Below, in pieces: positions 1 to 64,000 of a stretch of DNA of 64,000 nucleotides. Made by a program: the position numbers and the translations under genes. Each line of letters begins with the position of its first letter. Within the stretch, counting starts at the first letter, position 1. Location: the NCBI GenBank assembly GCA_021613535.1, contig CP075492.1, positions 7,130,001 through 7,194,000 of the forward strand, given 5' to 3'. The notes beneath the pieces are model-generated. The model had not been told where the DNA came from and searched no databases. It saw only the letters and a program-made list of their open reading frames with translations. This DNA is from Adineta vaga (lineage: Eukaryota > Animalia > Rotifera).

Positions 1-59
1 TCAGTTTCAAATGGTATGTATCTTATTAATGAAATTTGTTCCGAATACAAACAATTATT

Positions 60-1016
60 TATACACGATGTATATCTACTCTACCTACTCACAGGATTGG
101 ATGAGTAGTACAATAAAAATTCAATTGTTCGTGGCAACCTTATACGTGACTATCGGTTCTTGGTCGAATTCGAATGAGATCAGAAATATTTCAGAAAGAA
201 GGAGGAAAAATTGCATTGTCAATGTGTGTCCGAAGAATGTAATCTGTTAACTTGAGAAAACAGTAATTGGCACCACTAAGTTTTTCAGTAATATCACAAA
301 ATGCTGTCTGAATTTTTTGATGTGGTAATAAAGGCAGGGATAATACGTTTGCTATTTGGCGATGTGCTTCATTACCCTCGGAATATGCGATTACACCTTT
401 CTTTTTTTATTTGTCGCCAAATATTTTGGTCAAAATAGAATTGACGTCCTTTTATATTTGCTCTTATAATAGTTTTTCAAAAATACATTTTAAATCATCA
501 TCTTGAAATCGATTAATATTGATTGTGGAGCTAGAAAGATTTGATTATTTGAGCATAAACAATCAACTCAGCCAAAAGCCATGATACTATCAATGTTTTT
601 GTAGGGAAAGCAGCATGAACAATAGGTTTCATGCTGAAATCATCCCATATATGTATGCTATAACTTTGGTAGAATAATCGAGGAGCAGTTCTAAAGCTTC
701 CATTGCAATTTCAGTGTTGATTTGATTCAAGTACTTGAAGACTAATAAGCGAAGAAAACCCAAATATTGATCGAACGCGTTATCACAGAATAAGAAACTT
801 TTATCTGTTGAAGTTCGACCAAGTGAGTAAGGCACCACGATCGCAGATAATGTCTTCGAAATTCCTGGTTATATCGACGAGCGATATTCATATAAAGAAG
901 ATTTCACACGATCAAATACAAAAATTGTACCGGCATTGTCATTGTCACGTCTGAATTTTTTCGCTTGTTTATCGTATAACATAGAAACTGGTGCTGCTTG
1001 TTCTTTATCGATTCTT
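60..1016 (-). pseudogene. Decayed MULE (Mutator-like) DDE transposase
   Basis: Manual minus-strand translation across frameshifts and stops gives FDRVKSSLYEYRSSI*PGISKTL..FLFCDN..GF..LQVLESNQH*NCNGSFRTAPRLFYQSYSIH (the DGTF motif), SILIDF, IKGRQFYFDQNIWRQIKK (the GCxFH motif), LSLPLLP and RPRTDSHV*GCHEQLN (the RTNNxxEG motif). The order and spacing match MULE transposases. The first catalytic D is N and the catalytic E codon is TAA (142-140). Confidence 0.88.
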
Positions 1017-1364
1017 TGTTTGAAAGATTAAACACGTTCATATCTACTCAATAAATAAAAGAAGAAATCGCTAGATATATTCAAATCAGCATACAGAAAC
1101 TTACAACAAACGAATACTAAAACAGCCATTAATCGATAAAAACAACTTGGAAAGTACTTGATAACAAATATCATATTTTTTAAATCATATTTCTCTAAAT
1201 AATATGTTATTTTAATTATTGCGACACACTATATCCAATAAAGTATTACTCATTTAATCAAAACGAAACGCACAATTTCAACTAATCACATTCTATATTC
1301 CATTCATCCCTATGATCAATAAACGAATATAAATGAAAAGAATTTCTAAATAGTCACCCAGAAA

Positions 1365-1809
1365 TAGTATATCGGGGGGAAAAGCGGATCCTCATAGATC
1401 CTAGGATCCAGAAGGAACCATGATATCCAAGAGGATGCAGTACGATTCACAAGGATCTCCTAGCATCCATCAAAATCTGGTAGGAGCTATCAAGATCCAT
1501 AAAGAGCTAATTCACTCGAATTTGTTTTTCAACTAAATATTTGAATTAACTATAGAGTTATCGATGGTAAACACAAAGTAAAGGAGAGATGATAAAAATT
1601 GAATGAATTTCACTAGATTTAGATATTTTATCCAATAAATTCTAGGGAGAGAAAAGCAAACTATGAATCCCATAAAGTTTTCGGATCTTTATAAACTCTC
1701 ATGGATTTTCACAACTCGTAGGATCCGTGAGGATCCATGCGGAGCTGTAACGATCCAAAAATCTTGGAGGATTCAGGGATCCAGGATCCGCTCTTCTCCC
1801 CTTCTACTA
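1365..1809. mobile_element. MITE-like non-autonomous element with ~28 bp imperfect TIRs and GGATCC subterminal repeats
   Basis: Left end tagtatatcggggggaaaagcggatcct versus reverse complement of right end tagtagaaggggagaagagcggatcct. Both subterminal regions are packed with (A)GGATCC/GATCC variants around an AT-rich core. Confidence 0.75.
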
Positions 1810-2342
1810 AGTATAATTTTTTACTCAGAAAAAGTTAAGTCGTCATACTCATTGTGATTATATCCTTTTTATTTCTTATATAATATCATATATAAAACTC
1901 TTCAACATTCCGATACAACACTCTTTTTTTTCCACATTTCTCAATTTGAATAAAAATAAGTTTTATGTCAATTTTTCTTCATTTATAATTATTCCATATT
2001 TAAGGATTACTAAAAATACTATTTTATGAAAATAAATTTTTTTCATTTCATTTTCATCAATACAATTGTTTTTCATATTCAAAATCTATGAAAAATTTAT
2101 TTTAATATTTTTTATCATACAATTCAAAATTTTCCATCAAACAACAATTTTAGATTGTTTCAATTTATTTCATTTTATTCGCGCAAATGTCTCGACCAAT
2201 AAACTTTTTTATATTGAACTAGTCGTCTTTCTATGTTCAATTAAACTGACAGACAGCGACATCTACACATTTTGTTATAATACATATTTTTCTAGTGGTA
2301 AAATATTTTAGCCAATCCATAAAATTTCTTTTGTGGCCATAG

Positions 2343-2749
2343 CAGTGTTTCTAATGGCAAGTGTACAAAGCAAACACAAAATGTACAGAACACTTGCTAT
2401 TCTCGAAATACACTCTACTGTACACTTAGTCCGAAAAACAGAGTGTACAAAATACACTTTGCATCCAAAAACTACACTGTTTCTTATTGTGTTGATTTTT
2501 GTATGTATGTTGGATAAATAATTTTTCTTGTATTTATTGTTTATTTGTTCATCTGGTATCGTTTCATTTATTGATAAAAGAAAAACATAGACAATCTATT
2601 ATTTTTCGTTTTCTACATCAAATTAAATTTCATGTGTGCATATGTACACTGATATATTTCGCTTACAAAAACAAAATGTACATGTCGCCTTGCTCACAAA
2701 ACTAAAATGTACACATACGTTTTGTTTCAGATTTTCGTTAGAAACCCTA
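2343..2749. mobile_element. Degenerate MITE with hAT-like TIRs and TGTACA subterminal repeats
   Basis: Left cagtgtttctaatg versus reverse complement of right tagggtttctaacg. Repeated aaaatgtaca/gtgtaca units lie near both ends. No intact 8 bp TSD is visible. Confidence 0.55.
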
Positions 2750-2759
2750 ATATACTGTG

Positions 2760-3270
2760 AATACAGTGATTAATCTGGTTCTTGGCAATCAAATGTTCAA
2801 AATTCCTTAATCAAGTGTGAAATCGATAGATCTCATCGAGTTACATCTGGAACCATTGTCATAATCTTCTTAGCTGATCTCCCGGCGAATCGCCAGAGGT
2901 TTTTCTAGGGTTTTCAGCAAATTTGGGTGGTTTTTCAGGTTTTTGGAAATCAAGGAAGTGACCTATCGGAAATCTGATGATTGGAATCGATAGGGCTCAT
3001 CGAGTTACATCTGGAATCATTGTTTTAATTCTTGGAATAGGTCTCAAGGCGAATCGTCCACGGATTTTCTCGAAATTCGACGTTTTTTTGCTGTTTTTTC
3101 GCAGTTTTGGGGTTTTTTTGGGGGTAAGAAAGTGAGTTTTTGAATTTTTCTTTTTTGGAATCGATAGAGCTCATCGAGTTCTACTTGGAACGAGTGAGAT
3201 CTCAGTTGGAACGCATAACAAAACGAATAAATCCTGGAAAAAGTCGAATCCGTCGCTAAGATATCCTACG
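2760..3270. repeat. Three degenerate 164-174 bp tandem units with core AATCGATAGRKCTCATCGAGTT, probably part of a non-autonomous TE
   Basis: Core copies at 2821, 2985 and 3159. Units 1 and 2 also share ttacatctggaa, ggcgaatcg and T-tract segments. Confidence 0.75.
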
Positions 3271-4754
3271 TATGAACATTGCAAATACGAAGTATGCCAA
3301 GATAAGAATATTTGATAAGAGATAAACTTTCATTTGATTCTTTACAATTTTGTGGTTTATTGTTTTCGATACATAAGTCTTCCATGAATGGAAATGATAT
3401 TTGAATTCGAAGGAAAAATTCATGTTCAAATGGTTTTTCATCAAATAATGACACTGTGCGAACATGTTGAAATAATCCACCTGAAAATTTATTTGTAATA
3501 TTATTGTAATGTGTCATTTGAGATGGATATGAATAAATATGACATTGACCTTTGTTACTTTCGGGAAAATAATCAACACAAGAAATGATATCTTTAGATT
3601 TGAAATCAATAAATGTTTGTTGAATATCTTTTGTTGATGGTAAACTCAATTGCATCACATTAGATAAATATGAAATAATAGAAAATTGAAAAATATTTAA
3701 TTTTCTGAGAGAATTGAGAACATTATGTTTGAGAAAATTTCCATCAATAAATGTTATTTTACTGTCAATTTCGATATATTATAAGCCAAGTCGTTCAAGA
3801 TTCGACATTCGATGGAGAAGTGGAGGAATTGTTTCATTATAAAAATATTTCGCGAAGTTGCATGTAAAAGAAAAATATTTTAGATTTGGTAAATGATCCT
3901 AAAAAGAAAACCAAGTTTTTTTTAACAATTAAGATTTCTCATAATGAAACAAACTCGATTTTTTACTTTGTATGTATCAGAAGGATTAAATGCATCAATA
4001 ATGAGGGTATGAAGTTGATTGAAACGACCATCAAGAATATACAGACAATCATTATAAAATTGTACTTTAACATCTAAATATAAAAGTGTTGATGAACGAA
4101 AATTACGGATTACTAAATCATCGAAACATAGTCGAACACAATTGTAATACCATCGACTATCCAATATTAGATAATTTAATTTCGAAAAAGTAGGAAAAAT
4201 ACGTTGAAATATGTTTGCTATTGATGACAACATGTGAAGCAAATTTTCATATTGATCAAATGAAAGATTAAGTGTTGTGATTTGACTTCTGAATATACTA
4301 GCTGAAAGGATTTTATCTAAATATACAAAAAGAAAATCTTTCAAACATCAATTAGGATATTTTTACTTTTCAGAAGACTTTTGAATGATTTTTTATCAAC
4401 ATTAAATAGTGCAAGAGAACATAAATTAGGATAATAATTAGCTTGTAAAACAGTCTTCATAGATGTTGATCCAAGAGCCAAATATTGAATTCTATGATGA
4501 ATTGAAGGTAAAATTTGTGAACAAAATCGATCAAGTATTGTTTTATCAGAAAGTTGATCAATAAAATTTTTTGAAGGTTGTTTAATAAAACTTAATCGTT
4601 TTATAAATATTGAATCTCGAATAATTTGATTAAATCGTAGATTGATATCTTGTAAAAAATAATGTATATCAAAATTGTTTAAGTTTTTCAATATTATGAG
4701 AAGAATTTCATCAGGTAAATCATTTAATTCAATACGTGAATACTCCATATTCAT
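3266..4754 (-). pseudogene. F-box/LRR-like protein of a bdelloid-type expanded family, disrupted
   Basis: N-terminal F-box ELNDLPDEILLIILKNL. Exons 4754-4367, 4316-3955 and 3898-3266 with GT-AG introns. Family motifs DCLYILDGRFNQL, FIDGN, CHIYSYP and DEKPFEHEFFLRI are present. There is an in-frame TAA at 3781-3779, and the reading frame ends abruptly at the repeat block. Confidence 0.8.
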
Positions 4755-5719
4755 TCTAATTTCATTTATTGACGATATGATCGATTTATTTATATATTCG
4801 CTTTGACCGATACATCATCCGTCAATATAAACAATGATATGTTTGTTTTTCTATAGAAAAAATTGATCAATGCAGATTGAAAGAAAAATATTTTTCTTTA
4901 TGATTTATTGTGATAAAATTATACCTGGAATTAGGAGTTAAGCGAAGAAGAAAAATTCATATTCTCATCTTATATAATAAACTAATTCAGGTTTGACGAA
5001 GAAAACAATTTCATAAAGATCAATGTGAAAAAAGTGATTACTTACTATATATTACCTTGTTCAAGATTTGATATGACGTTTTTTCTTATTAATTTGAATG
5101 AATCTTTGAATCCTTTAAAAAAATTCATTTTCTGCGTTCAAACGAAGACAAAAATATCAAAATAAAAAGTTTTATCTGAGAAAGATACATAATTTGATTC
5201 TTAAACAAAAGACAAAGTAGATCACAATGAATGCTAAAAGAAAGAAACACACAATAAGACGGAACCGAAGAGAATAAATGAATTCTTTCTCAATAAAAAT
5301 ATCAATAATTATTCATTGAAACTTCTTCATCATCGTCACCATAGAGATTATTTCGATAAGATGTATCTTCTCTTCTACGAAACGAGGCTTCAATTGTTGT
5401 CCTAAGCTCGTTCTATGCATGAGCAATGCCAAATTAAAAATAAGATATCAATCATCAACGAACGAAATCTTCATGAGAAGTGATTGTACAAAGTAAATGA
5501 AAAAGAACTAAACAATATTCAAGTTTATTATGTTCTTTTCTTCGGACAAAGTATTAATTTTTTTTTCTATTTTGATAAATTTTTTCCTTATCGAATCTAT
5601 AAATCACCACAAGCTACAAATAACATTTAATAATTGTAGTAAAAGAATAAATTCTTACTAATTTCAAAAAGATAACTCAATATGATAAACGCAAAATCAG
5701 TCTGAGAAGAAAATTTTCA

Positions 5720-6002
5720 ACTACTGTATGAACATTGAAAGTGATATGCATTTATTTACTGGTAAAATATTTAAATTATAAATAAATATTGAAAGATGTT
5801 TTTCTTCTCATATTTAGATAAATCGTCTTTAATTCATATCTTTCAAAATCAAATTGAAATACTTAATATTAATGATGAAATAGATCTACTTATAGATCAT
5901 TTAAATATTCATCGACCAGCAACAATTTTTATGAATATATTGAATATGTGTAAGAAACTTCTTCATATGAAATATTATACATCAGTATCTACATGTATAT
6001 GA
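5720..6002 (+). pseudogene. Fragment of a second F-box/LRR family gene
   Basis: LFT|gtaaaat..tatttag|DKSSLIHIFQNQI reproduces the exon1/exon2 junction of the 3266-4754 gene (..tatttag|DKILSASIFRSQI). No F-box exon or downstream exons are seen. Confidence 0.55.
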
Positions 6003-6227
6003 ATTAAGAAGAAGAGAGAAACATGGAAAAACTCATGAATTTCTCTTCAATCTGCAGAATGATACTGGCGACATTCGCAATCCTATCTATGTCACTGAAT
6101 TCATTGGTTTATATTCAAACACATCATATATCTACCTTCCTTTCCTTTTCTTTCTATTCTTCCTTTAACAATATAAACGATTATAGAGGTTTATTACATC
6201 GCAACATCTTCCTATTCGAATATAATC

Positions 6228-7218
6228 ATGGCAACTCATAAAAAACTCATAATGCCTTCCAATTCAACTACTAATAATATCTATCCAATTCAAACGTGTG
6301 ATATTAATCAATATTTAAAAGAACATCCATTTTTAGCTACACTCATACATAAAAACGGAGTTTTATTTGAATGCGATGGTGATGCACCATCACCATCAAA
6401 AGACTATGGTCAATTACAGATTAATTTCGATCGAGTAAGTTCGTTCAATTGATCTATTCAAAATTTTCAAAAAATATTCTTGTTAGGTAATTCTTCGTTG
6501 GTGGAAAATAACTCTTCGTAATATTGAAGGTGCAATTTATCCAGGTGAAATCAAAAATTCTTATGAAGATTTTTATCATGATGAGATTGCTCAACGTGAA
6601 ATTAGTCGAATTTTTGGCCAAAAAATTTTGGATTATTGTTTAAATTTAGTTTGTGGTCGAATTGATTGGCTATCACGTTTACCATTGAATATTCAAATAA
6701 AAATCTTTTCATTTGTTAATCTTGATGATATACCTCAATTATCATTAGTATCAAAATTATTTCGTACAATTTGTCGACATAATGATCTTTGGAAGATCTT
6801 TTATATACGTCAACATGGTCGACAAGCATTAGAAAATAAGAATTTATTACAATTAGCAGAACGACGCGGTTGGCGTCATGTATTCTTTACAAATCGATTG
6901 AAATTACAGATTGAATTACGTCGTGAAGCTCAATTAGAACGCTATCATCCAGAAGATCCTTCTGATTTAGTTAAAGCTCGAGAACGCCGTCAAAAATTAC
7001 AACCAAGTCCACCTGTAACGCCCAGAGAACAAGTTTCCGTTCGACGACATTCCATTACAACAAGAAAGGAACCTCTGTCCATGTCACCACTACCAAATCG
7101 CATAGGATCAGCACAGACAGATATTGATTCTCGAAGTCATTCTCCATTATTATCAACTCGATCCAAAAATAGTCGTGTATCTTCAGCGTTATCATCTCGT
7201 TCTCTTACGAATCATTGA
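6228..7218 (+). CDS. FBXO36: F-box only protein 36
   Basis: Exons 6228-6434 and 6487-7218. Motifs PSPSKDY, VILRWWKITLR, PGEIK, IFGQKILDY, the F-box, and GWRHVFFTNRLKLQ match FBXO36. Confidence 0.9.
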
Positions 7219-7833
7219 TTATATACATTTTTTGTTTTTTTCTTTTGTAAACATGTTGTAATATGATACGATTGATAAAAGAATTACTACAAACGTAAAA
7301 TGAAACATTTCATTCATTCTTATCGTACATATCACAGAAAGTTCGAAATAAAACATGAGAAAATATTTACTAAGACGCATATTCAAGTCATCTATGCCAT
7401 TTATTTTTAAATTAAACGACATAACAATTTTCCGCTCGTCAAAAATTCAAATATAGAAATGAACGACATTTATGTTGCATTTATGTCATAGGTAATAGAA
7501 AATAAATCATATTTGACGTCTATGAGTTAAAAGAGTAAAGTTAACATTTGCAAGAAAAAGACTCCCATCAATGAAACTCATAGAGAACGAGCGAAAACGA
7601 AAAGAATCAATACACCATGTGCGATTTATCAACCGTGTCTTTTTCTTTTCGTGTACGAAAAAAAACAAGGTTTACAATTTTCGTTATATTTATTGTTAAT
7701 ATTGGTTTAATATATATTCATCAAAAAAATGATTTCGTAGGTAAGTGAAAGAGTTCGTTTCATCAAATAAAAATACATCATACTGTTCTTGAGATTTTTC
7801 ATTAACAAAATATCAGAAATATAAACTTTAATT

Positions 7834-8835
7834 TTAAATATCGACTTTTAGTTTTGGATTAGCTGTTTTAAATTCATTTTTAATGGTTTCTTTGTTAGTT
7901 GAACTGAACTTATTCTTTTTGAGATTTATATATTTAAGTGTTTTGATATCGTATAAAGCTTCGGGAATATCATCCAATTGATTGGAACGCAACTGAAGTC
8001 GAGAAAGATTAGTTATAAGCCCAATCGATGGTGGAATCGATCGAATAAGATTTTCATCAAGCTGAAAAGTTTTTGATTTCGTCGTTTCTTGTCCTAGAGT
8101 TTCAATACCACTAAGATTTGTCAGATTAGTTCGAGATATGTCCAGATGATATAATTTGGGTAAATAAAGAGGTAAACGATTGATTGGACAATTCTTAATA
8201 TGAAGAAGTTCAAGAGATGGATTTCGATCAATCGATTCGATTGACCGAAGATATCGATTATCATGCAATGTTAATTCTGTAAGAGATCGAATATTGTGAA
8301 AGTGTTTTGGTAAAGATTGCAATGAACTATTAGATACTGATAAGAGAAATAATGAAGATAGATCAGTAATGGTAATAGGAAGTGTCGTTAATGGTACATG
8401 ACTGAATTCTAAGGTCTTAAGATGTTTAAATTTATTGATTTCTTTTGATAAATGTTTAAAATTCATATCGACTATTTGTAAATGAACTAATGATGATGGT
8501 AGATATTCAATATGAAATGTAAATGGTTGTTTTGAATCACAAAAAGTTGTATTTTGAAGATATAAGTTTTTTAAATGTTTGAAACAAAATATGATTGATG
8601 GAATACAGTTTTGATTTGCAATTCGTATTTCATAAATATATTGATTATTCGTTGATTTCGCATATGTTTTGAGAGATTTGTAAAGAGCTGGTTTAACGGG
8701 AAGGTGAAAAGGAAAGGCCAATGTTGTATTATAATCACTTCCATATTGATTACAATTAATTTCTTGAATATTTTTCAAGAAAACAACATTAATCGACGAA
8801 ATAATCAGAAGAAATATGTAATAGATTGAGTGCAT
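7834..8835 (-). CDS. Secreted leucine-rich-repeat protein (paralog 1)
   Basis: 333 aa single ORF with a hydrophobic N-terminal signal peptide, LxxLxLxxN repeats and no TM segment. Confidence 0.85.
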   Translation of the reverse strand: MHSIYYIFLLIISSINVVFLKNIQEINCNQYGSDYNTTLAFPFHLPVKPALYKSLKTYAKSTNNQYIYEIRIANQNCIPSIIFCFKHLKNLYLQNTTFCDSKQPFTFHIEYLPSSLVHLQIVDMNFKHLSKEINKFKHLKTLEFSHVPLTTLPITITDLSSLFLLSVSNSSLQSLPKHFHNIRSLTELTLHDNRYLRSIESIDRNPSLELLHIKNCPINRLPLYLPKLYHLDISRTNLTNLSGIETLGQETTKSKTFQLDENLIRSIPPSIGLITNLSRLQLRSNQLDDIPEALYDIKTLKYINLKKNKFSSTNKETIKNEFKTANPKLKVDI

Positions 8836-9576
8836 CTGAAGAAAATATCTTCTATGATAATCAAATTAGAAGCAAATAAATATGTTGTGTAGAATACAGA
8901 ATGGAATTTTCCAACACGATAAGTGCAAAAGAGAAAAAGAAAAATTTGATTACTTTTGTATGTAATAACAGGTCATAATACTGTCGACGGTTTATATGAG
9001 AAAGAGTTAAATATATAACTATCAGACTTATCATCCTACGTAAAGTTTATTTTTCAATGTATATATGCTCAAATACTCATTGTTAAGCATGACTATTATT
9101 CCCATGAATTTTACTTTCTGCAAATGTTAACTTGATTAGTTTCATAAAAAATGGGAATGATCTAATACGTGTGATAATATACATTCATAGAGCGATTATC
9201 ACGCATTGCATGCGTGTAGAACAGGCATTACATGATCACAACATGTATGCACAACTAAGATAAATATAAATATAAGTCGAATAAAGCGTCAGAAGCAAGG
9301 AGGCACGCACAGACCCGCCCCAACAAAGCATCATTCATTAGTCTTGTTGAAAAGTTGATTCTTTGCTTGGAAAAAAGGAAAGGTCAATAAGCGAACGAAA
9401 ATCTTTCGTTTCTTTCGTTATGCTTATTGACACAAATGCGACATAACCTAAACATGTGATACTTTTTTTTTTCAATTGAATATTGTTTTATTTTATTGTA
9501 AATTCAACAAAAAAGAAAGAAAACAAATAAAATAGCGTCGCGATTTTAATATCTGTTCATACTGAGATAAAACTAT

Positions 9577-10707
9577 TCAACAAAGAAATGTCCGTGGGCC
9601 TTGTAAACTGTATTTTTGATCTTCATAATATACCTTTGTTATATTTTTCTCCATGAACATCATCACAATTTCCTTGAGATCTTCATCTTTCATGTAGTTA
9701 TTTTTAATATATAAATCTTTCATTGTTGTAATATCATAAATGTCTTTCGGTAGAGAATATAGTAGATTACCATTTAAATTCAGTTCGACAAGATTATTAA
9801 CTCGTCGAATAAAGGGAGTCAAATAACGAATTAAATTATCAGAAAAGAAAAAATTTTTCTTCTCATTTGTTTCACTACCTAATGTTTCAATACCAAAAAT
9901 ATCTGTTAGTTGATTTGTTCCCATTTGTAAATCTTTCAACTTTGGTAAATGATTTGGAATAAACTCGATAGAACAGTTATCTGCATGTAAAACCTTTAAA
10001 TTAGAATGTCCATTGAGATTGTGAATAGATCTAAGTTGTTTGTTATTTCTTAAATCCAAAGTATCTAAAGAATCCAGTTTTTTAATAGTTGATGGTATTG
10101 AGCTTAACTTGTTATCCTGTAGAGATAACTTTGTTAATGAGGATAGTTTTCCAATAAAGTCTGGTAAAGTTTCTAAATCTGTATTGGTTATCTTGAGTGA
10201 TCGAAGAAATCTTAATTCTCCTATTACTTCCGGCAAATGAGTAATAGGAACATTACGAATAGTTAACTTAGTTAATAATGGTGCTAATCGTTTGTTTATC
10301 TTTGGTGCTTGATGAAGAGATTCTTCAAATGTAGTATTTTGTATGACTAGTTCTTCTAAATATTGTAAATAAAATATCGTCGATGGTACATATATTTCGT
10401 TTACGATCTTCAATCGCTTGATGTTTCCATTTTTATTCTTCTCCCAAGCCGTAAATGGTGAATCCCAAGAGGGAGACGTAACTTGAAATGGAAATAGTCG
10501 ACAAATTTCATCTTCATTTTTATGGTGAGTATGATCAGATGATAAACTTTCACGAAGCGAATCTACAATTATTAAAACAATAAAGATAATATAATATAAA
10601 ATAGATGTTTGATAATTACCTGATAGAAAGTTTTTTCGTTTTCCGATGGAATGAGATTGAATGTGTATAAAACAGTTTATCAGCACAACTGCAGTAAGTA
10701 ATTTCAT
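9577..10707 (-). CDS. Secreted leucine-rich-repeat protein (paralog 2)
   Basis: Signal peptide plus LRRs. A likely 57 nt stop-free, frame-preserving intron lies at 10619-10563. Confidence 0.85.
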   Translation of the reverse strand: MKLLTAVVLINCFIHIQSHSIGKRKNFLSGNYQTSILYYIIFIVLIIVDSLRESLSSDHTHHKNEDEICRLFPFQVTSPSWDSPFTAWEKNKNGNIKRLKIVNEIYVPSTIFYLQYLEELVIQNTTFEESLHQAPKINKRLAPLLTKLTIRNVPITHLPEVIGELRFLRSLKITNTDLETLPDFIGKLSSLTKLSLQDNKLSSIPSTIKKLDSLDTLDLRNNKQLRSIHNLNGHSNLKVLHADNCSIEFIPNHLPKLKDLQMGTNQLTDIFGIETLGSETNEKKNFFFSDNLIRYLTPFIRRVNNLVELNLNGNLLYSLPKDIYDITTMKDLYIKNNYMKDEDLKEIVMMFMEKNITKVYYEDQKYSLQGPRTFLC

Positions 10708-11564
10708 TTTTATTTCTCTCCTCTCGTTAAAAGCAACGCTTTAAATACTCTCGTTCCCCAGTATCGATGACTAACCTTCCTCTCCGACGATTGATCCGCG
10801 AAAAGCGACAATTTTTTCTTGTTCGTTTTTTTCATAGTTATGACGAAATTTAATACAGTACCGTTGTATCCGTACTAAATGAACTTCTAACTTTACCTAC
10901 TCAAACATTTCATTTTATTTTCATTGTAAAAATATCGTCAGAATGTCAATATTATGAAATATATTTGACATTCATCATAAGGAAAGAATAAAACTATTTG
11001 TTTGCATAACTTGTTTATCTTCTCATATCTTTTAAATTCAAATCAATATTTTCTACTAGATAACTTAATTTCAATATTAATTTTTTTACTCCTATGATAT
11101 AAGGTCGTCATGTTTGATTTATTGCAAAGGAAGAAATATGTATATTACATTTCCCATCATTCTCATTTGTTAATATCAATGACGTCATTATGCACCTAAA
11201 ATAATGTTTCCAACATAAATTAAACTTGGTATTTTCTTCTATTCATAACTGATTAAAACAGGAAAGTAATATTTAAAATATTCACACTTGACGTCATGAA
11301 AGTACTCAGTCTTATTATCGTCTTAGAGATTAACCTTTGTAATAGGCATACTTAATGACTAAATTCTCCCACCGAGATGTGAGAAATCATCACATTTTAG
11401 AATTTTATCTATTCGTTAAGTCAATTTACAAAGTATTTCAAATCAATTAGATTCAATTTATTTTTCTGAAACAAAAATGTACTCTTCGGTCGATTTCATG
11501 CAACAAAACTTGAAAAAAACACGAAAAGTCTAAATCTATACAATTGTCTATTGAAAAAAATTGA

Positions 11565-12677
11565 TTAAATAGTGGAGATTCGTTGTGGTTTATAAAATAA
11601 TTCTACTGTTGAATTGGTACTATTAAATTGGTTAACGATTCTTTTTAATTCATTCGAATTAAAACGATTGTCTGAGATCAATAAATATCTAAGTGTTTTG
11701 ATCATAAAAATATCTGATGGTAATTGTTTTAACTCATTACTATTTAAATTTAGAGAATAAAGATTATGCACATATTGAATTTGTGGTGGAATGCTTGTAA
11801 TTTGATTTCCATCAAAATAAAAATAAACTTTAGTATCACTTTTTGAACCTAATGTACGAATGTTGACTAGATCTTTTAATTTATTATTTGCCATGTATAA
11901 ATCTGTTAATTTGGGCAGATTGATTGGGAGTTTTTCAATGGAACAATTATTTGCTTGGATAACACGGAGAAAAGGATGATCATTGAGCTGTTCAATTGAA
12001 TGAAGAAAAGGATTATTACTGAGATCGATTTGTCTTAATGAGACGATATTGATAATTGGTCTTGGTAAAATTTCCAACGAATTATATGATAAACATATAT
12101 ATATTAAATTCGTTAGATCACCAATAGATTCGGGGAGAATACGAAGATATGTTCGAACTAATTCAAGTGTTCTAAGATTTTTTAACTTACCAATTTGTTC
12201 GGGTAAAACATTAATAATTGTATCAAAAATTCCCAAATTAATTAATGTTGGCGCTAAACGTTCAATTTCTCGTGGAATTCGACCATCAGGAAAATTTGTT
12301 TTGCGTATATACAGTTCTTTCAAATGTTTAAAGCAAAAAATTATAGATGAAAATGTTCGTTCATTGGCAATATTTAAATAATAGAGATGATCATCTTTAT
12401 CCATTAAAGCATATGTTTTGTGTGATAATTTTTGTGAATAAGGATTAAGATCTATTTGGAATGGTAATGATGATAAAATATCATGATCAGTTTGATATTT
12501 TAAACAATCAAGTTTGGAATTTGACCCTAGAATATATTTAAAGAAACAACATACATTTAAATGATAAATAATTAGTTTATTATTCACCTGATCGATGTTG
12601 AGTAATACTTGCGAAAGAACTGCATAAAATAATAGTGTAAATTCGAAGAAAAGAAACATTTTGAGATGATGCGCCAT
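11565..12677 (-). CDS. Secreted leucine-rich-repeat protein (paralog 3)
   Basis: Signal-like N-terminus plus LRRs, colinear with paralogs 1 and 2 (IFC.KHL, LPKL..L....N.L..L..I.TLG). It contains a 61 nt intron-like segment at 12587-12527. Confidence 0.8.
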   Translation of the reverse strand: MAHHLKMFLFFEFTLLFYAVLSQVLLNIDQVNNKLIIYHLNVCCFFKYILGSNSKLDCLKYQTDHDILSSLPFQIDLNPYSQKLSHKTYALMDKDDHLYYLNIANERTFSSIIFCFKHLKELYIRKTNFPDGRIPREIERLAPTLINLGIFDTIINVLPEQIGKLKNLRTLELVRTYLRILPESIGDLTNLIYICLSYNSLEILPRPIINIVSLRQIDLSNNPFLHSIEQLNDHPFLRVIQANNCSIEKLPINLPKLTDLYMANNKLKDLVNIRTLGSKSDTKVYFYFDGNQITSIPPQIQYVHNLYSLNLNSNELKQLPSDIFMIKTLRYLLISDNRFNSNELKRIVNQFNSTNSTVELFYKPQRISTI

Positions 12678-13683
12678 TTTTTTAATTTATATAATATGTG
12701 TCTATATCTAAAAAGAACAATATATACATATATATATTTATGCGAGGGTGTGCAGTTTGTCATTCAATGTGTTTCACAGAAGAAGAAAATTTCTTTCTTT
12801 TCATGTGCATGTAAGACATTGTCATTGCGAAATAATTTAAACAAGAGAAGACTTGATGTATCGACGGAGCGATATAAACCGGAAAAATAAAAGCTTGGAA
12901 ATTTCCGATAACCACAGATGAATCATGTATATTCAATTGCATCATCCTTATTTTTATTCATATCGAACAGTTATTGATTCTTGTTTTTACAGATTGTATC
13001 ATCAAATCAAATGTTTCTGAGGATTGTTTTTAACAAATATCGTGTCGTGTACAAAAATGAATAGAACTTTCGAGAATAAAACAGTTTTTCGATCATGATT
13101 TATCGTGTGGGTAAAATATGAATAATAACGTGCACTTCATTAGCATGGAGGCAAGAGGATAAATAAAATCACTTCTCATTTTTGCAACAAATTTCATTTA
13201 ATTATGCAAAACATGGAAGAAAAAAAAACACAAGGTCGATTAATACAAATAAACAATCTTGTAATAATATAAATCATGATGACTTAAGTATTGTGGTATA
13301 GTACAATTGTTCTGTTTCTTCCCTACTTGACTAGTCAATCGAAATGAATATGAAAACATAATTACTCATTCTATACGATTATTAACTACGATAAATACAT
13401 AAATTTATGTATTTCTTTTACGAATTTATCTTATCATTCTTAATTTTAGATAATTGCAAAGATATTTATCGCTGTCATATTTGAATATGATAATTATATA
13501 TAAAGCCGAAGATTTCCAATCACTAAAATGTTTTTAATCAAAAACAAAAAAGAAAATGAACGAATAATAATACTGGTCTTTTCAAACGATTTTCTCTGTC
13601 TAAAATAAACGAACAATAAAACAACAAGATCAATAACAGGAAATAAAGTGTGTTGCAGTTTAAAGTTTAGTTAAATGAGATCT

Positions 13684-14475
13684 TTAACTAAGAATTTTCG
13701 ATCGTTCACGATATGCAGCCCACCAAATAAGTCCAAAAGTACAAACAGCAAAGAATTCACTGGGTAACCATGGACCATAACTTACACCCTAGAAAGCAAC
13801 CATTATATTGAAAATAGTTATTATTTAAAACAAAACAAATATCTTACGGGATGATATAATTCAACTTGACCAAATGGTTTAACTGTTTTCATTGCGTCAT
13901 CTGTACGAGCCTAAGAAACTCAATCTATTGTATCTATTTGATTTGTCTGAAATTTTCTTACTTTACGTAAAGTAGAGTACGAATCATCGTCATATAATTT
14001 GATTTTGGTACGTCCTGATGCTAATTCCTTATGTGTATTTGCGGCTACACCGATCTATACACACAGAATGTCCTTGTACTTTATCTATTACGTAAAAACA
14101 CAAATCCTTACAAAATATTTGCCAGGTGCTGAAGCTGATTGTGCGCATGGAACAACTTGGCCATTGATATCAGCATAGAGAGTACTTGGCTAAATATTGT
14201 ATCAGTTATTTGTATAATAGAAATGAATTTTAGTTCAACATACTTGTTTTCCATTTTTACATTTTACGGTAAGTTCAAGTTGAGCAGCTGATTCAGCGGT
14301 TAAACGTGCATCTCTTGTAGAATGTGAGGTAACCTTAAATTCTGGTGATTCGCAAACTTGACCTGATTTTGAAAAGGAAATTTTCGATAAAATTTTCAAG
14401 ATATAAACGTAATGAATTTGTTTTACCGTTGACTAAAGCGATTAGAGCAAGAGCAGCTAACACTATACGAAACAT
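13684..14475 (-). CDS. SSR4: Translocon-associated protein delta (TRAP-delta)
   Basis: The six-exon splice gives MFRIVLAALALIALVNGQVCESPE..LELTVKCKNG..LYADING..YDDDSYSTLRKAR..GPWLPSEFFAV..WWAAYRERSKILS, matching TRAP-delta architecture (signal peptide, luminal domain, C-terminal TM). It is missed by the ORF track. Confidence 0.9.
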
Positions 14476-14822
14476 TTTGGAAAAGTAGTGATAGTGAAAC
14501 GAACGAACGACTGGTTTGATGTATGTGGTCTGTATCGTGGCAAAATCCAAAATATATTGTTGATAAAATACATACTTTTCGCTCATTGGTGGAGATGAAT
14601 TGCAACAATAGATGGCGAAATACATCTTTCAAAAAATTCAACTTGTCATTTTTCTCAGAATTAAAATTAAAATTTGAATAAAAAAAATTAAGAAAATAAT
14701 CTTTTTTTATGATTAGTTCATATCCACCAATCGATAAAGCCCAGAGACTTAAAAAAATGAATTCATTTTTTCTTCTCTCTCTCTTTCTTTTCTTTTTTTT
14801 GTTTCTTCAGCAAACGAATAAG
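14476..14822. promoter_or_regulatory. Bidirectional promoter between SSR4 and SDF2
   Basis: 347 bp between divergent ATGs. It contains CCAAT boxes on both strands and TAGATGGCG at 14609-14617. Confidence 0.6.
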
Positions 14823-15786
14823 ATGAATATTATCGTTCAATGTTCACTTTTAATCTTTTTATTTGATTCCGTATTAACTCAACAAGATGCTGTTACGTGT
14901 AGTTCAACATTTAAATTGGTAAATCAACAATCGGGTGATAGATTACATTCGCATGATGTCAAATATGGCTCTGGTAGTGGACAGCAAGTAGGTCATATTA
15001 TGTTCATTTCGTTTTAGTTATTCTTTTTTTTCTTCTTTCTCTTTCTAGTCTGTTACGGGTTCACCGAATGCAGATGATGTGAATAGTTATTGGCAAGTTC
15101 AGGGTGAAAATTGTGATCGAGGGTATGAAGAGAGAAAGAATTGGACTGTAATTATTTTGTTTGATATACTAGAGTACCGATTAAATGTGATAGTATTATA
15201 CGATTAATTCATGTAGTAACGAAAAGATATTTACATAGTCATGATTTTGCATCGCCATTATCACATAATCAAGAAGTTTCGGCATTTGGTGAAGATGGAG
15301 TTGGTGATGCAGGTGATCGATGGAAGGTGATGTGTACAGGTAGAAATGATTATTGGTTACGAAAAGATGGAATTAGATTGCAACATGTAGTTACTGGAAA
15401 GTAAGTTATATGACTAGAAAGGACAAGTTGAGATTTTCAATAGAAACTCTTGATATTTGAAAAGTATAACATTATGTTTGAGGTCAAGTAGTAATAGTGA
15501 ATATATTGAATCTCTCGTTGAAAAATTCTCAGTCATATAACTAATTTTATCGTATAACATATTTCATTTTAGATACCTTCATTTAACTGGTGATACTTAC
15601 GGTCGACCAATTCATGGTCAAAAAGAAATTTCTTGTTATTCGCATGCTAACAGTCAAAATATTTGGAAAGTTGATGCCGGTGTCTATATTCGTACATCTT
15701 CAGAATCTGTTTCATCAACGCGAGATGAACAATCCGATACACGTTCACAATCGACATCTACTGATCATTTTGATGATGAACTTTAA
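14823..15786 (+). CDS. SDF2: Stromal cell-derived factor 2 (SDF2/SDF2L1-like), MIR-domain ER protein
   Basis: Four exons. Signal peptide, RLHSHDVKYGSGSGQQSVTG, LHSHDFASPLSHNQEVSAFG, YGRPIHGQKEI and a C-terminal DDEL ER-retention signal. Confidence 0.93.
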
Positions 15787-16083
15787 TTACACATCTATTA
15801 ATTATTTGTTTTTTTTTCCTTTTAGGTTAAATTACACTTTTTTTTTGGTTAATTAACAGAAAGAGAGTACAACAAAGATTTTTTTCTTCTTCTTCTTCTA
15901 CTCTTTCCTCGATTGTATGTTCGATGACATTCTTTCCCTTTACGTTCATTTGTTTATTTAAGATTAAATCTAAGTATTACTCGTCTTTCCTCTTTCTCTC
16001 TCATGTTAAATCTATAGACATATCATAAAGTCATTCTAGATTTGTTTGTATGCGAGTGTATTTAGCGAACAAATCATTCTACA

Positions 16084-19000
16084 ATGCCATCCCTATTTGG
16101 TAAAAGTCATCTTTATCGTTATGATATTCAAGGTGGTGCGAAAAGTCATTATCTTGTTTTTGTACATTTACCATGTTTATCTACACATTTAAAACATCTC
16201 TATCAATTGTCTTTAATACCATTTAATGAATATGAACAAGAAACAATTGAATGTTTAATGAATTATAATAGTTTAACAAATGATTGTATTCATTATTTAT
16301 TTCAACGACTTCATATACGTGATGAAAAACTTTCCAATTGTTTTGCTTTATCTTATTTTAATAAGATAAATAATCAATCCTATTGGCTTGATCCAAATCT
16401 ATCGATGAAACAACAAATACCGAAATCAGAAACGAAACCAAATTTAACATTTACAATGTTACTCTATCCACCGGTGCCTTATGGAATTACAGATGAAAAA
16501 GCTCGGTAATAAATCAATGATGATTGTAATGAAAGAATAAATCATGAAAATTTTATTTAGACGAATTTTTTATCAACAACTTTTCTGTAATTTTATATCG
16601 TCAATGTATACAATACCAAAAAATCTCATTGAAACATTAGCAGCTTATTTTCTTCGGGGTAAGATTTGATTAATTCGATAAAACTTGAACATTTTGTTTG
16701 AAATAAAGGTTGTTTTGACAATAAATTCGATGCAGATAAAAATCGTGATATTCTTCGATTGATTATAACAGCAGTAAGATATCAACATTTGCGTTTTCGT
16801 TTGTTTTCGTTTTTCTATGAATTATATAAACTCTTTGTCAAAGGTTGGCCTTTCCGAAGAAAATACGGATGAAATTAAAGAGAAAATTATTGAATTATAT
16901 CAAGATTTACATGGAATTGATAAACAATCAGCACAAAATCAATTTGTTCATCAATTATCACAATCGAATACTTATGGAATGACACATTTTGAACTTAAAG
17001 TATAACTAAATATTTCATTTCTTCTCTTAAATCATTCCTTGTTTTTTTTGTCTCTTCAGAATACATTGAATGAAGTGACTCATCTCGGACTTAATCACAA
17101 TGGTATTCATTCTCGTTCGTTATTAAGAAATGAATTTAAACTCGTAGCTTGGTAAATTGAAATCCAACTTTTCTTTAACATCTATCTCTTGTTTTTTATT
17201 ATTCACTAGTTGGCATGATATTCTATCTATTTCATCGAATAAACAACGTCAGATAACAATTACGACAAAACATGGTAGTACTAATATTCATACACTTATT
17301 TATTATACAGATTCAGCAAGTTATAATCGTTATTGTCTTCGTTTATTCCAACTTTTTTTAAATCATTTTTTTAAATATTCATCCAATCAATCAGAGTAAA
17401 AGTTCTATATTCATCAAAACTATTATTTCAATTTCTTCTTCCTATAGAAACATTCCAAAATTAGAAACACCAGTGATGAAAAAATCCATATTAATCCATG
17501 GAGCAAGTGTACCTGATCTGCGTTCTGACGGTGAATCATTAAGTAATGATCGTACACCACCATCGGCATCATCATCAACGCGTTCATCAAATAATAGTTC
17601 GAATATGTGGACAGGTAGTTTACCAAATTTAACTGTACAATTATCCTCTCGACAACAACCAACGAATGGTAAACCAAAACAAAAAACAGATCCATATACA
17701 ACATTTGCTGATAATTTAAATCATATCGAAGAACAAGAAACAATCTCACCTATTCCTATTAAGGTAAAACTATAAGTAGGATTAAGAAAATCACATTCTT
17801 TCTACAGTTATGATTGTGAATGTTTCTCATTCTACACTCAGATATTTTTTAGTAAATCATATCTCAATAGAAGAATAATCTTCTCTATTGAATCATTACT
17901 ATTGTCTTATGCAAATATTGACATATTGTATTGTGATGTAAACGAAAGATACAATTGAATTCTATGTTCATTTACTTTGTCTAGAAAGGTTCACCACGAC
18001 GTTCATTACCAGTTCCATATCAATCTCAATCACCGATGCTTAAAAAGGTAAAAAATTTTCTACTATTTTCAGCAATTTCTTTGTATCGCACGTTGTTTTC
18101 ATCTTGATCTTAATCTTAATCCCTTTTCTTTTGGGTAGTTATCGCATTATTCTTTGCTTACATCTACTACCAGTCTTGGTCTATCATGTTCTCTTGCTAC
18201 ATTTAATAAATCCTCTATTTCACCATCGATTATGAATGTTTCGAAAACTTCATCATCGATTCATCTTTCACCATGTTTTTCATGCGAATGTCTTCATCGG
18301 AATGATCAAGTAAGTGTCCTACAAATGTATATACATGCTGCATGATAAATATATGCAAGTTGAAAACGCATGCAACGTTTGATTTGTTTCGTTCTTCTTC
18401 TTTCAATTTGTTCGTTCTTCCGTTTTTTTTGTTACATCCATATATATATATATAGTTGACAGTTTGTCATTGATATGACATTTGTGTTGTGATTTACCTT
18501 GTTATATGACTCTCTCGTTGAGGTCTTTCACTATCTGCATGTAAATGAGTGGAACAATTGTTGAAGCATGTGCATGAGATATGATTTGATTCCGTATAAG
18601 TATTATTCATTTTTCTAGGATTCACTTCGACATTCACCATCGACTGTATCAGCAATATCAACTACTAGTCGAACATTTGTAGTAAGTCAAATTTTCAATT
18701 GACATCGAATCAAATGAGTTCTACATGATTTTGTTTTTTGTTGTCTTTACAGAATTCACGAACATATCTTTCATCGACCTCAGTACCACTCGAAGTTGAT
18801 ACTGTTAGCGTTCATGATGATGCACCAACAGATATTTGGGTAAGATTTTAGAATGTATATTTGAATTCGTGAGGTATTTAGATATTATTATAGAAAATGA
18901 ATAATTTATTACGCAGGTGAGAAATTTTCCCTCTCTCTCTCTCTACATAACTGACATATTGTAACCAACTGCTTATTATCCTATTGCTTGCATTTTGTTT

Positions 19001-20335
19001 TGGATTTATCAAATCATCTCTATGCTTGATTTGACGTACATAATGACAAAATAACATACTGAAAAGAAACATCAATCGCAAAATAGAGGAATCAATGTTC
19101 ATTGTCCTTATGTAAAATGCATCCGTTCAGATGATATTAGATATATTTGCTCACTGAAAATAAAGTAAACCTTTTGAATTGAAGCATTTTGTTACATATA
19201 ACATTTTAACCGCTCAATGTAACAATCTTCTGACACTTGACAGGTTTCAGGTTTCGAAATGTTAGAATATATCAAAATCGAGCTTTTGATATTAATCGAA
19301 TCTTTCAACTTTTTAGTTATCGGATTTTGATTCCAAAATATTGAACAATACTATCTACGATGAATTTGATTCGATTCCACTTGCTCGTATCAATAGTTCG
19401 ATTCAAGATGGACGATTAAGTGAAAATATTCGTCGAAATCGTTACGCTGATGTCATTCCATATGATGATACACGTGTTCGATTAATTCCAACGAAAGAAA
19501 ATCTTCATGGTTATATCAATGCATCTCATGTAAAAATTCGTGTCGAAAACACCATATATTCATACATAGCAGCGGAATCACCATTACCATTCACAGTCTA
19601 TGATTTTTGGCGAATGATATCTGGTAGTAATGTACATGTGATTGTAATGTTAATTGGTAATGATTCTCAATTATGTGCAAATTATTTTCCTAAGAATAAA
19701 AATGAAAAATGTCGAACAGATGAATTTGAAATTGAATTAATATCGGAACAAAATCGACAAGATTTTCATATACGACATTTACGATTGACAGTTATTAATG
19801 GAAAACGAACACGAACGATTGTTCATTTACAATATACAGCATGGGATGAAGCACAAATACCACTTGATACTTCATCATTTATAAGTAAAAAACGAGACAT
19901 AAGATGATTTTTGATACATAAAGAAATCTTTGTTTAGATTTCGTTAATGTTGCTAATAGTTTTCGAAGACATTATGGTGAAACAAATCCATGTCTAGTTC
20001 ATTGTACTGCTGGGTAAGAAAAATGATCGTCAGTCTATTTTCACTAACGATCTTCTGAATGAAATTGATAATTTTAGTATTGGCCGTACTGGAATTTTTA
20101 TTCTTATTCATGTTATGATTCAATGTATAACTTTTAACAAGGTAAAATCTTTACTTCAAACTTTTCTTTTCGATTTTCATTCTTTTTGTTTTTATCTCAT
20201 CTTTAGAAAGTAAGTGTTGCAAGTGTTTTGAAAGTCATGCGTGAACATCGTATGTCACTTGTTGATCGAACATATTCTTATGTTTTTGTCTATCGTTGTC
20301 TAATTGATTATCTAAAATCCTCAAGACTTATCTAA
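16084..20335 (+). CDS. Pez: FERM-domain protein tyrosine phosphatase of the Pez/PTPN14/PTPN21 family
   Basis: Multi-exon gene with a divergent FERM domain (YWLDPNLSMKQQI, YGMTHF), a Ser-rich linker with SVPDL, a PTP domain (RNRYADVIPYDDTRVRL, GYINASHV, DFWRMI, VHCTAGIGRTG), and the family-typical C-terminus LKSSRLI*. Confidence 0.85.
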
Positions 20336-20624
20336 TTATCAATACGTATACGTCTATCTATTCTCTCTCATTTAAGCATTCCATATTTGTAATTATCTAA
20401 ATATTCTCTTTTTTTTCTTTCTTTTGATATGAAAAACAAATCAAAACTTTTGTCTTTGTACTTATTTTTTTTCTCTCCTCTCTTTGTTCATTTGTGCTTG
20501 ATCAATGCGCTAAACTGTGTTCTTTTTTCTTTTTTTATTGTGTACTTATTCAATAAAACAAAAGCAATAATAAATAATTCAATGAAAAGAAGAGATATTT
20601 GACTTTCTTTCTTCAGATAAGATA

Positions 20625-23415
20625 ATGGTCGGATTATCAAATGAATCATCAACATTTTGTTTTGATCGAGATGAATTATCTAAGGTAGAAATCAATGTTC
20701 AACAAGTATTCTCTTTGATCAATAATGTCTATATTTTTATTTTAGACGGATTTTAATGTTGACGCATTTGTTGTAAAATATAAACGAGAAGTTGGATTAG
20801 AAAAATTACGGGATGATTTAGATTTATTTCTTCGTGTTCTTCAATCGAATATGGTTGATTTAATCAATCGAGATTTTGCAGATTTTTTGAATTTATCAAC
20901 AAATTTGGTACGAAATTTAACAATGTTATTTTCGTTCGAAAAGAAAATCATTCGATGGATTTGTTTTAGGTTGGTTTCGATAAATCAATAACAACATTGA
21001 AAAATCCATTGAGTGCAATGAAAGTGGATATTATGGTAAATGAGATTAGGCGATTATGTGTTGAAAGAAAAGAATTTGATTTAATTTTTGTTTTTTTTCG
21101 TTAGAAAATCAATGAAATTTTAAGTACTCAACGAAAACAAATCGAAGAAAAAGTACGTGAACAAGAAGCAATTCGTAAACGAAGAGAAATTATTCAATCG
21201 ATTATTGATGTGCAAAAGTCTGTACAACAATTAAATGAACTTGATGATGCAATTAATCTATCAAAGTAAACATTTCATTTCAATATATCGATAAAAAATC
21301 GTTCTGTCTTTCTTTGCTAGAATCGATATGAGTGAAATGATCGAACGTACCATTGTACAATTTAGTTTTATTTCCATTCAATTAGATAAATGTGGAGAAA
21401 ATGAACCAACAGTTGAATCATTAAAAACAGTAAGAAGATTTCTTCGAGCGAAAGATTTTATTTATCTAAATTCGCATTATTCGTTAGACAATTGAAAATC
21501 TTCGTCGAGTATTTGAAAAACGTTTAACAACTGCATTTATGGATGCCTATCGCGAACCAAATATGCCGTTGTTAGCAGACTCATTAAAAGGTTTAGCATC
21601 GATATCACTTCAAACAGTTGCAGAACAAACATTTGCCAATGAAATTGTTCGACCATATATGGAAAAAGTCAGTTAAATATTCATCTAAGTTCGATTGTTA
21701 GTTATTGATATGTGTTTTAGAATATTCGAAATATCTTATTACAATCCAGTGATATATCACCTGCATTTACACGAACATTAGATTTTATTCGTACGGAATG
21801 TAAAGCCATGCTCTATGTTATTGAACGTATCAATCGTGAATGTGGTAGTCATTTTGATTTTGTTGTTAATTCAATTTTTCCACAATTAACGCAATGTCTG
21901 GAAGAATCTTCTCAAAATTTTTTCTCTGCGGCTGATCCAGAAATATTTCACGAACGATATTCATCTTGGTTACAATTTATCTCTGAATTGGAAAGTCTTC
22001 TATCGAAAACAAGTGAACAAAATCTAAAAAATTCTCAAACTTATCAACATTTTTCTTCACGATGGGATGTAATTGTTTATTATCAAATACGATTTTTAGA
22101 AATTTCGAATGCAATTGAAAACATTCTTGTGAATCAACCATTTGCATTAAATGAAAAGATAGATTCTTCATATAAAACATTAATTACTTCAACAATCTTT
22201 CAATCTATTGAACGATGTTGGCAAACAAATTATTTTCTTGAACCATTAGTACATCAATTTTGGAAATTAACTTTACAATGTATTGTTCGATTTCGTGTAT
22301 GGATTGAAACATTTGATGTAAGTTTGTGAGAAGTAAAGAATAATCTTTTCGTTAATAATTTGAAATTTAATAGGGAAAAACAATGGATATGAAATTTCTA
22401 TTGAATCTCTACATTGATTTGAAAGTTTTTTGTGAAGAAGTAAAAACATTTTTTGAGAAAACAATTCTTGGTGAACGATTAACATCAATTATTTCTGTAT
22501 CGCCTAATATTACAAGGGAATTAACTAATGGTAAGGATACATATATATAAATAGAACATAATTGTGATCTTTTAAATTTAGTTTTGGATGAAACACTTTC
22601 AAATTTAATGAATAAATCTCGTCTTGATTTGAAGAATTTAGTAATTCAACAATTAATTCAACGTTGTAATGATGCACTTCAATCTGTACAAGATATACCT
22701 CGAATGTATAGAAAGACCAATCGAGAAGTAAGTTTAAGGTTATATTAACTTAGAACAGAATAAAAATGTACTCAAACGACAGAGATTGATAATCTTTGAC
22801 CTTTGACATTCTTCGACATAGACTCTACGTGATGTATTTATCTGATATTTCCCACTCAAACAACAGGAATATTCATAGAAAGAATCGAGATTAGTATGTG
22901 TACATCGATCAAATACAATTTCTTTTCTTTAGGCTCCAACAAAACCATCAAATTGTATTCCGACAACATTTCGTCATTTACAAACATTTGTCAATGATTT
23001 TAATGATACATTGTTAACATCTGATGAATGTCAAGAATTTCTTGCAATAACTTTGGAAGAAGTTACTAAACAGTATATCCTTCACTATCTGATTATTGCT
23101 TGTAAAAAAAAGTTTGGTGTTTTTTTTCCTTCTAGTTATTATGATTTATGTTCGGAAATTTTATCATCAGTGAAAAAAATGGAAGAAAATATACAACGTT
23201 TACGACGTGTTCGTGAATCGTCCAAAGCTTTGTCGAATATGACACAAAGTATGACCACATCTTCGACAGCTTCTTTAACCGATGATAATAAAATTCGTTT
23301 ACAAATTCAAAATGATGTCAATGCATTTTCTACTGAACTTGAAAAACTCAATATTGATATTGAATCGTCGAAGAAATTAGCTATTCTTAATGAAGAAAGT
23401 CGCTTACAAATTTAA
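20625..23415 (+). CDS. COG2: Conserved oligomeric Golgi complex subunit 2
   Basis: Multi-exon. FCFDRDE..DFNVDAFV..LEKLRDDL..LINRDFADFLNLSTNLVG, RWDVIVYYQIRF, DIPRMYRKTNREAPTKPS and DDNKIRLQI all match COG2. Confidence 0.93.
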
Positions 23416-23480
23416 TAAACATTGACTTTTCTTTGCAATTCTGTTTTTTTCCCTTCTTTTTAAATAAATAATACTTTTAG

Positions 23481-24281
23481 ATGAATATCTCACAATGGTT
23501 TATTACACCCGAAGAACTTTGTCAAATAAAGAATCTCTATTTATTAAATATATCATCGAATATTATGAATGATTTTGAAACAGATGAAATGTATAACTAT
23601 TGGAAATATCGTCAATTTGAAGACATACGAAAGATTCTTCTAACTAAATATCAAATAACACAGAATACATTTGTTGTTTTGTATACAAAAGAAAAACTTA
23701 TGATGGCAGCACGATTTGCTTGGTTGTTATATTGGATTGGATGTCGTCAAATTCGAATACTTATTGGAAAAATCGATCCTTGTTTATATATTAATAATCC
23801 ATGTCGATTGTCAACACTTCCCAATGTTCCATTACGACCAAATGTTCGAATGATATGTAGTGAATTGTTATCTGAATTTCATTGTTTAACAACGGAATTT
23901 ATAGATGTTCGAACATCCAGAGAATATTATGGAGAAATCACAGGTTATTCATATATTCATCGAGCTGGTCGTATACCGAATTTTCAATATGATTTACTTG
24001 ATGGTATATATGGAGAAATTAGAGGAGATATTACGTGGAATGAATTAGAAACATATTTAAATATGATGTTAATTACAAATCGATGTCGAAAAACGACGAA
24101 ACGAATTGTCTATATGTGTGGAACTGGATGGAGAGCAAGTTTATCAGCAATATTTGCTTTAGAATTAAAACTAGCAGAAACTATTACTGTTCTTGATTCT
24201 GGATGGTTCGAATGGTCTGAAGAATTCATGACTAATTCTTCTCTTTATGAAATCAATTCGATGAATATGTACGTAAAATAA
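23481..24281 (+). CDS. Rhodanese-family sulfurtransferase, bacterial YnjE-like (HGT candidate)
   Basis: Intronless 266 aa ORF. Motifs AARFAWLL..IG..IRIL.G, DVRT..EY.G..TGYSYI.RAGRIP, active-site loop CGTGWRAS and C-terminal DSGWFEW. CGTGWR and GYSYI are YnjE-subfamily hallmarks. Confidence 0.85.
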   Translation: MNISQWFITPEELCQIKNLYLLNISSNIMNDFETDEMYNYWKYRQFEDIRKILLTKYQITQNTFVVLYTKEKLMMAARFAWLLYWIGCRQIRILIGKIDPCLYINNPCRLSTLPNVPLRPNVRMICSELLSEFHCLTTEFIDVRTSREYYGEITGYSYIHRAGRIPNFQYDLLDGIYGEIRGDITWNELETYLNMMLITNRCRKTTKRIVYMCGTGWRASLSAIFALELKLAETITVLDSGWFEWSEEFMTNSSLYEINSMNMYVK

Positions 24282-26679
24282 GTTTGTTAAGTATAGAAAA
24301 GTGGAGAGAAAGATTTCATTCGAAAGATGATTTTTTAATTAAATAATTTTCTTTGACCTTCTTGCTTATATCCAAATACATGAAAGGCCGCTCCTCCTAT
24401 TCGATATGCTACTATTCCTAACGCATCAAATCAAATGAGAATAAGTCGTTATATATACAATTACTGATTTGTTCATTTACCGAGAAGGTCAACTCAGCAT
24501 CGCTTAAATGTTCTTCCGTATAATCACCATCACTGTGACCTAATAAAGAAGATAATTTAAACAATGTTATCATACGAGACATGCCTAATGGCAGTTGACA
24601 AGCAATCAAAACATCAATACCACGTGGAATATTGTTCTATTTTTTTCTAATTTCTTTACGAGGACAAACAAATATCGAATTGAAACCAGAAGAAAAACTA
24701 ATGAGAATCTAATAATCATTACATTAAACCTTAAAATTGCACTCATTTCTAAAACATTGAGAAACTTAATCATATGCTGTTTTGTTTGCGAATCAATATT
24801 CGATTGCTCTTGGAGAGAGATCTTGTTTTCTGATAGAAAGAAGCAAAGCAACTTTTTCGATGGAGTTTTTTCGTTTTTGAATCGTACTAGAATTTTTCTT
24901 TTACAGATAATTAACCATTGAATGAAATAGTAATTGAATTTATTTGAAAAATTGTTTTTTTATTTTTTCGATTCGAAAGAAGTAATTAATATTTTAGAGA
25001 TACAAAATATTTTTTTTCTAATAATAAAATTGCCGTGAGAAATGACTTGTCACATGATATTATTTGAAAATATGTCAAGTCATCATATGCACAATCATGC
25101 ATATTTACTTCGAAAGGTTTTTCTACCCGTTCTATATTTAAATGTCTAATCATCACGTTATCTTTCATCATACAACTAAAGAATACAATCATTACAGTCC
25201 AAAAAAAATTTTCGATCAAGGATATCGATAAAATAAAGCCCAGTACGTATCATCTATTTGTCCAAATATAATCATATATGTACGTCAAAAATGATATTTT
25301 ATGTAATTTATCATCCTGTTATATATGCGGTTGGATTTGAAAGAAAAGAAAATATGTATGACGTGATCAGTCGCAATAGGAATATATGATATTTGAAAAA
25401 AAAAGAAAAAGAAGAAGTGATTCATTTTATCTATTCTGACAGACTATTTCTACTACCTAAAATAATAAACATGTGTTGACATATTTCGCCTTGATAACTA
25501 TGATAGTATCAGTCGATCAATTGGATATAAAGTCATCGTCGCCGTCGTCGTCGTCTATCAACAACAGAATCATATGTTGATGTGTATTCATTGAGCTTCT
25601 GTTACATTCTCTTAGACAACATCAATGAGGAAATCGGATAATCATAAATAAATAGAACAAAATGCACGAACTAGATTTCCGTTGCTGTTTTGATTATTAA
25701 AAAAACTTAACCCACATAAAAGTATGTGAAATAAAAGCATGCATGAATGTCAAGCGTCTTTTGTTTTCATAACGCAATTGCTTCTCTGCCTATGACAAAG
25801 AAGAAGCAAAATGAGCGTGCGATTGTTCGCGAAAATTTTCTAGTGTAGATGTCGATTATTTGATTTTCAAACAGCCTAATGTATTTCATTTTTCACCAAA
25901 GGATATACTTCTCCTTCTTACTGTTTCTTTTTCTCTTTGTCTCTCTCCTCTGGTGTGATGAGTGGGCACTCATTCAATATTTTTCTTCACTTTTTCCATT
26001 CAATTTCAACACGCGCAAAAAAAACTGAAAAGTTCGCCAAAGGTGCTAAAACTTTTCTCTCCAGACATACTCCATACTGTCCTCCTGACAACAATAAACA
26101 TACAGTGTCAAACAAAAAAAAGTTTTCTTTTTTATACAATTTATTATTTATCAGTGCACACACTGTTTGGATGTGAAACGCAGCACGCGTCTCACTGTGC
26201 AACAAAACCAAACATACACACACACATACATATGTGCGTAAATTTCTGAGAAAGAACAAGTTTAAATAAACTCAAATAATTTCCCATTATTTTTCGCACA
26301 CATAAAGATTTGTACAAGAAAAAAAAACAAACAAGAAAACTTCGTATTGCAGTCGATAGTACAATATGTACTATTTGTACATACCACTTTTAAGTGAAAC
26401 AAAACAAACAAAAAAAAATATCTCACAAAGAAAACTGTTACATTGTATTTAGTACTAATAAAAAAATAAAGGTATTCTTTATACAATCGATTAGTTAAAA
26501 GTTCTTGCATTTAACTGAGATTTTTCAATTAAAGTAAGATGTACAATTTTCATTAGTGCACAAACAAAAGTGCACGTCATTTGCATAGAAACAAACAAGA
26601 AAAGAAAGAAAGAAAACGAAGAGAAATCATTGAACTGAGACATAACGGACGGAAGAATAAAGTCAAATATTTAGGTATA

Positions 26680-27959
26680 TTACAAAGAATTTCCTCTCGA
26701 TGATGAACTTGTGGATTTTAACGAGGAAGAATTATGTCCAGGACGTCGACGAGGTACTAATGCTAAACATAAATCTCTCGAAGATGGAGATTTCAACCAT
26801 TCAGAATTCAGACACTGATCCAATGTCGGTCTTTCAGATGAACGTATCGATAAACATTGTTCAATTAGTTGAATACAATCTATTCAATAAAGGAAAAAAC
26901 AACATAGACAAGCTGATACAATTTCGTTAAATATCATTTCTCTTATTTCCTCTCTACGTAGTTGTCTTCAAGCTGTTACTTATTTGTACTTTATGATTTC
27001 ATACCTGAAGATAGATGAGCTGGAAATTGAGGTTGACATTTAATAATAGATAATTCGTCAACGAAAGGTACATCACCACATACTAAATCGTATAATAATA
27101 TTCCCAATGACCAAACTGTTTGTGGTCCACCGAAATATCGACGACATGTCACCCATTCGGGTGGTGCGTAACAGGCTGTACCTTCGAATTCAGTATAGAT
27201 TCCTTCATGAAACATCGCTCCTGAACCGAAATCAATTAGGAAGATTTGTCCCGTCCGTGTATTCACAAGAAAATTTTCATCTTTTATATCTCGATGAAGT
27301 ACCTAGAAGAGATTGATTTTAAATTAGAAAAGAAAATCTTTTCGAAGAATAGATTCACTTACTCCACATTGATGAATATCTTTGAGAATTTGAATAATTT
27401 GTTTGAAAAAATCACGTGCTAATCGTTCATCTAAACCATTTGGACGTGCACAAATAAAGTCATATAAATCACAACAATGTTCAGGTCTTTCAAGAACAAT
27501 AACAAGTTGATCATTATGAACGAAATAATCAAGCATATGTATAACATTTTTAACTTTAGCTACACGCCGTAATAAAAAAACTTCAAGTGGTAATTTTCCA
27601 TCAGGCTAAAAGATTTCAAAGAAAATTATTTTTCGAAACCATGTAAATTTCGTTTTTGTTCGCTTACAGTATTAACTTCACGCATTCGTTTCTTAGGAAC
27701 AACTTTAAGGGCAACTGGCATACCATCTTTTTTCCGTATACCAGCATAAACTGCACCAAAACCACCTGAAGCAAGTTTATGTGCTATTAAATATCGAGCA
27801 CGCAGTGGATCAACAACAGCTGAAATGTGAGAAAATTTCATTTAGATTAAAATAAATAATGTCTATTAAATACGTACAAGAATTGCTTTTATTCATCGAT
27901 TGTCGTTGATGATGAATTGTATTTGTAGGTTGTGACGGAGTTAAAACAAGTGTACTCAT
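26680..27959 (-). CDS. pim: Pim-family serine/threonine kinase
   Basis: Five exons. ASGGFGAVY, PVALK, the Pim-specific hinge LERPE, HRDIKDEN, LIDFGSGA, YAPPEW and TVWSLGILLYDLVCGDVPF. Confidence 0.93.
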
Positions 27960-28945
27960 AATGAGAAAAATATATATCTATTTGTATGTATTTGAAAATG
28001 CTTATATCTATAATAAAAAAATGTGTGTGAATAATTATAAGAAGTATGGGAAAAGAGAAAAAATGTTTTGTTATATTATGGGATATTCTCATCGAACGGG
28101 AGAATAAAAAGAAGAAGAAAATAGAGGACGATATCTTTATCCAACAAAAATATAATGCTGCTTCTGTGTATTGCTTACCAAACGACACGGCCTCTATACT
28201 ACCGTTCAATAGAAAAAAAAAGAAAGAGAGTGTGTCTATGAATGAGTTGTGTATGTATGCATGTATGTATGTATGGATGTTGTATGTGCAGTGAAGAGAA
28301 AAAAGAAGAACAGACGACGTCAATGCATCATGTGAGGAAACGATGGAGGGCACGCTGGATTGGCAAAAAGCCAGGACAAACGGATGAATGAAACTAGCGC
28401 ATGAAGGCGCGCTCCTTTCTTTTTCTTTCTCTTTTTCTCTCATTCTCATTTTGGCTCGTAATCAAGAGAGAGAGAGAAAGAGAAAGAGAGAGAGGCTATG
28501 TTCTTTTTCTTTTGTTCTATACGAATGTATATGTTCGGACGACTTTGTCAAATCGGAAGATACATGGGCAAACAAATAGTTTAATTAAAACAAAAAGAAA
28601 AGACAACGATATGAGAGCAAATATCATTGCCATCATTAAACTAATGCGACTGTTGAGACTAAATAAATAAATAAATTGACAAGTAAAGAAATCTTCTTCA
28701 AAGATGGGTGTGTTCTATTGAAGAAACGTACCTACTGTTTGAAATAAAAGACGTTAACGTTCAAATAAAATAGACAAAGAACTGTCTGCTATATTATAGA
28801 CAGATACATGAATACATCATTCGATGAAGAGAAATGAATGATAGAAATGGATAATAATCATGTTGTTTTGATAGATTTATATAGAAAGAGAAGGTGATGA
28901 TTGTATGAAGCGAGAAATAGAAAATCGCCGAAGAAAAATTTCAAT

Positions 28946-28955
28946 GGGAATTTCC
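28946..28955. promoter_or_regulatory. Consensus kappaB site GGGAATTTCC ~1 kb upstream of the Pim ATG
   Basis: Exact match to GGGRNWYYCC. Function is untested. Confidence 0.3.
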
Positions 28956-31900
28956 AACTCTTTGAGAAATACATAAATCGACTCCCATAAGAATTCATAC
29001 CTTTCGCATATGTGGATGGCATTTCTCTTCCTTCTCACTAAACAATCGAACGTGCTGAAATGAAAGCTATGACGCAAAAAACATTCTTTTAATAACAATG
29101 AAGAAAAAACAACGACCTATTTTCAAACTCGTGTCCTGAAAAAAAACGAGCATATTCTATAAATATCCGACTGTAGATACACGTCTTATCAGTATTATTT
29201 TTTTTGTTCCTTGCAAGTTAATCGTTGGAAGAGAAAAAATAATATATAAAATAAGAACGTTTATGTTGATATTGTCTATATTTACTTAACTGCATCGTTT
29301 CATTTTCTCTCTCTCTCCCTCACTCCCTGTCGCGTACATTCTATTGCAAGTAAATTATTAAAAAAAGGAAAAAAAACGGAAACGGACATGTATGATATTG
29401 ATTTTTTTCTACGATAGACATTTGTGACATTTTTTAATAACTGTTTTGTATCGTGTTGTACACCTTGACTTGATTGTTACCTATGTAAATGAATAATCAG
29501 AATGATAGGAGAAAAACGAATGAAAATATGACAACGAGAAAAAAAATGAAGAATGTCATGGAAAGCAAATAACAGATCATTTTCCTATCAAGATGGTTCG
29601 CTAATAAAATCAATGTTGCATTTTTATCCATCATCAGTCTGAGCCATTACAGGTGGGGGGAAGCACATGTTTATACCTTTGACGTCCTTTACAGATATAA
29701 CATACATATATATTGCTTTCTTTTTCTTTTCATTCTTTCTATTTCCTGTTGTTGCGAAATCATGAGTCAAAACATATACGTATGTTATTTTATCAGAGAA
29801 GTGATAGATCGAATTATTTTCACATCATCTTTATTTATGATTCGTGCTTCGAAAGTACATTTATTACTAACATAATCGAGTCACATTAGAAAGTGTAGAA
29901 TAATAGAGAAATATATTAGAACTGCATAAATTTTTTTATTGAGATACAATATGATGCCCAGAAAAAAAAGAAAATGGCCTTTATATCTCAAATCATACGC
30001 AATTTGTTTAGAACTGATAAAATAGAGTACGATATAACTAACCTTGAAAAACTAATGAAGACATCAACAGATATGCGTAGTTAGGTTTTTTCCTCTCTAT
30101 AACCAAAATCAAGAACAAATCGAATGAAAAATAATCTCGAACTATTTGATACTCTCAATTTCATGTACCTGATCGAATGTTGTCTTTAATTTGATACTTC
30201 ATGTGAACGGAAGTCTAATGTCGTCTTTCTCATCTGACATTAACATATCTTTCTACATAGAAAACTATCTGGACTACTTTTTTCTCTTCCTATATTCTCA
30301 CATTCACAGACGATTAACACCTATTTGTCAATGACGATTAAACAATAACACTGTCTGATTCGCAATCGTTTCTAGAAAAATAAAACAGATGTATATACAT
30401 ATAAACATTTTATGTTTAATCGGATGACTTTGATCGTACTCAATTGACTTAAAACAAATGTGCAAAATCACAAAACAATATTTCAGATGAAAATCATATG
30501 AGATATTGTCCTAGAATCCAACGAGCATGACTGTTCTTATTTATGGAGATACTCCTTTTTTTTTATCAATGTACTTGTTTAAATAAGAAGAAAAAAAAGA
30601 AATATTTATTTTTAAACTCATCTGATTACCTTAAAGAGATTTTTTTGAATAATTATAGGCGAAAACAAAATATTTCTTTAACATGCAATATGTAACTTAA
30701 GTAATAAAGTGTATGATTTTTCTCGCTAATGATTTTTCGAAAGAAATTGCAAGATTTTATGGAGAGTTCTGAAGTTTTTATCACTGCATTCATGTGTCAT
30801 GTTAGATAATATTGAGTAAATACTTACATGATAAAAATAATAATCTTTCAATGAAATTTTGATTTGGAAGATATAGAGATAGTATAGTACCCAATATATA
30901 AAGCTATTTTTAACAAGATAATGAAAAAGGATATCGATTCGATTTTCATTTCTTTCTTGATTGCTTTGAATTCGATCGGATGACGTAACTGAGAACTCAA
31001 ATTTCCTTCTTAAATTTAATGTACAATGTAATTTGTCATATAAGAATTCGTAAGCAAATGTATCTAGAGGTATAATCGGAACAAAGAAAAAAAACTTTTC
31101 TACATACTTTGATTCGTTTGTCTTGCATTGTAGACTGAAATTGATCGACTGTTTTATACTTTCAATGAAATATTCAAAACAGTCCACTCGACATGTCAAT
31201 AGAAATTTTAAAGTAATAGTCTCATTCGATAAAACGTTACTCAATGATAGATTTCACGCTTTTTGATTTCATTCGAAAATTAAGTGGACAACGAATGAAT
31301 CTACTATGCATAAATTATGCATTTTAATTGTGTTAAAGCTTTGTTCTATACTTCAGAATTGTGAATATTTCTATTAGTATTGAGTAAAAATTTCAATATA
31401 AAAAAAAAGAAAGAAGAAAGATTTTCTTATGAATATGCAATGAGAAAAAGGAAGTAGTAAACTATTATATACGTTAACAATGAGAAAAATCAAAAATAGA
31501 TTAGACTCTCTTTTTTCGCCGAAAAAAAAACGTGTACTATACGAACTTTTACTTACTACAATAGAGTCTTCCCATTCTAATGTAAATGTTCTTTTTATTA
31601 TATACCGATGAGATGCATGTAATTCCGAATAACAGTGATATAAAAATATTCTGTATCTGCTTACAGAAGGTTCAAGTTCATTTATTCAACAGAAAGATAA
31701 ATCAGTCTGAAAAAGAAACTAAACTTGTTGATCTCTTTCTCTTCTCTACGGAATACTATGCATCACATGTGAGCATATATTTCCCACAGTGAAGAACGCA
31801 ATAAGAAGACTTTATTAAAGATAAATTTAGCTTTGATTTATTTAATAATAGGCTATTCATTTCATATAATAGAAAGCATTCATTTTTAAATAATGTTGGA

Positions 31901-32574
31901 AGAATTCGAGGGGTGAATCGGTAGAATAACATGAATGTTCTAAAGTTTTTACCGGATGATCGTTGTTGTTTCTATTCTGTAAGATTTGATGAAGTTACAT
32001 GTCATCTAATTGAGACATTGAAAATAACAGACTATTTTGTATCACGCAGATCAGCATTTTATTATGTTACATAAGTTCAGTTTCTTTATGAACTATTTTT
32101 CAATAGAAGAGTATGAATGTAGAACTGTTATTCCTAAAAATATACATTTATATATATCCTATCCGTCACAGATTGTTGACATGTTAAGAGATCACTCCTC
32201 TCCCCAAAAACCCAATTCTTCGAAAAAGAAAGATGCACAGAAATCTTCTCTTTCGAATTATATGTAGCTTTTTTTGTCAAACAGCTAGATTTTACAACAT
32301 TTCTTGGGAAAAACTTGGATTCGACTAGCATAGTTTCTGGAAAATTTTCAGTTTCCAAAGACTATTAGATAAATCAATTACATATAAGTTACTACAGTTT
32401 TATTGATAGTCAGTATAGGAATTACCTATTTAAACTTTACCCTGAACATTGGATTGAAATAACTTTCACACAGGTCAAGATATACTCAATAGTCTTTTTT
32501 ATTTTGAAGGTTTGAATAAGAGTAAAGTTTTGTTTGAAAAGATTTTTTACAATTGATTCCTAGTTTGAGAAAAG

Positions 32575-32860
32575 TGAAATTTATTGTTGTCGCTAGATGA
32601 CCGTTTTTCGTGCTGATTTTAAGATATGTCTATTGAGATATTCATAAAAAATGAACAATACAGAATTTAAAAATTTTGTTCACGTAAAAGTTGTGTACTG
32701 TCATTAGCCTTAATTTGAATCCATACCGAACTTTGTACCATCCCTGTGATCGAGCTGATATTTTTACTAGAAGCGTATCTCATTAGGTTTATCTATCTCT
32801 GTAAATTTCAGCCCAACTGGACCATTCTAAGTTCTGATGGATAGGGAGCCTTTACATTTC
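32575..32860. mobile_element. Possible degenerate DNA-transposon remnant
   Basis: Locally GC-richer stretch with words (cgtttttcgtgctgatt, aaatttcagcccaa) resembling non-autonomous DNA TE internal motifs. No TIRs were resolved. Confidence 0.3.
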
Positions 32861-33102
32861 TGCTTATTTCAAGTTATATTCTATGTAGTTGGATAAATTT
32901 AATTTTTAAACGAATAACAATAATTGTATATTTATTGATAAATATTCACTGTTTAAATGTATACATCAAAAAATACTCACAACTAGATTTTATGTTCGAT
33001 TAAACAACAAGAATAAGAACAACAACAAAAATAAATGGCATACAAATCTACAACAATGAAAAATAAATAGAATAGATATTTTTTTGATTTCATTATCGTT
33101 TT

Positions 33103-35024
33103 TCATTCGGTAGGTTTTTCAGTTTGAATTTCAGCTTTTAATCTATCGGTTAAATCATCTATATTATTTTCATTTAAACCAGCGCCTTGACTAACATCTC
33201 GTGATGCAAGTGGAGTATTTAAAACATGTTGATATTCATCAGTATTAACTCTTGCCCATGGTTGTAATTCACCGGAAGCAAATGACGTATAAAACATCAG
33301 AACGAATATACAAATTAATATTGAGACAATAAAAATAATATCCCATTCACGTTTGATCTAGAGAAAATTTTCAATCTCAATTAGATTTGTTTGAAAATAA
33401 ATCAAACTTACATGAGTATCTTCAACAACATAACCGGTTAAAATTGGTACTAAAAATCCAGGTATTGATCCAACACAATTTGATAAACCCATTAGAACTC
33501 CTGCATAATGTGCTCCAATATCCAAATGATTAACACCAAATCCTGCCCATGCTGGACCACAACTACCAATAGCAATAATAATACCTATGATAATCAATGC
33601 ACGATGATTGGCATTCAATAGCGTAACCATAAGTAAAGCCAACGATATGACAATAAAAGCTAAATGAAATCAATAAGAATTAATTCGATATGATGTTTTT
33701 TTGTTAATTTACATATTGACATAATTAATTTTCGAACATATCCTGTCGAATGGTGTTGAGTCAAACGATCTGAAATAATTCCAGTTACATAGACTAAAAT
33801 AGCTAATGGTAACCAAGGAATAGCTGCAAGTACGCCAGCCTAGAAAAAGAAGAATGCGATACAAAAAGACAAGAAATGAATATTAAGAAATGTAACCTGA
33901 TCAACTCGATAACCAAGTGTTCGAGAAAGAAATATTGGTAATTCAGTAAACATTACATAGATACACCAATTGGTGCCGAAATGTGCTGCAATAATCGCCC
34001 AGACAGGAGGTGATGTTAAAATTTCTTTCCATGGAATAGAATAATTCTGTGAAATCGAAAATTAATTGAAAAATTACTGAAGAAAAAAAATCGATTGATT
34101 TACTCGTGATACAGGATGAACTAAATTTGCTTCGATATACGCTGCTTCTTCTTCTGATATAGTCGGATGTGTTGAAGGAGATTCAGCGGAGAAATAAAAC
34201 CAACAAAATGTCCATATTAAAGCCGAAAATCCTAAATAATCGAAGGAAATTTTCATTCTCAATCAGTTCATTGATTTCTTTCTTTACCAGATAAATAAAA
34301 TATCCATTGCCATGCCCAATGAGCAGCAACAAAACCACCCAAAAACATCGTTGCAAATGTACCAAAATAACTACCTATAGAAATACATAGAAAATGTTAT
34401 CTATCTCATTAAAACATACCCGAAAAGGCAATTGTTGCTAATTTTGATTTATCATCTTTTGGTGCCCATTTGGACCAGATAAAATGAAGTGATGGATAGA
34501 TAAAACCCTTGAAAGAAAGTGATCAAACAAAGAAAAAAATTGTCTTTCAAAACAACTTACGGAAGCAAAACCTTCAAGAATTCGAAGAATAATCAACGCC
34601 GTCGGTCCCATATGAGCACATAATGGTGTAAATAATGTTAAAAATGCACATAAACCTACACTAGTACCAAATAGAAATCGTCCTCCTAATGTTGTTGCTA
34701 AAAAGCCAGCTGGTATTTGAGTCGCTGCATAACTATAGAAGAATGACGAAAGGATATAACCTTGCGTCTTTGTACTCCAACTATAACCAACCTTTAATAA
34801 TAAATGCAAAAATAAAAATTGTTATTTTTCGAATCTAAATTCTTATTTACCGGTTGTATTATAGATATATTATGTGACGAGATATGAATGGTCGGCTTTA
34901 CCATGGATATAATCGCTATTGATAAATTTGATCGTAACATAAATGCATTAAAAAAGCCAAAAAATGCCAATAAACCCAAAACATAACGTTTAGGGATTTT
35001 TTTATGCATTTCAAATGTACTCAT
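33103..35024 (-). CDS. SLC17 family (sialin-like) MFS anion transporter
   Basis: Multi-exon. PKRYVL..LRSNLSIAI, QGYILSSFFYSY..TQIPAG, WSKWAP..KSKL, ESPSTHPTISEEE..YI, NHLDIGAHYAGVLMGLSN and FASGELQPWA. Confidence 0.92.
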
Positions 35025-35650
35025 TCTTGTTTATTCTCTCGTCAATCTTAAGTATGAAAATAAAATATAAATCATCGATTCTTATTGATAAATAACTCTG
35101 AATGGAAGAAAAAAAATAGTCTACTTCTATGATACAAGTAACAGCGCAATCGTAAAATCACACTGTCGCACACTATGCACGCGTTAATGACAAAATTATA
35201 TTTTTTTTCTGTGTCTCTAACACATTTTCCGTTCTTTCTCATTTTTTTTTTCTCTCGGCAAAAAAATACAATAGTATGAGAACCGACGCTCTACTTGGAA
35301 GTCGACAACTAAGCATTATGTCTATGTGTCTGCTAGAACAAAATTCTAGTTCTATTCAGAACATCTACTGTTTTTCTTTTTTTCTTCTCTTCAGAATTCT
35401 TGCTCTTCTTCTTAGCCGATCGTATCAAAAGAAAAAAAGAGAACAACATCATTGAATGTGCATCTCTCTCCTTCATCTGTTCAATATCAATTGATTCTTA
35501 TAGCACTATCATTGTATTTTGCATAATTTTATTTCGATACATGTAAAAAGAAAACAATAAAAACGTTTTATGCAAATATTCTTTCAACATATTTGACATG
35601 TATACATTGATGAGTTACTTGTGGAAATGAACTAAAAGAACATGAAAATA

Positions 35651-37033
35651 TTATTTTTCCCATCGTCTCATTGATCGTTTGCATGCATTGTCATTGAAAT
35701 GAGTTCTCGGACGTTTGAAATTCGAATGATTAGAATAAGATGATGAACGATATTGATCCTCCTGTTCATCATCATAATAATGATCCGATGGTTTATTCGA
35801 ACTTATATAACGTTGATCCATCGATTTTCCCATTTCATAAGTTCTCGATCGATAATCGATTTCTCGCACAGATGGAAATGCTTGAATATATTGCTCACGA
35901 GTGGCACTGTATAATGAAGAAGAAGACGAAGAAGTTAATGGTAGTGATGATGATGATGATGAAGATAGTGGAATGCTTGATGACGTTCGATATGAATCAG
36001 GATGGTAAACAGACGATGGGACAGAAACAATTGCATAATCTCTTGATGAACAATTCCGTTTTGCTATAAGTAGAATTAATGAAATTTTTTTACTTGAAAT
36101 GAAATTACAAAATTAGTAAAGTAGTTTTTAACGTCTTAACGATCAGATCAAATTACCCGAGGTATAGACCGATTATATCCGGTCAACAGAGATACGAATC
36201 ACTTATTAATGAGCATAGAATATAAACAATGACTGTGTGAACAGCTTGAGATTAATAACAACAACAACAACAACATATCTTCCTGATATTACTTACGCGT
36301 GATATCATATCGCTCAGAACGACTGTTGTAATCATTTGTTTGATATGTGTCGTTGTACGTATCTGTATTACTACGTAGAGTCACAGGTGTTTGTGAATGA
36401 TATTCTTTATGAATATATGAATCATTATGATTACTGCGAGGAATATACTCATCTCGATAAGATGAAGATGTTGATGGTAGAGGAGAAATATCTCGCCTAT
36501 GAGAAAAAGAAGAAGAAGAAGATTGATTTAGAATACATTTACGCAGTTTTGACAATTCTACCGATAAGTTGCAGATGAAGATAATGATGATGGGTGATAT
36601 CGATTGCGTTCTGAATTGGTATAATGAGAGAATGAATTATGATCACGAGTTGATGATGAATTGTAATAGAGGGCAGTTGGAGATAGACCACCGGAGAGAT
36701 TGTTTAATAATGGTGTGTATATATCATGATTAGTCTTATGACGATCTAATCGAGTTGATGGATAATTCAAAGGATCATTCGATGTTCGATTTGAAGGTGA
36801 ATAATCTTCTTTCGGATAACGATGCGGTTTTTCTAAGATATGTGATGGTAAATTTCCATTAGTACGAATATGATAATCATCCTTACTGGAATAATCGGAT
36901 GTATAATAAAAATGAGTTTGATCGAAAAGGAATTTTCTTACCGATAGTTTCGACGTTTAAATCGTTCATTATATAATTTCCTTCCACGTTGAGAACGATA
37001 TCCATTTCGTGAACGTTCTATATCGACACGCAT
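35651..37033 (-). CDS. Uncharacterised Arg/Ser/Tyr/His-rich low-complexity protein
   Basis: Four exons join in frame through GT-AG introns: MRVDIERSRNGYRSQRGR..; ..SSSATYR|RDISPLP..; ..YDITP|KRNCSS..RSMRRWEK*. No recognised domain. Confidence 0.7.
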
Positions 37034-37740
37034 CTTTTTTTGTTAGCAATAAATCGAGCACGAATAAGACAAACAACTGACGTGTATATGAATGAGAATA
37101 TCTGGAACAGATGTGGCAGGGAAAGAAGGAGAAAACGTCGAAGATAATCTATATTCTATTTCTTCTATCATCATTGGAAAAGGCGAAGAAAAAAACACTC
37201 TCGATGATCGTCATTTATGCATACGAACAGAATGTAAGGCAATCATTTGCCGAACTGATAGAAGATTGAAAGGGCACATAGATCAAACCGGTGTGTGGAT
37301 GATTAATAGAGACGAGAAATATCGCCATTGCCTTAAAGCTTTTCTATTCGTCAATATCAGAATACTTGAATAATAATTCAGTGTGTTTCCTACACACGCC
37401 GTGCTCGAAATTTAATGTTTGAATATATTTTTGTTTCTTAGTAAAAGACAAGAAATACAAGATAGAATAGATATGTAGCGAAAAAAAGAGCAAGAAAAAG
37501 AAGAAGAAGAAGAAGAGAGAGGAGAAAAGCCAAAAATGTGTAACATTCTGTCAAAGAATATTTGTTGTTCATGAACAAGAAGAAGAGAAAAAACACGTTA
37601 ACACGTACAAATCTGTCGTTGAGGATGATTTATTTACATGAAGAATCTTAGAAGAGATGGTGGAAAGTGAAAACATAGATAACACAAGACAAAACTAGAA
37701 GGAGAAGAAGAGAAGAAGGAAAACGTCGTTCACGGTGTAT

Positions 37741-40700
37741 TTAAGCATAGATTTTGGCGATAGAATCGGCTCCTACACTAGCCATATAAGGTTTAGAGGA
37801 ATGAAATGCAATATCATGTACAGATTCATCATTTTTCTTTTGATGTGCCGTTAATTCTTGAATACAAGTTTTATTTTCAAAATCCCACAGACGGATTGAA
37901 CGATCATGACTGCCAGATAGAAGACAAGTTTGTTGAGGATCAATAGCTAAACATGTAACACTATCGAGATGAGCGACCATTGAATGGATCATACGACCTA
38001 AATAAAATCAATGAATTCAAATAAAGATTGTGATTTTTTGTTTTCTTACCAGAATTACTATCAAAATATCGAATTTTTCGATCGTCATGAGCAGTAATAA
38101 TCATTGGTTGAGATGGATGACTTATTAATCGATTTATACGATAATTAACATCTCCAGATGAACTTTCATCATTAACAAGTTCTCTCAACATTTTACCAGT
38201 TTCAGTATCAAAGATACAAGTTTTAAATGTATCATAAGTAACAACAAATTGATTTGTATCTTGCATTAACCAATCAATAGATATCGGAATGCCTTCACCT
38301 AAAAAAACTCGTTTTAAAAGAAAAGCTTTTACATAATCATTGCTATTTACTAGAATATGTTGATTGTAATGGTTGAGATAAGCTTGGATCCCATAAACGT
38401 ACAGTTCTATCAGCTGAACATGACAATAATTTCTGACCGGATATCACTAATTGCCAAACAGCATCTGTATGACCATCTAACACTTTATGTAACACAGTTG
38501 AATCTATTGAAAGAAGAATAAGAAACTTATTTTTTGAAAAAAGACTTCAAGAAATTTATACCGTATGCATCGTAGGAATCAACTTCTGAACTAGGAAGAT
38601 TCCAAACGGAAATAATCGAATCAAGACCACCACTGTAGCATTGTTCGCCAGATGGATTCATTGTCAAGCATAGTACAGGACCACTAGAAAACATTCGAAT
38701 CTTTTTATTTCTATGTAAAGATTCTTTAGAAAATAAAAACTTTCAGTATAGCATCCTAGATTTCAAGAAAAAAGATTGATTAATTAAAATAGTAAGTTCG
38801 TATTAGTTGAGATTGATATTCTGTATCTAATAATCAAATTAACAGTTCGAATAGAATTTGTTTATTTATAGAAGTCGTTCGAAAAGGTTAACTTTTTCTT
38901 TCTATTGGACATAGTTGTATTAAAAATTCTTCGAACTATGTATTTCATAGAACTTACGTATGCCGCCGAAATGTATAAACTGGTTCAAGATCTTGCGCTG
39001 TCGTTGTTGATCTAAAACAAAGATTTTCTTGTAAAATTCTTTTTATTCGATCGAACTCTTTGCTAACTTTCTCATCAAAGCTGATTTTTCTAAATTCCAT
39101 AGTTTCAATGTTCGATCTTCGGATCCAGTTATAACAATTGATTCAACTGGATGAAACGCTAAACAACGTACGCCATCCAAATGACTAAAGAAAAAATATG
39201 ATAGATTTTTGTTCGATGAACTTTTCAAAATACCTTCGTAAAGCATATTTAACATTCCAAGTTTTTCGAGAATCTGATGAATCATTAGTTGTTGTCTATT
39301 ACAAAGAAAATATGAAGATTTTTATATGAAAAAAACAAAAACTAAGAAATAATTATCATACATCGTCTTGAGTTTCATTATCATTAGAAACAGTGACACG
39401 TGCTAATTCATCAAGACCTTCGATTGGATTATCTCCCATGAAATTTTTACTATTTCGAAACATCATTGAATCGACTAGAAATAAGAAGATGCAATTATGA
39501 TTGATATTTTCATTATTTTACTTTGTTCATCTTCGGAAAATGTTCGTTGATCTGAAGGAATATCATCACTTCCATTATTTAATAGACTTTTTCGAATCGA
39601 TGCGGATGTTGCACTCGTTATTGTTGTTGATTGATATGCTTGTTTAATATGACGATCACGTTTATATTCTTCTTTTAGACGATTTATTCGTGATGGATCA
39701 ACATTCCATTCATCATTACCTATTTTTGTAAGTAAATATAAATGATTATGTTAACTTATTTCATTTTCTTTTATACCAGCTGAATTAAGCTCATTGATGC
39801 TTAAGCCAGTTGAGGTAGTCGCAGCATCACCACTAAGAAAATCAAATTCATGTAAAGCAGCTTCTTCACTATCAAGATCATTGAGTGAATCAAGTGCAGA
39901 ATTTAGATGATTCGTATTAGATGGATTACCATGATTAGATTTCAAAATGATACGATTCGTATTCAAAGAATCATCACTAAAATGGCAAGAAAATTGGTTA
40001 TGTCTTTCGTAGGTTAAATATCTTACTTGGAATCTTCATCATTTGGATCTTCTTTAAGAAAATCTAATGAAGCAAGAGATTTATCAAATTCATTTGCAGC
40101 ATTCTTAATTATATTAGGAATGATTCTAAAAACAAAACAAAAATTTTAAGTTCATTATTTATTTCATCGTAAATAGATTCAAGTATGATGTAAATTTTCT
40201 CTTCAAATTACTATTTGACAAGGTAAATAGGTATTCTTAGGTTATTGCTTCATCGTGCATACACTACTCACAGGTCATATGAAACTTGATTAAAAAAAGG
40301 TGAAGGAAACATCACGTAAATATTATATTGAATAAAACGAAAGAATTGTACCGAAAAAAGAATTATAATGAGTTTTAATTAATAATTTTACAGTTTATTG
40401 AACAAGTTTCATATGATTCTTATATAAATATCTTATCATCTTGTCAAGAGATAACGAACGAGCTATCTATTCAGAAGAGATCTAGAACGTCCTTAAAATA
40501 GGTTTATTACTGAAATCACTATTCACCTTTTTGATTCATTCGTTGTTCTAATATCTCCATTTAAATTCAATGATGGTGAATTGATTGCATTATTTCCATT
40601 CAAATTAGTATCACTTTTAATTCCTAATAATTTCTTTACTGCTGTTGAACGAATATCAATAATTGTATCGACATAACCAATTTCTTTTAAATATCTAATA

Positions 40701-41386
40701 TAAATAATAGAAGAAAACGATTATCATTAGAAATATGTTGATTGAAGAAAAAAAGAAAGGGCATTGCTTACTGTCGAAGTAATTGACGACCTTGTTTAAA
40801 TGACACACTACTTCCACCGAATGTTAAACTTGAATCTTCTTTGTTTTCATCTAGTAAAGAAAGAAAAAAACTTATTCAGATGAAATATAGAACTATTATA
40901 GTTTACCGTCGACCACTTGTTCATCATTTAATGATGGTTTTTGATCTTCTGATGGAACAGTTTCACTGCCATATTTTAATTTATTAAATTTCAATCTAAA
41001 ATTATAATTCAAATTTAGAATAGATAAATTCTTGTTTATCAACCTTTCTTGTTTTAATGCATATTCAAGCATTTTAATTCGTCTAACGAGTGCACTTTTC
41101 AAGTTTTCTTGTCCTTGTCTTTCGCCTTGAAGAAAAGCGATTCGTGCCTAGAATTCAAAACATAGATAAACTCTTCTAGAAAAATATCTTTTTCCTTTAC
41201 TTGAAATTCTGCTCGTTCAGTTTCCCATTGTTGTCTTTCAATTTCAAATCTTGTCCATTCATGTTGTAGAAAATGAAGTATACCAGGTACTGTATAAAGT
41301 GAACGTTGAGGATCAATTGTACCCATATTCGATGCCGTTGTTTGACTATCGTTTTGATAAGATAACGGTGATTCACTTCCGTCCAT
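37741..41386 (-). CDS. STRN: Striatin family protein (STRIPAK scaffold)
   Basis: YTVPGILHFLQHEWTRFEIER..ARIAFLQGERQGQENLK..LVRRIKMLEYALKQER, GRQLLRQYLKEIGY.DTIID and C-terminal WD40 repeats. Confidence 0.95.
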
Positions 41387-42455
41387 TTGATTACATACTC
41401 ATGTAAATTTGGTCTTGATAGTTTTAATTTAACAATTGAGATTAAAATAAACAAATAAACAAGAAGAAGCGAAGAAGAAGAAAAAAAGTTTTCTTTTAAG
41501 CCTTGGTATTATTCGGACTGATAAGCAATCAGAAGAAAGAATTTTTTTCTCTTGCGATTTCTTTAGATAACATTTGCTTGTAACTAAGTTATAAACATTT
41601 ATTTGTGGAATATGTTTGTTAGAATATTTCACGCGACATCTATGTGGGAAAACGACAATTGATATTGAAATAGACTGACCTCTTCTTTCCGTTCGTATAT
41701 TCATATTTTTCTATTACAAATAAAAGAGTAATGGTAATATTCATCATGTATATTACATACCAAGTTTCATTGAGTTAGAATGTACGAATTTTAGCTAGTA
41801 CAGCTTTATCAAAACGAACGAAGGTAAAATACCAGTTTTCAAATCGAAAAACGATATGAAGTTTATATAAGAGGAAGTAATTGTTGATGTGAATATCCAG
41901 GCATAGTCATATAGAATAATATAGATGTGAATATATTCCGTTTTTTAAATACTGTTTCATTATTTAATCAGATTTATTAAAAGTTAATCGACACGCGAGC
42001 CCTTGTTTTACCATTCTTGTTTTAAATAAGAACTAAATATAAATGATTCAATAAATTTTTAATCGATATATTATAATCAACTATGTTTTTCGTCACTCAC
42101 CAACAGAAACTATTGTTGCAAAGTTTAATAATTAAACACATTAATATTTGAAGGTACATTTTTTGTGCTTATAAAAATAGTATTACAGTCCACAGAATTA
42201 CGTTCTTAAAAAAGCTTCTTTAAATGCCCCGAAACACTTTTATTTGACATTGTACGAAGTTCTTTACCGCGGATTAGCTCAGCGCTTAACTTCGTCTCGT
42301 AGAATCTCCTTACGGGTGATAATAGCATTCTGATGTTCTTTTTTAGTTCGAAAATTTTAAAAACAAGAATCTTTCTTCTGTTTTGTTAGTTTATTCACAA
42401 CTGATCAGAACAACAACAACAACAACAATAATAAAGTTTTATATTTGTTGTAGAC

Positions 42456-43439
42456 TCAATTTATATAAGTTGTCTGTCCACGAGTTTTGTTTATATCTAG
42501 TATTGGCCTGACAGAAGCAAAGATTTGTCGTAATTCTTTTCGAAAAGCACTTGATGTTGAAAAGACAAAGAATGAAGCTGCACTATAAAAATTCAAAAGA
42601 AAACCCGATGTTATGAATAAGACGAAATTTTCAATTGCCGTTCGTTCAGCTGATTTTGTTCCGCCAATAATTAAAACAGCAGCATTGTACAATGTATTCA
42701 ATGGATAAGATATAGTGAAAGACATGTAGACAAGAATTTGTATGAATAACATTTTGCTTAGTTGTCGATCACGTCGTTGAAGATTTGCTCTATCACCTGC
42801 ATTTTGTGTCGATCCTTCTTCTCCAGGATGAACACTACGTTTCATTTGTTGTAAATTTTTGAATGCTAAAAGACTAAAAATAATCATTGTACCTGTGGGA
42901 AGTATTGCCGCTACGAAACATATATAAATCGAATGATAAAGAGCTGCTGCACCTGTCCACATTAAACATTTACCATTTTGAATTGCTGTTAGTAATGGAA
43001 TATGTATTGGAATTATAAACCAAATAATGGGCACAACTAGAATAACACGTAATACAATTTTTGGTCGCGCCAATTCTCGTATTCGAGCATTTCGAGATGA
43101 TAGAGCATAACATGCGACACAAGCTAATGATAAATAGGCTCGAGAGATCACTAATAAAGCATTTCGAATGTACAAACGAAGTTTGCAATAAACCCAATCA
43201 GCATTTTCAGGTGGAGAATTGTATAATGAATGAATCGTGGGAATAATGAAATAAATCATAACCATAGCATTTGCAATAGATGAAGCAACAAATAGAATTG
43301 AACAAGGATTTGTTCGTAATCGTTTTCGAAGAAATACCATACAATTTAAAATATTACCAATCACTCCGATAACGAGAAGTCCACCTAAGGCATTGGTGAG
43401 ATAGAATTGAATGCTTGAAAGTGTAGCACTCACAGACAT
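42456..43439 (-). CDS. Intronless rhodopsin-like (class A) GPCR
   Basis: 327 aa with seven hydrophobic segments. GNILN in TM1, LRTNPCS, CKLR, RRDRQLSKML and SSAFRKEL. Confidence 0.9.
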   Translation of the reverse strand: MSVSATLSSIQFYLTNALGGLLVIGVIGNILNCMVFLRKRLRTNPCSILFVASSIANAMVMIYFIIPTIHSLYNSPPENADWVYCKLRLYIRNALLVISRAYLSLACVACYALSSRNARIRELARPKIVLRVILVVPIIWFIIPIHIPLLTAIQNGKCLMWTGAAALYHSIYICFVAAILPTGTMIIFSLLAFKNLQQMKRSVHPGEEGSTQNAGDRANLQRRDRQLSKMLFIQILVYMSFTISYPLNTLYNAAVLIIGGTKSAERTAIENFVLFITSGFLLNFYSAASFFVFSTSSAFRKELRQIFASVRPILDINKTRGQTTYIN

Positions 43440-45783
43440 GTTTTCTATTATATAGAAAAAGTTTACTTTTATGCTCTAAAGAAAAATGCGTTGAATGATA
43501 AAGTATGTATATATATGTTTTCTTAATAACTATTCATGCTAGGGTAACAAAACAAAGATTCAAATGATATTCTCTCAAAACTGATGGAAAATTAAGTTTT
43601 TCTTTACAGACTATCATGGTGATTACCTGATGTTATCGTATTATGGTTTATGAGATTATAAAAAGAATGTCGTTCATCATAATAAGTGTCACTAGAGACG
43701 ATGTATTTATAGACTACTGTAAAGCTTGTCTCTTCGAGCATGATTTTAGAGTATGTATCCACTTTAACAGTTTCACCACACTAAAACTTATTAACAATGA
43801 GACATTACAAACTCTAATGTAAGAACCTTTTTCTGTTTTCAAACTATTTCTCTGCCGTTAGACTCCTTTTATTATTGCTATTGTTCGTTCTAATAAAATG
43901 ACATTACCAGCTTACTAAAAGTCAATCTGCGTAGAACTGACTGTTTATTATCAACTTATAAAATGATCTTTTCTCGACTTAACATATCTAATAATATTCT
44001 TTGTCTACAAAGATGAATTTTACAAGTCCTAGTATGTCATGGACGAAGAAATATAAAGAACTTAATTCTCATTATTATTTATCTATGATATCTTAATAAT
44101 TGAAATAACTGAGAAATAATTCAGAGAGAGCAAATTCTCTTAGACGTTAGTCTATTTCACTACGATTCAGAAAATTCAATGTACTTTCCTCAAGTTTGTA
44201 GAATATGAGAGTATGAATAGATAATTTCGTCGAGAATAAAATAAAGAATAAATACTAGAATCAGTCAGAAATATCATTTAATGTGAAATGAGGGTTAAAA
44301 TGGAAGCAACGCTCGACGGAATACTCAGAATAATTTTTTAAGGTTCCATATCTGCATGCTTCTCTCACAAAGAGATTGTTTCTTTAGCGAAAAAAATCAC
44401 GTTATCGGAAACGGAAGCAGTATTTCACAGTATCCATCCAACAAAAATTGTCACGATGAAACTACTCGATTATCTTTCGGTTCATCTTCTTTTTACTGAA
44501 ACAAAAATTCTTTCGGGATAAATTATATAAGATGTTTGTATTTTTCATACGATTGTGATATTTCTCTCATATATATCTTGTGGAATATTGACATAGATTA
44601 TACATGACAAGAATACTTCCTAACTTTTAAACAAATACAAAAAACGCATCAAATATAATCGCATTGGTTTAATTCTATTTTTAACTAAAAATCTCCTCTG
44701 CACATGTTTGCATAGATGAACTTGATCAGTAAACAAATACATTTGACAAAATCGGCTTGGGAACAATTTCTGTTCCATACGATAAAAATAGCAAAAGCAG
44801 TTGGCACGAAATTATGATTTAGTCAACAATACATAATTGACATTACTCACATTTTTTAGGTCTCAAATCAAAAAGAAATAGGTCAAGATATTCTTCAGAT
44901 CGCACTTTTTACAGAATATGCGACAACAATGTCATGTTTTATTTTAGTGCTAAGTCAACAAATCATTTGACATCTATGTTGATGACTCGTGAACTTTGAC
45001 TATTGTTCCTCTTCAAAGTATGTTGGCATCAAATTATGATCAGAATTATTCATTTCTAAATGCCATCATTTCCCTTCATGTCAAAACAAAGAACATTTAC
45101 TAACGACTAGTTCACTAAAATAGAATTCCATTTTCTCTCATCTATTGATTCTAATTTCGCTTGAATTATTCAGAAGAAAGAAAATCTTTCTAATTGAATC
45201 AAGTACACTTGTTCCTTTGGATGTGTTCATTAACTTATGACTCGATGTTGAACTATGACGAGTTTAATTATTGAAAATAGATTGATTTATTTATGTTTCT
45301 TGCGCATATAGGCTTCTGAATTTAAAAAAAGAAGAAGATAAAGAAAAAAAAAGAAGAAGATAAAGAAAAAAAAAGAGAAAGAAAACAAACGAGAAAATAA
45401 AAGTTCAAAGCTCAGCTGTGTGAATAAAAAGGATAAACACGCACACGCACAAAATAGGCACAGCTGAGTTGCACAGGTTTCATATGATCATGATCGTCAA
45501 AATACTCTTGAATTGAAGAAAAAATAATAAGAAGAATAACCTGTTTTTCCAAAGACAAAACACACAAATATACAGAGACAATCGGGTTTTGATAGAATTT
45601 GGTTTTTTTTAGTAGAAAATAAAAAATAGAAAATACATTTGGTTTTTACAAGAATGAAGAAGAACATTTTCAAACATATACAGACTTTGTCTATATATAC
45701 GTATGTTTCGGGAATTGAAAAGACAAATTGGAACGAAAAGAAAGAACAAGTTTGTTATGTCTCTTTGAAGTTATGCAATGATT

Positions 45784-48700
45784 TTATTGATGATGAGAAG
45801 ATGGCATTGGTTGAACGATGAGTTCATCATCTTCCATTCCGTCACTATATGAACCAGCATCATCATCATTTTCCTAAAAGAAACAATAATTTCATCATCA
45901 AACTAAAGAAAGGACGATTTGTTTTACTTTATCCGAACATAATTCACCGGCTTTTTCTAATACTGATTTCGCACTTTGAGTTCGTTCAAGAAAATATCCT
46001 TGTGATTGATCATTACTTGTAACTTGTCCTTGGGAAGAATAAAATGATGGAATGTTATTTGGTCGCTAAATAAATCAATTTGTTAAGATTAGGTAGAAAC
46101 AAATTCGATAGAATTTACTTCAAGTTGATCTTGTAACCAACGAACAGCTAGTGTCCAACGTTGTTTAATATCTTGATCAGTTTGAAGAATTTCATAGGCC
46201 TTCGGACAACTAAATAATAAAAGAGAGAGAGAGAGAGGGAGAGAGCATTTTTTTCTCTCGAAAAATCCAAAGTCTATTGAATTTACTTGGTAAATAATTG
46301 TAATATTGTTTTAATAAATTGATACGCTCGTTTTTCATTATTAGATTTCGATTTTGCAAATACATCAAATAATGATTGAGAACTGTCATTATTAGTATAA
46401 TTAAATGATGTGGTTGATGAAGAACTCTCGTGAATGATTGGACTTGTCTCATTGATTATGGGAGTACCTCTCAATGCATATAAAATTCGAGCTTCTTGCC
46501 AAGAATCTTCTACTAACAGCACCGTATATAGAATATCAAGATGAGCGCGTAGATCACCCGAGTAGAACATTGAAGGCTTTACAGAGAAAGAACAAGAATA
46601 AAATCATATATTACGATGAAATTATGTAAAACTTACCGATCCTAAAATTTCACGCATCGCAAGTGATGTTATACGAGGATTTTCCCAAATTAGAAATCGG
46701 AGAAAACGAGATAAATCTTCGGATGAACTGGCATCTTCAATAACTTTCTTTAATAAATGATCTCGCTTATATAATAAATCAATAAATTCATTCGGAACTG
46801 GACAAACAGGAGTATTATTATAGGTATGATATGGATTGGGTAAGATTTTTCCATCAGACTAGATATATAAAAGAAATATATTTGCATTTTTCTTTTTTAC
46901 AAATGTCAAATCATCTATACTTGATTTGATTGACATAAAATTGAAACATCAAAACAACGAATCAATGTTGCAAGTATAATGGATAATTTCGATGGTTCAC
47001 CATAACGTTGAATTGATGTCGATGATAAATCATCATTTGCAATTTTTGCAAATATAATTGGAACATTCAAACGAATCAGTTGTTCACACTAGGAATTTCA
47101 AAAGAAAAAGAATATGAAATTCTGTCTTATTGTTTTATGGAAAAGAATCTTTCACATACTTCATAACGACCTTGAGATGAATAATTAATAAAAAATTGAA
47201 AATATTGTGCAGACATTTTCACACTATCTGGACCATCTTTTTTCAACAAACGTAAAACATTATTAAGAATCTTTTCTTCAACAGTCATTTCAACTAATTT
47301 CAATGAGAGAAAAAAGTTCAATCGATTTTTTATATTCATTAGTTTTATACATACCTATTAGACCATCGATATCTTGTTCATCTTGACGAGAATAACTAGC
47401 AAGTGTAACTAAGATTCGACCGAATGCATTACGAACCTATTCAATAAAAATTTCTTTTAAATTTCAATAAGAAAGTGTTCAAACTTACTTCTGGTGATGT
47501 ACAATCCATAAGATATTCATGAAAACGATTCGGATGTTTGAATAAAACTTCTTCAGTATAATATTGTCGAGCTTGACGAGAATATCGTAAACAATGAGTT
47601 ATCAAGTCAGTCCATTCGTTGGCTGCGCCACTGAAAAAGAGAGATTCATTTCTTCCATTGCAAAACTATGGATTGGAATACAAACCGAAGTGATTTCTTT
47701 GTATGCCAACCGACTGTAAAGAGAAATTTTGCCGCTATTTGAATACTAATCAATGCTAAATTTTCAATAGCCTGAAGAAAAAGGTGTTCTTATAAAGATA
47801 TATTGAACGAAAATATATAAAAAAAAGTTTACATTTATTGAATTGGTATCTTCCTCTTGCTGCTGCTGTTGTTGTTGTTGTTGTTGAACAAGTATTCCTA
47901 ATTGTTGTACATTACTATGTACAAGTCGTTTAATAAATAGAAAATATTCTTGACTGAATAGAATTCGATTATGAAGAAATTTAATATTTTGTTTTCGAAC
48001 ACTACGTTGAACTGATAATGGCATACGTTGATTTCGATCATCTAATATCAAAAAATACATGAGGAAAAATCAATCGAGTGAGAAATAACATACATATTTG
48101 TAATTGGGCTAAATCATTTTCAAGATTTTGTGTTGGATCAACATTATTTGTTGATATTTTTTCATAAAATAAGATATATGCATTCCACCAACGACGTTGT
48201 CTAAAAGAAATATCAAAATTTTAGGAAAAACAAATCTCATAGTAGTAAACGAAGTGAGTCATACCGTTTCATAACTGATTGATCAAATGGTGATGTTGAA
48301 TGATCTCCACCGAAACATTGCGAGCGAAGTTCTTCATCATCATTCATTTTACATTCACTTACATCAGTATCATCAAATTTATACCATTGAGAACTATTCG
48401 GATCATCCGATTCATCACTATCCATAGAAAGTTGAGAAATGTTTTCTCTTTTGAGAAGAAAAACGTTTTTGTTTCTTACTTATGTTGAATGAAAGAATAA
48501 TAATGGCCACCATTAGCTTGTCCCATATGAACGATAATACCAACAAGTTTATAACGTGTACCATCATTACTCGTCGCTTGATCATCTGTTGAATTTTCGT
48601 CAACTATTGGTGAACCTAGAGAGAAAGAGAGAGATTGAGAAATACAGTAGGCAACAATCGAGTTATTTACCTTCTGCTTTTGCAAGACCTTGTACTGTAT

Positions 48701-51700
48701 ATGGTTCCATATCTAATTCTCTTGGAAATTCAAAGTAATCATTAAATTTAATAGGTGTTTCACGTTCCCAATCATAATCAAATCGTTTCAGTTGAATAGC
48801 CAAGACAGGTGGTAAACGTTTAAAACAGGTTCGTTTTACTGTATTAACCTATAATCAAAACAGTTAAATACAGTGTACATACGAAAGGTTTCTACCTTTT
48901 TATCACATTTTTCACAATGATATGCATTTGGTCCATCTAATAATTCTCCGATAACATATTGTTCGAGTGATTCTTTTAAATTTTGACTATGACGAATATC
49001 TACACTTAACAATGTAAAATCTTCATCACGTGTATAACTAAAAATCAAGCACGAGATAAAATACGAAGAACAGATAGATATAAATCATTACCGATGTGGA
49101 CAATCTTTACAGATCTTTTGATCAGCAAATGTACCGCCTAAAACTCTTGAACATATTTGTGGAACTTTTAATATTTTCAATGCTTCATCAATATTATCCA
49201 CAAGAGTATTTAAAAATTCAACAGCATCTTGTTGATCACGTACATTCACAGGTTCACCTGCAAATCTATTTTGATAAAGAAAAACAAATAATAATATTCA
49301 TAAAAATTCTTTGTCTTTACTTAAATATTTTCCAGAATCCTCGAGGAATATAAAATTGTAATTTCGAATCTAAACAATGTCCAAATATTCTTTGAATTTG
49401 ACGAAAAATTTGAATATGATAATCATTTCGATCATTGGGTGAATCTTTCACAGGTGAAACAGTTGTTGATTTATCTTTTGAAAGTGATTTCATATCAGTA
49501 GATGTATCCGACTGAAAGAAAATAAACATATCGTTCATTTTCTTTTCAAAAGAAAAACAAATTTACATACAGCATCACGGCGTACATCATCGTCATCAAA
49601 TTCATCTTCACCGTATTCCAATGGAATCTTGACGGATAATAATGCAGTTCGAATTGATCGAATCATAAATAATTGTTGAAGAACAGAATTCATATAACAA
49701 GTTGCACATGCATTTCTTAAACCAACAAAACCTCGAGGAGAACGTGAACCAATAGGTAATGTAAAATCCCATTCGGTGAGAGCTGCATCAGGCGCTAAAA
49801 GAATCGCACAAAACAGTATTTCAATATCAATTAAAACTATTTTTTTGTCTTTTCTTTTACCTGAATAGAAAAGATCTGTAAGATATTTATCAATTAATTT
49901 TAAATTATCAATACAATCAGTTCCTAAGATAACTAATAAATCAAAAGCCGCTAATATTGTCATTGGTGATTGACAAATCGGCATGGATGGTTCTTGAAGT
50001 TCACTATCATCAGTTTCAATTGTTGGATTTGAAAGACGTTTTTGTTTCAATGAACGAACTTGGCAAAGTAATGTCGATGCCGGAAAAAGGAATTGTTCCA
50101 TTAATTGTTGTATTAATGCTTGATCAATACCATAGAAACGTTTACATTCACTACTTTGAAATTGTAATAATTCTTTAGCTAGATTTAAATGACCACGAAG
50201 TAAATGTTCATCAACAGGTAATTGAAGAGTTTTTAACCAAGTCATTTCATCATTTAATTGTTGATTGATATTTGATGGTATGATATGATTGATATATGCA
50301 AAGGATAATAAACGACATAATAAATGAAAGAAATCTAATGAATAGGATGAATACGTTTTCAAATGATGAGGATGTTTATTAAATAATTGAAATTGTTTAT
50401 CAATCAGATATTTTAGTAGATCTTCATGTTGACCTTGAGCACAATGAGTTGTAAGAAGAATGATTTGATCCGATGCTGTATGACGTATGGATGAATCATG
50501 ACAATAAAGAACGAGATCAATAAGAAAATATTCAAAGAAATTTTCTTTAATTAAACGTCCAACACATGATGGAACTAAAGCAACGGATATACAAAATAAT
50601 TCTAAACCTTCACGACATGCCGATCGATTTTCTTCATCTTCCTCTAAGTATTCATTAAAATCCATTTGTTCATTTGGATCAAACTAAATATAGCCAAAAA
50701 TGTTAATTCTTTTTTCTTTTCTTTTCAATAAACTTACATTTTCTTGTTTGAATGAATTATGAATCTCAGTGAAATCACTTTTTAAACTTTTTTCAAAAGA
50801 ATTTTCTTTCGTATTCGATGCTAAACACCAAATAAGTCGAATTAATTCAATAATATCTTCATATTGTAAGAAAGATCGTTTTGGTATGGGATGTGTTGAT
50901 ACATGTTGAAGTAATAACATCACAATACGCTGTTCTATTGATGTCGATACATGTTGCGGATCACTGTTGACAGCTGTAACAGGCATTAAAGTAAGAATTT
51001 GTTCTAATGACATATGATAAACAGAAGAGTTGGATGTTTTTAATTGATAATAGCCAAGTATGATTAGAAAACGTTTGATAATGCATAATGTAAAGAAATA
51101 AATTTGTTTTGTTGTTATTGTATCACAATGATCAGTATATTGTTTTTGTGTCAAAATATTTAATAGACATACTAAACCTCCTGCATGAAGAAATAAGACA
51201 TGTACGACTTCGATTTCATTGCTTTCAGTTGGAGCAAATGAAGCTGGTGAAAGTCGAACTAAAGTTGTTTTTAAATTATATAACATTTGTGTTGGTGATG
51301 TTTGGAAATAGAATTGATTAATACGATTGGTATTTTCTTCTGGATTTGTTTTTGTATTATGAAAACAATTGGTAAACGTTTGTTTCGCATGTGGATCAAC
51401 AGGAACTAGATCGAGAATATGACGGGATGTATCACGAAGGCGAGTATTATTTTCTTTACAACCCAAATCAGATATTTCAATTAGAAATTGATAATATTCA
51501 TGTATTTGAGAAAATATCTAAATACAAACAGAAGGAATTAATTTTAATTTTTTGAATTTGTAATCAATTTCTCTTAAAAATACATCTTATTTTTAATGTA
51601 ATGTCATACTCGAACTAAGATCATTGTCAGAGGAAATCTAAGTAGTTAAAAATAAACAGACTTATTCTACGAACTTTTTCTTTATATAGACTAGAAAGTA

Positions 51701-54700
51701 AATAAACATAGTCTTGTCAGAAGTGTCTAGCTCAAAGTTAAATTGAATGAATATAATTTACTAACCACAGTTGGTAATGCACTTTCGGCATTAATATCAT
51801 TTCCATCTATTATTCGATTTTGATGAGATATCGATGATGAAATATTGTTGTTATTATTATTCATTTCGGATTCTGATGAACTACTTTCACCACTTGAACC
51901 ACCATGTGTTGGCTGTTGAACCCATCTTATTGATATTGTCTGAAATAAAAATATAAATACATTCTATTTTTCTTTGAAAATCTTTCACTTACAATTCGAT
52001 CTCGGCCATCGGTCTGTCCTAATGTTTTATTATCATCTGCAGAATAGATCATGTCATTATTTCGAAGTATTTCCAAAATTCCATAGATTGTTTTATATCT
52101 AAATAAAATTGATATACAAATTTCGAAAGAAACAATATAGAGTTTTTTTCTACCGATTCGAAATCATTCGTCGAATTTGTCCCCAAGTATCATTTGAATG
52201 GCATTGATAATCAAAATCTTCTCCTTGTCGATTTTGTCCCGAAAGAAAACGAATAAATACTGTTACTGGTCGACCACGAAATGCTCTAGAAGATTAAGAA
52301 TTTTCTTTATCAAATCTTTTCCTTGTCATGTTTCTTACCTTGCCATTGGCAGAACATTTCTTTCTTTATGATACGAATAATCACATTCAGCTAAATATTC
52401 TCTTAAAACAGTTAATAAACGAGTTAAAGCATTGATTTTTTCTGGAGTTGATTTGCTTTTTATTTGTTCGTAGACATTTTTCAAACGAGTAAAACATTCT
52501 TCGATAAATTTCTGATGAATACGTTTGATTTCTATTTTTAATTGTGGACTTATATTTGTATAGACTTCTTTGATCAATTGAATTCCACGAGCTGCGACTT
52601 CATCGGATCCATTTAAAATCAATTCCCAGAGATATTCAATACCGATAAGATCTTCATCACTTATAAGACGAACTGTACGACGTTTTTTATGAAATTTATT
52701 GCATTGAGCATTGACAGATTTAAAAAATCGATCAAAACAACTAAAAGATATTTCAAAATTTATTCTTCGCAGAAACTATGCGTCGTTCTTTTAAAAACAA
52801 TTTTCATACGACACTCATTGTATTTCTTCGCGATACTATCTAAACTCTTAAGAAGCATTTATTTTAATAATATATGCTTACGTCATTCCAAGATCAGTTA
52901 ATAGATGAGGTTCCAATTTCAAAAAATGATTTTGAAAAAATTCTTTCCCTGATTTGGATTCAAATCCAACGTCTTCAATAATCTAAATACGCGAAAAACA
53001 AACTCCATTACAAATCCATTCACATCTTGTGTTTTCTCTTACATCAGCAAACCAACGGAAACATTGTTCACGATCTTGAGGATAAACAGGATGTTCAGCA
53101 AGACATGTCCATATCATTCTCATATTTTCAGATCCTAAATGTCGACGGCCATCTTTCAAGATAAACCTACAGATCATAACAAGAAAGATTTGCATCGCTT
53201 TTTGAACTGCATGAAATTTACTTGAGAAAAGTTAAACGTTCATGAATTTGCAAATTATGATTAAAACGACCATCGGGAAAATATTCTTCTGCTGGTAAAA
53301 TCTTTTTGGTTTCTAAAAAAAACCATTCATTCAAATGAATTATATTTTCAATAAATCGAAAAAGTTCTTCTCTGACCATCTCGCTGTTGTCGAATATTAT
53401 TCATATAATGACAGAGATTTTCTGTAACAACAGCACTTAATTGATGTTTTTGTTCTAATACATCGATGATCGCAAGTCGATTCGATGGAACTCCCATACG
53501 AGAAATGTTCTGCATGTACATACTCTAGATATTGCAAGGAAAAACCATTTGAGAACGATGATGATATGGATAGAATGACTTACCTCATGAAATTGTGAAC
53601 AGATTTCTCGAATTTGTTTAAGAGAAAAGAGAACATGTTGACCTTGTTTTACTTCATCCATGATTCGATCAATCCAAGATAGTTTCGTTTTATCTTTATC
53701 CTATAAAATATCAATTCAAATTCAATATACTAAAGATTTATTTCATTTCTTACCAATAAACAACTGTAATCAAGAATTTTCAAATGTGCTGCTAAAGCTT
53801 GCTCAATAATTTCCGTTGATAAATGTGCATCATAAGATATAGTCCATAATAACTCCAAAACCTATTGAAATCACTATAGACAAATAGTTCGAAATACTTT
53901 CCGTAATCATACTTTATTTGCCATTAGACCTTCTTTATCATCTTCTGCTAATCTTCGAATAAGTTCAAGTAATTTTTCACGTTGTTTTTTACTTGCTTTT
54001 GTCCAACTTTCCTATAACAAAAAACAAAGGACAATTGATTCAATATAAGAAGAAACAAAAGATTATATACTCGAAAACAATCAAATAATTGTTCTAATTG
54101 TTCTGGTGTAAAATCCCAAGCCAATTTTGCTAGAAGATCATGAACATTTTTTTCGATCGCTTCATGTTTACCACATGCTGCATTCCAAATTTTGGCTAAG
54201 TCATCTCGACTTAACGCTTGTTCTTTGATGATAAAACGAAGAAGTTTTTCTAATTTTTCGACATATTGAGGTTGATGAAGACAATCACGTAGAACAATAT
54301 CGAGAATTTGATTTTCTTGAAGCCATTGCTAAAGAAGAGAAAAAGGTCTGAGATGAAAAAAAAAGAGTGTGATAAAAACGATTTACAATGAATTTTTCTG
54401 ATGTTAAACTATCATTATCATCTGAACGATTGAATGTTGTACGATGAAAGGAACTGAGACTTGGAAGAAGTTTGTTCACTTCATTAAGTGCATTCATTTT
54501 ACCACTGAAAGAATTCGTTTGCAAAAGGCTAGAAATAAACAATCAGAAGAATATTTAAAAGTTACAAAGTAAATCTATTCTCTTCTGCTAGTTTCGAAAC
54601 AATTTTTTGTGTAACATAGTGAATTTGTTTTTCATACCGTAGAATTATTTTAAGTCGAAGTATATCAAGATTTCGACATGTTTTATCGTTTTGAGGCAAT

Positions 54701-56003
54701 CGCGATGCAAGATGACGTAGCCATTTGATGACTGCTGATAACGTATCATTTTTCGATTCACTTTTCGTTTCTACTTTAAGATCAATTTCAGTTAATTGAT
54801 CAAGGAATTGTGGAACAAATTCCTAAACAAAAAAAAAGACGATTGAATAAATGATTATTTTTAGGAATTAAATTGATTTTACAATAATAGGTTCAAAATA
54901 TTTTTTTATTGTTGCTTGTGTTAAATAATCATAACAAAGACCCCATGGTTTGAGTAATGCAACAACAAGAGGAACTGTCAATTTTGTTTCTGATGAAATA
55001 AAACGAGCAAGAAGTTTATCAAAACCACCTAGATCACCAAATTTGTTAATGAAATCAACTAACCAACCCTAGAACATAATTACAATTACAATGAAATCCC
55101 ATGAGAAACAATAAAAATAAAATACTCGTTGAACACCACGATATTCTGCTAAAGAAGCAAAAGGTTCGGTTGTATTTCGTAATTTATATAAACATATTCG
55201 ATTGTAATTTGCTTGATGATAACTAAAAGTAATGATATCCGCATAGAATTCGGAACGATCTATTTCGAACTAGATTATCTTACCGGCCTTGTGGATTCAT
55301 AACAAAACTGAGAATTTCTAATAGTGGAAAACAATCATCATCTAATTTAAATACACATAATCGAAGAAAAAACATAGTATTTTTATAAATAGCTTGCTAA
55401 ACAAAAATGAAAATAAATCTTTCATGTAAAATTTTCTTCAAATCAACATACGTATATATCAAATTTCCATGATTGAACAGCTTCATCACAGAATATTTTT
55501 GTAAAAGAAATAACAAGACTATCACGAATTAATCGTTGACATGCTTCACTTTTTGTATCAAGTTCTAAAAAAAAAAGATAAAATAAAATAAAAATAAAAG
55601 ATCATTGCGGTTATTTGAACATACTTTCTCGGGCAAGTCGAGCAGCAGCTCGTAAACATTTAATCAATTCTCCATCAGTTAAAACTGGTACAATCCATCG
55701 TACTCGATTAACTTGTTCTTCAAGTTTCACTAGGTCATCAACTGGAAATTTTGGTTCACCATTTTCATCGAAAACAACTAAATACAAACAAAATTGACAC
55801 TTTTAAAACGAGAATCTTTCTTATTTACCATTTTCATTATCATCTTCAAGTTCTTCGATTTCATTCTCGTTTTTAATTGATGTTTCATAATCCGGTGGTG
55901 GAGTTTGTTGTTGATCATTTGTATTACCCACTACATTTAATGACGTCATTGATTGGCTATTTCTCTTCGTAATCGGTTCGACTAAATCTTCTTTAGCCGT
56001 CAT
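45784..56003 (-). CDS. USP9X: Ubiquitin carboxyl-terminal hydrolase USP9X/faf-like
   Basis: Many exons. [23 protein letters not shown], Cys box [26 protein letters not shown]-like box, His box [31 protein letters not shown] and C-terminal [10 protein letters not shown]. Confidence 0.93.
47858..47886 (-). repeat. Coding CAA/CAG microsatellite (poly-Q, 10 Gln) in USP9X
   Basis: (CAA)6(CAG)3CAA on the minus strand, translated as [15 protein letters not shown]. Confidence 0.85.
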
Positions 56004-59000
56004 TGAAAAACTTTATAAAAACAATATACACGCACACACGAACACACAAAACAACTGAAGAATGTGTACACCAAATATAAGACTATCTAGAAAGAAAACA
56101 AAAAAATTGCAAAATTTAACCTGACATGTGTAACAAACATCATGAGTCATTTCATAAAGAAAAACAAAAAACAACCAAATATTCTCGACATGTCGAAATA
56201 TTTCGATACAAAAGTAAATAATAACATCATGGTTAAATAAGGCACATAAGACGATATTGCTTATTCACGATGAAATTATGTTTTTTCTTTCTCCTTTGAT
56301 TTCATAGATAATTAAATTGTATGAATGAAATGTCATTTTCTCTTCGTTTAATGTTTACAAAATCATATTATTTTCTTGGAAAAAAGTAAAATAAATAAAG
56401 TTTAATCAAATAAGAGATAAAACCTAGAAAAATACTCAAACCAGCCATTTAGACCAAACGGAAGTCTCACTCAGATGAATCATACTGTGTGAGAAGATAC
56501 AAAAAAGAAAGAAAGCAAGTTGTTTTTTATTCCAACCAGTAACTGGCGACATTAGTATTACTTATGTAGAAATAATCGAGATGGCGTTCGTATTTATTAA
56601 GAAATGTGAAACTAGTACGAATACTTATAATAAATCCAATATTATGATTTACTATTAATGACGGAAAACATCATTAACGTACACTAAAAAGGTAAGACTG
56701 ATATTGAAAATAAAGCTCGCTCGTACGATGCTTATTGAGTAGTGTAATATAAAACGAGAGTGAAACGTTACGCTTTTTATTCGAATCAACTATGTGATTT
56801 TAATTGACGTGGATTTGATTCAATCTGCATAGAAAATATTTGTCTATTTTAACAAATAATAAGTTTACTCTTCAATCGAGTACTTAAAATCTAATCATTA
56901 GTGTTCTAAACTTATCGATACATATGTGATCTATGTAGAAAATTATACTGATGATGTTTCTTTTATGTTTCATGATATGAATGATTGTTGTCGGTAAAAG
57001 ATAAAAAAAAACAACATTGAACTGATCTATTGAATGTACTGAAGTTTATTTAATAAGTTGTATCCTGCTGCGCTCAAGAATTCATTTGTCTTTCTCTCTC
57101 TCTCTCTCTTTAATGCAATTCACTCAAGGGATTGACCTCCTGTTATATTCATCATGCTGCTCTTTATGAATAGATCGTTTTCTCTCTTGGATGAGTCTAG
57201 TTACAACCTTTCGTGCTTTGTACTATATTCTAAGGTTGGAATTCCAGCTGAGACTTCGCATCTTGATCAGTGATGATATCTTCAGTCTAATTATACAATA
57301 TAGACTAATATCGCTTTCAATGTGTCGCTAGATGGCGTTAGTCAACATTAACTATTTTAAAATATCTTTAAGATTTTTTTCTTTGAAACTCAGATGTTTT
57401 CTTGATTTTGTTTGACTTCAAAATATTTCTATTCATTTCATTGATGATATTCATGAAAAGACTTCGTCATTGGATCATCGAACATGCTTATTGTGTTTGT
57501 TTAGTCATCCTTCTCTCTTCTCTCTCTTCTCTTGTATCTTCTTATCAATGCGTGGCTATTGATCGAAGACGAATAAAACGTTCTGGATTAATTAATATTT
57601 CATTTTTTCTAATTAAACAAAAACTTTCAATCCAACTTATCATCGGTAAATATAAATTTGACGAACTTTCTAACAAAGAACATTAGTTTGATAGAAACAA
57701 GTGATTTGAATAATAGTCTTTTTAATGAAAAGTTGAGTGTGACATATGATTGGTAATTTTTTTTCATAATTTCTCTTATGGACAACTGTACATTTCATTA
57801 GTTTATTTTGATTTTATATATGACCATTATTGATGAGTGACCGTAGCGCGATATCTTTTAACGTTTTCTTTCTCTATGCATTTTTTTCGATGATAAAGAT
57901 CATTTCTTTTCTTCTACGCTTCACGCAATTGCCTATCCCATTATGAGACAAGCAAAGAAATATATACATACACACACGCATCTTGTCCGACAACGTATAT
58001 GGGTACACATCTACACATATACATAGATATGCATTGTTCGTAGTCAAGCGTTTCGCTTTTATGAGCAATAATACAGATACTGTCCATAGTCTCATTTATT
58101 TCAAACGATCGATCAAGGATGATAATAGACGATCGATGATCATAAACATGATTGTTCGGGTTTATTTATTTATTTTTCTTCTAGTTTTCCATTAGTTTTC
58201 TTTTCAATTCGTTAAGCACGATTTAACTTTAATCTGCTCTTCATTTGTCAAGTCATTGATTGACCTTTTTTTTCTTCTCTTCTCGTTACTCTTTCGATGT
58301 CATTGTAGCGAAGATCATTATATGTCAATAGTTCTTCTCTGAACCTGTTGACGATTTAATTGAATGAAAATCAAGTTCTGTCTACTTAATCATATATGGA
58401 ACTATTCAATGTGATGTATTTATATTCTCTTGACTATGTTTTGCCTTGTCATTTGCTTCATAATTGTTGTCGTTCTTCGGTTTTTTCCTCTTCTTCTTTT
58501 TTTTTCGTCCTTCATCAATAGGGTGTTTTTCATATTAAAGCAACAAATGCTACTTCTTGTTCTTGTTCATCATCTACATACCAAGGGATTTTCTTCTACT
58601 TCTTCTTTCTCTGCTGTCTCTTTTTGACGTTCTCTTTGCATGTATAGACAGATGAATCTATTTATTTGGTTTTACCATTGATTGAGTCTAACATATCAGC
58701 AAAATAGAGAAAGTAGTCGAGGAAAAAGAAGTCTTAATTACATTTTTATTATGTATTAATATCATTATCAGTTAGCAGTAAGTTCGTTTTGATTAATGGT
58801 AGTTGTTTAACAAGCAAGAAAAAGCTCGGTTGAATATTAGAAGATACTTGTTAGATTAATTAGTAAAAAAGAGTTTTCATATCTGATCGTTCATGGCTAA
58901 TCAATCAATCAATTAATAAATAGAGTGTCATAATATATTTTTTTCTTTTCCTTTCGTCTTTTCAATACATTCTCGATTTCTAGTCTGTCATTTATCCTGA

Positions 59001-59260
59001 TAGAGTTTTGCAAGTGAAATCTAATTGTCCGATACTTAAGTATCATTAAGACAAATTAAGATGAAATGTTCAATGGTAATTTCAAGATCTACTTATCTCT
59101 TTTCATTTTTTTAAATATTTTAGATCGAATTATGATCTCTTTCGTCGATGATTCTACACCTTTCATTCAAATAATGTATGTCAATATTGATCTACTGTTA
59201 AGCTTTTAATAATATTTTCTCGTATTTATAGGTAGGAGAAACGAAAGAAATTCGTAGCAA

Positions 59261-62200
59261 ATGATGTATGCTGATATGATATGTGATGTAATGCCACCAA
59301 TACCGGAAGATGTGGGTGGACATGGTATTGATCATGATGATATGGAAACAGAGATTGGAGATGAAGCCGAAGCAAATATTGAACAGTTAATGGTTTCAAT
59401 GCTTGAAGAACGTGATAAGGTACGAAATGAAAAAAATTTTGTTTTATATCGAATATTTCTGATTTTGTCTCGTGTAGCTACAAGAAAAACTTCGTGATAG
59501 TGAAGAAAACTTACGAAATTCTCAACAAAAATTAACACAAATTGAAAAAGAACGTGACGGTTTACTCCATGAATTCTCTTCAAATTCTCCACAGGTTTGT
59601 TAAAATCGTTTCTATGCTTTCTATATATATACATATATACTACGGTAGTTATTGATCGACAGTAGCTATCTGTTTAAATCAATCAATGTGAACGACAGAC
59701 AACTGTCATTGATGTCTATTTAAAATCTTTGATTTTACATAAACAAGGCTATATACATCGTCTATACTGCTATCAAGTTTTTATCGGATGTACTCTGTTT
59801 TTGAAATACTTATTAATGATGACCATCATGATATAGTTTTCTATGAATAGAGGAAAACCTCGTTATTAATCACATTGTTCTCTATTGTTGACGAATGTCA
59901 TTGGGAATTGATATACCGAACGTCTGATGTAATTCAATATTGTCAATGATATATGATTCGGTTTTTTTTTCAAGATATGAAAATATTATTTCTACAAATC
60001 AATATTCTCGAGGAAAGAAAAATCGGGAAATTTTACTAATAAATAAACAATCGATCTATTGTTCTCGGAGAATGTATTGTGTCTGGAATCGTTTAATTTC
60101 TACGATTCTTTTTTTCTCTCTTGTTCGAATGTTTAAGATAATACGAAATTTAATCGTTGATTTGTTCATTTTTTTTCTTTTAAACCGGAGGTGTCATATC
60201 GACCTTCGATCGTACTTCTGAAGACATTTAGGAAACGAACCGTTTAATGCAAGGTCAAAAAGATGACAATGCACGATTATGGATGAGAACGTTCTTGCAT
60301 AAAATAATGTGTTACGGTGATGATTGAGCTACTTCAATAAACAATTCCATATGATAATAATTTTTACTTCTATTTACACTTTCTTCTCTTCTTTTTTTTT
60401 GAAGTGCAGTAAAGGCAATCGAGAAGTATAGAAGAGGAGAGAAATAATATAAATAGAGAGTAGAAAAAAAAGAGAACAACCAATTCGTCCGTTATTTCAT
60501 TCTTCCATCAATCAATTACATACATATTCACGTCTATATCTATCTGATTGCGAGAAATCTTTTCTTCTGACATACATATTTATAAAACCATGGTGAATCT
60601 CGAGTGTTACTCGAAATCACCTATCTTCCTGCATAATGATCGATTACGTTATCTTACTAAAATAAGTTCATCTACCAATCTTTATGCTCATTTAACGACT
60701 AATATTTCCAACAACAACTTGACCAATTCTTTGGATGATGATGGAAGTGATAATGATCTATCAGTTGATACTAATCCATTCACAATGACGAGTTCAGAAA
60801 GTAGTGATAGTGCTATTGTTTCGGATGAAATCGATGAACTAGATTCAAATAATTATCAATCGAATGATTTCTGGTCAGAACAATTGGATAACACCACGTT
60901 ATCATTGACATCGTTATCTGAATCATTTCAGTTTTTAAATCAATTCGAACAACAAAATATTTATGATAATTATACTGTTATTTCAAAATACAAACATCCA
61001 TTACCTCGAACGAGTCCGATTCCGAGTTATTTTTCTACAAATAAGGTTTTTATCTATTTCATCCTAACAACAACAAAAAGAAATCCTATTTCTTCTAATC
61101 AATACTAAACTTTCTTTTGTCTTCTTTTCTAGGATTATGTGACAGTTGTTCGTGAATTAGCACAATTACGTGAACAATTACATGAAAGAGAGGATGAAGT
61201 TACTGAACTGAAAGCCGAACGAAACAATACACGTGTAAAATAACATTCGTTATCTTTTCTATTTCGAATGAAAATCATCTTCACTCTCTTTCTAGTTACT
61301 CTTGGAACATTTGGAACAACTTGTTGCTCGTCATGAACGTTCGATTCGTACAACAGTTATGCGCAGACAAGCTCAAGGTGTTTCGTCCGAAGTTGAAGTG
61401 CTTAAAGCACTCAAATCTTTATTTGAACATCATAAAGCCTTAGATGAAAAAGTCGGTTACTATTTTTTTTTCAATATTATTTGATATTTATTTATCTTAT
61501 GTCGTTGTATTCATCATAGGTACGAGAACGATTAAAAATTGAAATCGAAAAAAATACACAACTTAAAGAAGAACTTGAACGAACAAAGAATGAAGTAAGA
61601 AGTGATGTTATCGATCATTAGTGAAAATATTCCACTTTTAACACTTGAAGTGTGATTATTTACTTAAATATTGAAATGATTTTCCTATTGAATTAGAATA
61701 TATTGATCGTCGATGATCTGTAGTAGTGTGGTTTTCTAATCAGAACTAGAATGTATATATAGACATCGATACGACAAGGTTTCTGTATGACATTTTTATT
61801 ATTTTATAACATGAAATAGTCTTTTGTCAAAGTCATTAAGTCAACATTGACCTTAAGAAAGTTTCGTTTGAAAACAGAAGTAATTCATTCTTACTTGATT
61901 GAAATGTTGTAGAGTTCTCATATTGTCGAAAGATTTTCTTTCAATAAACTAAAAACCGGTTCCTTCTGTTAGTTAATTTAGTAATGATTAAAAACTCCTA
62001 TACATATGCTTTCTTCATGTATGCCCACGCATATGCATTAGTTAACAGAACTATGAAGGAAAAGACATTAGCAAACTGCGATGTTTATCATATAGGTTTA
62101 TTTGTTTTCTTCCGCTAATCATCATCGACATTCATTATGAATAATCATATTCTTAATCTTATTGACATACAATGTACATCGATATATCGTTCTTTTAGCT

Positions 62201-64000
62201 TGCTGGTGTTCGTGAAACTCAATCATCAAAACTAATTGACATTGATCAATTAAAAGTAACAGTGATCTTTTCTAAGTTTTGTTTCTGGATATTTTATCTT
62301 CACAATTTAGATCATGTCAAATGGAACAATCGATCCTGACTCCTTATCAGGAAAGTTAATTGAAATGCAAGAATTAATGGATAATCAATGTAATGAATTA
62401 ATCTCAGCACGTGCACGTATTCATGAATTAACAAATCGAAATAAAGAATTGGAAGAACGTGCACTATTACTTCAACGAGACCTATCTCATACACAAGATC
62501 ATATAACGAAATATCAACGTGATTTCAAAGAATCTCAAGCACATAGAGAAGATCAAGAAGAACGTATATCAACATTAGAAAAACGTTATTTAACTCTTCA
62601 AAAAGAAACAGCACATTTAACTGAATTTAATAATCGATTAGAAAGTGAATTATCTTCTAAAGAAGCTCAACTGCAACATGTAAATCATTTGCTCATATTA
62701 AAATTCAAGAAAATGCTTATTTCATCTTCTAAATTTTAGACCGAAGAAAAATATCAAAATCTTCTCGATAAATATGATTTATTAGAACAACGATTACAAA
62801 ATCAAAATGAATTGGATTCATCAATGAAATTAAATGGTAGTTCATCCTATTCCAATAATGATGAAAAACTACATCAACTACAAAATGAATATGATGATCT
62901 GAAAATTGAATTAACACGAGTAAGAATCTTTTGTTAGAAACAGTTCTTTGCGATCTATTTTCTCTCGCACTGAGAATTAACAATATCCTGTATGTTTATT
63001 TTCCGTTCGATTAAGTAGATAAATATCCGTTTATTTTTGTTTATGTGGTTTTCATAAGTTTTGCTAAAAATACTTTCATTTGTTTTTAGGCTCGTCAACG
63101 AGAAAAAGTCACCGATGAACATAATGCTCGTTTATCTGCAACTGTCGATAAATTACTCACAGAATCGAATGAACGTTTACAAAATCATTTGAAAGAACGT
63201 ATGCAGTTTTTAGAAGAAAAAAATAATGTTGTACAAGAGAGTGAAAAACTCAGTAAACAATTGGAAGATACACAATATGAACGAGTAAATGAATAAGATT
63301 CAGTATTTGAACTCTTTTATTTTCTGAATTTTATAATGTTACTTTAGAAAAAATTGTTGGATGATATTGATAAACTGAAAATTGAACTAGATAGTGTTCG
63401 AAAAGAATTACAAAATTTAAAACAACAGAAGAGGTAAAAGTAGATTTTCTTCGCTGAAACAAAACAAAATCATGTTTTTTAGTGAAATAATAATTAATCC
63501 TGTACAAATGAATGTTAACAACGTTGCAAAATCAAGTCCCATCTCACCAGATTCATTAAATAGACGAAGAGTTCTCACAGTATCAACAATAAATGATCAT
63601 CTATTCAAAGTATGTTTCTTGACGAATATACACTGACTTAAAATCTCGAATTTTATCTTTTAATTAGGCATCCGAAGCTGACTGGGATACAATTGATCAA
63701 GCTCAAGTAATAAATGATGTTCGTCTCGCATTCGAATCGTCTGATGTTGAATTGACAACTGATGATGAAGATTCTCTCTATCAACATCATCATCCGGTGA
63801 CAATAAACAATGGTTCGACACATCAACATTCAGCTGATGCTCAAACATTGGCATTAGCTCTACAAGAACAACTTGATGCGATTAATAATGAAATTCGATT
63901 GATTCAAGCAGAAAAAGTTAATGCTGAATTACGTGCTGAAGAACTTGAATCACGTGTTGTAGGAAATTCAGTTTATCGTTTGAATGGCAATGATGATGAT
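59261..64000 (+). CDS. PPFIA: Liprin-alpha (5' part, runs off the window)
   Basis: [100 protein letters not shown] and [24 protein letters not shown]. Confidence 0.95.
60590..61045 (+). CDS. Putative alternative first coding exon of liprin-alpha (152 aa, Ser/Asp/Asn-rich)
   Basis: accATGg start, 456 nt open frame, AAG|gt donor in phase 0, and an 87 nt intron to the phase-0 exon at 61133. Confidence 0.65.

Follow-up and report, generated by a model that had tools for sequence, protein, structure and literature searches.

In the tunicate-type operons of Ciona and Oikopleura and in the SL1-type operons of nematodes, genes on the same strand are separated by little or no intercistronic sequence, one spliced leader (SL) serves all of them, and only a few nucleotides separate the upstream gene's poly(A) signal from the next trans-splice acceptor. 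In the SL2-type operons of C. elegans, AAUAAA, a U-rich stretch, and the acceptor follow one another within a spacer that is usually about 100 nt long. In Hydra, an animal with SL trans-splicing, the horizontally acquired gene flp is the downstream member of an operon headed by the housekeeping gene RFC140 (PMC3273482). Operons have not been reported in rotifers (PMC7986045), and no later report of rotifer operons was found in the literature searched.

The locus described here lies in a 64,000-nt stretch of the genome of the bdelloid Adineta vaga (contig CP075492.1, positions 7,130,001 to 7,194,000; hereafter the window), where a rhodanese-type sulfurtransferase gene directly follows COG2 (Table 1). 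It shares with the tunicate-type and SL1-type operons the same-strand arrangement with little intercistronic sequence, the single leader, and the upstream poly(A) signal a short way before the acceptor. It differs from them in an extra proximal poly(A) signal and in the distance of approximately 20–50 nt from the likely COG2 cleavage to the acceptor; furthermore, SL addition and a polycistronic precursor are what we infer for A. vaga. Compared with the SL2-type operons, the order of AATAAA, U-rich stretch, and acceptor is the same, with about 60 nt between the ends of the arrangement, but the spacer is shorter than usual and one leader exon type was found in A. vaga. What RFC140-flp has in common with this locus is an acquired gene as downstream cistron, preceded by a housekeeping gene, whereas the phylum, the donor type, and the gene are different, and the Hydra operon was shown by RT-PCR and transgenes while that of A. 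vaga is a proposed one.

Table 1. Positions of the features at the COG2–rhodanese locus, numbered from the first letter of the window.
Feature	Position	Strand	Basis or remark
FERM-type tyrosine-phosphatase/COG2 junction	20336..20624	+	sequence
COG2, 11 exons/10 introns, 685 codons	20625..23415	+	GT..AG joints in 4 RNA runs; Pfam COG2_C on single exons
COG2 exons 1-6	20625-20684, 20746-20907, 20970-21035, 21105-21265, 21321-21429, 21488-21667	+	
COG2 exons 7-11	21721-22317, 22374-22530, 22582-22727, 22933-23072, 23136-23415	+	
COG2 stop TAA	23413-23415	+	frame ends ...LQI-stop
Proximal AATAAA overlapping the COG2 stop	23414..23419	+	sequence
Intercistronic spacer, T/C-rich, 65 nt	23416..23480	+	sequence
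Conserved AATAAATAAT element, with the distal poly(A) signal AATAAA at 23463-68	23463..23472	+	cross-lineage conservation
TTTTAG 3' splice acceptor on the start codon; candidate spliced-leader acceptor	23475..23480	+	conservation
Rhodanese ATG	23481-23483	+	opens 801-nt ORF 23481-24281
Tandem-rhodanese sulfurtransferase, YnjE/EanB-type, intronless, 266 aa	23481..24281	+	Pfam Rhodanese 3e-10; catalytic loop C213-GTGWRAS

An earlier note on this DNA had described a gap of 65 nt between the COG2 stop and the sulfurtransferase ATG, an AATAAA overlapping that stop, a T/C-rich spacer, and TTTTAG placed directly on the ATG, and all of these hold at the positions of Table 1; the operon-type layout of two same-strand genes that it proposed is likewise supported. 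Its further remark that the spacer has no GT donor stands as far as donor context is concerned, but a GT dinucleotide does exist at 23443–44 (ctGTTTTTTT). The phase-0 COG2 donor that it placed near 22728 is found as GAA/gtaagt at 22727/22728. The AATAAATAAT element may contain a branch site as well, and A. vaga probably relies mainly on the proximal AATAAA. The TTTTAGATG motif was found once in the 64-kb window versus 1.95 occurrences expected from shuffles, and the 21-mer AATAAATAATNCTTTTAGATG, at no more than two mismatches, gave 20 genome matches versus 19 for the reversed control; both counts are at chance level, and motif enrichment was dropped as an argument. The junction motif is not significant in a single sequence, and its significance comes from conservation across lineages only.

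This conservation was read in 13 COG2-linked lineages (the window, L013, L014, L015/16/25, L023, L017/24, L019/20, L021, L022, L031, L032, and L033), from loci taken as genomic, with introns kept where checked and no transcript with a 5' end among them. Among the 12 linked lineages tabulated, the GC content of the locus lies between 0.25 and 0.50, and the identity of the rhodanese to that of A. vaga falls as low as 52% among the linked lineages. Across all 13, the spacer is 42–83 nt long. The COG2 C-terminus, LN(E/D)ESRLQ(I/V/L) followed by the stop, is kept in all linked lineages, and AG/ATG, preceded by a pyrimidine tract, is invariant in every lineage examined. In a ten-lineage set of nine linked and one unlinked lineages, the right-anchored pairwise identity is 0.97 over the last 6 nt, 0.57 at −12 to −7, and 0.49 at −18 to −13; beyond −18 it is 0.29–0.40, which is the random level (0.35 expected from base composition). 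The first 39 rhodanese codons give 0.63, 0.75, and 0.53 at their first, second, and third positions, respectively. The acceptor is therefore more conserved than the adjoining protein, at 97% versus 63–75% for codon positions 1 and 2, and judged from these sequences, strong purifying selection maintains the acceptor at the ATG across the 13 lineages. The junction is confirmed as a real, selected feature. The rhodanese N-terminus MNISKWF is conserved together with the ATG, and hence there is no upstream coding exon, the only possible partners of the acceptor being a leader or a non-coding 5' exon.

The conserved poly(A) signal of the junction is the second AATAAA, 12 nt before the acceptor in A. 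vaga, rather than the one at the stop codon. Of the 12 tabulated lineages, 10 have 12–16 nt between the end of this AATAAA and the acceptor, and L033, the thirteenth, has about 13 nt; in five lineages, including two loci with a GC content of 0.49–0.50, the distal AATAAA is the sole poly(A) hexamer of the spacer. A stop-proximal AATAAA or ATTAAA occurs in only 5 of 12 linked lineages, the stop-codon AATAAA of A. vaga being lineage-specific. Because the signal is so close to the acceptor, COG2 3'-end formation and the acceptor overlap and there is no space for an intergenic promoter, in agreement with the claim of the earlier note that the short spacer leaves little promoter room. With no promoter possible in the gap, the transcription units of COG2 and the rhodanese necessarily overlap. 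By its sequence, COG2 cleavage is predicted at or beside the acceptor in most lineages.

In a maximum-likelihood tree, all rotifer proteins form one clade on a very long stem, and the COG2-linked lineages are spread across it. The single unlinked lineage, P0019 (L018, L026–28), is nested in the crown beside the linked P0007 and is therefore a secondary relocation. Since the linked lineages span the tree and the unlinked one is nested, linkage to COG2 is ancestral for all sampled lineages. In this environmental lineage the relocated gene (L027 2693–3747) has no COG2 within 3 kb; its upstream neighbour, 80 nt away in head-to-head orientation, is an F-box gene, and its downstream neighbour is a P450-like ORF. 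It nevertheless retains AATAAATTTTAG/ATG, and the acceptor thus functions, or at any rate persists, in the absence of an operon. The rhodanese of this lineage sits on a long branch. Synteny in all linked lineages with downstream sequence also extends to the convergent downstream gene and to a kinase beyond it, and the argument that synteny reflects operon constraint was dropped for this reason. In the window, the rhodanese stop (24279–81) and the stop of the convergent gene on the minus strand (approximately 24336–38) are about 55 nt apart (24282–24345), so that the two 3' UTRs are very short or overlapping. In A. steineri (L013 168–2170), no match to the N-terminal COG2 exons is found upstream of the COG2_C part, and a Collar-domain gene on the other strand occupies the place expected for the COG2 N-terminus; this copy may be a 5'-truncated COG2, a rearrangement, or an assembly break.

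Bdelloid rotifers carry unusually many foreign genes. In a PDB search with a profile of the rotifer proteins, the best matches of the sulfurtransferase are Chlorobium EanB (7e-24) and E. coli YnjE (3e-21), while bovine TST and E. coli SseA reach, like bovine rhodanese (7e-4), no more than about 1e-3. The CGTGWRAS catalytic loop is identical to that of YnjE and invariant in 12 homologues, and the motifs GYSYI and GW(F/Y)EWS are common to the rotifer protein and YnjE in the alignment. The AF2 model (pLDDT 85) is a tandem rhodanese, the best PDB folds being EanB and YnjE (E 8e-13). The likeness to YnjE/EanB accordingly consists of the tandem rhodanese fold, the loop, and the best sequence and fold matches; the differences are the lack of the first domain and of the signal peptide, and an identity of 21–31%. 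The three-domain architecture of approximately 420–460 aa with an extra N-terminal domain is absent from this 266-aa protein, which aligns only to residues 175–400 of YnjE and 218–449 of EanB, that is, to the last two of the three domains. The 14-residue C-terminal extension in A. vaga (24237–24278) is absent from most of the ~251-aa homologues and has a pLDDT below 50.

About 35 close homologues, with at least 50% identity and a length of about 251 aa, derive from A. steineri, A. ricciae, Rotaria sordida, Rotaria sp. Silwood1, and environmental contigs. Outside the rotifer clade, identity drops to 27–31%, to proteins of about 437 aa labelled SseA-type or YnjE-like. One uninterrupted ORF of about 250 aa makes up the rhodanese in every locus fetched; in A. 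vaga it has no intron, while COG2 has ten. The exact A. vaga rhodanese protein has no record in public assemblies, and a feature search of the ESM Atlas returned generic rhodanese clusters only and was uninformative on ancestry. The marks of horizontal acquisition in bdelloids are seen here, namely nearest non-rotifer relatives that are non-metazoan, a flanking COG2 with ten introns, and RNA contigs, in a comparison with an unsystematic sample of other eukaryotes. The bacterial derivation claimed in the earlier note agrees with the YnjE/EanB type, the intronless gene, and close relatives seen only in bdelloids and environmental contigs; on these sequence comparisons, bacterial ancestry is plausible and the family assignment well supported.

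The RNA data are assembled contigs (k=31) of four runs, X1, X2, X5, and X10, which are RNA because GT..AG joints are present in all four. COG2 was searched exon by exon with Pfam and tblastn, and a frame check by script shows that the joined exons form a single open frame of 685 codons. An apparent alternative acceptor at 21721/21724 was rejected, as it is a T>C difference at 21723. The contig depth is 20–78 for COG2 versus 2–4 for the rhodanese, whose contigs cover 23521–23671, 23626–24031, 23710–24143, and 24003–24175 and are absent from run X5. The rhodanese is expressed, weakly. The 100.8-Mb, 6-contig assembly contains one copy of COG2 and one of the rhodanese, and no second (older duplicate) copy of the locus was found in the genome.

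Around the spacer, the last-exon COG2 contigs of X1, X2, and X5 end flush at 23430, and 23431–23478 is uncovered there. X10 differs from the window by T for C at 23431 and by an extra T after 23443. Together with 23006 (A/G) and 23031 (T/C), at which two contigs of one run differ, these are variable sites of the RNA runs (23431, C/T; 23443, +T), and they look like heterozygosity of the clone that breaks the contigs at 23430. The flush end probably reflects a branch of the assembly graph at the variable site, beyond which coverage did not suffice for assembly, and most COG2 3' ends appear to fall soon after the proximal AATAAA. One X10 contig opens with 17 nt of exon 10, joined by splicing to exon 11, crosses the stop and the spacer, passes the acceptor unspliced, and ends at 23505. 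No X10 coverage falls on the 205-nt COG2 intron, which speaks against DNA or bulk unspliced precursor as the origin of the spacer-crossing RNA. As to the read-through of COG2 into the sulfurtransferase, for which the earlier note had suggested a search, RNA covers the spacer in one of the four runs, but a k=31 contig is no proof of a single molecule.

The bdelloid spliced leader is present in the genome, with 59 matches to the core of the SL exon versus 0 for the reversed control. The same 23-mer is printed as 'Rotifera 1' (PMC3795323), and more than half of bdelloid transcripts are reported to carry it (PMC1925144, citing Pouchkina-Stantcheva and Tunnacliffe 2005). The copy examined in full reads CCAAGAG/GTAAAT, with a GTAAAT donor after the exon, and the leader end that would precede 23481 after joining is ACTTACCAAGAG. 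One leader exon sequence with close variants was found, several copies having single-base variants. The matches often form head-to-head pairs, with two SL exons about 154 bp apart; one such gene pair is at G000 C1:2551160–2551336 (L003 1501–1677), with about 25 further sites on C1, C2, C4, C5, and C6 and clusters at, for example, C5:9.88–9.93 Mb and C5:10.91–10.93 Mb. At 23481 the leader is not in the contigs, and the rhodanese contigs, at a depth of 2–4, stop short of the 5' end; at this depth a 23-nt SL dead-end tip would likely be clipped by the assembler. A chimera of 12 nt of the SL with ATGAA...AATGGTT gave 0 matches in JGI metagenome contigs, which is uninformative.

The junction upstream of COG2 is similar in layout to the COG2–rhodanese junction. 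The phosphatase stop is at 20333–35, followed by AATAAA at 20552–57 and by a pyrimidine tract with AG at 20615–16, and the COG2 ATG begins 8 nt further on. An X5 RNA contig covers 20303–20574, ending 17 nt past this AATAAA. The GC-rich lineage L031 has the phosphatase, COG2, and the rhodanese in the same order, and the unit may comprise three genes, starting at the phosphatase.

Taken as a whole, the rhodanese is probably, on balance, the downstream cistron of an SL-resolved operon, with RNA reading through from COG2. RNA polymerase II on COG2 would continue beyond the poly(A) signals of that gene, whose mRNA would be cleaved and polyadenylated within the spacer; the 23-nt leader would be trans-spliced onto 23480/23481, giving the downstream RNA its cap and 5' end. 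The resulting rhodanese mRNA would have the leader alone as its 5' UTR, with the AUG immediately after it. We infer both the SL addition at 23481 and the supply of RNA from the COG2 promoter. As for the gene, it would be an old acquisition of a bacterial-type YnjE/EanB sulfurtransferase, still intronless and predicted to be catalytically intact. Counting against the operon, the depth gap between the two genes is large for one transcription unit, contig depth being a poor measure; in addition, the adjacency is conserved block-wide, and the acceptor is kept in the relocated lineage that has no COG2. The main rival, a less likely one, places a rhodanese promoter inside the 3' region of COG2 (last exon or intron), with a short outron removed by SL trans-splicing at 23480, as in non-operonic nematode SL1 genes. 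It is kept alive by the acceptor retained in the relocated lineage, which must use another promoter, and it also fits contig depths of COG2 and rhodanese that differ more than tenfold, in a ratio that varies between runs, as well as a synteny that is not specific to the pair. Such a promoter would, however, need to lie in coding sequence, its transcript would include the COG2 poly(A) signal all the same, 12–16 nt before its own acceptor, and the X10 spacer contig is continuous with spliced COG2 exons.

The remaining explanations concern the use of the acceptor itself. The earlier note had offered cis-splicing from the phase-0 donor at 22727 as an alternative, which would join in frame into a COG2–rhodanese fusion, and some automatic models of Rotaria sp. 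Silwood1 do fuse parts of the two genes (P0009, P0011, and P0146). In all four RNA runs, by contrast, 22727 is joined to 22933 and 23072 to 23136, while 22727 to 23481 is seen in none, nor does any contig of the four runs contain a joint into 23481 from another donor. Rotaria sp. Silwood1 also has stand-alone 251-aa models (P0144), the A. steineri and R. sordida models are stand-alone, and the COG2 stop, with the C-terminus LNEESRLQI before it, is conserved in all linked lineages. The fusion is unsupported, given the RNA joint absent from the four runs and the mutually inconsistent Rotaria models, and cis-splicing in general, including that from a non-coding rhodanese 5' exon, is very unlikely. 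The element might alternatively involve no splicing at all and be the COG2 poly(A) signal and cleavage site, with the rhodanese made from a spacer-initiated or bicistronic mRNA. An AATAAA 12–16 nt before the boundary would put COG2 cleavage about there, and the X10 contig has TTTTAG/ATG unspliced; but it is the pyrimidine tract and the AG that are most conserved, rather than AATAAA, the relocated lineage retains the element even though no same-strand gene upstream needs polyadenylation there, and the T or C at position −3 is a poor context for a start codon, which together make this highly improbable. For the SL-resolved operon, the fuller historical reading is an evenly balanced call: an ancient bacterial-type sulfurtransferase may have been kept behind COG2 as the downstream cistron since before the sampled bdelloids split, with a composite poly(A)-signal/acceptor of about 20 nt doing both jobs.

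The locus bears on the question of how a promoter-less bacterial ORF gains expression in an animal. In an animal with SL trans-splicing, landing behind a host gene could suffice, the host gene providing transcription and the leader providing the cap and the 5' UTR. The flp operon of Hydra is a published precedent of the same principle and tempers the novelty of the present case. Meanwhile, the COG2–rhodanese junction adds to the case for bdelloid operons and, if the SL-resolved operon is true, would be a documented rotifer operon in which operon capture supplies the expression signals of a foreign gene.
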